Sequence record: NC_041884.1 | Direction: 5' to 3' (one strand) | Length of the DNA: 64,000 bases | Shown: positions 1 to 64,000 of the stretch, piece after piece | How the letters are laid out: the number at the start of each line of letters is the position of its first letter | Numbering within the stretch: position 1 is the stretch's first letter | Made by a program: the position numbers and the translations under genes | Notes under the pieces: model-generated | The model's input: the letters and a program-made list of their open reading frames with translations, nothing else | What the model was told of the DNA's origin: nothing | Database searches by the model: none

Positions 1-500
1 AATGACAATTAGATAATACACCTCTACCTAAATCTACATTCTCTTGAAAAGACTTTCCAGATAAAGGGATAAAACGAGGATCCCAAGCAGTCATACAAAT
101 ACGTCTTGAGTAAGGATCATTCTTTAGGAGATCAATAACATATTGCATTTGATCTACACCATCAGGGACATTACCTCTAAGAACAGGACCATATAAATTA
201 CCAATAGTAGGTTTACCTGTATTCTTATCAGTAACCGTCCATTCTTTCCAAATGGATACGCCCTTTTCATCTAAATAAGTAGTGTCACTAGAACCTTTAC
301 AGAACATCCAAATAGTTTCTATAAGAGCCCATTTCCAACCAACTTGTTTAGTATTTAAAATAGGTAATCCATCTGATAAATCAAAAGTTAATGATTCACC
401 AAATAATCCTATAGTACCTGTTCCAGTTCTATCAGATCTCTCTTGACCTTCATTTAGAATTTTAAGTCCGAAGATCAATATACTGTTGATCAATATTCAT
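1..500 (-). CDS. thyA: thymidylate synthase, 5' part (runs off the window), with a +1 frameshift at codon 11
   Basis: ATG at 500 gives MNIDQQYIDL-R-T-stop. The +1 frame from 469 reads GLKILNEGQERSDRTGTGTIGLFG...MTAWDP...LSNCH, which carries the ThyA motifs DRTGTG and AWxP and the active-site CH. Confidence 0.9.
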
Positions 501-687
501 TATCATGATAGTCCTCATAAAAGTCATCTAATACAGATGTTTGGTTATCTTGAATAGGCAATGGAGTACTACGTCTATTATTACTTCTATTTGGTTTATT
601 TTTCTTTTTGTTAGGTAATTCATCATCGTCATACATACCACGATTCTTACTTACTTTTTGAAATCCACCAATATAACTTTTAGGCAT
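490..687 (-). CDS. small basic/acidic hypothetical protein
   Basis: ORF coupled to both neighbours by overlaps. Confidence 0.6.
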   Translation of the reverse strand: MPKSYIGGFQKVSKNRGMYDDDELPNKKKNKPNRSNNRRSTPLPIQDNQTSVLDDFYEDYHDNEY

Positions 688-1276
688 CAGTTTTTAACAA
701 CCCTTTTACTTGTTCTAGTAGGTCTTGAGTATTTGACCAATCTTCATTAAATACAAATTGTAGATCACATTTAGTTCTATCAATTTGACCTTCAAAACTT
801 TCAGTTGCAGCAGTACCTTTATAAGGGTCTACATCAACTTTATCTAAATAAATTGTTTTACAATTAAAATGAGAAGCTAAACAATCATGTTCAATCTTAC
901 GTCTCCAGTCATCAATAATAACAGTTTCAGCACCAATGTCTAAATTACTAATATTATATTGAGCTAAATCACCCCATACTGTATCTGTAGTTAGGGAGGA
1001 TAAAAATAAACTAGCATCACAATACTGATGTCTAGGAGTAGTTTTAAAGACATCAGTTAAATTAAGTTCTTTCTTTGTTTGTGCATATTCTAAAAAAGAA
1101 ACTTCTGGTTCTTTACCAAATTTTTCCATTACATCTTTATAGAGATTATAAGTAATTTCTTTAATAGGATAAGCGAAAGAGTATTTAACACTATTTGGGA
1201 TTGTTCTTAAGAGTGTATCAGCGAAGGTGGACTTCCCAACTTGGGGAGCAGAGCTTGCAAGTAAAATAATATTCAT
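680..1276 (-). CDS. deoxynucleoside monophosphate kinase (P-loop)
   Basis: N-terminal SSAPQVGKST P-loop, IIDDWR motif, next to thyA. Confidence 0.75.
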   Translation of the reverse strand: MNIILLASSAPQVGKSTFADTLLRTIPNSVKYSFAYPIKEITYNLYKDVMEKFGKEPEVSFLEYAQTKKELNLTDVFKTTPRHQYCDASLFLSSLTTDTVWGDLAQYNISNLDIGAETVIIDDWRRKIEHDCLASHFNCKTIYLDKVDVDPYKGTAATESFEGQIDRTKCDLQFVFNEDWSNTQDLLEQVKGLLKTDA

Positions 1277-1279
1277 ATT

Positions 1280-1642
1280 TTATTCAACAAATCTAAAAGC
1301 ACTTAATAATAGAATTTGGCATAAAGGATCTCCTTTACGAACAATTTCATTATTTCTACCATGATATGTTAAATTCAATGTCAATTCACTACTAAACTCT
1401 GGATGAATAATTTGTCCAGGACTTACTGAGAAATGATATGGCGAGGACTCTTTAGGAGTAAATAATCCTACCATTCCTTGAGGAAGTTTTAAACCAAAGC
1501 CTGAGTCAATCTTAATATGACATCCTGGTCTAAGTTCAAAACTAATAGGTGAGTAAACATCCAACGACCAACCATTATTTCCGATTGTAGGATGTTTAAT
1601 ATCTTGATTAAAAATATGCAAATTTTCTTTTAAGGATAACAT
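1280..1642 (-). CDS. trimeric dUTPase-like protein with degenerate motifs
   Basis: LDVYSP..FELRPG..IDSGFGLKLPQG.VGLF fold pattern; motifs 2 and 3 are altered and C-terminal motif 5 is absent. Confidence 0.65.
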   Translation of the reverse strand: MLSLKENLHIFNQDIKHPTIGNNGWSLDVYSPISFELRPGCHIKIDSGFGLKLPQGMVGLFTPKESSPYHFSVSPGQIIHPEFSSELTLNLTYHGRNNEIVRKGDPLCQILLLSAFRFVE

Positions 1643-1663
1643 TATTATACCAAATTTATATTA

Positions 1664-2440
1664 TTATTCTGCTTTAAACGTTTTTAATTTTTGTTCTTTT
1701 TGAATAGTAGGTTTAGATTCTTCTACAGGAAGAAAAATAAACTCTTCTTTATCTTTAGAAAATACATCAGGAACTTCGTCTTCTGCTACTTTCACATCAA
1801 TACCAGCCTCTTTAAGAGTACTAATAACTGATGAAAGAGAATCAGCAGCTAATTTAGCTTTAGCTTCTTCAACTTCTGCACTATCAAATACAGGATCTTC
1901 TCCAAATTGTAAAGTCTTAACTTCACCACCACAGAAGATATCTACTTTAATAACAGATTGAATTACTTCAACTAAAGGAGCAGTCTTATCGTAAGTTAAA
2001 ATAGCTTGAGCGATAAGACCACCAGAACCAACAGTATGTATAGAATCTTCTTTTGGAAGGTCTACAAATAAGTCACGAGTATATTCACTATCATATAGTC
2101 TAACAATGTCATGATTTTTAAAGATAACCATAATTTCAATAGGATCATCTACTTCTTCAATGTCTTCAACAGTAAAGTTTTCATTATGATCAATGCCAGC
2201 ATGATCAACACTGACAAACCATCTTAAAAATCTAGAAAAGTACTTAACAGACCCTGCTAGTGCATACATTGCAAACTCAGTTGGAAAATCTAAATCTTCT
2301 TTATTAAGGGAACGCTCTCCACTTACGAGATCTTCATAAACCATTCCAATTTTAACAACATGTTCATTTCCAACAGTACCACCCATTGTAGCTAACGAAT
2401 CCGCTGCTAAAACACCATTATGGTAAACACATACTGTCAT
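1664..2440 (-). CDS. Ntn-hydrolase peptidase (HslV/proteasome-beta-like) with acidic C-terminal tail
   Basis: N-terminal Thr (MTVCVYHNGVLAADS) and GSGG motif. Confidence 0.7.
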   Translation of the reverse strand: MTVCVYHNGVLAADSLATMGGTVGNEHVVKIGMVYEDLVSGERSLNKEDLDFPTEFAMYALAGSVKYFSRFLRWFVSVDHAGIDHNENFTVEDIEEVDDPIEIMVIFKNHDIVRLYDSEYTRDLFVDLPKEDSIHTVGSGGLIAQAILTYDKTAPLVEVIQSVIKVDIFCGGEVKTLQFGEDPVFDSAEVEEAKAKLAADSLSSVISTLKEAGIDVKVAEDEVPDVFSKDKEEFIFLPVEESKPTIQKEQKLKTFKAE

Positions 2441-2453
2441 ATTATATCCTTAT

Positions 2454-2909
2454 TTAGGTTCTATAATATCTATGTAATGTATCATTGACAGACACTTTTC
2501 TATATTTCCAACCAGGATTAATTGATCTTGCATGGAAGAATACAGCTCCATTTACAGTATCAATTCTTTTACCTTGTTTCTCAGATAAGTATAAAGATTC
2601 AGCTAATTCTTTAATTCTATTAAAAGTTGACTGATCTTTAACACTTAAACCTCTACAATACCAAGGGAATTGACAAGCATGTTTTCGATCTGCTATCACT
2701 CCACATACAGTTTTAGGAAAGGCTTTATGTTGTGTTCTGTTAATAATCGCATTACCGATATTAATCATTTCATTAGAATCTCCACCTCTAGCTTCAAAAT
2801 ACATTGCTTTAGCTAGACATGAGATTTGTGCATTCTCAGCTTTTGCTTTAGTAGATAACACTACAAATGCAATAGTAAGAACTAAAAATGTGATTAACTT
2901 TTTAATCAT
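2454..2909 (-). CDS. SleB-like cell wall hydrolase (Hydrolase_2) with signal peptide
   Basis: CLAKAMYFEARG, NR..H..FP.TVCGVI, QF.W, GAVFFHA motifs. Confidence 0.9.
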   Translation of the reverse strand: MIKKLITFLVLTIAFVVLSTKAKAENAQISCLAKAMYFEARGGDSNEMINIGNAIINRTQHKAFPKTVCGVIADRKHACQFPWYCRGLSVKDQSTFNRIKELAESLYLSEKQGKRIDTVNGAVFFHARSINPGWKYRKVSVNDTLHRYYRT

Positions 2910-3009
2910 TTGGGGTTTCCTTAATAATCTTTTTGGGGTTATTTTAGAAACTCATTTGATATAGAAGTATTTATTATTATAATTATTAATCTAACTCATA
3001 TTAAATGAA

Positions 3010-3411
3010 TTAAAGTGTAGTTACTTCTGAAGTAATATCGTCAGACTGTGAGTTGAGAGCCTCAGCATAAATATCATTAGCTTCTTCTACAGCAGCTAAA
3101 GCAGTCTTATGAGCTTCTTCTACTGCACGTTGCATTAACTCTTGAGGAATGATTTTTAATTCTTCAATTAAGATTTTACATAATGCATCAAGTACAGCAT
3201 TCGCATACATACCTTGAACATTCAATTCATCAATATCGTTTGAATTGTGATACGCTTTTATAGCAAGGTTAGCAATTAACTTCTCTTGCTCTGGGTTTCC
3301 TTTAAAAGCTGCTTCAACATCAGCAATCATCATTTCTACAGCTCGTTCATCAGCTTCTAATTTAGCTTGGATTAAGTCTTGAATTGATGATTGGTGCTTT
3401 TGTTCAGTCAT
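3010..3411 (-). CDS. helical hypothetical protein
   Basis: ORF with strong codon bias and an SD sequence. Confidence 0.6.
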   Translation of the reverse strand: MTEQKHQSSIQDLIQAKLEADERAVEMMIADVEAAFKGNPEQEKLIANLAIKAYHNSNDIDELNVQGMYANAVLDALCKILIEELKIIPQELMQRAVEEAHKTALAAVEEANDIYAEALNSQSDDITSEVTTL

Positions 3412-3486
3412 AATATTTCCATAATAGGATATTTTATTATTGTAAATGTACGAGGAGAGATAAAACTAAACGTCTTTTCTTCTCTC

Positions 3487-3786
3487 TTAATGTATTACAA
3501 AGTAGGCACCTAAAGATATAAGCATATATCCAATAGAAGCTACTAAGAATGTAAGCCCTGAACTAGAATAATAGTATTCTTTTAGTACAGAGATTAAACA
3601 TCCAAGCAATAACGCTTGGAATAAAGTAATGTCTTTCCAAATAAAAGGAGAGATCATATATAAAAAATAGGATAAAGCAAATAATGCTAAAATAGCATAA
3701 CCAATTCGATTTGTAATAGATTTAAATCTATCGCTTAAGGATGGTTTAATTACATTTCCATCTTTATCAATGTAAATCAATTTCAT
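3487..3786 (-). CDS. membrane protein
   Basis: three hydrophobic segments. Confidence 0.6.
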   Translation of the reverse strand: MKLIYIDKDGNVIKPSLSDRFKSITNRIGYAILALFALSYFLYMISPFIWKDITLFQALLLGCLISVLKEYYYSSSGLTFLVASIGYMLISLGAYFVIH

Positions 3787-3808
3787 TTAATACTCAATTA
3801 ATAGGAAA

Positions 3809-3890
3809 GTCAGACTAGGTATCGAAACCTTAGAGGTTGCCCTCTAGCCACAATTATATTTGTGTTTAGTGCCTTTACATGCAATCTGAC
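3809..3890 (-). ncRNA. tRNA-like structured RNA without a canonical anticodon loop
   Basis: GTCAGA/TCTGAC closing stem, TGC/GCA D-like arm, CACAA/TTGTG arm, TAGAGG-GCAA-CCTCTA arm and a TTCGAT T-loop. Confidence 0.45.
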
Positions 3891-3922
3891 ATAATAGAAT
3901 CAAAGTTGGAGGTAAGGAAGTT

Positions 3923-4096
3923 TTAATTAGTCTTAGATAACAATGTTTCTTTGTAAATTATACTAATTTCCTTGGCACAAGATTTACAACCTTTACAAAT
4001 GTTTAGTTTATTTTTAAGTTCATTTAAAGTTTGAACTGTATTACAAGCTCTTTTAATTTCTTTATCTGTAGTTGGATTACATAAGCATACATACAT
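3923..4096 (-). CDS. BFD-like [2Fe-2S] ferredoxin (57 aa, below the ORF-track cut-off)
   Basis: MYVCLCNPTTDKEI...ICKGCKSC matches the BFD CxC...CxxC pattern. Confidence 0.8.
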   Translation of the reverse strand: MYVCLCNPTTDKEIKRACNTVQTLNELKNKLNICKGCKSCAKEISIIYKETLLSKTN

Positions 4097-4102
4097 AAGC
4101 AA

Positions 4103-4901
4103 TTACCAATTTAATTCAAAGCCTGATACTTTATGCTTAATAGCATAATACCAAATTGATCTAAGGGCTTCTTGACGAGCTTTTTCTACATCAGTCGTCC
4201 AATGATAATGACTATCTTCCAAATCATTAATACGTTCACAAAGATCTACAAATTTAACTGTTTCATATTTGCTATATCCAAAATCCCAAATATCTAGTTG
4301 ACACGTAACAAACAGGTGAGTTTTAAAAGATTGAGGTAACCAATTATCTGAAGGTAAATGTGGCATTAAAGTTAAAAACAATTCTTCAGTAATAATTAAA
4401 TTTTTAAGATCTATGGAGTTAACATAAGTGATTAAATCGCTTTTAGATTTATCAACCTTACTAACTAATTCTTTTACTTTTTCTAAAACCATAATAAAAT
4501 TACCAATCTAGTTTAAAACCTAATAATTTATTTTTTAAAGACCATTGAATAACTGTATCAACAGCTTTGTTAAGAGCATCTTCTTCATCTTTGGTTTTAA
4601 ACCAGGTACAGAGAGATTCCAAATCTTCTTCATAATCGCAATCTAAAATACGAGAACAAATATCTGTAAAATATACAGTTTCGTATTTATAATAACCAAT
4701 ATCCCAAATATCTTTTCCAATCATGTTTTCTAACAGATCTAAAAACTCATTATCTATACTTGACGCAATTGGAAATACGCTTACAATTTTCTTAAATTCT
4801 TCATACGAACAACTTTTAAATTCAGTATTTTTTATATAATCTTGTAAAGCCTTTTCAGCTTGCTTAATATCGTTATGAAGTTTTAATAATTTTTCATCCA
4901 T
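4103..4901 (-). CDS. two tandem paralogous hypothetical proteins (4103-4492 and 4500-4901)
   Basis: both share DIWD(F/I)GYxKYETVxFxD(L/I)CxRI and end in L(N/D)W. Confidence 0.7.
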
Positions 4902-6141
4902 ATTCTTTTTCTACCTCTTCTGAAAGCTCTCTAAATCGTTTATCAGCCTTTCTTGTAATAGGGTATAGAGTAAAAGCTAAATCATTAATTCCAATCACTC
5001 TAAGCTTCTCTAGGCTTGATACACGAGATAAAGCTACATATCCTTGTCCTGGTTCAAAAGCTTTAGACAAATCAATTTCTGCTGATTCTAAAGTTAATCC
5101 TTGACTCTTATTAACAGTGAGAGCCCAAGCTAGTTTTAAAGGAACTTGATGATAAGATGCAACAACATTGCCTTGATCATCTACTTTTTCCCATAACATT
5201 CTTCCAACATCAATACTCAATCCAGAAGATAGTCTAACTCTTAAACCTCCATCAAGTCTTGTAACTATTCCCAAAGTACCATTAACAAAATTACCTTGAG
5301 GATCATTCTTAGTAAATAATACTTTAGCTCCAACTTTTAATGTTAGTACAGGAGGAGATAAAACATTCTCACATAAGAATTTAACATTAGCTTCAGATCC
5401 CGATGTTATAGCTTTGTATATTCTAGCTTTCCCTTCAATAAGATTAAGTTCTCGTTCATTAATATAGTCTACACTTGCATTATGTGTATAGAGTTGAGAG
5501 GGAAGATCATCTAAATCATTGTCTACTGTATTGATAATTTTATTCTTATGTTCTTGAGTAATAGTACCTTCTCGAATAGCATTAAGAATTTCTAATAGTT
5601 CCCCATTTTCTTGTCTATAAGTAGTAGTAAGATAACAAATCTTAAATTCTGCACTTACCCAAGCACTAGACATAAAACAAAGTCTTGCATTTATATCTTC
5701 AGGACCTACGGGAGGTAGTTGATTAAAATCACCAACTACTATAATTTGTACTCCTCCAAAAGGTCTAGGATCTCTTCTTAAGGATCTTAAGATAAAATCA
5801 ACAGATGATAATTGATCTTTATGAAGCATGGAGATTTCATCAATAATAAGGACTTCCAAAGCTTTAAGCTTAGCTGTCATCCCTCTTCGTTTTCTAATAT
5901 CCATTAAATCTGCATTAGAGATTCTAGATTTAATGCCCATACCAATATAGGAATGGATAGTAGAACCTCCTACAACAGTAGCAGCAATTCCAGAAGAAGC
6001 TGTAATAGCAACATTAGTTTCTTTTTGTCTGTGATATTCTAAAAATTGACGAATAGTATGAGATTTGCCACTACCAGCTTTTCCTGTTAGAAAAACATTA
6101 GCCCCACTCTTCATTACTTTAAGTGCTGTGTCTTGGTTCAT
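4894..6141 (-). CDS. PIF1/RecD-like superfamily 1B helicase
   Basis: GKAGSGKS, IIDEISM, GDFNQLPPV, QVPLKLAWALTVNKSQGLT, GQGYVALSRV. Confidence 0.92.
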   Translation of the reverse strand: MNQDTALKVMKSGANVFLTGKAGSGKSHTIRQFLEYHRQKETNVAITASSGIAATVVGGSTIHSYIGMGIKSRISNADLMDIRKRRGMTAKLKALEVLIIDEISMLHKDQLSSVDFILRSLRRDPRPFGGVQIIVVGDFNQLPPVGPEDINARLCFMSSAWVSAEFKICYLTTTYRQENGELLEILNAIREGTITQEHKNKIINTVDNDLDDLPSQLYTHNASVDYINERELNLIEGKARIYKAITSGSEANVKFLCENVLSPPVLTLKVGAKVLFTKNDPQGNFVNGTLGIVTRLDGGLRVRLSSGLSIDVGRMLWEKVDDQGNVVASYHQVPLKLAWALTVNKSQGLTLESAEIDLSKAFEPGQGYVALSRVSSLEKLRVIGINDLAFTLYPITRKADKRFRELSEEVEKEYG

Positions 6142-6986
6142 ACCTTTCCTCTAACCTTCTTTTAGATATAACATCTGCTAATTCTTCAACATATCTGAGC
6201 ATTTTTTCAGGGTCTTGAATATGTTCAAAATCTAATTGAAGCCCATCTATGCCTTGTTCGTTTCTTTTTATCGTATCTTCTAATTCGTTATAAATTTGTT
6301 CAGCTTCTTTTTTATTATTTACATTTTTAAAGAAATAACTAATAGCAACATAGATAGGAGATGTAATCATACTAATTTCCACATTAGCTTATATTCATGT
6401 TCAGGAGATAAACGAGGGTCTAAGTAAGGGATACTTTGAATATTGAAATAATACTCCGATGTTTCTTTTCCAAATTCAAAAAGTACATACACTAAACGAG
6501 GAGTTTTATCAGTTAGTACAATAAGATCAGGATCAGTTTTTCTTACAATATGTTTAGAATTTCCACCAGAAGTAAAATAATAATCATCTTCTGTTTCTCT
6601 AGTAACTGGATATTCTGTAGTATTATCAAGAATACACATATGGAAAGGATTATTTAAATCAGTGTATCTTGGGCAAGAGTTTTTAAATTTTAAACGTACC
6701 ATTATTTAGTCTCTTCTTGTTTGCTATAATTTTTCTCAAAAATAGCTTTAGATCTAATATAAAAAATATCATCTACTTTAACTAAATAATCCCCTTCTTC
6801 CATTAATACTTTTTGATTAGGAAGATGAATACATAATTTAGGTGTAGAGAAAGTATCAACTGCTTTACTAATATGTCCAATAACAGGACCAGCAAAATCT
6901 CGTAAAGCTATTACATGTTCTGGATCACAAATAAATTGCATAGCCAAAACTTCTTTAGGGTTTTTAATATATTTTGTAGGGGTCAT
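6119..6986 (-). CDS. three small hypothetical phage proteins (6119-6382, 6367-6702, 6702-6986)
   Basis: translationally coupled ORFs; the last has a K.P..V.AMQ...EGDYLV pattern common in phage proteins. Confidence 0.55.
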
Positions 6987-7567
6987 AGTTCACAATCAAA
7001 AGAAGAACAATTCGATGTAAAATGTGGAATGCGACTCATATGATCAATATCTGTGTTTCCTTCAATGATACATCTAAGCATTGATAGAAAAACACAATGA
7101 GAGATAATGATAACTTGATCATATTTTTGACTTTGTTTAATGCTATTTAACTCTTGTTTAAATAATAAAGCTCTTTGATAAACATCATTATAAGATTCAA
7201 CTCCACCATCTTTATACCACCACAATCCAAAAGACTTCTCTCTATAGTAATGTTTATTAACTTCTGCTAATTCATCATAATTAGATGCTAATAGTCTTTC
7301 ATGCAATAAGGGTTCAATGCGAGAAGTAATATTGTAAGAATCTTTTAAAGGTTCAATAATAATGTCTCTAGTTTTAATTGTTCTTTTATAAGGACTACAT
7401 AGTACAAGAATACGATCATAAGATTTAAGACTGTAGTCTAAACAAAAATCATTAGCTTGTTCTACACCTTTAGGTGTTATATCTATTTCATGATCTGGTA
7501 CTTGACTGTATAAGTCATTATTGATATTAGCATAAGATTCAGCATGTCTAATTAACATTACTTTCAT
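6983..7567 (-). CDS. histidine phosphatase (phosphoglycerate mutase family)
   Basis: LIRHAES motif, SPYKRT, SH motif. Confidence 0.9.
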   Translation of the reverse strand: MKVMLIRHAESYANINNDLYSQVPDHEIDITPKGVEQANDFCLDYSLKSYDRILVLCSPYKRTIKTRDIIIEPLKDSYNITSRIEPLLHERLLASNYDELAEVNKHYYREKSFGLWWYKDGGVESYNDVYQRALLFKQELNSIKQSQKYDQVIIISHCVFLSMLRCIIEGNTDIDHMSRIPHFTSNCSSFDCEL

Positions 7568-7572
7568 AAATA

Positions 7573-8204
7573 TTATTCCAAATTAGTAAACCAGATATTA
7601 TCTAACTCTGGATTAGTGTCTAGTATACACACTTCTATATTAGTTTTATTTTCAGGATAAAATAATTGATATTCAGGAATAGATAAACATTCTCTATGTA
7701 ATGTACGCAAAGAAGACTCTAACCAAGAAAAATATGGCATGATATATTTATGAGTATAAGTACGATTAGTTAATGAGAAAAGATGAGGTTTACTTCCATT
7801 ATAAGACTTTAAAAAACAACCTCTAGCTTTCATTACATTAAAGCATTCAATAGGTAATTCAATATGTGTTTCTAAATATTGAAGTTTCATTGAATCTAAA
7901 TTCGCTTCATACCATTTCCAAGTAGTTTCAATTTTCTTTCTAATAACTTTTAAACCAACTGAAGCTAAAGCTGCACACACTCTCAACATTTTATCAGAAA
8001 CATCTTCTGATTTATCAATATACGTAACCATGTATTGAGAAGGTGTACTTATATTGAAAAACTTAATTGGGGTTAACTTCACACCTAGTTTATCAAAAAA
8101 GGAAGATTCTTTAAGTAACGCTAGTCCTAGAGGATATTCTTCAATAGTTATATGAACTTCATATAGAGGTGTTAGTTCACCATTGAATGGATTTAACAAA
8201 TGCA
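7573..8204 (-). CDS. hypothetical protein (start probably MHLLNP near 8204)
   Basis: the upstream in-frame extension overlaps the DHH gene. Confidence 0.55.
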
Positions 8205-9085
8205 TTATCTTGACACTCTGAGTAAAGAAGATTAGCACCAGCAGCACTAAAGTGACCACCACCTTTAACACTAATTTCTTTAGCAATTAAAGAAACATCC
8301 ACAAGATTTAAATCTTTTCTAGAACGTAAACTGAAACCTAAAACATCTTTATAGTAATTAAAGCATACAGCAAATCCTTTTTCATATTCAGGATTCTCTA
8401 ATACTTTACTAGCTACATCAGAAGCATATTGATAAGGGGCATTGATGATAGGAACATTCTTGTAAGGACCAAAATCGATCACTCTTAAATTAGAAGAAAT
8501 AATATGATCAACTATAGACTCATGCTGTTTTAATAAATGCGTACCATGTTGACACTTCATTAAGAAATGATCTTCGTCTTCAATACTATCTTTTAGTTCA
8601 AAGAAATAAGCTTCTTTAGTTTTAGGTATTGTGCTCAGATACATAGTATAAGCTTTAGTATTAGTGAAGTTAAAATTCCAAAGATCTCTATCTTCTACAT
8701 ATCTTACACATACAGGCATTCGTCTAGAAGGGAAAAAATGATTCCAAGTTAATCCTGCCCCACTATTAGTATTTTCAAAAGATACAGTACTTTCAATAAC
8801 ACCATCTTCAATTAAATCTTTAATTCCGTTTAACTGAGAAATATGATGGTCAATTAAAAGAATTTTATTTCCTCTAGAAAGAAGACTAAGCATTTCATCA
8901 CGTTTATAACAAAAATCTAAAAAGATAATTTCACTATTTTCTACGTCTAAAACAGGATCAGTATAATTACAAGCAAGATATTTATATGTAATTGTGTTGT
9001 TATTTACAACAGTATGATACATATGAATAGCAGCAGCCATTAAACCATCCATACAATTAGCATGGTATAACACAAAATTTTTCAT
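8177..9085 (-). CDS. DHH/DHHA1 phosphoesterase
   Basis: YHANCMDG, IDHH, DRDLW, FSLRS, GGGHFSAAG. Confidence 0.9.
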   Translation of the reverse strand: MKNFVLYHANCMDGLMAAAIHMYHTVVNNNTITYKYLACNYTDPVLDVENSEIIFLDFCYKRDEMLSLLSRGNKILLIDHHISQLNGIKDLIEDGVIESTVSFENTNSGAGLTWNHFFPSRRMPVCVRYVEDRDLWNFNFTNTKAYTMYLSTIPKTKEAYFFELKDSIEDEDHFLMKCQHGTHLLKQHESIVDHIISSNLRVIDFGPYKNVPIINAPYQYASDVASKVLENPEYEKGFAVCFNYYKDVLGFSLRSRKDLNLVDVSLIAKEISVKGGGHFSAAGANLLYSECQDNAFVKSIQW

Positions 9086-9405
9086 TGTATATCACTATAA
9101 TAATTTAGATTTTCTTCAAGTCTATCTAAAACTTTAGTTAAGAATTCAGAACAATCTAAGTTTAAATAAAAAGTAGAACGAGACTCCAAAGAAATAGCAT
9201 TAAAGATTAAGTCATCATAAAAGATATCCTTACCTCTTAAACTTTGAAAGTATACTAAAGCTTGTTCTAAGTCTTCATCATTGTATTGGGAAGTATTTTT
9301 AAAAAAGGTATTGAATGTAGAACGGAGAATTATAGAAGAGAGATTATTTGTCTGCATTAGGATACACCTCAATAAGTAGATTTGGTTTGTAAGCTTCATC
9401 TCCAA
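9082..9405 (-). CDS. hypothetical protein
   Basis: ORF between two enzyme genes; the start is probably internal. Confidence 0.5.
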   Translation of the reverse strand: MEMKLTNQIYLLRCILMQTNNLSSIILRSTFNTFFKNTSQYNDEDLEQALVYFQSLRGKDIFYDDLIFNAISLESRSTFYLNLDCSEFLTKVLDRLEENLNYYSDIQ

Positions 9406-10090
9406 TTAGTTCCCTATGGTACCCATAAGCATTAGAAATAAGTTGACAATTGTCTACAGTGATATGTGTATTATAATGAGTATGAGACCAGAACCAATAA
9501 TTAAACCCATCTAGGTTTAAATCATTAGTAAAGTATCCTGAATGTTTAGGATCTTTTAAATATGCGGGGTGACTACAGAGGGGAGAAGGAGGAAAGTGTG
9601 TAACGACTACAACATTGTCTTGATGACGATATTGATTGATATAATTATATTGTTTATTAAATAAAGTAATATAATCTTCAGGAGTTATAGTTTTCCCTTC
9701 ATTAGCTATGAAACGGAAATCAGGGAATCTACGGAAGGAGTCTTTTACAACATCTACTTCCCAATCTTCTAGTACATTACTTCTAAAATTAGTAAATAAC
9801 GTACCACCAACAAATGTAACACCTTTATAAATAAAAGGCTTATCTTCTTTTAAATAATTAATACCATGATCATCTAGTCGTTTGTAAACTAAACTGATAT
9901 CTTGATACCAGAGATCATGGTTTCCAGGAATAATAAGAACTTCTTTGTCTAAACTCTTACATAAGTTAACAAATACAATTAACTCTTCCATCCCATCACT
10001 AGCATCTCCACCATGAATAATTAAATCAGCTTCAGGATTAATATGATAGTACATACAATCATGAGTATCTGACATAAATTGAATTTTCAT
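9344..10090 (-). CDS. calcineurin-like metallophosphoesterase
   Basis: SDTH, HGGD, PGNHD, THFPP, SHTH. Confidence 0.9.
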   Translation of the reverse strand: MKIQFMSDTHDCMYYHINPEADLIIHGGDASDGMEELIVFVNLCKSLDKEVLIIPGNHDLWYQDISLVYKRLDDHGINYLKEDKPFIYKGVTFVGGTLFTNFRSNVLEDWEVDVVKDSFRRFPDFRFIANEGKTITPEDYITLFNKQYNYINQYRHQDNVVVVTHFPPSPLCSHPAYLKDPKHSGYFTNDLNLDGFNYWFWSHTHYNTHITVDNCQLISNAYGYHRELIGDEAYKPNLLIEVYPNADK

Positions 10091-11739
10091 TAGAAAGGTA
10101 TATCTCTTGGATAAGGAGCAATATCATAATGGCTAGTTGTTAATTGTTTTAAAGACAACCACTCTTTAGTAACTTCTAAAAGTTCTTCATTAGATCTTAA
10201 AGGATGGTTATAAGCAAGTTTAGCTTGAATAACATCATTGCCTTTAGTAACTTCAATACAAGCTATAGGTTCATTAGATGTTTTATCATATACGCCTACG
10301 ATTGAAATCTCACCTGATACAGCTTTAGTATCATAAACAGCTACACAGATATGAAGTTTAGTTCCAAGATCTAATAACATTTGTGTATGCGTTGCAGGAA
10401 CAAATGAATAGTTTTCTGTCTCGTAAGCTAAAGCAAGTCTATCTTCTGTAAGAGGAATTTCTCTTAAATAATTAGCATCTCTAATGTTACGTTGCAATTG
10501 AGATAAACCATCATGTATTTCAGGAATAGATCTTTTTGGATTCATTACTTCTAAAAGAAGATGCTGTTGATCTTCTCTAAGAAGACTTGTTACTCTAAAA
10601 TAAAGAGAACTGATATCATTAAATATATAAGATCGCTTAAAATTAACAATCTTTTTTAGACTATATCCATATGATAGAAGAATCTGAATAACATCTACAC
10701 AACGAATGTCTATATTATGATTTGTTAATAATAATTCTAAATTATTGGGATCAAACAAGGAATCAATCTTTGCTTTCTTAAGTAAATGAAAAGCTTTAAT
10801 TCGATTATAATCTTGACTTAAGAATCGTTGTATTTGTTTATTAGAGGATCCAATAAATTTTTCTCTTAAAGCTCTAGTACCATATTTATCATAATGATAT
10901 TTAAGAGTAGAGTATTTAATATGAAGACTTTTAACAGGATTACCATTACCAATAACGACATTTAAATCCATCCAGAGAGGATTTCGTAAAGCTCTCATTC
11001 CAGGTCTAAACCCAGATTTTCTTAAAATAGGATAATTATATCTTACATTATTCTCTTCTAAAACATCTAAGAACGTATGGTATAGAGTAGTATCATGTCT
11101 AATTTCATTAGGTACTGCAAATAACTTAATATTATTTCTAGAAATTTTAATATTCCCATCTTCGAAGAAATAGAATAAATGGTAAGATTTACTCTTATTC
11201 GTTCTAATACCTATAGATCCAGTTTTCTTATTTAACCAACATTTCTCTAAAAACCTACTAACTCTAATATAGGTATCAGTTACTTTAACTTTATAATTAA
11301 AATAACTAGAGAAACACTTAACTATAGTTTTATACCGTTGACTTTCTATTACAGGTTGTCTTTCTTCAAGTTTATTAATACCATAACCAGTACTATTAGT
11401 TGTCATTGTAAACCGTTCAGTTATATCAGCAACAACATTAGATATAGAAGTTGAAACACCTATTTCACCATGACTATAACCAAGTAAGAGAAGCAAGTCA
11501 GTTTTTAAAATAGGCACAACATGAGAAGGAATTCCAGTTCTAGTAAATGGATTATGTTTCTCTGAATATTCAGCAAGTACAGAAATCCAATACTTTTCTG
11601 GTATATCTTCTAACAACTTTCTAGAATTAGAAGATAACAAATGTTTTGTATAAGGCTCGATTGGTCGTGCTTTTTCATAACCCTTTAAGGCAGCACGATT
11701 ATGATCTAATTTATTAGGCACTTGAAAGAGTCTACTCAT
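10090..11739 (-). CDS. PcfJ-like domain protein
   Basis: C-terminal HDxL...LGTKLHICVAVY...IACIEV...IQAKLAYN pattern. Confidence 0.7.
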   Translation of the reverse strand: MSRLFQVPNKLDHNRAALKGYEKARPIEPYTKHLLSSNSRKLLEDIPEKYWISVLAEYSEKHNPFTRTGIPSHVVPILKTDLLLLLGYSHGEIGVSTSISNVVADITERFTMTTNSTGYGINKLEERQPVIESQRYKTIVKCFSSYFNYKVKVTDTYIRVSRFLEKCWLNKKTGSIGIRTNKSKSYHLFYFFEDGNIKISRNNIKLFAVPNEIRHDTTLYHTFLDVLEENNVRYNYPILRKSGFRPGMRALRNPLWMDLNVVIGNGNPVKSLHIKYSTLKYHYDKYGTRALREKFIGSSNKQIQRFLSQDYNRIKAFHLLKKAKIDSLFDPNNLELLLTNHNIDIRCVDVIQILLSYGYSLKKIVNFKRSYIFNDISSLYFRVTSLLREDQQHLLLEVMNPKRSIPEIHDGLSQLQRNIRDANYLREIPLTEDRLALAYETENYSFVPATHTQMLLDLGTKLHICVAVYDTKAVSGEISIVGVYDKTSNEPIACIEVTKGNDVIQAKLAYNHPLRSNEELLEVTKEWLSLKQLTTSHYDIAPYPRDIPF

Positions 11740-11745
11740 TAATGA

Positions 11746-11964
11746 TTACCCTAATACAATTATTTTAGTTAATCCTTCTTCATCTGGAATTTCTTTTATA
11801 GTTAAAATAGAACTAGACTTAGAAGGAAAGTCATCTTTATAAAAACCAATACCTAATTGAGATATTGGTTCTACTGTATCACTTTCAGTAACAAAACATA
11901 CTTCTGCTTGAGGAGTATGCTTTTTAATTTTATTTAATTGACGAATTAAATCACTTACATTCAT
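11746..11964 (-). CDS. small hypothetical protein
   Basis: MNVSDLIRQL N-terminus, coupled to the ThiF gene. Confidence 0.55.
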   Translation of the reverse strand: MNVSDLIRQLNKIKKHTPQAEVCFVTESDTVEPISQLGIGFYKDDFPSKSSSILTIKEIPDEEGLTKIIVLG

Positions 11965-13016
11965 TACTTAACCAAGTTACTAATATGAGCAGCTTTACTT
12001 AATTCAAATAATTTCTGATGACTTTCACAGATATCATCAGGGAACTCACTACGAGATAAATCCCCAGCGAATAATACAGAAGCATGAGTTGGAAGTTCCT
12101 TCTCAATACTAACATTAATACCACAAGTAAATTTAATTTTACGATGAGTAATACAGTCAGCAATAGAAGTTTGATATAAGTTAGCTAAAATAGAAGCTGC
12201 CATATCATTACCATTAAACATTTGTTCTGGATTGTCAGCAGTACCTTCTGCATCAGCATCAGCACAAGAATGTACTTTTACTTCTTCCACATCATCAATA
12301 AACGATGGGTGATCCAAGGTATATAAATTTGTAAACACTGGATAAGATACATAACATTGACCGTTAAATAAGTTGATTCCTGCATTGAAATAAATCAAAC
12401 AAGTTTTCTTATAAATAACATAATCAATTTTACGTTTAAATACTTCATTATCTACAAGATTTACAATGATATCAGAAGATTGAATATAGTCATCAATATT
12501 AAAGAAAACATCCTGATCAAGAGGTTGCTCTAACTTAGATACTTTTTGATCATACTCTACAGAAGTACCATATAAAGGAATAGATACTACAGAGATACGA
12601 GGATAAAGATTATTATAACGTTCAGCAAGTACGTCAGATTTTTTCTGACCTACATCTTCATTAATGAAGTTTTGACGAATAATGTTTTTAGTTTCAACCT
12701 CATCATGATCCATGATAACAATTTCAAGATCATAAGCTTGTTCAGGACATTTAGTAAAAGCATCGTTATAAATCTTTAAAAGCTTAGGTAAGAACCAACT
12801 AGCAGTTCCTCCAGCTCCGAACATAACGACACGTGATTTACGATTTAATACATCCTTTAAAAGGTTTTTAGATACAGCTGAACGTAATTGAATCATTTCA
12901 ACAAAACCAACTGAAGCTGTTGCATCAGCTTGTAATTTGGTTTCGTCTTCATAACGATATTTAGTACGAATATCTAAGCTGTCATACCAGTTAAGAACAT
13001 TTTGATTGATTGACAT
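11964..13016 (-). CDS. ThiF/E1-family adenylating enzyme of a ubiquitin-like system
   Basis: GAGGTAS nucleotide-binding loop, DHDEVETKNIIRQNF, VHSCAD candidate catalytic Cys; start MSINQ at 13016 (track start 13046). Confidence 0.88.
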   Translation of the reverse strand: MSINQNVLNWYDSLDIRTKYRYEDETKLQADATASVGFVEMIQLRSAVSKNLLKDVLNRKSRVVMFGAGGTASWFLPKLLKIYNDAFTKCPEQAYDLEIVIMDHDEVETKNIIRQNFINEDVGQKKSDVLAERYNNLYPRISVVSIPLYGTSVEYDQKVSKLEQPLDQDVFFNIDDYIQSSDIIVNLVDNEVFKRKIDYVIYKKTCLIYFNAGINLFNGQCYVSYPVFTNLYTLDHPSFIDDVEEVKVHSCADADAEGTADNPEQMFNGNDMAASILANLYQTSIADCITHRKIKFTCGINVSIEKELPTHASVLFAGDLSRSEFPDDICESHQKLFELSKAAHISNLVK

Positions 13017-16000
13017 TTGTTGTCTCGATAGTTGTATTGTCTTCACTTAATTTGACAATAGTTTTTGCAAATTCATCAGCGACTAGACGTTCTAGTTTTT
13101 CTGATAACTCATACATTTCTGGAACTTCTGCTCCTGACTCGTCTGCATATTTAATTACACAAGCAATAGCTTTGTCTACAAACTCAAGAGCAAGAGATTC
13201 TGAATACTTAACACCATAACGTACTTTATTGATTAAACCATAAATATCGTTAAATGGATTTTTTACTGAATAAAAGTTCGAAGAGTTGCTAGTAGTTGTT
13301 TTAGCTTTATTATTGGGATGTACCTTCCAGCCTTGAGCACTATAGTAGTCCTCATAATCACCTTCAGTCCAACCTGCATACCCACCAGTAGTTCCTGTTT
13401 TACCTGCACCATACATACCTGTGTACATAGGAGCAAACTCAGTGATATTAGCATAATCACTTTCTGGAACAGTGTAATCACTAGTAGCTGTAACACCTAG
13501 TTCATTTGAAAAAATATCTTCGATCTTAAGTTTAATTTCTTTACCATTAGATGCTGCCCGTACAACCATTTCAGGGAGTTCATTGTCAATTTTACCAATT
13601 ACCCCAAAGTAACGAGTTGCCGTTTCATCTTTAAGATCCATTATCTTTTAAGTAGTTCGTTAGACTACTTAGAGTAATCATTAATATTAACCTTATTATA
13701 ATAAATTTCAGTATAACCTCCAAAAATATTACCATTAAAATCTACTGATTTGTTAGATTTTTTAATATTTTGTTCGATTAAAAATAAATCAGGCAATAAT
13801 CCGTTCAATAGTATCTCTTAAGTTTATTTCAACATCAGGATAAAATTTTCTCATTTCTTGTCTTAATTTATATAATCGTCTTTTTGGATTAATACTTAAA
13901 CCATATTTATAATAAATACTATTATTAATTTTTATTTCAAATTCGTATAAAAAGATAGTTTCTAAAGGTCTACGTTGAACTGTAGTTTTATTTAAAAATC
14001 CACTTTGGTTATTTCTAGAGCATGTAGGACAATTACTTCTAGATTGTAAATAGTCATTAGTGCGTGGTGTCCATGTGTTAGAACATTTTTTGCATTCTAA
14101 TTTTATAAATTTAGCATACTCTTGATAACTTCTAGTTAATAAAATGTATAAATCATCTTGGATAACTTTAGAAAGAATTGTAGAATATTTTAATAAATTA
14201 TAAAAATTAGATTTTTGAACTAATGCGTACATGAACTAACTCCCTTAACAAAATCATGAAATAAGGGAAAATAAATATTACCACATGTCTTATGAACTAG
14301 AGCTAATGATATTTTAGTAGTAATTTTAGATAAATCTTGATAGATATATTCATACTCTGAAAAAGTTGTATCAATATAAAGTTTTAAATCCTTTTCTGAT
14401 TTAAAACGTCTTGATTTTTCATTACAAACGCCTGACGTAAGTTTACAATCATTACAGAATTTAGGCTTATTATAAATCAAATTAAACCAATTACTTATAA
14501 CTTCTTTTTGACAAGTATTACAAATTACTAGTATTTTAGATTTGACATTTTTATAAGGTTCTACTTCTCTAATAAATGAAAAACAATTTTCACTTTGAAT
14601 AATCATTTTATATTTTTGAATTTGAAACAAATCTACTCCTCTATATTTCTATAGATGTTGAGACTATATCTTCATCCTATTAAATAGGAGTTTTATGTTT
14701 CCCTTTAATCCGTTCGGAACCACTTGGCGGTAGACCTAAATTTAATTTAGGAATTACTAGTCGTTGAACCTTCCTCTATATTACTAGAGGCTTGGCTGCT
14801 GATTGTCCATTACAAAGAATATATTAATATATTCATCTTCTTTATTTTCAAACATTCACGCTCATCTTTACAGATCACGTTGTAGTTAAAGAAGCTTTAG
14901 GAGTTTCCAGCAATTAATAAAATTTTGTCGACTACATTACTGTAGAAGGTGTCAATCTATTATTTAACACTACTGAAGAAAGCGCTCATATTGACGTGTG
15001 ACACCGTCATAATTGTTAACAAGAGTTTCTTTAATTATCTCTTTTCATTTCCTATCTAAAGTTTGGAAATAGTTCAGACTATCTAATCACCTTCAACAAC
15101 AAATATTTGCTTTGTTAAGGTGTTGGGCGCTCGTGGAGAGGTTATTGTTATCTTACTCACTCTCTAGTCGTTTAACGTTCTTGTCTCTTAATTAAGATAA
15201 GACAAGCTTCGCACAGTGTCGCCTACTAAGCTTCCACTGTTAGCTACAATATATAAATATAATAATGATACAGACTATTGGAATCTAACCAATTCATCCT
15301 AAGTTTACAAAGATGTTTCCCAACATTCTAAGCTCTTGGGGCGTTCACCTTTCACCAAGTCTGCATTACGAATTATCTCGGATTGGTAGGCCTTATGGGA
15401 TTCTAACCCATGATCTCACAAGTTATGAGCTTGGTGCTTTAGAACGCTAAGCTAAAGGCCTGTAATACCGAAAGAATTGGCATCGCCTGGAGGAATCGAA
15501 CCTCTCACGTCCTTCCTGCTTTTTACGTACCAGCTTAGAAGGCTGGTGCAGGGGCAAGCGACACAGATGATTAATTTCATTTTGTAAATTTATATAAGTA
15601 ACACCCTCTTTTGATCGAGGTTCACCCAATTATTCGATTACCATTTCTGATAAAAGCCACTCACATTTAATGGATATCCATAACTACAACTAAATCTGGA
15701 CTTGAATAAATCTCAGGAGTATTAGTATAGTTAATGGTTGCTGCGCTTACTTCTTGTTTAGGTACATGAATGAAGAAATCTTTTTTAATTTTATCCCAAA
15801 CAATAGCACAATAGACTTCAGATTTAATTGTCTTACTAATATTACGATAAAGAACAATTACTTGTTGTAATAATCCAGTAGGAATTTTTGGAATTTCAGA
15901 ATGATCAGGAGTAAAAGAAGTTTCACATTCTTTTGTCAAACCTAAAGCTTTGAAATCTTTTAATTCAGTAGGGATTACAAATGTACCAATAGGAGACTTA

Positions 16001-16101
16001 CGTTGCTGAAAAATACCATTAGCAAAGATTGCATTATGGATATTCTTACCTGATTCTGTATCAAATTTTTCAACAGCAAAAGAGTTAAATAAATCAAACA
16101 T
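12991..16101 (-). CDS. JAB/MPN+ metalloprotease, spliced: join(16101..15670, 15001..14966, 13638..12991), 371 aa
   Basis: joining the exons restores VMDIH|SHVNMSAFFSSV|DLKDETATRYFGVIG, the HxH...SxxD JAB motif; both junctions have a P1 U-G pair and a terminal G. Confidence 0.92.
13665..14232 (-). CDS. intron-encoded GIY-YIG/T5orf172-like endonuclease; the C-terminus lies in the +1 frame after CGG at 13801-13803
   Basis: CKKC..CPTC zinc ribbon, LYEF...YKYGLS...RRL; the +1 frame adds 45 aa ending FGGYTEIYY...; own SD AAGGGAG. Confidence 0.7.
14220..14630 (-). CDS. intron-encoded zinc-ribbon protein (endonuclease-associated part)
   Basis: CNTC...CNDC and HKTC...SCTH motifs; GAGGAG SD upstream of a TTG start. 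Confidence 0.65.
   Translation of the reverse strand: MFQIQKYKMIIQSENCFSFIREVEPYKNVKSKILVICNTCQKEVISNWFNLIYNKPKFCNDCKLTSGVCNEKSRRFKSEKDLKLYIDTTFSEYEYIYQDLSKITTKISLALVHKTCGNIYFPLFHDFVKGVSSCTH
15269..15364 (-). tRNA. tRNA-Leu(UAG)-like RNA with irregular anticodon stem, inside intron 1
   Basis: GCAGACT/AGTCTGT acceptor + A73, GG in the D-loop, CTTAGAA loop, long variable arm, ATTGG/CCAAT T-stem; CCA not encoded. Confidence 0.55.
15384..15461 (-). tRNA. tRNA with CAU anticodon (Ile2 or elongator Met) inside intron 1
   Basis: AGGCCTT/AAGGCCT acceptor, A73-CCA, CTCATAA loop, ATGGG/CCCAT T-stem; C4-G69 suggests Ile2. Confidence 0.88.
15478..15562 (-). tRNA. atypical tRNA-Arg(UCU)-like RNA inside intron 1
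   Basis: acceptor GTCGCTT/AGGCGAT + G + CCA, anticodon arm CCAGC-CTTCTAA-GCTGG, TTCGATT T-loop, no normal D-arm. Confidence 0.65.
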
Positions 16102-16985
16102 TAGAAGTGTCTCCCAATATTAATAGCACCATCGCCACCATTAGGTTCAAAAATATCATCAAATTTGTAACCTAATACTGAACAGAAATAGTAAAGAGTA
16201 AAGATATTATGATACCAATCATGTTCACGCTCTGTAATAGAACGAATAAAGTAATTGATTGAATCTTCACTTTCTGCTAATACTTCTGTTAAAAATTCTT
16301 TAAAACCTTCACGATTTGAATTAACAAAAGAAGTTTTAACTTGATTACGAATACGTAAATCAGAGTTAAAATTAGAATTTAAGTAAGCATGAATAGTAGA
16401 TACTTGTTTATAACTATCTTTTGCTTTTAATAAATCACGATCAAAACTTCCATGCCAACAAACATTGTGATCAAAGTGATTACACAACATAGAAAGAAGT
16501 TGAGAATCATTACTTGGCATATTAATAATGTTAGTAGTAATAATTCCGTAGTTATGAGTTACATTACTAAATTCTGAATTATTTGTATTAACGATTAAGG
16601 CGCCATAATTTTTTAATTTAAAATTAGGGAAACGTACAAAATGATTTTCATCGCCATCTTCATCTTCTTCAGTAATATGGCAGATTCCGTATTTATTGCC
16701 TTCTTTGATATTTACACTACCACCAAATTGGAAAGTACCTGTAAAGGTTACTTCAGGAATCATGTATAAACGTTTTACTTGTCCATTCGCTACACATTCA
16801 CGAATTAAATAAGGACTAATAAAACCAGTATCAGCTTCTTTTAAACCATTAACAGAAGCTTTAGTAAAGAGTTCAGGAACAGATGCTACAGGAACACGTT
16901 TAATAACAGATTGACGTCGATCATTAGTTACACTAACCCGTGCATGTGGTTGTGAACTGTCTAACGTTACATTAATAATAGTCAT
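16101..16985 (-). CDS. prokaryotic E2-like protein (PRTRC protein B / Prok-E2 type)
   Basis: LCNHFDHNVCWHG resembles the P.N....ICWG motif; lies between the Ubl and JAB genes. Confidence 0.6.
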   Translation of the reverse strand: MTIINVTLDSSQPHARVSVTNDRRQSVIKRVPVASVPELFTKASVNGLKEADTGFISPYLIRECVANGQVKRLYMIPEVTFTGTFQFGGSVNIKEGNKYGICHITEEDEDGDENHFVRFPNFKLKNYGALIVNTNNSEFSNVTHNYGIITTNIINMPSNDSQLLSMLCNHFDHNVCWHGSFDRDLLKAKDSYKQVSTIHAYLNSNFNSDLRIRNQVKTSFVNSNREGFKEFLTEVLAESEDSINYFIRSITEREHDWYHNIFTLYYFCSVLGYKFDDIFEPNGGDGAINIGRHF

Positions 16986-17717
16986 AGATATTTCGATTTA
17001 ATTGTAGGAGTAGAACTTAAGACCATAGTGAATTTACTGATGTAAGCATCCATCATTGATGTATCAGGAGCTTGTCGTCTAGTACGAGAAGATGGAAAAC
17101 GATCAACAATATTTCGAATAGTTCGTTCATCAACATCTGCATATCCATTAAGAATGCTTTCAACAAATTCAGGAATATTTAAATCTGGTCTACGTAATAA
17201 GGAGAGAACGTCAGTAGGAAGTTCTTGTGGGACTGTCCCATCAACTTCATTAGGAAACGTTTCAAATAAGGCTTCATTAATTAACAATTGTATGTACCTC
17301 ACGTCTGCTGAAGTAATCATTTTCTCTTACAATACGACTTAAACGTTCTAGAGAATTTCCACGTCTTAATGATACAGGAACACGAGAATCAGAGATGTCT
17401 TTAGTAAGAAGATCTTTAATAACATTAAGTGTCATTGTTAAATGAGATTTCACTGTCAGTTTATTAGGAGGAGAACAATCATACAGATCTTTCATCACGC
17501 TATAAATAAAAGGACTATATGATAGATACATATACATAGTAGCTACAGTATCAATATCAGAATAAGGGATATCAAAAGCAGCTAAGGTTTCTTGAAGGGG
17601 ATTTTCACTAGTTCTATGTGTATTTAAATGATGTTCAAAAGTAGAAGCTTGTCTACTATTAAAACGAGTAAATATTGTAGCTAGTAAATATTTTTCAAAC
17701 GATTTATCAATAATCAT
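16982..17717 (-). CDS. two hypothetical proteins inside the ubiquitin-like operon (16982-17320 and 17277-17717)
   Basis: coupled ORFs; no motif recognised. Confidence 0.6.
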
Positions 17718-17758
17718 TTTATGTATAACCAGAGAGAAGAAAAAACAAAATAGAAAAA

Positions 17759-17787
17759 GGAATATATACTAATTTAGTATATATTCC
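17759..17787 (-). terminator. intrinsic terminator after the Ubl gene
   Basis: 13-bp perfect stem GGAATATATACTA/TAGTATATATTCC followed by a U-rich tract on the minus strand. Confidence 0.75.
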
Positions 17788-17811
17788 TTAAATACTTAAA
17801 CCTTAATAGGC

Positions 17812-18009
17812 TTACGCAGCTTTGTTACCATCTTTCAATTGGAAAGTAACTTCATCACCAGTCACAACAACTTCAGCTTTATCAAGCTCGTTGTACATTT
17901 GACGGAAGATCGCTAAGATCTCTTGTGGAGTTTTGTTTGGAACAGGTTGACGAGTGATACCAGCAGAAGCGTAAGTTACATAATAAGTAGTTGAAGTAGT
18001 CATGGACAT
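17812..18009 (-). CDS. ubiquitin-like (beta-grasp) protein, PRTRC protein C type
   Basis: 65 aa, TPQEIL...MYNELDKA...VTFQ...GNKAA resembles TPEQV...YPEL..A...F...GTKG; strong codon bias. Confidence 0.75.
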   Translation of the reverse strand: MSMTTSTTYYVTYASAGITRQPVPNKTPQEILAIFRQMYNELDKAEVVVTGDEVTFQLKDGNKAA

Positions 18010-18019
18010 TTCCTTTTAA

Positions 18020-19042
18020 TTAATTAAATAGAGAAAACTCATCTAACACAAGTTGATTAATTTGAGAAGGTGTTAGAGAGTATAAAGTTTTAGTTTCGTA
18101 TTTTTCTTTCAAAGCTTTCATAAATAAACCAAGTTCTTTAGTTTCAAGTTTAGTAATTTCTTGTACCACACGACCATTAAACTTTTGTTTAACAGCTTGG
18201 CTAATTCTAAACTCTTCTCTTAAGATATTTACTTTGTCTTCTAAGAAAGGAAATACAGTTTTTAAATGATCAAAATGATCATAGGGAAGTTTTAATGAGT
18301 CTTTCGATAAATCAGGACGGGAATCAATATACTCTAAGAACATATTATAAACCTTTCTCTTTTTATCTCGAACTCTATTAACATTATTCAAGTTTTCAAA
18401 TTTATACAAACCTGTATAAAAATAAGGACTAGATGTTAACCAATCGAACATCTGTATATAAGTGTCAAACCCTTTATTAAATTGTTTAACATCTAATTCT
18501 AATAAATTTAAAACATCTAAATAATTAGTTGATAACTCTACTTCACCAAGTAAGTTATCTTGTTGATCTAAAGGTCGTACTTCATATGTTAAACCATACA
18601 TACCATGTTTAACCTTAAAGACGCCTTTAGATAGCCTTCCAATTAGATTACCTAAATCATTCCAACTAAGATAATTCTGTGTGTACTCAATGTACTGATT
18701 TTGAACGAATATTAAATCTATTTGAAAGGTACCTAATAAGAAAGATATTACTGGTCCGTTACGGAGAGCAATAATATTTTGACTACGTAAGTGTAAAAGA
18801 GTTTCAGTGATGGTGTTATTATTTTCTAATTCTACGAGGATGTCTAAATCGCCATGTGATTCTTTTTCTCTTACTGAGTCTATACATCTATACTTCAAAC
18901 CATTAGCTTCTAACATACATTTAACTGCATATAAGACACTAGGGTAATCAGTAACATGTAATCTTTTTAAAACATTTTCAGGATCTTTACTCTGAATGTA
19001 GGACTTAAAAGCATTTCCACCCATAGTAAGGGCTCCTTTCAT
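18020..19042 (-). CDS. Pol-beta superfamily nucleotidyltransferase-like protein
   Basis: KESHGDLDIL and QIDLI motifs. Confidence 0.65.
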   Translation of the reverse strand: MKGALTMGGNAFKSYIQSKDPENVLKRLHVTDYPSVLYAVKCMLEANGLKYRCIDSVREKESHGDLDILVELENNNTITETLLHLRSQNIIALRNGPVISFLLGTFQIDLIFVQNQYIEYTQNYLSWNDLGNLIGRLSKGVFKVKHGMYGLTYEVRPLDQQDNLLGEVELSTNYLDVLNLLELDVKQFNKGFDTYIQMFDWLTSSPYFYTGLYKFENLNNVNRVRDKKRKVYNMFLEYIDSRPDLSKDSLKLPYDHFDHLKTVFPFLEDKVNILREEFRISQAVKQKFNGRVVQEITKLETKELGLFMKALKEKYETKTLYSLTPSQINQLVLDEFSLFN

Positions 19043-19064
19043 ATTTCTTATTAAATTCTATATC

Positions 19065-19832
19065 TTACATGATTTCGTGCTTAACAAAAGCTTTAACCCA
19101 GAGTTTACAATCTTCTGATCTAACAATATCTTCAAAGTCATCAAAATCAATAACTCCTACTTTACGTTGTAGTTCAGGACTCTTACTAATAACATTTAAT
19201 AAAAGAGGAAGACCAGATTCTCTGTTTAACACTTTTTGACGTAAATCACCACAAAGTACCATCTTACCACCACCTTGACGGGTTACAGTAGAGATAGCAA
19301 TAGTTGTAGACATATCTTCAGCTTCATCAAAGATTACAAAATCTCGATTAGTAAATGACATGCCTTTAATAAATTCAGGTGCAAAACATAATATCTGTTC
19401 ACGTTTAATCAGGTATTCAACTAGTGTTGGAGTTAACTGTTTATTGAGAGTATCAATAATAGGCATCAACCAATACTTAGTTTTTTCAACTACATCACCA
19501 GGAAGTAATCCAATAGATTCTTCATCTGAAGTAGGTGTTCTAATTAAGATGATACGATCTATTTGCTTAGCACGTAACATCATTGCAGCCATCATAGTAG
19601 GAATATAAGTTTTACTTGTACCAGCTAAACCTGTAGCAATAGTTAAATTGCAATTTTCAATCATATGCATATATTGACGTTGTTTAGGATTACGTGGTGT
19701 TAGAGTGATCTTACGTTCTTGTAAAAACTTCTCAGAAATTACAGGATCATATTCTTTCTCTTCTAAAACTTTTCTACTATATTGGCTACTGCCACGTTCT
19801 GAATTTTTACCTTTAGAGTATCTTTTACTCAT
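19065..19832 (-). CDS. phoH: PhoH-family ATPase
   Basis: GLAGTSKT, LLPGDVVEK, DEAEDM, LCGDLRQ. Confidence 0.9.
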   Translation of the reverse strand: MSKRYSKGKNSERGSSQYSRKVLEEKEYDPVISEKFLQERKITLTPRNPKQRQYMHMIENCNLTIATGLAGTSKTYIPTMMAAMMLRAKQIDRIILIRTPTSDEESIGLLPGDVVEKTKYWLMPIIDTLNKQLTPTLVEYLIKREQILCFAPEFIKGMSFTNRDFVIFDEAEDMSTTIAISTVTRQGGGKMVLCGDLRQKVLNRESGLPLLLNVISKSPELQRKVGVIDFDDFEDIVRSEDCKLWVKAFVKHEIM

Positions 19833-20144
19833 TATTTAAACCTCGTGATTAGATTTAATTTTAGTTGTTGTAAACACACTGTTAATATGTATAGAGTACT
19901 AACACACCATACATAACTCTTGAGGCTATATAGAATTTGATAAGGAATAATAAAATAAAGACAGACTACCATAAGGTTACTTAATCAATAGTATATAATA
20001 AGGGTTTGCTGAGGTAGTCTTTAAAAGAAGGGTCATACTACAATTTTTTCAAAAGGTTTTAAAATATATAAACTTAGAGTATATATGAGTTTTTCTAAAA
20101 TAAATTGAAATTTTTTGCTGTGTGTAGTATTTAAAATTTGATAA

Positions 20145-21107
20145 CTAATCTTCTTTATTCAAATTAGACTTAATAAAATCTAAGAATTCAGAAGGAGTAG
20201 TAATAAGAAGTAAATGTTCGCAAAGAAGTTTTAATGAGTCTTTGCGAAAAGCTTCAACAGATTGATCAGATCTTCTATTATATACTAATCCAGTCTTCTT
20301 AGACTCTAAAGGTCGTACTTCATAAGATGTATATGTAAGTTTAATCTGATCTTCTGTTATATCAATATTGATATTTTCGTAAAGCATTTTATTCAGCTGA
20401 GAAATGAGACGTCACTTGAGAACGAATTAAGTCTGCTAATTCATTTTGAGCAGGAGCTTTACGTACTTTAAGATCTGTTCCTAAAGCTCCTAAACGGATT
20501 TCAACTGCACGAGGACTACGTTTAACTTTTAAAGCCACATTACGGAAGATTAATTTCCGTTCATCAGGAGTACTTAAATTAAAAGCTCCTGAAGGGGCTA
20601 AAGCAACAGCTGCATTGAAAGCTGCTACAACTTCTGCATCTTCAGCAGCAGTCCAACGACGACTAGAACGGTTATGAACTAAACGTGAGATAGCATTTGA
20701 TGATGCTGATACATTCCGTAGATCAGTCCAAAGTTGACGAGCAACTGCTGAAGAAGGACGTTCATTTTCTAAGATTTGTAAATACATAATTAATAGATTT
20801 CCAATTTTGATGGGGAATAATTTTCTTCAACATAAGATAAACTAGAGGTTTTAATTCTTAACCTACATTTAGTTTCTTTATCAAAGATCCAGACAAAGCG
20901 AGTCCAACTATGAGTCTTTAATACTCGTAGAGTTAAAGAGGATTCATAAACAAATAATATATATCTTTCAGGGTAATCAATAATTGTTTCTTTTAAAGAA
21001 TAGTCTCTAGAAAAATAATCAATGATTTGTGGTTCAATAGTTGAACTTGAATATAATATATTAGAAGAGGTTAAGCTTCGTTTAAAGTTTGCTAATTGTT
21101 TCTGCAT
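20145..21107 (-). CDS. three hypothetical proteins; 20389-20787 has a SANT/Myb-like HTH pattern
   Basis: RRWTAAEDAEV...KRSPRAVEIRL in the middle ORF. Confidence 0.5.
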
Positions 21108-21588
21108 TTATTTCAGGTTCAATTTGTGCACATAAAAGAGTTTTATAGGACAGATTCAATTCTTCTGTTAAATACTTAAATAAAGTAGAACCGATAGGTC
21201 TAAGTTTTAATAAGTCATTTAAATCATAACCTAATAAAACTAATACATTAGTTATTACATCAAAGCAATGTAATCTTTCATTTGTATTGATTCCCCACAA
21301 CCATGAAATATAAGCTAATAAATCATAAGGTTTATTTAATGATTTCTGTATAAAATTTTCAATCAACTGAACATCATAATCAATTAAATCTAGTTTGAAT
21401 AAATAACATTTCCTATTAGGATTTTCTTCTAGTACAGAGGAAATATTAAATCCATTTCGATATAAGTTAGTATCATAATTCAAACCATTAAAATGAATAG
21501 ATGCATGTGTTATATTTGATTGTGTTAAGAAAGCAACTGATTGGCTTGCTAAGCTACTTTCTTCTAATTGATAGAGAATTATATACAT
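21082..21588 (-). CDS. permuted papain-like (YiiX/YebB-type NlpC/P60) enzyme
   Basis: THASI (His) precedes PYDL...HCF (Cys). Confidence 0.6.
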   Translation of the reverse strand: MYIILYQLEESSLASQSVAFLTQSNITHASIHFNGLNYDTNLYRNGFNISSVLEENPNRKCYLFKLDLIDYDVQLIENFIQKSLNKPYDLLAYISWLWGINTNERLHCFDVITNVLVLLGYDLNDLLKLRPIGSTLFKYLTEELNLSYKTLLCAQIEPEINAETISKL

Positions 21589-21650
21589 TAATAAGATTAA
21601 CCACTGATAGTTAATTTATGAGGTTTTATTTAAACCATCAGAATTGTTTT

Positions 21651-21851
21651 TTAAAATTCACTGAATGGTTCAGGATCTTCTTCATCTGTTGAAACTTGTT
21701 TAAAGTACTTACCATTGTACCAGCCTTCAACGTCTTTTAACTTATAAAAAGTTTCAAATACTTTTATATCTTTTGCAATAACTTCATATTCAACATTCTC
21801 TTTTATTTGAGAACATTCAAGTGAAACTCCAGCTTTAAGGATTACAATCAT
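21651..21851 (-). CDS. small hypothetical protein
   Basis: ORF coupled to the channel gene. Confidence 0.5.
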   Translation of the reverse strand: MIVILKAGVSLECSQIKENVEYEVIAKDIKVFETFYKLKDVEGWYNGKYFKQVSTDEEDPEPFSEF

Positions 21852-22222
21852 TTTAAATCATCCTGATTCTTTAATAGGTGGCATTTAATTTGAGATAGGC
21901 TTTCTTTAATATCTTCTTGTTCCTCATGAGTAAATTCATTTCTATTCTTAATTAAAGCAGCTAGGATATGACTAATGACAGAAGGTATGATAAAGAAAAT
22001 CCAAAAATGACCACAGACAATAGCTAAAATCTTTCCTGCGATAGTGTGAGGAGAGTAGTCACCATAACCAATAGTAAGAGATGTAACACAAGCCCAATAT
22101 AAAGAGTCTAGATATGAAACACCTTCCAATAAAGAAAACAGTAAAGATGCTATAACTAAACTTAATAGATAAGCAAGAAATACATATCTAATATTATTTG
22201 CAATTAATAGAAAATAAGCCAT
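21848..22222 (-). CDS. KcsA-like two-TM potassium channel
   Basis: SLYWACVTSLTIGYGDYSP selectivity filter with flanking TM helices. Confidence 0.92.
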   Translation of the reverse strand: MAYFLLIANNIRYVFLAYLLSLVIASLLFSLLEGVSYLDSLYWACVTSLTIGYGDYSPHTIAGKILAIVCGHFWIFFIIPSVISHILAALIKNRNEFTHEEQEDIKESLSQIKCHLLKNQDDLK

Positions 22223-22238
22223 GAAATTCTCAAATATA

Positions 22239-22360
22239 AATAATTAAGAAGATATATGTAGTCCCTAAGGCACGACATCCACTTGTTTAAATTAGAGAGA
22301 TCGTCACCTCTCCCAAGCCGCTCTACTACATTGGCGTATACATATATCTTATTAATTATT
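22239..22360 (-). repeat. 22-bp inverted repeat (1 mismatch) enclosing a 78-nt structured loop
   Basis: arms 22239-22260 and 22339-22360. Confidence 0.8.
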
Positions 22361-22362
22361 CA

Positions 22363-22794
22363 CTAAACAATAATATAAACACAGTCTTCATTTACATAAG
22401 GATGTAATAATCTAATTGTACGTTTAACTAATTTAGCATAGTTATCTTTTAACAACCCACCAGCACCAATATCAATAAAGACTCTAGTGATATTTGAAAC
22501 TCCAGGTTTTCCTCTAATAGAAGAGGAATCAGTACAATTAATAGAAAAGAAATATCCACCTGTACTTTTAGTAAACTCTCTAGCAGCTGGAATCTTATTA
22601 GCTACATATAAGTCTGTTGACGGATTAAAAATTTCTTTAACTTCAGTTGTAGTTCCAAAGCCACGAGGAACAGAATGAATTAACACTCGATGCTCTAATG
22701 CTTGATAAACATCTTTTGTATCAATATTATGTTGTAAATTATATTGATGTATTCTTGGAATTTGAATTCCTAGGAATTCTTTTAAGTGGTTCAT
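22363..22794 (-). CDS. hypothetical protein with a degenerate P-loop-like PRGFGTTT
   Basis: ORF track. Confidence 0.5.
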   Translation of the reverse strand: MNHLKEFLGIQIPRIHQYNLQHNIDTKDVYQALEHRVLIHSVPRGFGTTTEVKEIFNPSTDLYVANKIPAAREFTKSTGGYFFSINCTDSSSIRGKPGVSNITRVFIDIGAGGLLKDNYAKLVKRTIRLLHPYVNEDCVYIIV

Positions 22795-22825
22795 TAGTAT
22801 CTCCTAATGTACAGCTCTTCAGCAA

Positions 22826-23041
22826 TATTTTAAAATTGGATCCTAGATCATTCACCTTACAATATAGACAAATCTAGGAAAATCTATATCAGGGTGCTAA
22901 TGAGAGGGCTTGCAAGCAGTGGTCACATCTCTAGCTGCTTATACTCCGCAGAATATAAGTACCGCGACTCAACTGGTGATCAATGCGAGAAATTTATTAC
23001 ATTGTCATTATTCCAGGAGTAATCTTTTAAATTTTAAAATA
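22826..23041 (-). ncRNA. putative structured ncRNA closed by a 12-bp stem
   Basis: GC-richer ORF-free interval with TATTTTAAAATT/AATTTTAAAATA arms and internal hairpins. Confidence 0.45.
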
Positions 23042-23337
23042 ATTCAATAATATTCTCAGATAAGAGTTTACTAAGATCTTCATCTAATGGTTTGATTGTT
23101 TTAGCTCTTTCTTTAAGTGATTTTAAAATTTCTGGATAAAGAGCAAATGAATCATTATAAATAGAGAAGAAATCAAAAGTTGGTTTAGATATTGTTTGAG
23201 TAGAATCTGGATAACATTTAATATAAGGAACTCTATACATAATTACCAATTCCAGCACCAAGGCTTATGCATTGTTGTAGGTCCATGACAAACAGGACAA
23301 TATTTTATTTCTTCTGTTGTAAAGCCTAAAATCTTTT

Positions 23338-23709
23338 TCATGTTTGTAGAGTTTCCTCTAAAACCACTCTAATATATTTTTGTCTATAATGAGATTCTAT
23401 ACGAAATTCTAAAGGAACTGATACTTTAAATCCTTGAGGTATCACAACTGAGTCTTTAACAAAATTTAAGAAATCTACATCACTAGGAAATATTTGTCTA
23501 TATTTTAACTTAAGAGGAACAGATACAATCCAATAATTATGATTAGGATGTAATTTAATTTCATCAATTAGTTTCTGATTAATATAATCCTCTAATTCAT
23601 TCTTAAGCTTATTAAAATATTGTTTTTTATAGTCATCATAGGTTACATAACTAGTGTTTTCTATGACTTTAGATCTTAGTTCTTTAAGAGTTTCTAATGC
23701 AGTTTTCAT
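23338..23709 (-). CDS. hypothetical protein (true start MKTALE at 23709), paralogue of 38621-38956
   Basis: the track's upstream extension is a tRNA-Ser gene; both ORFs begin MKTALE.LKE.R. Confidence 0.65.
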   Translation of the reverse strand: MKTALETLKELRSKVIENTSYVTYDDYKKQYFNKLKNELEDYINQKLIDEIKLHPNHNYWIVSVPLKLKYRQIFPSDVDFLNFVKDSVVIPQGFKVSVPLEFRIESHYRQKYIRVVLEETLQT

Positions 23710-23726
23710 AGTATACTCGGAGAATA

Positions 23727-23819
23727 TGGCGGAAAAGGAGGAAGTCGAATCCTCAAGGCACTTATTCAGTACTCGACGCATTTCAAGTGCGCTGCCATCG
23801 CCAGTTGGCTTGCTTTTCC
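23727..23819 (-). tRNA. tRNA-Ser(UGA)
   Basis: GGAAAAG/CTTTTCC acceptor, G73-CCA, GCGCA-CTTGAAA-TGCGT, long variable arm, TTCGACT T-loop. Confidence 0.92.
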
Positions 23820-23824
23820 ATGTA

Positions 23825-23962
23825 TTATTTTTTCTTTTCGTTATCATTATTACAAGCTGCGTTGCTTAAAGAACTGCACTTACTTTTAGGACCATCGAAA
23901 AACAAAGCATTTGTAATAGTAGGAGTAATAGAAAGAATAATTATAAATATAACATTTTTCAT
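23825..23962 (-). CDS. 45-aa secreted peptide with two Cys
   Basis: MKNVIFIIILSITPTITNA signal-like N-terminus and an SD sequence. Confidence 0.45.
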   Translation of the reverse strand: MKNVIFIIILSITPTITNALFFDGPKSKCSSLSNAACNNDNEKKK

Positions 23963-26349
23963 GATATACCTTAATATGGTGTAATCAATAGTTACCTTAC
24001 ATACATAATTTATTGCTTCTTAGGATCAAATTCAATACCATGTTCGATCCAAGCAGTATTCATAGTTTCGATTTGAACATCAGCATAATACTTATCTAAG
24101 TCATCTGTTTTCAATGTAACACATTGGACACCAGGTTTATATGTATCTGTATAATACATCTTATTGGTAACTGCAAAAATTCTAATCCAAGCATACCTTA
24201 TAGTTCTTCCATCTTTTGTTGGAGGAGCAGGTGGGTCAACTTGAATATCAGCTTTACTTTTCTTTATTTTAAAAAGAACAACTATAAGTAAAATATTAAG
24301 AGCAACAAGAAAACCAATAATATGATAAGGAGTCATAGTAAAACCTTTAAGGAGTGTTCTTAGATTTTAATTCTTTAGATAATATTTTTGCTTTCTCTAA
24401 AGCTTCATGCAAACGTTTTCTAATATCTTCTCTAGTAAGATTTTCATTTACATTAAACAAGGTAGTACCAGAATTAGGAAAAGCTTGATTCCACTTATTT
24501 CCTAATTCAACTAAATCAATAATTTCAGGATTAAGGGTTTCTTCATTAAGATTATTTGAACTCAATTTTAAAATTTCCTAATAACTTAGAAATTATTTTA
24601 CTTATTTCTGGAGTAATCCTTGTAGTTAAAACTCCAGATGCCAATGATCTAATAGTAACCATATTATCATTTTTAGCATTAATGGTAATATTTAGAAGTC
24701 TTGTATTACTAATTGATATGACTTTATAAGGAATAGCTTCTTGCATATCATATGGAAGTTCAGGGACTTCACATAGATATGAAGTTTTAATTGAGACATC
24801 ATAGTTATTAATATCAATTTTATTTAAATAATCAATTACATCTTGATTCATTTCTGTTTATCCTACAATAAAGTCTAATTTATAATGCACTTAAAGTGAT
24901 ATTAAACTCTGGTAAAGGTACAATTATTCTATAATGAATATAAACTATATATACATAATTTTTAATATCTGTATAAATCGCTGTAATTTCAATTCCTTTT
25001 GACTCTTCAAGCCAATCATTTAGCTCTGTTTCTAATAATGCTTTACAAGATGCTTCAAATATTTTAATTCGATCATTCATTATCTAAGCCTTTATGTATA
25101 GCAGGGTTAGTTTTTCTTGAGTTATTATATCTCTATCTTATAATGAAGAGTTATATACAATCTGCCTGATTCGCAACTTTGCGACATATTTATAATATAA
25201 AATGTAGGATTAGCGATTAACCAACTATTTACATATTTTTCTAAATCCATTGCGTTTAAAGCAGAAAACATTTTTATTTGATTAATCATTACTAGAATTT
25301 TTAATTATCTCAGGATTTAGTTTAGTTCTAATAAACTCAACAAGACGTGCATCTTGAGAATCAGAACATACATTACAAATATTATCTACTACAGCATAAC
25401 ATCCAGTTTTATTTTCTCTCTCATTATACTCTTCAACTGTTAATTCTTTAACACCAGTTGTTCTTCTTTTACTTATATCAACATATTTTAATATTGTATA
25501 TAAGTATTCACCTGTGCAATTTTCTACTTGACATTTCATTTAGGACTTACACCAATAATAGTTTTAGTTGTAGGATTAACATATTTGTATTTAATACTAA
25601 ACAAGAAAGAATCACCTACAGATCTGCAACCACGATAACAAGCCCAAAAATCATTTGAATAGATTTTAAATGTACCTAATGAAGTTCCATAAGAGTCTAC
25701 TAAATCTACATTGTGAGTAGTACGATCTAATTTAGCAATAGTTAGATATTGATTTTTATAACAAATGGGATTAGTTTGAGAGCATTCAGGAGAATTTTCT
25801 TTATAAACACAAGCTGAACTAATTAATAAAAAGAAAGAGCATAAGAGAAGTTTAAAAAGATTCATATCTTATCTAACTCTATTAAAGAAAGTAATAGAGC
25901 CTTCATGAGGTATTGCAACTATTTCTAAAATTGAATGAATAGGATAATCAAAAGTACCAGGAACAAATTCATTCAATTCTTCTTTTAAACTATCAATATC
26001 TAATACATCAGAAATATTTAAAAGTTCTAAAGTATACTGTAATACTTCATTTTTATATGAGTAATATTCATCATCTTGCCAATTATATCTAAGGTTAGAA
26101 TTTTTATATTTAGTTCCTAATTCTTGTAAGGCTTTTCCAAATGCTTCGAAGAGTTCTCTATAAGTTGTCTGAAGTTTATTATAGGGCTCTCCCCAACCTT
26201 CGAAAACTTTTTTATTAAAATCAATAATATTGGTTTCAGTTACATAGTCAGCATCATTTTGATCAGCTTTAATTGAAACTACATATTTAGTCATTGAAGA
26301 ATACCTATTAATTATTATAATTATAAAATCTGGGACATGGAGCAACCAT

Positions 26350-26592
26350 TTTTATATAACTTATGCATCTGCATTTGATATCTAAATCAAAGTTATATAC
26401 AGCATGTCAGAACTGGCTGTTATTTTAAGAGGCACAACTATCTCTAATAATCTCACGTTATTATCACCGACCTTCTTTATGGTAAGATTATCCACTTAGC
26501 ACAGGCTTGCTAAGAAGCAGTAATACTTCAGGTCTATTACTCAACCCTGATACGTCTAGTGTATCACTCTATTCTCTTTTGCGACAGAGAAA
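26350..26592 (-). ncRNA. putative multi-hairpin ncRNA
   Basis: ORF-free gap with consecutive hairpins (TATATAACTT/AAGTTATATA, CTTAGCA/TGCTAAG, TGATAC/GTATCA, TTCTCT/AGAGAA). Confidence 0.4.
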
Positions 26593-27683
26593 TTTAGTTT
26601 GAAGTTTTCACTTCTAATTCTTTTTGATATGTTTCAACAGTCTTTTTAAAATTATCTTTACGAAGAACATCTTCTTTATTATTATAATCTGTATCTATAA
26701 ATGAACATAATTTTGTTGTTTTAATAACTGTATGATATCGTCTAGGTTCTTCTTCTCTTTTAATCTCTTTACAGATAACATCATCTGCATGTAAATTATA
26801 ATCATACTCTTTAGGATCAGAGGTACATGCAATTAAAAGAGAAGATAAACTTAAAATATAAATATACTTCATAATATTTACTCTAAAAAGAGATGGGATA
26901 GTTGTCAAATTTAAAAAATTGCCTATCCCATCTATTAATTGAAAATTAGTTAGTATTTACTACAGGTGTTTCAACAATATACCTGCCAACTCTTTCTTCT
27001 ATTTGAGTAATACTCTTATTGGGGCAAGTCCAAAAATTATCATTGTAGTAATTATACTTAACACAACCTATGCTATTTGTTGTTATTTTAATAGGCCCAT
27101 TTTTATATTTATTATAAAGTTTTTGTTTTTCTTCTTGTATTCTTTTTGGTTCATAATATTTCTTATCAATTTTAATTTCAATAGGAACTAATATGAGGAA
27201 ACTTAAACTTATAATGAAAGTCTTTTTAGCATTTTTTGAATCATTATCTATAATAAACAACAGTGAGAAGAACAATAATAAAAGAAATGTAAACAATGTT
27301 AAACAAACAATAAGTATCACAGTAGCAAACCTTCTTTATCAGGAAACAATTTTAGTATTAACCAACGAAAGAAATTTTGCATAATACTTCTCTATTGACG
27401 TTTAGTAGCTATGTAATCAACACCATCAATAGTAACAACAGTTTGGAGACGAGTTGTCTTACCTTCTGTTACAGATTGATTTGTAGATACTGTTGAATTA
27501 GGACATCGAATAATATTTAATTCGTGATCCATAGTGTCAGCTTGAAATTTATAAAGTTTACAATCTTCTAGCCCTTTAGTCATTGCAAGAGCTTTGCCCG
27601 CTACATATTCTTGACCTGGAGTTGTTGTATTGGGTTTATTACAAGCAGTTAATAATAAAGCTGTTACAGTAATAATAAATAGT

Positions 27684-28214
27684 TTATTCATAAGATAAAA
27701 ATTCTTTTAAGGTTTTAGCGACATTTAAAGAAAGATGAGTACCAACTAGCTGTAAAGGACATACTTTATCTTCAATTATAATTTGACGGATATCAGTTGC
27801 ATTTAAAGTATAATGACTGTGATCAATTATTACTTGAGTTGAATTATAAAGATTTTGTAGTAAGTTATTACTTTGAGTAGTAGCCGAATCTTTATTAAAG
27901 CAAACATTACAAAGTGTTGAAGACCCTACAATAGATTTTAATTCATTTTCAATAAATACTTTCCAATCTAAGTCCTTTACAAAATCAGGCAAAGCAACAA
28001 AAGTGAATCGATGTATATCATCTTTAAATGCTTGATAAAACAAATACTTCCTTTGATCTACAGAAAAAGGATTCTTTTGTGTTTTTGATTCTTGAGAAGA
28101 TCCAAGAAATACAATTACATTTTCTGCTTGATTTAAAGCTTCTTTTATTAGTTGTTCATGAGCTAAATGTAATGGTTGGAATCTTCCTACAACAAAAGCA
28201 TACTTAAACATCAT
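27684..28214 (-). CDS. NMN adenylyltransferase (NadM-like cytidylyltransferase family)
   Basis: VVGRFQPLHLAH HxGH-type motif, GSSQ...KNPFS, NATDIR. Confidence 0.85.
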   Translation of the reverse strand: MMFKYAFVVGRFQPLHLAHEQLIKEALNQAENVIVFLGSSQESKTQKNPFSVDQRKYLFYQAFKDDIHRFTFVALPDFVKDLDWKVFIENELKSIVGSSTLCNVCFNKDSATTQSNNLLQNLYNSTQVIIDHSHYTLNATDIRQIIIEDKVCPLQLVGTHLSLNVAKTLKEFLSYE

Positions 28215-29783
28215 TAAATCTCTTTTTCAAAGATAGGTATAATTCGTAATCTTCTTTTTTCTTTTGTTCAAGCCTTTCACGAATTTTATCTTCTTCTTCA
28301 TAAATGAATTGAACTAGATCTACACTTCCACGCACAGAATCAAATGTAGTTTCAGATAAAGGAATATTATTTGAATTACAAAAATTAAATACATCTATGA
28401 CAGACATATTTGTTATAGAATGACGTTTTGTATCTATAACACGAGATGTAGTTACAACATTACTTCCATCTTTTAACTTAATAGTTACATGTTTGTAAAT
28501 ACCATAAAGCATAGATTAAGAACCATTAAGAAATTGTCTAGTTAACTCTCGCTCTTGCAAGACAGTTATATAATTTTTAGCAATCATTACACCTTGAACA
28601 TATCCTAACCAACGATGTTTCTTCGTTATAGATTGTTCTTGATTTAATAGTAATTCCTTTAACATCCATAAGAGATGAACATCATTTGTTTCATCACCCT
28701 CTAAAGGACGAATAACTAACGAAGGTGACTCAGTTTTATAAACTTCTAAATTAAGAATAGTTATATAACGATTAATAATGTTTTCACATTGAAGTTTAAA
28801 TTCTTCTATTACACTTATTGACATTATTTAATTACCTTTCTTAGCACTGTTTTACATTCATCACTTTTAGTAAGAATAGAATATGAACAAACTTTCTCTT
28901 CTATATAAGAGATAGATGCATCATCACATTTCCAATAAAAATCATCATAGTATTGATATCGGTAACAATTCTGTCTGTGTTCTATAACTATTGGACCATC
29001 TTTGTATTTAATATCTTGTTTCTTTCTATATTCTTCTTTAGAAGGTATCATATAAATAAAGAAACTAATTAATAAAATATTAAGTAGAACAAATCCACAA
29101 ATAATTTGAGTAAGAGAGTATTTAGAAGTCATCAGGAGTTACAATACTTATTTAGTTTTTTCGACAAGTTCATAATCAGAAGAGGAATCTTCAATTAAAT
29201 TCAAGTCATTTAAATGTTCATACAATGCAGCTTGAAATGCTGAAATAAATATGGAGTTTTTACTTTGAGAATGCTTACTCGCATCTTCAAACTCTTCCCA
29301 AAATTTATCAATAGTTGCTTGAGATGGTTTAATCTGATGCCAATTAGTTAACTTTATTAAAGACTCTTGTACATCTCTTAAATAAGGTAAAGCGAATTGC
29401 TTAATTAGATAATTATCACCTAATTGTTTTTGAGATAATTCTAAGTTTGCAATAATAGTTTTTATTCTAGACTTTATAGATGGTTTTTTAGAATCATCTA
29501 ATATAAATAAACCCATATTAATAGTCACTTAAATTAATAATTACACCAGTATTGTATTGATTACAAAATTCCTTAACTACATTTGATACTTCATCAGACC
29601 ATCCATAATCTTTTCCAATACTTGGGTATAATTCTAGTAAAGAATTTTCATAATAAGGAATAACTTTATCTTTTTCTAATAACGTAATAAAACCATTCCA
29701 AGAATGATTGCATTCTTTCTCTGCAAATGATATGAAATCACCTAAAGAAACTATCATTTAATAATCCTTATTGAAATTATAGT

Positions 29784-30074
29784 TTACTCAAAACAAGATT
29801 TAATTTTATTTTGTATACTATTAGCAATTACAGATCGAGCACTTAAATAAGCTTTTAAAATACGATTACCTTGTTCTTCTGAAAACACTACATGTGCTGT
29901 AACACCATCCCATAATTCTCTAATAGGTGTAATGTCTGTAGCACACCAATACTTAACATCAGGATGTTCTTTTAAATGAAATGTTACCGTATCGAAATGC
30001 CAATCATGAGGCTTAGTATATAAACTAGTACAAATTTTCTCTACAGTATTTTCCATTGTGTCAAATTGACTCAT
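29784..30074 (-). CDS. hypothetical protein
   Basis: ORF track. Confidence 0.5.
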   Translation of the reverse strand: MSQFDTMENTVEKICTSLYTKPHDWHFDTVTFHLKEHPDVKYWCATDITPIRELWDGVTAHVVFSEEQGNRILKAYLSARSVIANSIQNKIKSCFE

Positions 30075-30085
30075 TTTAACTCTCT

Positions 30086-30796
30086 TTATCCGATATGGAG
30101 TATTCCTATACCACCATTAGCAATCCAAGGATCAACAGATTTCTCTCTATCATCAATTAAAATGTGATTTTGATAATCTGGATATAACTTAGTGACTTCA
30201 AATTTATTTTCAGTTTTATTTACAAAATGGGCATCAATCTTTCCAACATGCTCTTCTAACCAATCACGTTTAGCTTGTTCAATGTCTTTTGTATGACTAG
30301 TAGTACCAACAGCAGATAAAATTACAACATGATCGTACTTAGCTCTACAATACTTTAAAAGTTCAATACCTTTTGAAAGTGGCCACATATGCCTAAAGAA
30401 ATCATAAGTAAACAAATCTTCTTTAATTTGATCTTTTTCTTCTTTTGGTAATTTAGAGAAGTCATGAAGAGAAGGATAACTACCTTTAATATAAGACTGT
30501 TTTATATAACGAGTATTGAAGTCTGCAAGAACTCCATCCATATCAAAGTATATAATTGTCTTAGGTTTTAATGGATCAATATGAATAGGAACAATAGTAA
30601 ATCGAATATTGATATCTAAATCAAGGGAAGTATTAACTTCACAAATATAGAAACCTGAACTTACTATTAAATCTGTAATTAACTTTCGACTTGGTAGAAC
30701 GCCTTTTCTAAAACGACCACACCATGTATCATGATACCAAACACAAACTTGTTCAGTAGATTTAATAGGAGTTCTAATTAGTTCACTATATTTCAT
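30086..30796 (-). CDS. HAD-family 5'(3')-deoxyribonucleotidase with N-terminal extension
   Basis: YFDMDGVLADF, ILS, LIDDREK...W...GGIGI. Confidence 0.85.
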   Translation of the reverse strand: MKYSELIRTPIKSTEQVCVWYHDTWCGRFRKGVLPSRKLITDLIVSSGFYICEVNTSLDLDINIRFTIVPIHIDPLKPKTIIYFDMDGVLADFNTRYIKQSYIKGSYPSLHDFSKLPKEEKDQIKEDLFTYDFFRHMWPLSKGIELLKYCRAKYDHVVILSAVGTTSHTKDIEQAKRDWLEEHVGKIDAHFVNKTENKFEVTKLYPDYQNHILIDDREKSVDPWIANGGIGILHIG

Positions 30797-30802
30797 TTAA
30801 TA

Positions 30803-31873
30803 TTATCCATATTTCTTTTTAAGTCTTTCGTATTCTTGTTTTTCACGATCAGCTACTGATAGTCTATAAGCTTGTTCTTCTTTAATACGTTTTTCGTATT
30901 CTTCATCGGTTTCAAGTTCTAAGTATTCAGCTACAGCTATTTTATATTCTTCGAAATATTCAGATACTGCTTTTGTTGTAATATTAACATCATTAACAGA
31001 TAAGCCTAAACTCTCCACATGATTTATAATGCGAGCTAGAGACCAATCTTCAACATCAATAGTACGAGTTACACGTTGTTTAGTCATTAATTTATCCAAC
31101 ATTGATTCTTTTCAAAATATTCTAATACATCATAAAAATCATCTGTATCTTCAAATAGATTTTGAGATGAAGCTTCAATAAGTTCACATAGGAATTCATT
31201 ACACTCAGTAAGCGAAGAGAATCTCCAAACTTTTGAACCATCATCACAACCCTTAGTTTCTATAATATAAGGGTACTTAATGATATTATTTATGTCTGCA
31301 TAATCTTCTTCGACAAAGAACATATTATCTGGAGATCTATGAATAAAGATAAAAGGAGTACAAGCAATATAGCTATCCGAAGGCTCTTTAATATCTAATA
31401 GGTAATAGTTTCTTACAGATGAATACAACCAAAATAAAAGTTTACCATTATTTCTAATAAATGAATCTTTAATACAATCTTGAAAATAATCACTAACTTT
31501 ATCTATAGCACATTCATCAATAGCTATTTTTAATTGCACATTAATTACCAATATATTCTAGGTGAGTAGTAGATTCAATATATCTTTCTAAAAGAAGATT
31601 ATGAAATTCTTCATTAGAAGGAGTTACAAATCTTCCAAAAGAATTATTAATCCACGATTTAATTACTCTATCATTCTTCACTTTAAATGCGTAACAAGGA
31701 ATATGATAATGAAACCCATGATAATCTTCTTCACTCATCGTAGCAAAGTTTTTACCTTGCTCTACAATTAAATAAAATAATTTCTTCTTTCCTAATGGAA
31801 TACCTAAAAACTTTCTTTCTTTACTAAGCTTGTATAAGCCATTAGGCAATGTTAGTAATTTACTTACATTCAT
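30803..31873 (-). CDS. three hypothetical proteins
   Basis: coupled ORFs 30803-31102, 31087-31551 and 31541-31873. Confidence 0.55.
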
Positions 31874-31886
31874 CTTTTGAGTCTCG

Positions 31887-31986
31887 TAAATTATTTAAGA
31901 TTGTAATCATACAATATTCTAATACAGATATTTTCAAGGCTAAGAGTTTTTTAAAACAGAATATGATTACAATCTTAAATAATTTA
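31887..31986 (-). repeat. perfect 25-bp inverted repeat with a 50-nt loop
   Basis: TAAATTATTTAAGATTGTAATCATA at 31887-31911 and its complement at 31962-31986. Confidence 0.9.
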
Positions 31987-32268
31987 TAGCTTTTAAGAGA
32001 GGTACTTAAATATACCTCTCATGGTAGCTCACACCTACATCACATTCTAGAATAATTATATAATTGCCTAGGTAATATAATTATCAGCCTTGATGATTTT
32101 TAAGGCTCAGTACCAACTTCTATAGTCTATCCGAAGAGGGATATATAAAATTATTAGTACCCGAATTCTTTATTTCCAGATTGGCATTACAAAATACCAC
32201 AATACATACAAGGATAATTTAAGATTCTAGAATTACAATCTTCACAATCCTCATAAAAATAAAAAGTT

Positions 32269-35200
32269 CTAACACGATTCATAATTAAATTCTAAGAAAT
32301 AAGGAGAAACGTCATATTTTAAATGAGTTAATTTGAAACCTTCTTTATTTAAAGCTTTATCGAAAATATCAAAAAAGTGTTCTTTCCAAAACTCTACATC
32401 AATGTGCTGTGAGTTACTTTCATCCTTACCGAAAGTGAAAGTAGAAACTTGATTAAGATTTCGTTTAGGATGACCACTAATTAACCACTTAGCTATTTGT
32501 TCTAGGTAAGGAATACTATTGATATTTTCAGACATAATATTTTATTTACGAAGTAGAAGATTGAGCACCAGTAATAAGGTCTAATGATCCTTTAGGAATA
32601 CCAGACAAAGCACTTTCAATAATTTCTTGGAAATTAAATGTACGAATAGTTTCTGCAAATGCTACAGTTAACATAGCATCATTAATAGCTGTAATACGAG
32701 GATCTGATACACTTAATTGGCTTACTACTACATTAGCTAAATTAGCAACAGCAATTTTAACTAAAGGGCTTTGACCAACAAGTACTTGCATAGGTTCAGG
32801 AAGAGCTTTTACTAATTGCTTAGTTACTAAATCAAGAGCGATATTACCAACTTCTAATTTAGTTGCCGTAATTAAAGCTTCTTTATTTTTATCAAGAGTA
32901 GTAGATACAATAGAAGACATAAGAGTATTCTCTTTAGATGGATTAGAGGAGTTAATAGGTTCAACATGAATTAAATTGTGTATAGGATCATACACACCTT
33001 TATATTCAATAGGATTAGTGATTTTATCATAAAGATCACTTACATCATTAACTAGATCTAGTGATGTAAAAGGATAAGCTTCAGACTGAGCTCTAAAGAC
33101 TTTAAGCATGATACCAGTATCCTTCTTAAAGTCTAAATCTCTTGAAGATTTAGCTGTTTGAACACTGATTATATCGTCTTTAATAGTTAGACTAGCTCTA
33201 TCAGTATTAGAACGAGAATAACGATGTGAAAAACTTTTAACAGGATCAAATAAAGCAAGATCAATAAAACATAGGTCTCTAATATCTGTTTCAGACATAC
33301 GAGACCTATCAGTATCGTTAGGTCTTGAGTCAGTCATATCATAACAAAAATATTCGCTGTCACGTCTATAAATAACTCGACCATACTCTGTTATAACAGG
33401 AAATGGAACAGTAGAGAGATTAAAATACTGCTCTAAACTAATATTAAAAAATTTTAAAAAAATAGAGACTCTAATAATCTCACTACGATTAATTGCCATT
33501 TAGATTACCTTCTAACAATTAAACTCTTGAAGTAATTGCTTAAATTCAGGATTAATAGAATAAGTACTAGTTTTAGAATTCCAACTAGTTACTAACGACC
33601 ACATCATATTACTATTTAATGAAGGATGTTTAATCATTATTTGATACAGTTTTAAAACTTCTAAATGCTCAGGAAGATTTCCATCACGTTTAATTTGATA
33701 ATTGATACTATCTAATACTTTACTCATGAGATTCACTCTATAAATTAAAATGTGATATAACTACTACATTTAGTTTTCAGAATAAAAGTAATGTAGATAA
33801 AGATGAAAACGATATGTATACGTAAGATGTCTTAATTGACAATAACATAAACTACAACCTTTCGGACCACCCATACAACCACACGGTGAAGAATAGGGTT
33901 GATCACAGGATAAGTTATGTTGGGCTTCTGAAGCTGTTTTTACACTAAATTCAATTAGTTCTTTTAAAACTTTATCTTTGTTTTCATAACGTTCAGGATT
34001 AAGTAACTCAACAGCATCTAACCAAGAAGTAACTTGTTCTTTTGAATATAGAGGAACTAAGGACATACAGGACTCCATAATTTAGCAAATTTTAAAACAT
34101 TAGGAACATTATCAGAACTTACAGGGTGAACAACAGCACATGATTTTTCACCATTTAATGTTTTATTTTCATGCCCTAAATATACTTGCATAGGGAGTTT
34201 AATAATCTTATCAAATTCTCTACGATTTACACGTATTACACATTTACGAAAAGAGTGTTCTAACCATTCATTATAAGTAACTTTAGATTTAAAATTACCA
34301 ACACCTAGTTCTTCAAATTTTAAATGAGCTCCTAATACACTATGAGCTACTAAAGTAGGTACAATAAAATCAGGGACATCGTCAAGAACAGCAATGTACA
34401 TTTTTAAATATGAAGTTGGTTTTGTTTCAATAGGTGTAGTTTTATACTGAGGATCTTCTACAAATTCACGAACAATATCAATAACTTCTTGAGGGATGTT
34501 TTTATGAATTGTTGCTCCACCATATTTATTAAATTTCAAAGTATGATTATCACAGTTAAACTCAATTACTGGTATTCGATCATAGTCTTGAGCTGCATCT
34601 AAATCAGATTGTTTATAAAGAATATAATCTGATGTATCACTTGGACGTGTATGGAAATAACGAAGTACCCAACCATTCTTACAAATGAATATTGGTTTAT
34701 CTGAAGGATTATGCTTGAAATGGATAGCTGTTCGAGAATGACCAAATATTGAATCAATTTCTTTTTCAGCTTCTCGTAATTGAGCTATTTGTTCTAGAGC
34801 TGCCTTAGCAGAAGGAATTGTTCTTTTAAGCATTATGGGACGCTACCATTTTATTTACAATACTCTCTAATGATATTATCTAATTTATATTTAAACTTAA
34901 TATAATTAGGTTGAGTAACTCTTTGATAATATTTCATTAAAATTTTTCTATCACGAATAATAGAGATTCGTACATCAACATATCTTGAAAATACTATAAA
35001 TTCATCTTCAGAAGATGCCTCTACATCAATAACACATTTACTAGTATTTGAATACATAATAGCTTCATTATAGATAGATTCTATAATAGCTCTTTGCTGT
35101 CTAGCATTATTATAATGATATTGAGGGGTATTAGCATAAACTGTAAATGCAATTAAGCTTAAAAGAAAGGCTAAGAAAGTCTTTTTAACAAATATAAGCA

Positions 35201-36808
35201 TTAGTTTTTCCATTCAGCATAAATAATAGGTATCTTCTTAATTGAATACTCAGGATACACTTTTTCTTGAAACCTTCTAGCAAGTTCTTTATTACTATTA
35301 CATTGCCAAGTTCGATCTAAATATTTCAATACATTATTTTCATTATCAACAACCCAATAATGATCAATATATATTTGGAACAATCCATTCTTAGGTTTAA
35401 CTAAATCATCAATTTTATATCTAGTAACCTGGTCTGCTCGAAAAGACATAACTATTCCTTATTATGTTTAAATGGTACTAAAGTAACAGGAACGAGTCTT
35501 TCTACATATTTACCTAATGGTTCTTTATTAGCCTTGATGATTTTACTTGCAAATTGGCCAGCAAGAGTATTTAAACCATAAACTTCAATAACTCTTTCAG
35601 CTTCTTCAATTAATTTACTATTGACAACCATATTCTTAAACCTTGGAGAAAGGGTCTCCATAACGTGTATCAATCCATTTGATATGATTACAAGTAGAGC
35701 ATTGATACTTACGTTTACTATACATTAAATTTCTATGTTCATCATAACATGCTCTATAATCACGATAGATCATTACATGCTGGCAAGATTTTACTTTTAA
35801 TAAAATAATAAAGAGTATAATAAAAGCAAATATTGCCATTACCACCACCAATGTATCATTACACGCTCACCTTCTTTAACACCTTTGTGTTCTAACCAAA
35901 GATAAATACGAGGGTAGCGTTCATACAACTCGGAATTAAGAGTAGACTTATAGAAGTAGTTATCATTTCCTAACTCATAATCAGCCCACAATTGTCTAAC
36001 TTCATCTTCAATAAAGGTAGGACAATCAGACCACTGAGCATCGAAAAACCAAACCTTTTCTACAGATTCTTGTTCAGTAACATTACAGCTACTACCAGTT
36101 GTAGAAGTGGAGTCATTAAGGCATTTATAGAATGTATCCTTCCCTTCTTCAATTGTTGTATATTTATCTTCAATTGGAGGAGCATCTCGAAGCTCTTCTA
36201 ATAAGTGAATATTATCTTTCCAAGATTTAATGTTTTCAATTTCATCTGAAGTAATAAGAATACAATCTATTAAATATTGAACTGCTTCTTTAAATCCTTT
36301 ATTAACACATCCTGCTAGTGTCATATGAGCATTAATATGATTAACAGGATAAATCCAAACTAAAGGTTCTACATTTTCAGGTATAATAAATTCAGCATCT
36401 TTATACCCTTCGATATAACCTTTAAGATTTAAATGAATGCCATTACCTAGAGTACAAAATAAATAACTAAGAAAAGCTTTCTTTGTTTTAAAAGAAGAAC
36501 TAAACATCAGTTTATAATCTAAATAGTCCATCATGAATACCTTAAGGGTTATAGTAAGGACTCGTAATAATATGTGCTAAGACTCTATTATGTTGGTCTA
36601 CATCTAAGAAAGTATTAAATTTTTGATAATCACTATTACAACGAATTTTAAAATGTTCAAATAATTTTGAACCAAATTCAGTTCCAAAGATTTCATCAAA
36701 AATCATAGGAGTTGCTTTATTTTGAAATTGAATAACACGTTTTTGAACTCTTGACCATATTTGAAGATCAAGCACTTCACTGTTTGTTAAACCATAATTA
36801 TTTGACAT
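32269..36808 (-). other. cluster of about 11 hypothetical genes
   Basis: coupled ORFs; 33512-33736 is a paralogue of 42979-43197 (MSKVL..I..QIK.DG.LPEH.EVLKLY). Confidence 0.6.
34057..34833 (-). CDS. protein with a C-terminal PTH2-like (peptidyl-tRNA hydrolase) domain
   Basis: LKMYIAVLDDVP...LVAHSVLGAH...W...FRKCVIRV. Confidence 0.6.
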   Translation of the reverse strand: MLKRTIPSAKAALEQIAQLREAEKEIDSIFGHSRTAIHFKHNPSDKPIFICKNGWVLRYFHTRPSDTSDYILYKQSDLDAAQDYDRIPVIEFNCDNHTLKFNKYGGATIHKNIPQEVIDIVREFVEDPQYKTTPIETKPTSYLKMYIAVLDDVPDFIVPTLVAHSVLGAHLKFEELGVGNFKSKVTYNEWLEHSFRKCVIRVNRREFDKIIKLPMQVYLGHENKTLNGEKSCAVVHPVSSDNVPNVLKFAKLWSPVCP

Positions 36809-36914
36809 CTGGAATTTCCTTTATATTCAATTTCAAAATAAAACTGAATAACTAACTAAGAGCCACGCTTAAATACAGAGTTAAAGATAACTCAAAAACG
36901 GACTACGTGGATTT

Positions 36915-36988
36915 TATAAACTATAAACTATCAACTGTAAACTATATTTAAACTGTGAACTTTGAACTGTAATCTATAAACTGTAAAT
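36915..36988 (-). repeat. ten tandem heptamers, consensus GTTTAHA on the minus strand
   Basis: ATTTACA GTTTATA GATTACA GTTCAAA GTTCACA GTTTAAA (TATA) GTTTACA GTTGATA GTTTATA GTTTATA. Confidence 0.85.
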
Positions 36989-36994
36989 GCAAGA

Positions 36995-37066
36995 TTGAGA
37001 AAATCAGATTCGAACTGATCACGGCCAGAAATTATTCTAGTGCTCTACCAACTGAGCTATTTCACA
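36995..37066 (-). tRNA. pseudo-tRNA with a collapsed anticodon loop
   Basis: TAGCTCAGTTGGTAGAGC D-arm, ATCAG-TTCGAAT-CTGAT T-arm, anticodon arm CTAGA-ATAATT-TCTGG, no CCA. Confidence 0.7.
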
Positions 37067-37191
37067 TGTGCAATGTTTTATCTATTTAGATACCAATATT
37101 CATTCATCATTTTTAAATACGTTGATGGTCGTATATCTTTATTAAGTATTTGCCTTAGTTAATTATTCAATCATAATGACTACCTAAGTAA

Positions 37192-37797
37192 TCAGTATTC
37201 GATCATTGTACTTAAATTGATTTCACTTAATGTAATATCAATTTCATTTTCTAAAAAGTCGATACGCTCTTGTAAGTTTTTAACAGTTTCTGTGATAGTC
37301 TTGGAGCTACCTGTTACAATACTTACGCCTAAAGTGTCTTGAAGTTGCTTATATACTTCTTCTTTTTGAGTAGCTTCAACATTAGATAGCTGACCTACAA
37401 TTGCTTGTTCTTGACGTTCTACTTCATTTTGAGCAGTAGATTGTTGACTTTTTAGAACACGCACATATTTCTTTTGAAGACTTAATGTTGATTTAATAGC
37501 TAGTAATTCAGTAATACTTACTTTACTTCCATTGAAATCAACTAAAGTTTCTAAATTCTTTTGAGCAATCTTAGTTTTAAGAGTACTAATTAATTTTAAG
37601 TTGCTTTCAACTGTATCAGTATCTGACTGGATATTAGTTAAAAGTTCTTGTTCGGTTTTGAAAGAACGATCTAAAGGACGTTTAGTTAAACCTTGAATAG
37701 TACTAACAAATTTACCATTAGAAAGTTTTTCATTAATAACGTTCTCAGCTTTTTTAATTAAAGTAAGAGCACGATGAATTGAAATTGTTTGAGTCAT
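37192..37797 (-). CDS. long coiled-coil protein (ISIHRAL...K N-terminus)
   Basis: heptad-rich sequence ending ID..LSE.N, strong codon bias. Confidence 0.7.
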   Translation of the reverse strand: MTQTISIHRALTLIKKAENVINEKLSNGKFVSTIQGLTKRPLDRSFKTEQELLTNIQSDTDTVESNLKLISTLKTKIAQKNLETLVDFNGSKVSITELLAIKSTLSLQKKYVRVLKSQQSTAQNEVERQEQAIVGQLSNVEATQKEEVYKQLQDTLGVSIVTGSSKTITETVKNLQERIDFLENEIDITLSEINLSTMIEY

Positions 37798-37830
37798 TTT
37801 AATATCTCATTAAAGTGTAATAATTAAAAA

Positions 37831-37949
37831 TAAATCACATAAGGATGCTAATAGAAATCAGGAACGGTACAATCTAAGAACAACATTACATATAAGGACA
37901 AAATAATGAATTTTTTTTTGAAATTCTATTAGCATCCTTATGTGATTTA
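37831..37949 (-). repeat. perfect 26-bp inverted repeat with a 67-nt loop
   Basis: TAAATCACATAAGGATGCTAATAGAA at 37831-37856 and its complement at 37924-37949. Confidence 0.9.
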
Positions 37950-37963
37950 AAAAGGTTAAAAAT

Positions 37964-38310
37964 ATATGGAAGACAGATAGTGTGTTGTTACACCAAATGC
38001 TCTAAGGGTCTGTATATGCGTCTCTAGATACTTTATTTCCACGTTGTTTCTCTAGATTAAGTGTAAGGCTTCGCCCATCATACACGTTGCTCCAGCATAA
38101 CTTCTAGAGGTGTCGGGAGCGCAATCTAACATTCATGCCTTTACCTAACCGCCCATATTACTTTCTGCATTACATATACAACTGTACTGGTCCTTCCCCT
38201 GAGTTTCTACGTTTAGACATCTTTTGGAATTAGATACTTATTACGGATCACTCTTGCAACTCTTTAAAAGATGGCTACCTTCAGGCCAACTTCCTAACTG
38301 CCTTTCATAT
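37964..38310 (-). ncRNA. about 350-nt ncRNA whose 5' part resembles 23S rRNA helices 42-44 (uL11-binding site)
   Basis: GTTAGGAAGTTGGCCTGAAGGTAGCCATCTTTTAAAGAG...CGTAATA...CTAAT...AAGATGT-CTAAAC; closed by ATATGAAAGGCAG/CTGTCTTCCATAT. Confidence 0.75.
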
Positions 38311-38326
38311 ATTTTCAATCACACTG

Positions 38327-39201
38327 TTATTGAGTTTGTTGCCAAGAAACTACTTTAGGGTAAGTTTTTAAATCATCAAGAGCTTCATCGATAGTATTAA
38401 ATCTACATGGACATATATGACCTTTAGTAAGATTTATATACGAGTAAGTATTATCATTTTTATTTCGTAATATCATTACTTCAACAATACCATCTGTTCG
38501 TGTAATTTCTAATTTCAAAAGAATCCACCTTGATGTAATGTAACTAAGAAACAAACTATTGCAACAACAATAAGTATTATGAAGATAACTCCTAATACCA
38601 TTAAAATAGTTGAAATCATATTAAACTATTTCCTTAAAACGGATCCCAATTTCATTGTAGGCTTCTATATACGTTACAGCACCATCAATTTCAAAACCAA
38701 CTGGTTTTTCTACAATTTCAGTAATGAATCGAAGAAGCGTTCTAACATCAGTAATAGTAGTTAAATAAAAACCTTTTAATGGTAAACGAACTATCCATGT
38801 ATCAATAGAAGGGCATTTTTTGATACCTTGAATTAAGGTAACATTAATATCTTCTTCAATCATATTTTTTAAATTTACTAAACTAGCATTCATAGTAAAA
38901 GGTCTAGAAACTAATTGTTCTCTACATTCTTTTAAAACTTCTAAAGCTGTTTTCATAGTTACTCTTCAATATCTTGATATGGATGTAATACGTAATCTTC
39001 TAAAAAAGAATCTATTGAGTCCCATTCAAAGAAACAACATTGGTCACCTTCAGGACAAGTTGCAAAGATTTGATTTTTATACATACGAGCAATTAAAGAT
39101 GCATTAGCTACATCAAAATCCTCATCAGGGTATTTTAAAATAATCTCTTTACATTTAGATTTAATTATTTCTTTAGAATCAGATTCTTCATATATTTTCA
39201 T
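38327..39201 (-). CDS. three small hypothetical proteins
   Basis: ORFs 38327-38554 (start probably internal), 38621-38956 and 38959-39201. Confidence 0.55.
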
Positions 39202-39220
39202 AATTAAATCTCAATTAATT

Positions 39221-40880
39221 TATAAAATTACATTTACTGTTGGTTCTTTCGACAACACTTTTCGGATTTTATATGAAGATCGTATCAAAGGTTCTAGCTT
39301 CGATCCTCTGTTGTCATGCACCTCTAAACATTTGTGTGGTAACCCACTCACTGAACCTTATCAGCTTGAACTCAATGTGCCACCCAGAGATTACTCTGAC
39401 CTCATTTATGTTGTAAATGTAATTTTATATTTAAATAATAAGAGCCAAGTCTTCACAAGAGGATGGATTCGAACCACCGACAACAGTAGGGATTTTACTG
39501 CCTACAATACTCTACCGACTGAGCTACTCTGCAATTTCCACTCTCTTATTATTTAGATGGTAAGAATATAAGTTAGTGTTAAGACGTTGATACATTAGGT
39601 ATTACCCTAACGCCAAGAGTTGAACTTGTTAAAAACCTTCTGTAACCCAACAACTATCTTTATTACTGGACAGTAATCATCTGAGATTATTAACCTATAC
39701 CGTATTCTTACCTCTAAATAATAATTAAAAGACATCTAATAACCTAACTTCAGATAAGGGTACTTACTCGATTATCATGAGACTCTACTAAATGTCTTTT
39801 AATTATTATTTAAAAGGTGTGAGGTACAACTCTCACAATGAACCATGTAGCCATTTTGGTTAGCGTCAAGCTGTATACAGCTTAGTTTCTCTAGTCAGCC
39901 CGCTTTAGGTTGTCCCTAATTGTGTGATATCAACACTACCATTTTTCTATCTTACGATAACACCAATGATCAAGTGCTTGTGGTACTAGAAGTCATTAAG
40001 GTGAATATGCCTTTATAGATCATACCAAATCTACAGGCCCATCACTCCCTTCAAATTTTATTACGCCACATCCTGTTTGGACTTACACCGTGTTGGATGT
40101 TATTTATCGGTAGAATTTGAGCCATTAACCAGAGCGCATTTATTAACTTATACTTTCATATAAGATTAGACCTTTTAGAGTGTCCTGATTTCTCAAGCTG
40201 AACTCTATTACCATCTCATATAAGTTGTCAGACTTATACTAACTACTTTTAGAATTACTCCTAATTTCGAGTGTCTCTACTATACAAAGGATAAATCCTT
40301 CTTAGCTATTATAACCATATGAAATAGAACCTCACTTAGAATTATAATATTTAGGTAATTGAGGAAAAACATGAGAATATAAAAGCATACTGCCATAATA
40401 TACGAGCCGTTAAGCCATCAGAATCGAACTGAGTCCTCTTTTATACCTCGATGCCCTTCATTATCGAAAAAGGGCTTTGGCACAATTGTGTTGTGCATCT
40501 CGTATCACTTGAGGTAATAACTCTTGGAATCTAGCAGAGGAGCGACCTCTCTTATTTTATATACCGATTGGATTCTTGTCTCGGTTTGTGGGTCTATTAC
40601 ATGTCATCGTTTCTCAGTTGACAGTGAGGGATCTACAAAAATTGGAATAGACTGACAATGGAGGTAATCATTAATCCCCTATTACAGAGATTAATCCTAT
40701 AGAATGCCTAAGAATTTCAGTTGCAATCTTACATTCAAAAGGACTTATATCAATTAGTATATTGGACAATATGTTCTGGAGACGGATTAGGCGTCTCACT
40801 CTTTTACTAAAAATTAGTAAACGCTTTTAGCCTCGGATTAAGAGACATTCCACTACATTTTAAGCTACAGACCTCAATAC
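39221..40880 (-). ncRNA. 1.7-kb non-coding cluster of stem-closed structured RNAs
   Basis: no credible ORF; abutting inverted repeats 39221/39429, 39432/39555, 39552/39718, 39715/39812; several T-loop-like hairpins. Confidence 0.7.
39454..39533 (-). tRNA. pseudo-tRNA with an expanded or alternative anticodon arm
   Basis: TAGCTCAGTCGGTAGAGT D-arm, GGTGG-TTCGAAT-CCATC T-arm, GTAGG-CAGTAAAATC-CCTAC (10-nt loop), bulged acceptor, no CCA. Confidence 0.65.
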
Positions 40881-40905
40881 TTCCAATCATACTAAATTCT
40901 ATACA

Positions 40906-41346
40906 TTATATAGAAACTGTTTTACAAACTTTTGATAAAATAACATCATCAAAAGAATTCTTTGTTATTTGTTGCCACTTAATAGAAGAGGAATTTGCAT
41001 CTCTTACATATTTAGCATCTTTTGTAAATTGTACATACCTGACTATAGCAGATTTTCTTAAAACACAACTATAAATATTATAGATCAGTAATACATCACC
41101 ATCACTAGCAAAGTCATTAGTTGATGATTGTATATGCACAATAGCAGGAACTGAGTAAACTAAAGGACGAATTTCAACAATAGCTTTAGGATTTACATAG
41201 TACTTATCTGTACTTGTTTCTCCAACTTTATACCATGACTTTTCAGCTGTCATTAATTCGATATCACTTTGTACTAATTCTGCATTAGCTTGGATTGTTG
41301 TAAATAAGGAACAAGCCATTAAAGCTAAAATATAAAAATATTTCAT
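40906..41346 (-). CDS. secreted protein (surface-adhesin-E-like pattern)
   Basis: signal peptide; WYKVG...YYVN...YSC...W..I...S.D...L..VC. Confidence 0.5.
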   Translation of the reverse strand: MKYFYILALMACSLFTTIQANAELVQSDIELMTAEKSWYKVGETSTDKYYVNPKAIVEIRPLVYSVPAIVHIQSSTNDFASDGDVLLIYNIYSCVLRKSAIVRYVQFTKDAKYVRDANSSSIKWQQITKNSFDDVILSKVCKTVSI

Positions 41347-41843
41347 TATTTTAAATCCTTCTCTTCTATTAAGGTTATTCGTCTACATAATCCTTGAGAT
41401 TTATCTTTAGCATAAGTTTTAACTAATTTAAAATAAGATTTATTAGGAATCTTTGTAACTATAAATTCAAAGATTTTATTAAACCATATAGCTAAATATG
41501 CACATAAGATAAATATAAATATAATAGCTGAAAGAGTACCTACTACAAATTTAAATAAAAAACCCATTAATAAAAATGGATTAAAACTAGTTAATTCTCT
41601 TGTATCAAAGATTGTTATTGTTTTAACAGCATAAACTAAGATTACACTACATAAGAATAAATAAAGAATAGCTTTCAGTAGTGTAGAAAATAATGTACAA
41701 ACTGATCTTAAGCAACAAAGAGGAGACTTTGGGTTTTCTGGATCAAAACGAGTAACAATCCAACTTGTTAAGAAAAAGTTAGAACAAAAACAAAGAAATT
41801 TGTATGTCTTGCTATTAGCACTTAATTCAAAATTATCATTCAT
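41346..41843 (-). CDS. membrane protein
   Basis: hydrophobic segments; start probably MNDNF. Confidence 0.55.
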   Translation of the reverse strand: MNDNFELSANSKTYKFLCFCSNFFLTSWIVTRFDPENPKSPLCCLRSVCTLFSTLLKAILYLFLCSVILVYAVKTITIFDTRELTSFNPFLLMGFLFKFVVGTLSAIIFIFILCAYLAIWFNKIFEFIVTKIPNKSYFKLVKTYAKDKSQGLCRRITLIEEKDLK

Positions 41844-41988
41844 TATGGATGACCTCTTCCTACGATAGTTAAGAGAATCCATGCAAAGAAGCCTAAAGCA
41901 CCACTTAGTACAAAACTTGCTATAATGATAAATTTGATAACACCTAACACATCTGATTTTGTCATGGAGTTTATCCTTAAAGGGAATA

Positions 41989-42046
41989 TATGTTTAAAGG
42001 ATAGAAAGGAAACTGGAGCGAGAATCCTTTCTATCCTTTAAACATA
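41989..42046 (-). repeat. perfect 22-bp inverted repeat with a 14-nt loop
   Basis: TATGTTTAAAGGATAGAAAGGA and its complement. Confidence 0.85.
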
Positions 42047-42049
42047 CAC

Positions 42050-42613
42050 TTAAAAATATTTAATAAATTTACTTAAGTGTTTCTTTTTTATTTTAAAAGA
42101 AGTACTTTCAATTCCACCAAACATTTGACAATTAGCTAGTATCTCTGCCCAAGCAGTTAAATACAAACTAAATCCTATCTCTGATTGAATTAGTTCTTGT
42201 GCTTTTTCATCACTTGCTTTTAATATATGGAAATCCATATCATGTTTAACAAGATCATGACCTATTAAGAGATGAGGAAAGAGTTGTTTATATATCTCAT
42301 ATGACACTTGTGCATGATTGGGAAACTGTTGTTTACCTTCTTCATTTACAATTCTACAATAAGGCTTTCCTAAATCATGATAGATTTGATAATGCTTCAT
42401 TGTTTCATAATCTAAGAGAGTAATCCAATTCTTTTTATATACTTCTATAAGGGATTCAGGAACACCTTCAGGTACTACTCCTTTTTCTAAAGAAAGTAAT
42501 AGCTTTAAATATTCATTATTAACCATTAAACCATGTTGATACATATTGACATTTTCAAACTGATAACAGTTCTTCATATCTTTAAGTACCTTATCAAAAG
42601 TTAAGATCTCCAT
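42050..42613 (-). CDS. HD-domain phosphohydrolase
   Basis: QHG...YHDLGKP...FPNHA...HDMDFH...D-type motifs. Confidence 0.75.
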   Translation of the reverse strand: MEILTFDKVLKDMKNCYQFENVNMYQHGLMVNNEYLKLLLSLEKGVVPEGVPESLIEVYKKNWITLLDYETMKHYQIYHDLGKPYCRIVNEEGKQQFPNHAQVSYEIYKQLFPHLLIGHDLVKHDMDFHILKASDEKAQELIQSEIGFSLYLTAWAEILANCQMFGGIESTSFKIKKKHLSKFIKYF

Positions 42614-42936
42614 AACTGATATCTCCTCAATAATATTCTTTGGTCTTGAGTAAGAGGTTCAGTTCCGAACGCTGTGAGACCATAGTCCCAAGAAGGTTCG
42701 AAGAAAGATATAGTTTTGATACCTTTAGTTTCTAAATCTTTTATAGCTTTCTCTAATTGATATTGATTTTTAACACCAATCACTACTAAAGAACTAGGTT
42801 CAGATTGATCTCTGTCACCTAAATATATTCCTGCTTCTAAAGCAGCATGGCCAGCTTGAACTATTTGTTGTTCAACTGGAATATCTCTTCTAACAAACAC
42901 ATAAGTATGTTTTTTATTTTCATGAATCTAAGTCAT
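42601..42936 (-). CDS. PTH2-like peptidyl-tRNA hydrolase with an in-frame TAG at codon 3
   Basis: ATG ACT TAG ATT CAT GAA AAT AAA AAA CAT ACT TAT GTG TTT GTT AGA AGA GAT: the upstream codons are in frame with YVFVRRDI...QAGHAALEAG...F.EP...GLTAF.TEP. Confidence 0.8.
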
Positions 42937-42978
42937 TAATTTTTCTCTATAAGTTAATATAAATTTTTGTGAGTTTAA

Positions 42979-43197
42979 TTACTTATTCCAAGTCTTAAAC
43001 AGTTTCAACACTTGAGGTTTAACTGAGTAAACAAAAGTACCATTAACAAACTTAGCATTAGTTAATTCATTCCAAAGCATAGTACTACTAAGATTATTAT
43101 TAACCATAAAATTATATAATTTTAAAACTTCCATATGTTCAGGAAGTTCACCATCTTTTTTAATTTGAGCTTTAATTCTGTTTAATACTTTACTCAT
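42979..43197 (-). CDS. hypothetical protein, paralogue of 33512-33736
   Basis: shared DG.LPEH.EVLKLY; strong AGGAGG SD. Confidence 0.7.
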   Translation of the reverse strand: MSKVLNRIKAQIKKDGELPEHMEVLKLYNFMVNNNLSSTMLWNELTNAKFVNGTFVYSVKPQVLKLFKTWNK

Positions 43198-43218
43198 GGT
43201 ACCTCCTGTTTAAGATAC

Positions 43219-43343
43219 TGGCGTTGCCAACTGGGAGTCTAACCCTAATAGAACTTCAATATTATAACCATGTCTAGAATATTATAATATCGTCTACAGC
43301 CTTTCTCCTTCGAATGGAGCTGTGCTACGTACACTATGACAAC
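43219..43343 (-). tRNA. 125-nt atypical tRNA-Arg(UCG)-like RNA
   Basis: GTTGTCA/TGGCAAC acceptor + G + CCA, GTGT/GCAC D-stem, CTCC-ATTCGAA-GGAG arm extended by ACAGC/GCTGT, about 45-nt variable hairpin, TTAGACT T-loop. Confidence 0.6.
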
Positions 43344-43347
43344 ATTG

Positions 43348-43421
43348 TGGTCCAAAATCTGAGATTCGAACTCAGACGCAGGGTTTTAGGGACCCCTGTG
43401 CTACCATTACACCAATTCTGG
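43348..43421 (-). tRNA. tRNA with CUA anticodon (amber-suppressor type), C at position 33
   Basis: CCAGAAT/ATTTTGG + A + CCA; GGGGT-CCCTAAA-ACCCT anticodon arm; CTGAG-TTCGAAT-CTCAG. Confidence 0.8.
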
Positions 43422-43426
43422 AAAGG

Positions 43427-45167
43427 TTACTTCTCAGATGCAGCTAATATACCACAACAAAGAATTAAAGCTACAAACAAACTACCACCAAATTGGTAGA
43501 ATGGTGTAGCATAAGAAGGAGTAAAATAGTTCGTAAAAGCAATAGCAACAATAGCACTAATAACTACTAGTAAAACCATAGCTATGATTATGCCTACACC
43601 TATTAACATACCTTTAAGAAATTTCAATATGATTTTCATTTTGTTTTATCTGATCTAAAGTATCTTCTTCAGCTTGCATGTTTACAAATAATTTAATCTG
43701 TTTTTGAAATATATCTTTCATATCATTTGAAACATTTTTAAAGTTAGGAATTGCTACAGGTTCATCATTCCAAATAGAATTTTTATTTGACATAAGCTAA
43801 AGCCTTAGTGATTGTAGATAAATGCATCTCTTCTACTTTTAATTTTAATTGTTTAATATCTTTTATTTCGTTAAAGAATTTAGAACGAATACCAGTAAAA
43901 CTAAAAAGAGTTGTATCTTTAGTTGTTTTATCAATATGTACAAATCCAAAAGATGTTTGAGCTGTAAAACTTAAAGGAGATTCAATCCACTTTATTTTAA
44001 TAACTTGAGCCATATAACACCTAATTAACGATAGCTTATCATACCTAAAGATTTTAATTTTGAAATAATTGCACCTGAAGATCTTTTATGTAATCGAGCA
44101 ATTTCTTCGATACTAAGTTTTTTATTAACCCATTCATCTCTTAAGGCTTTAACTTCTATAGTAGTCCATTCTGAGTATCCTCTATAATCAAAGTAATGAT
44201 TATATTGAGTAACTTCTCTATCTCTTTTTCGAGTTTGCTCTGGACTAGAATACATAGTTGGATAGTAATGTATTTCAGTTTTAATTGGATCAGGTAATCT
44301 ATTTACTTTTCTATCTAATTCTTTTTTCAGCTCTTCTTTAAGTCTTTCTTCTGTTTCTAATAAGAGTTTTTTAAAGTTACATATAGTAATACTGAGGACT
44401 AGGAGGAAAATAGCTGTCATACCTACAACAGTAGCTATTAAATCATTCATACTTGATTCCAAAACAATAAGAAAGAAATATTAAAAAGACAAGGTAAAAA
44501 CCTATATTACATATAATTAATTGAATTATTAATGAGAAGTTAATCTTAGGAGCAGAATTAATCATACCTAGTGTACAAACACAACAACCTAGTAATGATA
44601 GATAATGAATTACTTCATACATATAAATTCTCTTTAAAGATGGATAGGACAGAAGGAAAGGTAAAACACGAAAAACAACAACACAGGAGATATGTAATCC
44701 TATCCATCTTTAAAGAGAACGTAAAGGAGTTTTAATGAGACTATTAATATTCTTCACCATCATCATTACTCTCCTTTAAATTTTCTTCTAATTCTTGAAT
44801 ACCTTCATTGATATGCTCTTCATCATCTAATTCATAATCTTTCTTAGAATTAGAATGAATCGAAGATTTATTAAAGGTATTCATATGCTTTGCTATAAAG
44901 TTATTTTTCATAAGGAATAAATTTCCAACGATCTAACTTTCCATAATATTGCAACTGATGATTCTCTAGAATATAGACAAAGCCAGAATCTTCTTTTTCA
45001 CATTTATTTAAAAAAGATTGAATAGTTTTTGAACTTATAACTTTAGAAGGAATCTTACAATAATGAGCATTGTCATAATAACGATAGAAATGTAATTGTG
45101 GTTTTGAATAAATAACTTCATCATAAACACAATCTAACATTTCACTAAATAAGACAAATTTAAACAT
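43427..45167 (-). other. cluster of small hypothetical and membrane genes
   Basis: ORFs 43427-43639, 43783-44013, 44025-44462 (C-terminal WT..E...L...H.RS.GAI..KL HTH-like), 44901-45167 and several peptides under 60 aa. Confidence 0.55.
44628..44719 (-). repeat. perfect 22-bp inverted repeat with a 48-nt loop
   Basis: TTCTCTTTAAAGATGGATAGGA at 44628-44649 and its complement at 44698-44719. Confidence 0.9.
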
Positions 45168-45822
45168 TTACATTACTCAGTTTTTCTATTTCATTCATAA
45201 CTCTACTAGGTGGAAGAGTTAGTACTAATTTAAAGTATTTTCTACAAGCTTTTAAAGTTTTAGGATGAATACTAAAATTCAATCTAGAAGCGAACCTATA
45301 GACTCTAAGAATTCTAAGATGATCTTCCAAAACCCTCTCTTCTGCTTTGCCATTAAAACGTATTACCTTATTGTTAAGATCATTCAACCCTTGTTTAGTT
45401 GGATCAAGTAATGTATTAGAAAATGGATCATAGTAGAGAGAATTAATAGTAATATCACGTCTAATAGAATCTGTTTCAATTGTTCCTATTGAAACAGTTT
45501 CAGGTCTTCTTCCGTCTGTATAAGTACCATCTTTACGGAACAAAGCAACTTCATATTGCTTTCCATGTTTAGAAGCAATTAACACTAAGAAAGACTTTCC
45601 AGCTTCATTAATATCCCAACCATTTTCTAGTAAAGATGATTCAATATTATCCAAGTTTCCATCTGTTACTAAATCAAAATCGTTAGGAATATCACCTAAT
45701 AATAAATCTCTAACACAACCACCAACTAAATATGTATTAGTGGAATGATTATTAATAATGAGAAAAAGTTGAAGAAGAGTTAAATCAGAGACAATAGGAC
45801 GAGTATTCATATTATTGACCAA
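45160..45822 (-). CDS. cca: tRNA nucleotidyltransferase (CCA-adding/poly(A) polymerase family), head domain only
   Basis: YLVGGCVRDLLLG..PNDFD, RRDITINSL, EDHLRILRVYRFASRL. Confidence 0.88.
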   Translation of the reverse strand: MVNNMNTRPIVSDLTLLQLFLIINNHSTNTYLVGGCVRDLLLGDIPNDFDLVTDGNLDNIESSLLENGWDINEAGKSFLVLIASKHGKQYEVALFRKDGTYTDGRRPETVSIGTIETDSIRRDITINSLYYDPFSNTLLDPTKQGLNDLNNKVIRFNGKAEERVLEDHLRILRVYRFASRLNFSIHPKTLKACRKYFKLVLTLPPSRVMNEIEKLSNVNV

Positions 45823-45891
45823 AAATTCCTAAGAGGGTATTACAAATACATAGTACTACTACAATAATACAGATATACTTTGCTGGCATTC

Positions 45892-46533
45892 TTAAACCTT
45901 TATGAAAAAACGTATAGTGCTATTACCTTGAGGATCTGGAGTCATCCAAAAATCTGCTTTTATATCAGGAAATAACTTAACAATTGCTTCTAAAATAGAT
46001 TTTGCTTTTTGATTACGAGCTTCAATATTTCTTATTTGAGAATCAGATGAAATACGTACATCCCACATGTTATATACATTATTCCAAACTAATTTAATCA
46101 GTCGTTCCGTATCTAAACCATAAAGATGAAATAGACTTACTAATTGATAACGAGTTACTTTTGCAAATTTATCTTCTTCTTGGTAAGTCCAAGGAGTAAC
46201 TGGAGAGAAAAATTGATAATGTTGTTTCTCACTAATACGATAATTACATTTAGATACATCTTTAACTAAAGTTAGTAGATTTTCAATGTCAATTGTATCG
46301 TAGTTAACTCTTTGTCGTAGTACTATTGGTTTAGACCGAACTTGTTCAATTTCAACAATTTTATAATAATTATCAAACATATGATAAAGTTTACATACAA
46401 ATTCAACATCGCCAATAGTAATAACATTAAGTTCAGATGTATTAATTACATATGAAGCTTTAATAATCCAAGTACCATCTTCACATTTAATTACACTTGA
46501 CATGCATTTAGAAGAGTATGAAAGACTACTCAT
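45892..46533 (-). CDS. hypothetical protein
   Basis: ORF track. Confidence 0.5.
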   Translation of the reverse strand: MSSLSYSSKCMSSVIKCEDGTWIIKASYVINTSELNVITIGDVEFVCKLYHMFDNYYKIVEIEQVRSKPIVLRQRVNYDTIDIENLLTLVKDVSKCNYRISEKQHYQFFSPVTPWTYQEEDKFAKVTRYQLVSLFHLYGLDTERLIKLVWNNVYNMWDVRISSDSQIRNIEARNQKAKSILEAIVKLFPDIKADFWMTPDPQGNSTIRFFIKV

Positions 46534-46852
46534 AAATTGATCCTGACTCTATTACAGTATAGAAGTTAATATACGTATATAAGTTAAAGTTTGGAGGGAA
46601 AGACTTGTAAGAATCAAAAAATTCAGATCCACCATTCCCCTCTACTTTAACTCTAAATTTATTTAACAAAGTATGTAATCTTTTTTCAATAATTGAAACT
46701 TCTTTACGTTTTGCATAAACCCACCAACCACCTGATATCACTTTTCCATGTATACGAGACAATTGTTTAACCCGTTTATCCAGATTCTTTGTAATACCAA
46801 TCTTAGTTAATTCTGGGTATTTTTCAAACATTAAGAAGTATAAAGTATACAT
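46526..46852 (-). CDS. GIY-YIG/T5orf172-domain nuclease
   Basis: LYF...TKIGITK...RV...IEKRLH...GGSEFF. Confidence 0.75.
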   Translation of the reverse strand: MYTLYFLMFEKYPELTKIGITKNLDKRVKQLSRIHGKVISGGWWVYAKRKEVSIIEKRLHTLLNKFRVKVEGNGGSEFFDSYKSFPPNFNLYTYINFYTVIESGSIYE

Positions 46853-46853
46853 A

Positions 46854-49069
46854 TTAATAACCTAAGTCTTTAAATATTTTTCCTGAATCATAATCTTGAG
46901 CATCAAAATATTGTTTGCACTCTTTATGAAACTCTTTAAAATTTTGAAGAGTAGTATGTATTGGATTAAGTACAGTAAGAAGAGAAAGAACTGTTTGAAA
47001 TTTAATTGTTTTAAAATTTAAAAGAGAGAGAAGTTGATTCACTTTCTTAAGGTCTTTCTCTTCACCATTCATTAAATCTTCAACAAACAGAATAATTAAA
47101 TATATTACTTGATCAGTTGTATATACTTCTTCTAATTGATTTAAAAGTGATGATCTTTTTCTTACAGATTTATTATCGTAATACAGTGAGTCCATATACA
47201 TAGCTTCACTGTACGTTAACTCTATAGGAATATGAGAAAATTTACTCATACAGTTACTCACTATCTGAAACAATACCTATTAAAAATTCTATAGGAATTT
47301 GTTCAATGGTTTTTGAACGATTTTTTAAAACTACTAAAGCTTTTTCTTGATTAGCTGTTATAAGCAAACCTTGTAAACCCTTATGTAAGCCATTATAAGG
47401 ACGAACTAAAGCAACTAATTGATGCCCATAAATATCTTTTAATTTCATTTAATAGATTGATACCACTTAGCTATTTTACCAGTGTGCCATAAATAATAAA
47501 TGATTAAAGATAGAATGCCTGCACCACATAAAGTACAAATCATTCCTACAGTAACAACACTATACAATAAATATGTATGTTCTTGAGATACTGGGGCTTT
47601 CTTATCAGCAAGAATAAATCCAATTGAAAGTAAGCTTACAACAAGAAGAAATAATATAAACATTATTCAACTCCTTTAAATATTTTAAAACTATCTAGAA
47701 TTAACAAAGATTCTGAAGGAATACTAAATTCAGTAAACTCAATTCGATTTTCTTTGAAATATTCATAAGTGGACATGAAATTGTTTAAGACAATCCAAGC
47801 AGAGTAAAAACTATCTGCACTTCCAAAATGATCAACATAATGCTGAAAGTAATGAAAGAAAAACTTATTATCATCAACAGTTAATGGAAGCTTTAAAGTA
47901 TTTAAAGGTACTTGAAGATTGTTTAAAGATTCGTATAAAGACGTATAGACATCAATAAGTTGTCTATACGTCTTATCTACGACTAATACACTTAAAGTGA
48001 CATTAATCATCTACAGCCTTTTTCTTTTTACACTTACCTGTAAAGTTATTAAGCTTACTATCATGAACATATTCAAGTGCAACTTCACCACCTTTATGTA
48101 CAAAGGTAGCAACTTTACGGAATGGAGCTACTTTTTCAAACTTCTTGATACGTGCGTAAGCTTTAGCAGCTGAACGAGTAACAGGAATTGGTTGAGAATA
48201 AGTATTAGCTACTTGTGAAAAATGTTCTACAGATTTAATAACAATTACTTGACCTTTACTATTTAAGTAAGGAACAAAAGTCATTGCATTACGTAACGAC
48301 TCTTTAACCCAGCCAAGTTTTGCTACAGGTTTAGTACGAATTTTACGAGAAGCAACACCAGCTAATGCTGTTACTGCTTGTTGATCGTTAGGGTGAGCCT
48401 TAAGATGCTTGGCTAATTTACGCTTAGCATTCTTAGAGAAATTACCTTTCATTGCATATGAAGTAAATTTTGCTTTACGGCCAGCACCAGGCTTAAGTTT
48501 AGACATTTCTTTAATCCTTTTTTGGAAATTAATTGAAATAAAAAGAGAAATACACAGAGAAGTTTTAATTAGTCTTCAGAATTATCAATCACAATTGAAG
48601 CATAGTAATCTAAGCGACTATTGATCTCACTAATACTTTGAGCTAATACAGTTAATTTAAACATTAGTTATCCTTTAATAACACTTGTCATTTTTACATT
48701 TAATTCTACTTCAACCACATCATGATTTTCATAATAATGTACTAGTTGACGTAGAACAGGTTCAGGGATTGTTTCAAATACTCGTTCCTTAAATGTAGGA
48801 ACTTGAGGAGTATATGTTTGATCTTTTGTTTTAGGAATTTCTTTAATAGGTGTCTTAGTTTTCTTAGCAAAAACATCTTTTGAAGAAAGCAACTCTTTAG
48901 TCAATGGAACAATTCCATTGATATGATCTTTATAACGTTCCCAGCGACCTTTATTATAAAGTTCATAACTATCTTTTTCTCTTTGACGAAAAATAGTTAC
49001 AGTGTTCTTCTTTTGATTAAAGCGAACATGTGTAGAAGTCTCAGGAATAAATGTGTTACTTAAATTCAT
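46854..49069 (-). other. six hypothetical genes including a very basic protein (48003-48506)
   Basis: coupled ORFs. Confidence 0.55.
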
Positions 49070-49076
49070 TTTAGAA

Positions 49077-50522
49077 TTACTCTTTAACTAATGCATAACG
49101 ATCTACTAATAGCGTTTCTTTCATAATAGCTTCAGGTGAAAACTCATCTAAAGTATTAGAACAAACTGCTTTTAATAGAGAAGGAGAAAAGCTAGATAAT
49201 AAACAAGCACCTGATTCATCATATTTAACAGGAAAGTTATTATTAGAAGGAGTGTTAAGAACCCAAAAGATTAATTTAGGACATTTTAATCCTGCTTCTT
49301 TAAACTTAACTTGAGCATCAACATATGCTGAGCTTTCACGAGAATTAAAATTAAACTGAGTGTCACTGAAGAAAACTAAATATTCAGGTAATTGATCTGA
49401 AGAAATATTATTAGAAACTACTAGATCTAATAGTAGTTTAAAGACACCTTCAACATTTGTACTATAACCAACTTGACTTTGAGCAATAAGATCATAACGC
49501 TCTTTTAAAGTTTTACAATCTTTGAGATCAACAAAAGAAGGATGATCTGCAAATGTAGTTACAAGGTTTTTAAATGGACCTTCAATACGTTCACTGATGT
49601 AAGCACCTAAAGTAATTGCAATATGTTTATATGTTGCATTACCTACAGCAGGAGCTTCCATTGAACCACTTAAATCAACTACAGGAAGAATCGATAAACC
49701 TTCTTTAATTAAATTAGGAAAGCTATTCCACTGAGCTTCTACAACAGGATTAGGTTCGAAATAAGGAGAATAACGAGACCCTAATATTGAATAAACTTCA
49801 GAAATTTCATGAAGAAATAATGTAGACGAATTTAAAGTTGCAGTTCCCTCACTCACTTTATTAATAAAATCATTAAAACGATCTGAGTCTTTAGACAAGA
49901 ATGTATTTTTATAACGATTAAAAGCTTTAGAAGGAACTGTACTATAATCTATTTCAGCGATACGATGCTCACACAATAAACGTTCAGTAACTTTAGCTCG
50001 TAAAGGGACAATTAACTGTCTTAATTCTTTAGGAGTGACCTTAAGATAAGAACGTAACATAGATGCAACATTGCCTTTCAAAGGTAACCACTTTGCAACT
50101 AATATCTGAGTTTCAGGATTTTTCAAATGTTCAGCTAATAGTCGAATAATCTTTTTCTTAATACGAAGATCAACATCACATTCTACTAAATTAAATAAAT
50201 CAGGATAATACCCTAACTCTACAATTTTAGATAAAAGATTAGTTTTTAAAAATACATCAATATCTATATGAGCTAAATGAATCATACAGAGATTAAATGA
50301 ATTACGAATACCTTTACCTTGTCTAATATCACGAGAATTCAAAAGATTACGAATTGCTAAATCTTTGTCTTCTAGATAAGCTTTTCGAAAATCTAAAATA
50401 GCTTCTTGAGAATAGTTAGGATCACCTAATTTAACAAAGAAATCTAAATTATGAGAAGCAGTACTAGAATAAGCTACTGCCCCATTAGTGGTTTGTGTTT
50501 TTAAAGCTGTTGCTGCAAACAT
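49077..50522 (-). CDS. DUF2828 / TROVE-like protein with a C-terminal vWA domain
   Basis: TTNGAVAYSST, RDIRQGKG.R, AKWLP, VDLSGSM (MIDAS), TNVEGVF, FSDTQFN, IFWVL. Confidence 0.85.
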   Translation of the reverse strand: MFAATALKTQTTNGAVAYSSTASHNLDFFVKLGDPNYSQEAILDFRKAYLEDKDLAIRNLLNSRDIRQGKGIRNSFNLCMIHLAHIDIDVFLKTNLLSKIVELGYYPDLFNLVECDVDLRIKKKIIRLLAEHLKNPETQILVAKWLPLKGNVASMLRSYLKVTPKELRQLIVPLRAKVTERLLCEHRIAEIDYSTVPSKAFNRYKNTFLSKDSDRFNDFINKVSEGTATLNSSTLFLHEISEVYSILGSRYSPYFEPNPVVEAQWNSFPNLIKEGLSILPVVDLSGSMEAPAVGNATYKHIAITLGAYISERIEGPFKNLVTTFADHPSFVDLKDCKTLKERYDLIAQSQVGYSTNVEGVFKLLLDLVVSNNISSDQLPEYLVFFSDTQFNFNSRESSAYVDAQVKFKEAGLKCPKLIFWVLNTPSNNNFPVKYDESGACLLSSFSPSLLKAVCSNTLDEFSPEAIMKETLLVDRYALVKE

Positions 50523-50537
50523 TATGTTATTACCTAA

Positions 50538-50978
50538 TTATCGAATACGTTTATGAAAAGATATAAAATCAGGATCATCTATAAAACGTTTAAACATTTT
50601 TAGATTATATTCTGAAAAAGGAGAAGAGGAAGGGTTGGTTAATTGTTCAGGAGTTACATACTCTACCTTAGCTCCTTCTTTATTCACAAAAGGAAGTTTT
50701 GGTAAGTCTTTAACAACACCATCATATACATAAGTTAATGTATCATACTCACCATCCCAATCTTGGAATAGAAACATTAATTTTGTAGGATCTAACTCAA
50801 TACCTACTTCTTCACGAACTTCACGAACAAGTCCTTGAATTAATGTTTCTTCTTCCTCTGCCTTACCACCTGGAAGTCCTAATAAATTATGATTGTCTTT
50901 ACGTGATACTGATAACACCTTAGAACCAGTTTCTGGATCAGGGTAGAGTAAGAGTATAGCTTGTTTTAAATCTTTCAT
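50538..50978 (-). CDS. NUDIX hydrolase
   Basis: GLPGGKAEEEETLIQGLVREVREEVG. Confidence 0.9.
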   Translation of the reverse strand: MKDLKQAILLLYPDPETGSKVLSVSRKDNHNLLGLPGGKAEEEETLIQGLVREVREEVGIELDPTKLMFLFQDWDGEYDTLTYVYDGVVKDLPKLPFVNKEGAKVEYVTPEQLTNPSSSPFSEYNLKMFKRFIDDPDFISFHKRIR

Positions 50979-50996
50979 TACGAGCTTCCTATAAGC

Positions 50997-52097
50997 TTAG
51001 AGAGCATATGCTGATTGGTTTGTTAAAAAACTTTTATACATTGGTTGAATAAGGAATTTAAGTCCTTGATGAATAATTGTAATTTCACGTGTCATTGGAT
51101 TTTGACTAATTTCACTATTCATGTGAGTAATATATACATCAAATGCTTGATCACCTAATTCTTCATCAGTTGAGTATGGGTTCCATTCATTACGATGTTT
51201 ATTTAAAAACTCTAATAAACATGAAGAATTAGCTACAAAATCAGCAGGATCATATTCAGAATTAGTATTAAGATTAAACGCTCGAATATTAAATTCAATA
51301 GTGTCATTATTCAATTGAGTTTTAATATTAAGAATTTCAGTTAAACTTGCAATTGACTCTTCAGGATACTGATTCATTTCTTTAATTAATACAGATAACA
51401 TATCAATATTAAATTTAGAGAACTTTCCTACAAATTCCAATACTTCACTAGTACGTGATTGATCTTCTAAGTTATCTTTCATGTACTCTTTAAGTAGTTC
51501 AATATCTAATGATTTGAACTCAATATTAAAATAAACACGACCAGGACGATTGCTAAAGTACTCTAAATGGTGACCATATAAAGTTGTATTAGCAGTCATT
51601 AAGAATAAAGTATGTTGAGGCCATGTACCATCTAATAAGCTTAACATAGAATTACGAGGTTCAGCTTCCATGTATACTTTTTCAAATTCATCAATCACTA
51701 CAATTTTATCTTGAGTAATACTTTGAAGGAATTGATTAAATGTAGAACCAGCATAAGGTTGATCAACAATTAAGACAATTCCTTGATGAGATTCTACAAA
51801 GTTAATACAAATACGTTTAAGTAATAAGCTCTTACCACTTCCTTTTTCACCTACAAAGGCAGCAGATGTAGCTTTGTCTTGACGTTCAAAGTATGTATCT
51901 AAGATACGACCAGCCCAACGATCTGATTTTCCATATACTTTATGGTAAATAGTAAAAGGATTTGTAGGGCTTAAGAAGAATTGTTTAACTTGGTCATCCC
52001 ATTGAACAGAATAATAACCAGCTGGAATAACAGGTACAATAAACTTTGCTAGATTTTCAGCAACATAATAACCATTAGGTTTATTTAAATAAGACAT
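50997..52097 (-). CDS. AAA+ ATPase
   Basis: GEKGSGKS, IDEFEK, LSLLDG, NRPGR. Confidence 0.88.
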   Translation of the reverse strand: MSYLNKPNGYYVAENLAKFIVPVIPAGYYSVQWDDQVKQFFLSPTNPFTIYHKVYGKSDRWAGRILDTYFERQDKATSAAFVGEKGSGKSLLLKRICINFVESHQGIVLIVDQPYAGSTFNQFLQSITQDKIVVIDEFEKVYMEAEPRNSMLSLLDGTWPQHTLFLMTANTTLYGHHLEYFSNRPGRVYFNIEFKSLDIELLKEYMKDNLEDQSRTSEVLEFVGKFSKFNIDMLSVLIKEMNQYPEESIASLTEILNIKTQLNNDTIEFNIRAFNLNTNSEYDPADFVANSSCLLEFLNKHRNEWNPYSTDEELGDQAFDVYITHMNSEISQNPMTREITIIHQGLKFLIQPMYKSFLTNQSAYAL

Positions 52098-52597
52098 TAT
52101 AAAAGTCCTTGTCTGATTTCATTTCGAATTTGCATTAATACTTCACCAAGAAGATTACGACCATTCCATTGAGAAGGATCTGTAGCTCTTGGATCATCTT
52201 CTTCTAAACCAACGCCCCAAATCTTATCATTAGGATTACATTCAACTAAGGTTAGTTCTTTAGTTGCTAATAAGTAGTCACGATACTTAGGAATAGTATA
52301 TTTTTGACGATTAATTTCTAGCATATAGTTATAACGAACTTGTTCCCAAGATGCATCATTATAATTAGATACTTTACGACCGAGTTGCTTAGCTTGGATT
52401 GGCTGTAACTGAGTATTTTCTAAAAGCTTCATTGTAGCTTTATCATTAAAATGAAGAGCTTTAGCATACATAAAAGCATTTTCTGTATATAAAAATGTAA
52501 CACCTTTATATTCAAAACCAGCAAAAGCAAAATTACTAAATGGGCCTCTTAAAAAGAGTAAGTAATTATCTTTAATTGTACATTGAGGAATATTCAT
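52097..52597 (-). CDS. NADAR (YbiA-like) family protein
   Basis: FSNF, E.AFMYAKA, AKQLGRKV, LVECNPNDKIWGVG, WNGRNLLGEVLM. Confidence 0.92.
   Translation of the reverse strand: MNIPQCTIKDNYLLFLRGPFSNFAFAGFEYKGVTFLYTENAFMYAKALHFNDKATMKLLENTQLQPIQAKQLGRKVSNYNDASWEQVRYNYMLEINRQKYTIPKYRDYLLATKELTLVECNPNDKIWGVGLEEDDPRATDPSQWNGRNLLGEVLMQIRNEIRQGLL

Positions 52598-64000: not shown

What the first reader, a model, noticed from the sequence alone, without database searches (positions are those of the whole stretch)
42050..43421. Amber-gated peptidyl-tRNA hydrolase next to a CUA-anticodon tRNA
Seen in the sequence: the PTH2-like gene starts SD-ATG ACT TAG (TAG at 42928-42930). The codons after the stop supply the first beta-strand (KHTYVFVRRD), and the internal GTG has no SD. 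About 410 nt upstream in the same orientation lies a tRNA with loop CCCUAAA (anticodon CUA, unusual C33). The genome otherwise uses the standard code, and TAG ends several ORFs. Inference: PTH and the coupled HD phosphohydrolase are made only when UAG is read through, through the suppressor or RF1 inactivation. This would be a sensor of termination status analogous to prfB autoregulation.
Basis: partly seen in the sequence, partly recalled or inferred. Interest (0 to 1): 0.85.

Follow-up and report, generated by a model that had tools for sequence, protein, structure and literature searches.

The report
Suppressor-tRNA-gated phage tRNA-hydrolase cassette
A jumbo Acinetobacter phage carries a stop-codon-reading tRNA beside two tRNA-end enzymes whose genes are blocked by that same stop codon, and this lock-and-key arrangement recurs in about a hundred other phage sequences, which names a likely target for the puzzling "orphan" suppressor tRNAs of large phages.

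Summary
The window is Acinetobacter phage vB_AbaM_ME3. On the minus strand, ATG-ACT-TAG (TAG 42930-42928) runs in frame into a 108-codon ORF with a confident PTH2 fold. A tRNA(CUA) with a C33 loop lies 412 nt upstream.

The TAG is not chance or error. In 98 of 106 related loci, a TAG immediately precedes the domain in frame. An ATG with a Shine-Dalgarno sequence usually lies 1-4 codons upstream. No usable downstream start exists in many of them. The base after the gate TAG is a purine in 63 of 66 variants.

The adjacent HD phosphohydrolase gene has its own in-frame TAG in 39 of 70 loci, at four different positions. A same-strand tRNA-CUA or tRNA-UUA lies within about 6 kb in 33 of 41 long loci. 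Ungated relatives have none.

ME3 otherwise uses the standard code, and I found no other amber-interrupted gene in it.

Best reading: programmed amber readthrough by the linked phage suppressor tRNA licenses a two-enzyme tRNA 3'-end module. Published phage papers report these suppressor tRNAs without naming a target. I rate this a new variant of phage stop-codon recoding, of high interest.

The parts
43348..43421 (-). Phage tRNA with anticodon CUA (amber suppressor). Canonical cloverleaf, encoded CCA, A73, loop CCCUAAA with C33.
   Evidence: ARAGORN. Rfam RF00005 54.7 bits. Annotated tRNA-OTHER, anticodon CTA. Nearest blastn resemblance is to phage tRNA-Trp genes.
42979..43197 (-). 72-aa ORF with a strong SD, lying between the tRNA and the gated gene. 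Function unknown. Not found in the other cassettes.
   Evidence: phrog_30368, unknown function; no tblastn hit in related loci.
42931..42936 (-). Two-codon leader ATG ACT, the proposed true start of the PTH2-like gene.
   Evidence: Read. Homologous leaders with an SD occur in 88% of 66 distinct loci, against 22% at control positions.
42928..42930 (-). In-frame amber codon (TAG) at codon 3, followed by A. This is the gate.
   Evidence: Conserved in 98 of 106 related loci. The next base is a purine in 63 of 66 gates, against 35 of 75 genuine TAG stops, p = 6e-11.
42601..42927 (-). PTH2-fold (peptidyl-tRNA hydrolase 2-like) coding part after the TAG, 108 codons plus the TAA stop.
   Evidence: AF2 pLDDT 90.2. 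The top 14 Foldseek PDB hits are all PTH2 proteins, TM 0.56-0.79. Pfam PTH2 E 0.014 for ME3, and 7 of 8 homologues hit PTH2, best E 1.9e-6.
42050..42613 (-). HD-domain phosphohydrolase, 187 aa. It overlaps the PTH2-like 3' end by 13 nt and has its own AGGAG SD. No TAG in ME3.
   Evidence: AF2 pLDDT 96.7. Best PDB matches are the HD region of a class-II tRNA nucleotidyltransferase, 3wfo/3wfp/3wfr (sequence profile E 1.2e-4; Foldseek TMq 0.60). Adjacent in most related loci and fused in XacN1.
41985..42048 (-). Long near-perfect hairpin directly after the HD stop codon. Likely the transcript end of the unit.
   Evidence: Sequence. It surfaced as a spurious miRNA-precursor match in Rfam. Function is inferred.
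45160..45822 (-). Context: tRNA nucleotidyltransferase head domain with no HD domain of its own, 2.2 kb upstream on the same strand.
   Evidence: Pfam PolyA_pol E 4.3e-31. Annotation gp258.

Best explanation
The region is a three-part phage cassette: a suppressor tRNA(CUA), a PTH2-fold aminoacyl/peptidyl-tRNA ester hydrolase, and an HD phosphohydrolase related to the HD domain of CCA-adding enzymes.

Translation of the hydrolase starts at ATG 42936 and meets UAG at codon 3. Without the suppressor, RF1 releases a dipeptide and no enzyme is made. When the phage tRNA(CUA) is made, matured and charged, it inserts an amino acid at the UAG and the full enzyme is produced.

The HD enzyme follows by overlap or coupling in ME3. 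In many other phages it needs readthrough of its own UAG.

Output of the module is therefore set by suppressor-tRNA activity relative to RF1.

- **Shown:** the anatomy, the folds, the conservation of the gate, and its linkage to suppressor tRNAs.
- **Inferred:** that readthrough happens, that the linked tRNA does it, and which amino acid goes in.
- **Physiological purpose (licensing or timing key, suppressor homeostat, or termination sensor):** open.
For: 1. **Gate conserved across distant phages.** SD-ATG, then 1-2 codons, then TAG in frame, read directly in Yersinia fHe-Yen9-04, Serratia BF, Pectobacterium CBB, Cronobacter GAP32, Salmonella Arash, Ralstonia RsoM2USA and a 595-kb uncultured phage. 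Several have no in-frame ATG/GTG/TTG between the TAG and the conserved beta1, which is why those genes are unannotated or truncated in the records.
2. **Numbers.** 98 of 106 related loci have the TAG and 4 have TAA.
3. **Leader length.** The ATG lies 1-4 codons upstream in 58 of 66 distinct variants.
4. **Initiation signal.** An SD match of at least 4 nt precedes 88% of leader ATGs, against 22% at control positions.
5. **Context.** The base after the gate TAG is A 38, G 25, C 3, T 0. After genuine TAG stops it is T 20, C 20, G 18, A 17. Fisher p = 6e-11.
6. **HD gene.** It carries its own in-frame TAG in 39 of 70 loci, at four positions: start-proximal, about codon 46, about codon 54 and about codon 64. 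Homologous protein continues on both sides of the internal TAGs. Only readthrough explains this.
7. **XacN1 fusion.** XacN1 fuses HD and PTH2-like into one ORF, itself preceded by ATG AAG TAG.
8. **Linked suppressor tRNAs.** A tRNA-CUA or tRNA-UUA is present in 33 of 41 loci of at least 16 kb. All 84 such tRNAs are on the gene's strand. The median distance of the nearest tRNA-CUA is 1.9 kb. In several loci they are the only tRNAs present.
9. **Ungated relatives.** RaK2, L092, L095 and L127-L134 have none.
10. **Protein databases.** Some gene callers already translate the TAG as Q. For P0002, P0003 and P0019 the DNA reads TAG ('translates_to_query: no').
11. **Phylogeny.** The gate sits on both sides of the midpoint root, with at least 2 losses and at least 3 switches to TAA.
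12. **ME3 genome.** It uses the standard code and has no other credible amber-interrupted gene.
13. **Fold.** A GTG start would truncate beta1.
Against: - There are no expression, proteomic or aminoacylation data for any member.
- ME3's own SD is weak, 3 nt.
- ME3's tRNA has C33 instead of the near-universal U33, which may lower decoding efficiency. Four of 62 other suppressor tRNAs share C33.
- 8 of 41 long gated loci, including L023, show no suppressor tRNA within the fetched flanks.
- TAG still ends about 10% of ME3 ORFs, so an efficient suppressor would also extend those proteins.
- The suppressor tRNAs are not orthologous in sequence, and their amino-acid identity could not be assigned.
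Confidence: 0.8

Rival explanations
1. Termination-status sensor. The suppressor tRNA supplies a constant competitor, and the gate reports RF1 capacity. When termination at UAG is slow, stalled or dropped-off peptidyl-tRNAs rise. Readthrough of the gate rises too, producing more hydrolase. This is a feed-forward loop comparable to prfB.
For: The gated product has a peptidyl-tRNA-hydrolase fold. Some large relatives place a phage tmRNA about 2.3 kb upstream of the gated gene, which gives a ribosome-rescue theme. The early position of the stop resembles the early in-frame stop of prfB.
Against: No evidence shows that RF1 varies during infection. The HD partner and its independent gates are not explained by a termination sensor. 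There is no frameshift element. The product is not a release factor, so the loop is not closed on its own stop codon.
Confidence: 0.2
2. Suppressor homeostat. The two enzymes act on the suppressor tRNA itself, by deacylating it or trimming its 3' end. Their synthesis requires charged suppressor, so a negative feedback loop clamps amber readthrough at a tolerable level while the suppressor serves another purpose.
For: The three parts travel together, sometimes with tRNA-CUA as the only tRNA nearby. Both enzymes belong to families that act on tRNA 3' ends. TAG is still used as a stop in ME3, so unchecked suppression would be costly.
Against: No other amber target was found in ME3, so the 'other purpose' is missing there. 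Substrate specificity is unknown.
Confidence: 0.2
3. The annotation is right. The protein starts at GTG 42900, and ATG-ACT-TAG is a chance mini-ORF unrelated to the tRNA.
For: The GenBank and RefSeq annotation uses the GTG. A GTG is in frame 10 codons after the TAG.
Against: The GTG has no SD and would cut beta1 and invariant Tyr9. Many homologues have no in-frame start after the TAG. The TAG is conserved in 98 of 106 loci with an SD-ATG leader.
Confidence: 0.04
4. The gate is passed without the phage tRNA, either by termination-reinitiation at a non-canonical codon after the mini-ORF or by near-cognate host tRNAs.
For: ATT or ATC follows the TAG in some members, including ME3. Very short ORFs are known to terminate poorly (my knowledge of minigene work).
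Against: The codon after the TAG is often AAT, AAC, GTT, GTC or ACT. Internal TAGs at codons 46-64 of the HD gene cannot be explained by reinitiation. The frame between ATG and domain is preserved throughout. Linkage to suppressor tRNAs is strong.
Confidence: 0.07
5. Sequencing error or pseudogene in ME3, or a genome-wide TAG-to-amino-acid code (code 15).
For: ME3 was sequenced with 454 chemistry (PMC5000817). ARAGORN labels the tRNA 'Pyl'.
Against: The TAG is not in a homopolymer and is conserved in independent genomes and metagenomes. TAG ends 11 of 116 ORFs in the window, and no other in-frame TAG gene exists in the 234.9-kb genome.
Confidence: 0.01

Closest known systems
Stop-codon recoding in phages with phage-encoded suppressor tRNAs (code 15/code 4 phages: crAss-like, Lak and others; Borges et al., bioRxiv 10.1101/2021.08.26.457843)
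   Same: A phage tRNA(CUA) infecting a standard-code host decodes in-frame TAGs in phage genes. Expression of those genes becomes conditional on the suppressor.
   Different: There, many late, structural and lysis genes are recoded, and TAG is given up as a stop. Here the genome keeps the standard code, and the in-frame TAGs are confined to one small tRNA-enzyme module. In ME3 that is a single codon, usually at codon 2-5. That paper does not mention this module.
prfB (RF2) autoregulation
   Same: An in-frame stop codon early in the gene makes output depend on how efficiently that stop is recognised.
   Different: prfB needs a +1 frameshift with an internal SD, and its product acts on its own stop codon. 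Here the frame continues through the stop, a dedicated tRNA is linked, and the product is not a release factor.
Lambda bar minigenes and host Pth (from my own knowledge, not tested here)
   Same: A 2-3 codon SD-ATG-X-stop unit. Such units shed short peptidyl-tRNAs whose recycling needs peptidyl-tRNA hydrolase.
   Different: bar minigenes are free-standing and toxic in pth mutants. Here the mini-ORF is in frame with a hydrolase gene and is conserved together with a suppressor tRNA.
Archaeal/eukaryotic peptidyl-tRNA hydrolase 2 (PTH2, PF01981; e.g. AF2095, MJ0051, Bit1)
   Same: Same fold (TM 0.7-0.79) and the same N-terminal VR-D-L...Q..HA motif region.
   Different: 14-21% identity. The ME3 protein scores below Pfam's gathering score. 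The family has its own invariant set: Y9, R13, D15, Q24, H27, E77, R97. CBB carries a separate canonical PTH2 gene as well.
Orphan suppressor tRNAs reported in jumbo phages XacN1 and RsoM2USA
   Same: These are the same tRNAs. XacN1 has two CUA suppressors and RsoM2USA has one (PMC5852040, PMC8504454).
   Different: Those papers could not name a target. The XacN1 authors read through the 18 annotated amber stops and found nothing. The targets proposed here are invisible to that test because the leader ORF is only 2-3 codons long.

Membership tests
PTH2 peptidyl-tRNA hydrolase (PF01981) | PTH2 alpha/beta fold | tested here: met
   AF2 pLDDT 90.2. The top 14 Foldseek PDB hits are all PTH2 proteins, prob 1.00, TM 0.56-0.79.
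PTH2 peptidyl-tRNA hydrolase (PF01981) | Sequence score above Pfam's gathering cut-off | tested here: not met
   ME3 piece scores 16 bits against a cut-off of 23, E 0.014. 7 of 8 homologues hit PTH2, best E 1.9e-6. PDB profile search: best hits are PTH2 proteins, E 5.5e-4. I call it PTH2-like, a divergent sister family.
PTH2 peptidyl-tRNA hydrolase (PF01981) | Hydrolysis of the peptidyl-tRNA ester bond; catalytic residues in place | not testable with these tools
   Residue-level superposition was not done, and activity needs a biochemical assay.
Phage genome-wide TAG recoding (code 15) | Many genes with in-frame TAG; TAG abandoned as a terminator | tested here: not met
   TAG ends 11 of 116 ORFs in the window. 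No gain in ORF length from TAG recoding. Only one credible in-frame TAG gene in the whole ME3 genome.
Phage genome-wide TAG recoding (code 15) | Phage-encoded tRNA with anticodon CUA | tested here: met
prfB-type autoregulation | Early in-frame stop bypassed by a +1 frameshift, with the product acting on that stop | tested here: not met
   The ORF continues in the same frame after the TAG. The product has a PTH2 fold and is not a release factor.
tRNA-Pyl (ARAGORN's label) | Atypical tRNA-Pyl architecture: 6-bp anticodon stem, tiny D-loop without GG, no canonical T-loop, with pylS/pylBCD genes | tested here: not met
   The ME3 tRNA has a 5-bp anticodon stem, D-loop AAUGGUA containing GG, and T-loop UUCGAAU. 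It fits the general tRNA model end to end. The label reflects the anticodon only. I did not search for pyl genes.
HD domain of class-II CCA-adding enzymes (tRNA 3'-end phosphohydrolase) | HD-fold with H...HD...H...D metal ligands, closest to the nucleotidyltransferase-attached HD | tested here: inconclusive
   Pfam HD is below cut-off, E 0.016, and only 4 of 16 members hit. Best PDB sequence and fold matches are 3wfo/3wfp/3wfr, 'tRNA processing enzyme' (E 1.2e-4; Foldseek E 2.7e-3, TMq 0.60). H79, D80, H100, D125 and H129 are invariant. Substrate is untested.

The most novel reading that the evidence does not exclude
Large standard-code phages carry a portable lock-and-key translational switch. 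It consists of a dedicated suppressor tRNA whose main or only coding targets are two tRNA 3'-end enzymes, each locked by a stop codon placed right after the start codon or in a loop.

This would be a previously unrecognised mode of gene-specific regulation in bacterial viruses. It would also be the long-sought target of the 'orphan' suppressor tRNAs. The purpose may be to tie tRNA-repair or tRNA-recycling capacity to the state of the phage's own tRNA supply or to termination capacity.
Probability: 0.55. Interest if true: 0.88.

Novelty: new variant of a known kind. Interest (0 to 1): 0.82.

Why it matters
- **An open question.** Papers on XacN1 and RsoM2USA record suppressor tRNAs in standard-code jumbo phages but could not say what they read. 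This finding offers a concrete, testable target.
- **Annotation.** The genes are missing, truncated or split in GenBank and RefSeq records. PHROGs holds only the fragments, labelled 'unknown function'.
- **Regulation.** If readthrough is confirmed, stop-codon recoding in phages is not all-or-none. It can be used on a single operon as a regulatory gate.
- **Evolution of recoding.** It may represent the first step on the path to genome-wide recoding.
- **Function.** It points to an unstudied pair of phage enzymes acting on tRNA 3' ends, with possible roles in tRNA recycling, ribosome rescue or counter-defence.
- **Tools.** Natural compact suppressor-plus-gate cassettes could serve as orthogonal expression switches.

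Tried and rejected
- **Genome-wide recoding.** Rejected. Comparing ORF length under each recoded stop shows no special gain for TAG. TAG is a normal terminator.
- **Other amber-gated genes in ME3.** The window scan gave candidates at 49090 and 41385. Both are ATG..TAG strings inside or overlapping the end of the upstream gene, with ordinary starts just downstream. The whole-genome scan added nothing.
- **Close relatives of ME3.** A single-protein scan of IMG/VR found only ME3 itself. The first 8-sequence alignment was too diverse for pattern search. A 4-sequence alignment worked.
- **Amino-acid identity of the suppressor.** Pairwise tRNA comparison gave no consistent isoacceptor family. ME3's tRNA is weakly Trp-like, while the others are nearest to Met, Arg, Lys or Phe tRNAs. 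Discriminator bases vary.
- **RNA structure near the TAG.** None found. The region is less structured than shuffles, z +1.46.
- **Promoter and terminator scan of the unit.** Uninformative.
- **The 72-aa ORF between the tRNA and the gene.** Not conserved in other cassettes.
- **L029 as a clean ungated control.** Rejected. It has ATG, 9 codons, then TAG, followed by a 1-nt frame offset.
- **Literature.** Searches for a prior description returned nothing that links suppressor tRNAs to this module.
Full report
**Identity of the window.** Megablast places window 40000-48000 at 164000-172000 of Acinetobacter phage vB_AbaM_ME3 (NC_041884.1, 234.9 kb, genus Metrivirus). Record coordinate equals window coordinate plus 124000. 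Nearly all genes here are on the minus strand. The window GC content is 29.7%.

**The observation.**
- On the minus strand the sequence reads ...tatagagaaaaatta ATG ACT TAG ATT CAT GAA AAT AAA AAA CAT ACT TAT GTG TTT GTT AGA AGA GAT....
- The TAG occupies 42930-42928. The frame stays open for 108 codons to TAA 42603-42601.
- The record annotates the gene from GTG 42900 (gp266, hypothetical protein), and annotates the tRNA as 'tRNA-OTHER, anticodon CTA'.
- ARAGORN and Rfam confirm the tRNA at 43348-43421 (54.7 bits). Its anticodon arm is GGGGU-CCCUAAA-ACCCU, so position 33 is C.
- The distance from the tRNA 3' end to the ATG is 412 nt, on the same strand.
- The GTG has no SD. The ATG has only a 3-nt match (GAG). 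The neighbouring HD gene and the 72-aa ORF have 5-6-nt SDs.
- TAG terminates 11 of 116 gene-like ORFs in the window.

**What the proteins are.**
- *Post-TAG piece.* It gives a weak Pfam PTH2 hit (E 0.014), but 7 of 8 homologues hit PTH2. A family profile finds PTH2 structures first in the PDB.
- The AlphaFold model built on 15 homologues is confident (pLDDT 90.2). Its top 14 Foldseek matches are all PTH2 proteins: AF2095, MJ0051, Bit1, PH1539 and Sso Pth2.
- Beta1 is residues 7-13 (HTYVFVR). A GTG start at residue 10 would remove half of it and the invariant Tyr9.
- *Downstream gene (42050-42613).* It models at pLDDT 96.7. It resembles the HD region of a class-II tRNA nucleotidyltransferase by sequence profile (3wfo family, E 1.2e-4) and by fold.
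- A tRNA nucleotidyltransferase head domain without an HD domain lies 2.2 kb upstream.
- Both enzymes therefore point to tRNA 3'-end chemistry. Their substrates are not established.

**The decisive comparative result.**
- tblastn of the post-TAG piece found about 33 phage records. Many had no annotated feature under the match.
- I read the DNA of these records directly. The N-termini, with * for the TAG, are:
  - fHe-Yen9-04: MSH*IDKTWIY
  - BF: MTH*ND...
  - CBB and GAP32: MAQ*NEKTWIY
  - Arash: ML*NKHWIY
  - RsoM2USA: ML*ISDKTY
  - a 595-kb uncultured phage: MTH*VETPY
- All share an SD-ATG, one or two variable codons, then TAG in frame. Several have no in-frame start codon between the TAG and beta1.
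- Alignment-based scans of IMG/VR, metagenome and genome collections, plus three look-ups of database proteins, gave 107 loci.
- Of the 106 that could be scored, 98 have TAG as the in-frame stop immediately before the domain and 4 have TAA. Two (L092, L095) have ordinary ATG starts. Two (L029, L075) are frame-disrupted.
- Among 66 distinct leader variants, the ATG lies 1-4 codons before the TAG in 58.
- An SD match of at least 4 nt precedes 88% of leader ATGs, against 22% at random positions.
- The base after the gate TAG is A or G in 63 of 66 and never T. After 75 genuine TAG terminators in the same loci the four bases are even. Fisher p = 6e-11. From my own knowledge, a 3' purine, especially A, is the classic context for efficient amber suppression in enterobacteria.
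- Some metagenome gene callers already translate the codon as Q. P0002 (MLQINKK...), P0003 and P0019 do not translate from their DNA under table 11, and L037 reads ATG TTA TAG ACA.

**The HD partner is gated too.**
- The HD gene is adjacent in nearly all loci. In XacN1 it is fused N-terminally to the PTH2-like domain, and that fusion ORF is itself preceded by gagga...ATG AAG TAG.
- In 39 of 70 loci the HD gene carries its own in-frame TAG. This is at the start (ATG plus 1-3 codons plus TAG) in 14 loci, near codon 46 in 16 (the Eneladusvirus/Mimasvirus group, GGA TAG GGC), near codon 54 in 6, and near codon 64 in 3.
- RsoM2USA (MKS*ISKEE...) shows the start-proximal form as well.
- Homologous protein sequence continues on both sides of the internal TAGs. 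This excludes reinitiation and leaves readthrough.
- One TAA-gated phage (L073) also has an internal TAA in its HD gene.
- Repeated placement of the same stop codon at different sites in two partner genes argues for selection for suppressor dependence, not for a frozen accident.

**Linkage to suppressor tRNAs.**
- tRNA-CUA genes lie 0.1-6 kb from the gated gene, always on the same strand. There are 84 suppressor tRNAs in all. 80 of the 567 tRNAs in these loci are CUA. The median distance is 1.9 kb.
- Of gated loci of at least 16 kb, 33 of 41 contain one. In several (L047, L076, L082, L101, L122) suppressor tRNAs are the only tRNAs present, sometimes as 2-3 tandem copies.
- L060 pairs a TAG gate with a tRNA-UUA, which could read both UAA and UAG.
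- Ungated relatives have no tRNA-CUA in the fetched DNA. These are RaK2, L092, L095 and the ordinary-start proteins P0040, P0045, P0054 and P0061.
- The suppressor tRNAs are diverse in sequence and share little beyond the anticodon loop. That loop is CUCUAAA in 42 of 62, UUCUAAA in 10, and C33 forms in 4. The amino acid inserted cannot be assigned. Placement of the TAGs in N-terminal or loop positions suggests it may not matter.
- A maximum-likelihood tree places TAG-gated members on both sides of the midpoint root. Ungated forms are mostly one nested group, and TAA forms arise at least three times.

**Scope and limits.**
- The family is large: 2,451 cluster representatives at E <= 1e-3.
- Many more distant members have ordinary N-termini. 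The 96% figure applies to the closer relatives that the scans returned, not to the whole superfamily.
- In ME3 a whole-genome scan, done piece by piece, found no other credible in-frame TAG gene. There the tRNA appears dedicated to this operon.
- CBB and fHe-Yen9-04 have a second candidate, a GAP32_440 homologue preceded by ATG CTA TAG.
- There are no expression data.

**Mechanism.**
- The core is programmed amber readthrough by the linked phage tRNA, which makes module output a function of suppressor activity against RF1. I hold this at about 0.8.
- The early position of the stop has three consequences. The abortive product is only a di- or tripeptide. Any inserted residue is tolerated. From my own knowledge of minigene work, release factors act poorly on very short nascent chains, which would favour the tRNA.
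- In ME3 the HD gene overlaps the hydrolase gene by 13 nt. Its SD is predicted to pair with upstream hydrolase codons (weak support). This fits translational coupling but does not prove it.
- Why the module is gated is open. I consider three options:
  - A licensing or timing key that reports that phage tRNAs are made, matured and charged.
  - A negative-feedback homeostat on the suppressor.
- The tmRNA genes near some cassettes fit a ribosome-rescue theme. They do not discriminate between the three options.

**Comparison with the literature.**
- Phage stop-codon recoding with suppressor tRNAs is established for code-15 and code-4 phages, where many late genes are recoded (bioRxiv 10.1101/2021.08.26.457843).
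- The XacN1 paper reports two CUA suppressors and states that no target genes could be identified (PMC5852040).
- The RsoM2USA paper reports one suppressor without naming a target (PMC8504454).
- The ME3 announcement lists four tRNAs without comment (PMC5000817).
- Six targeted full-text searches found no description of an amber-gated PTH2-like/HD module. The searched library does not cover subscription-only papers.

**Verdict.**
Its physiological analogy to prfB is unproven.
- I class it as a new variant of a known kind: gene-specific rather than genome-wide recoding.
- Interest is high, because it makes the function of orphan phage suppressor tRNAs directly testable.

Noticed in passing
L106 7472-7817; L082 1469-1800: Phage-encoded permuted tmRNA genes (tags ATAPKALAMAAAA and VTAPKAMAFAAAA) lie about 2.3 kb upstream of the amber-gated PTH2-like gene. 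Three tandem tRNA-CUA genes lie downstream, in contigs of up to 463 kb.
   Followed up: partly
L012 (CBB) about 38298-38708; L013 (fHe-Yen9-04) about 38628-39041: A second candidate amber-gated gene, a GAP32_440 homologue. It reads SD-ATG(-ATG)-CTA-TAG followed by 134 open codons. The 26 residues between the TAG and the annotated ATG are conserved between the two phages. It sits directly after a tRNA-Gly gene.
   Followed up: partly
L071, L073, L074, L098 (gate position); L073 HD codon about 136: Some relatives carry TAA instead of TAG at the gate, with strong SD-ATG leaders. L073 also has an internal TAA in its HD gene. No suppressor tRNA was seen in the fetched flanks. L060 pairs a TAG gate with a tRNA-UUA 383 nt upstream.
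   Followed up: partly
L029 7930-8000: SD-ATG, nine codons and TAG, then the PTH2-like domain continues one nucleotide out of frame. This could be an assembly indel, a pseudogene or a programmed +1 shift at the stop.
   Followed up: no
window 36995-37066 and 39454-39532 (minus strand): Two further tRNA-like genes. One has an abnormal anticodon loop (ARAGORN '???', Rfam 45 bits). The other is annotated tRNA-Tyr(GTA), scores only 30 bits in Rfam and is missed by ARAGORN.
   Followed up: no
window 41985-42048: A long near-perfect inverted repeat lies immediately after the HD stop codon. Rfam scores it as a spurious plant miRNA precursor. It is probably the terminator of the unit.
   Followed up: no
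L023 11911-11986: In one Mimasvirus-like contig, the slot that holds tRNA-CUA in its close relative L024 holds an unrelated tRNA-Arg(CCG). The PTH2-like and HD genes still carry their TAGs.
   Followed up: partly
L128/L129 3545-3622: A phage contig with an ungated PTH2-like/HD pair carries a tRNA with anticodon UCA (opal-suppressor type) 6.4 kb upstream.
   Followed up: no
ME3 record 69447-72799, 89891-91142, 123533-124478 (outside or at the edge of the window): Several ME3 genes are annotated in two pieces: DNA polymerase, RecQ helicase and thymidylate synthase. My scan did not find a single in-frame TAG joining them, so the splits have other causes, such as introns, homing nucleases or 454 indels.
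   Followed up: partly
PHROGs phrog_34073, phrog_26054, phrog_14850: The phage protein-family library stores the C-terminal fragment of the PTH2-like protein and the 46-aa N-terminal fragment of the split HD protein as separate families of unknown function.
   Followed up: yes
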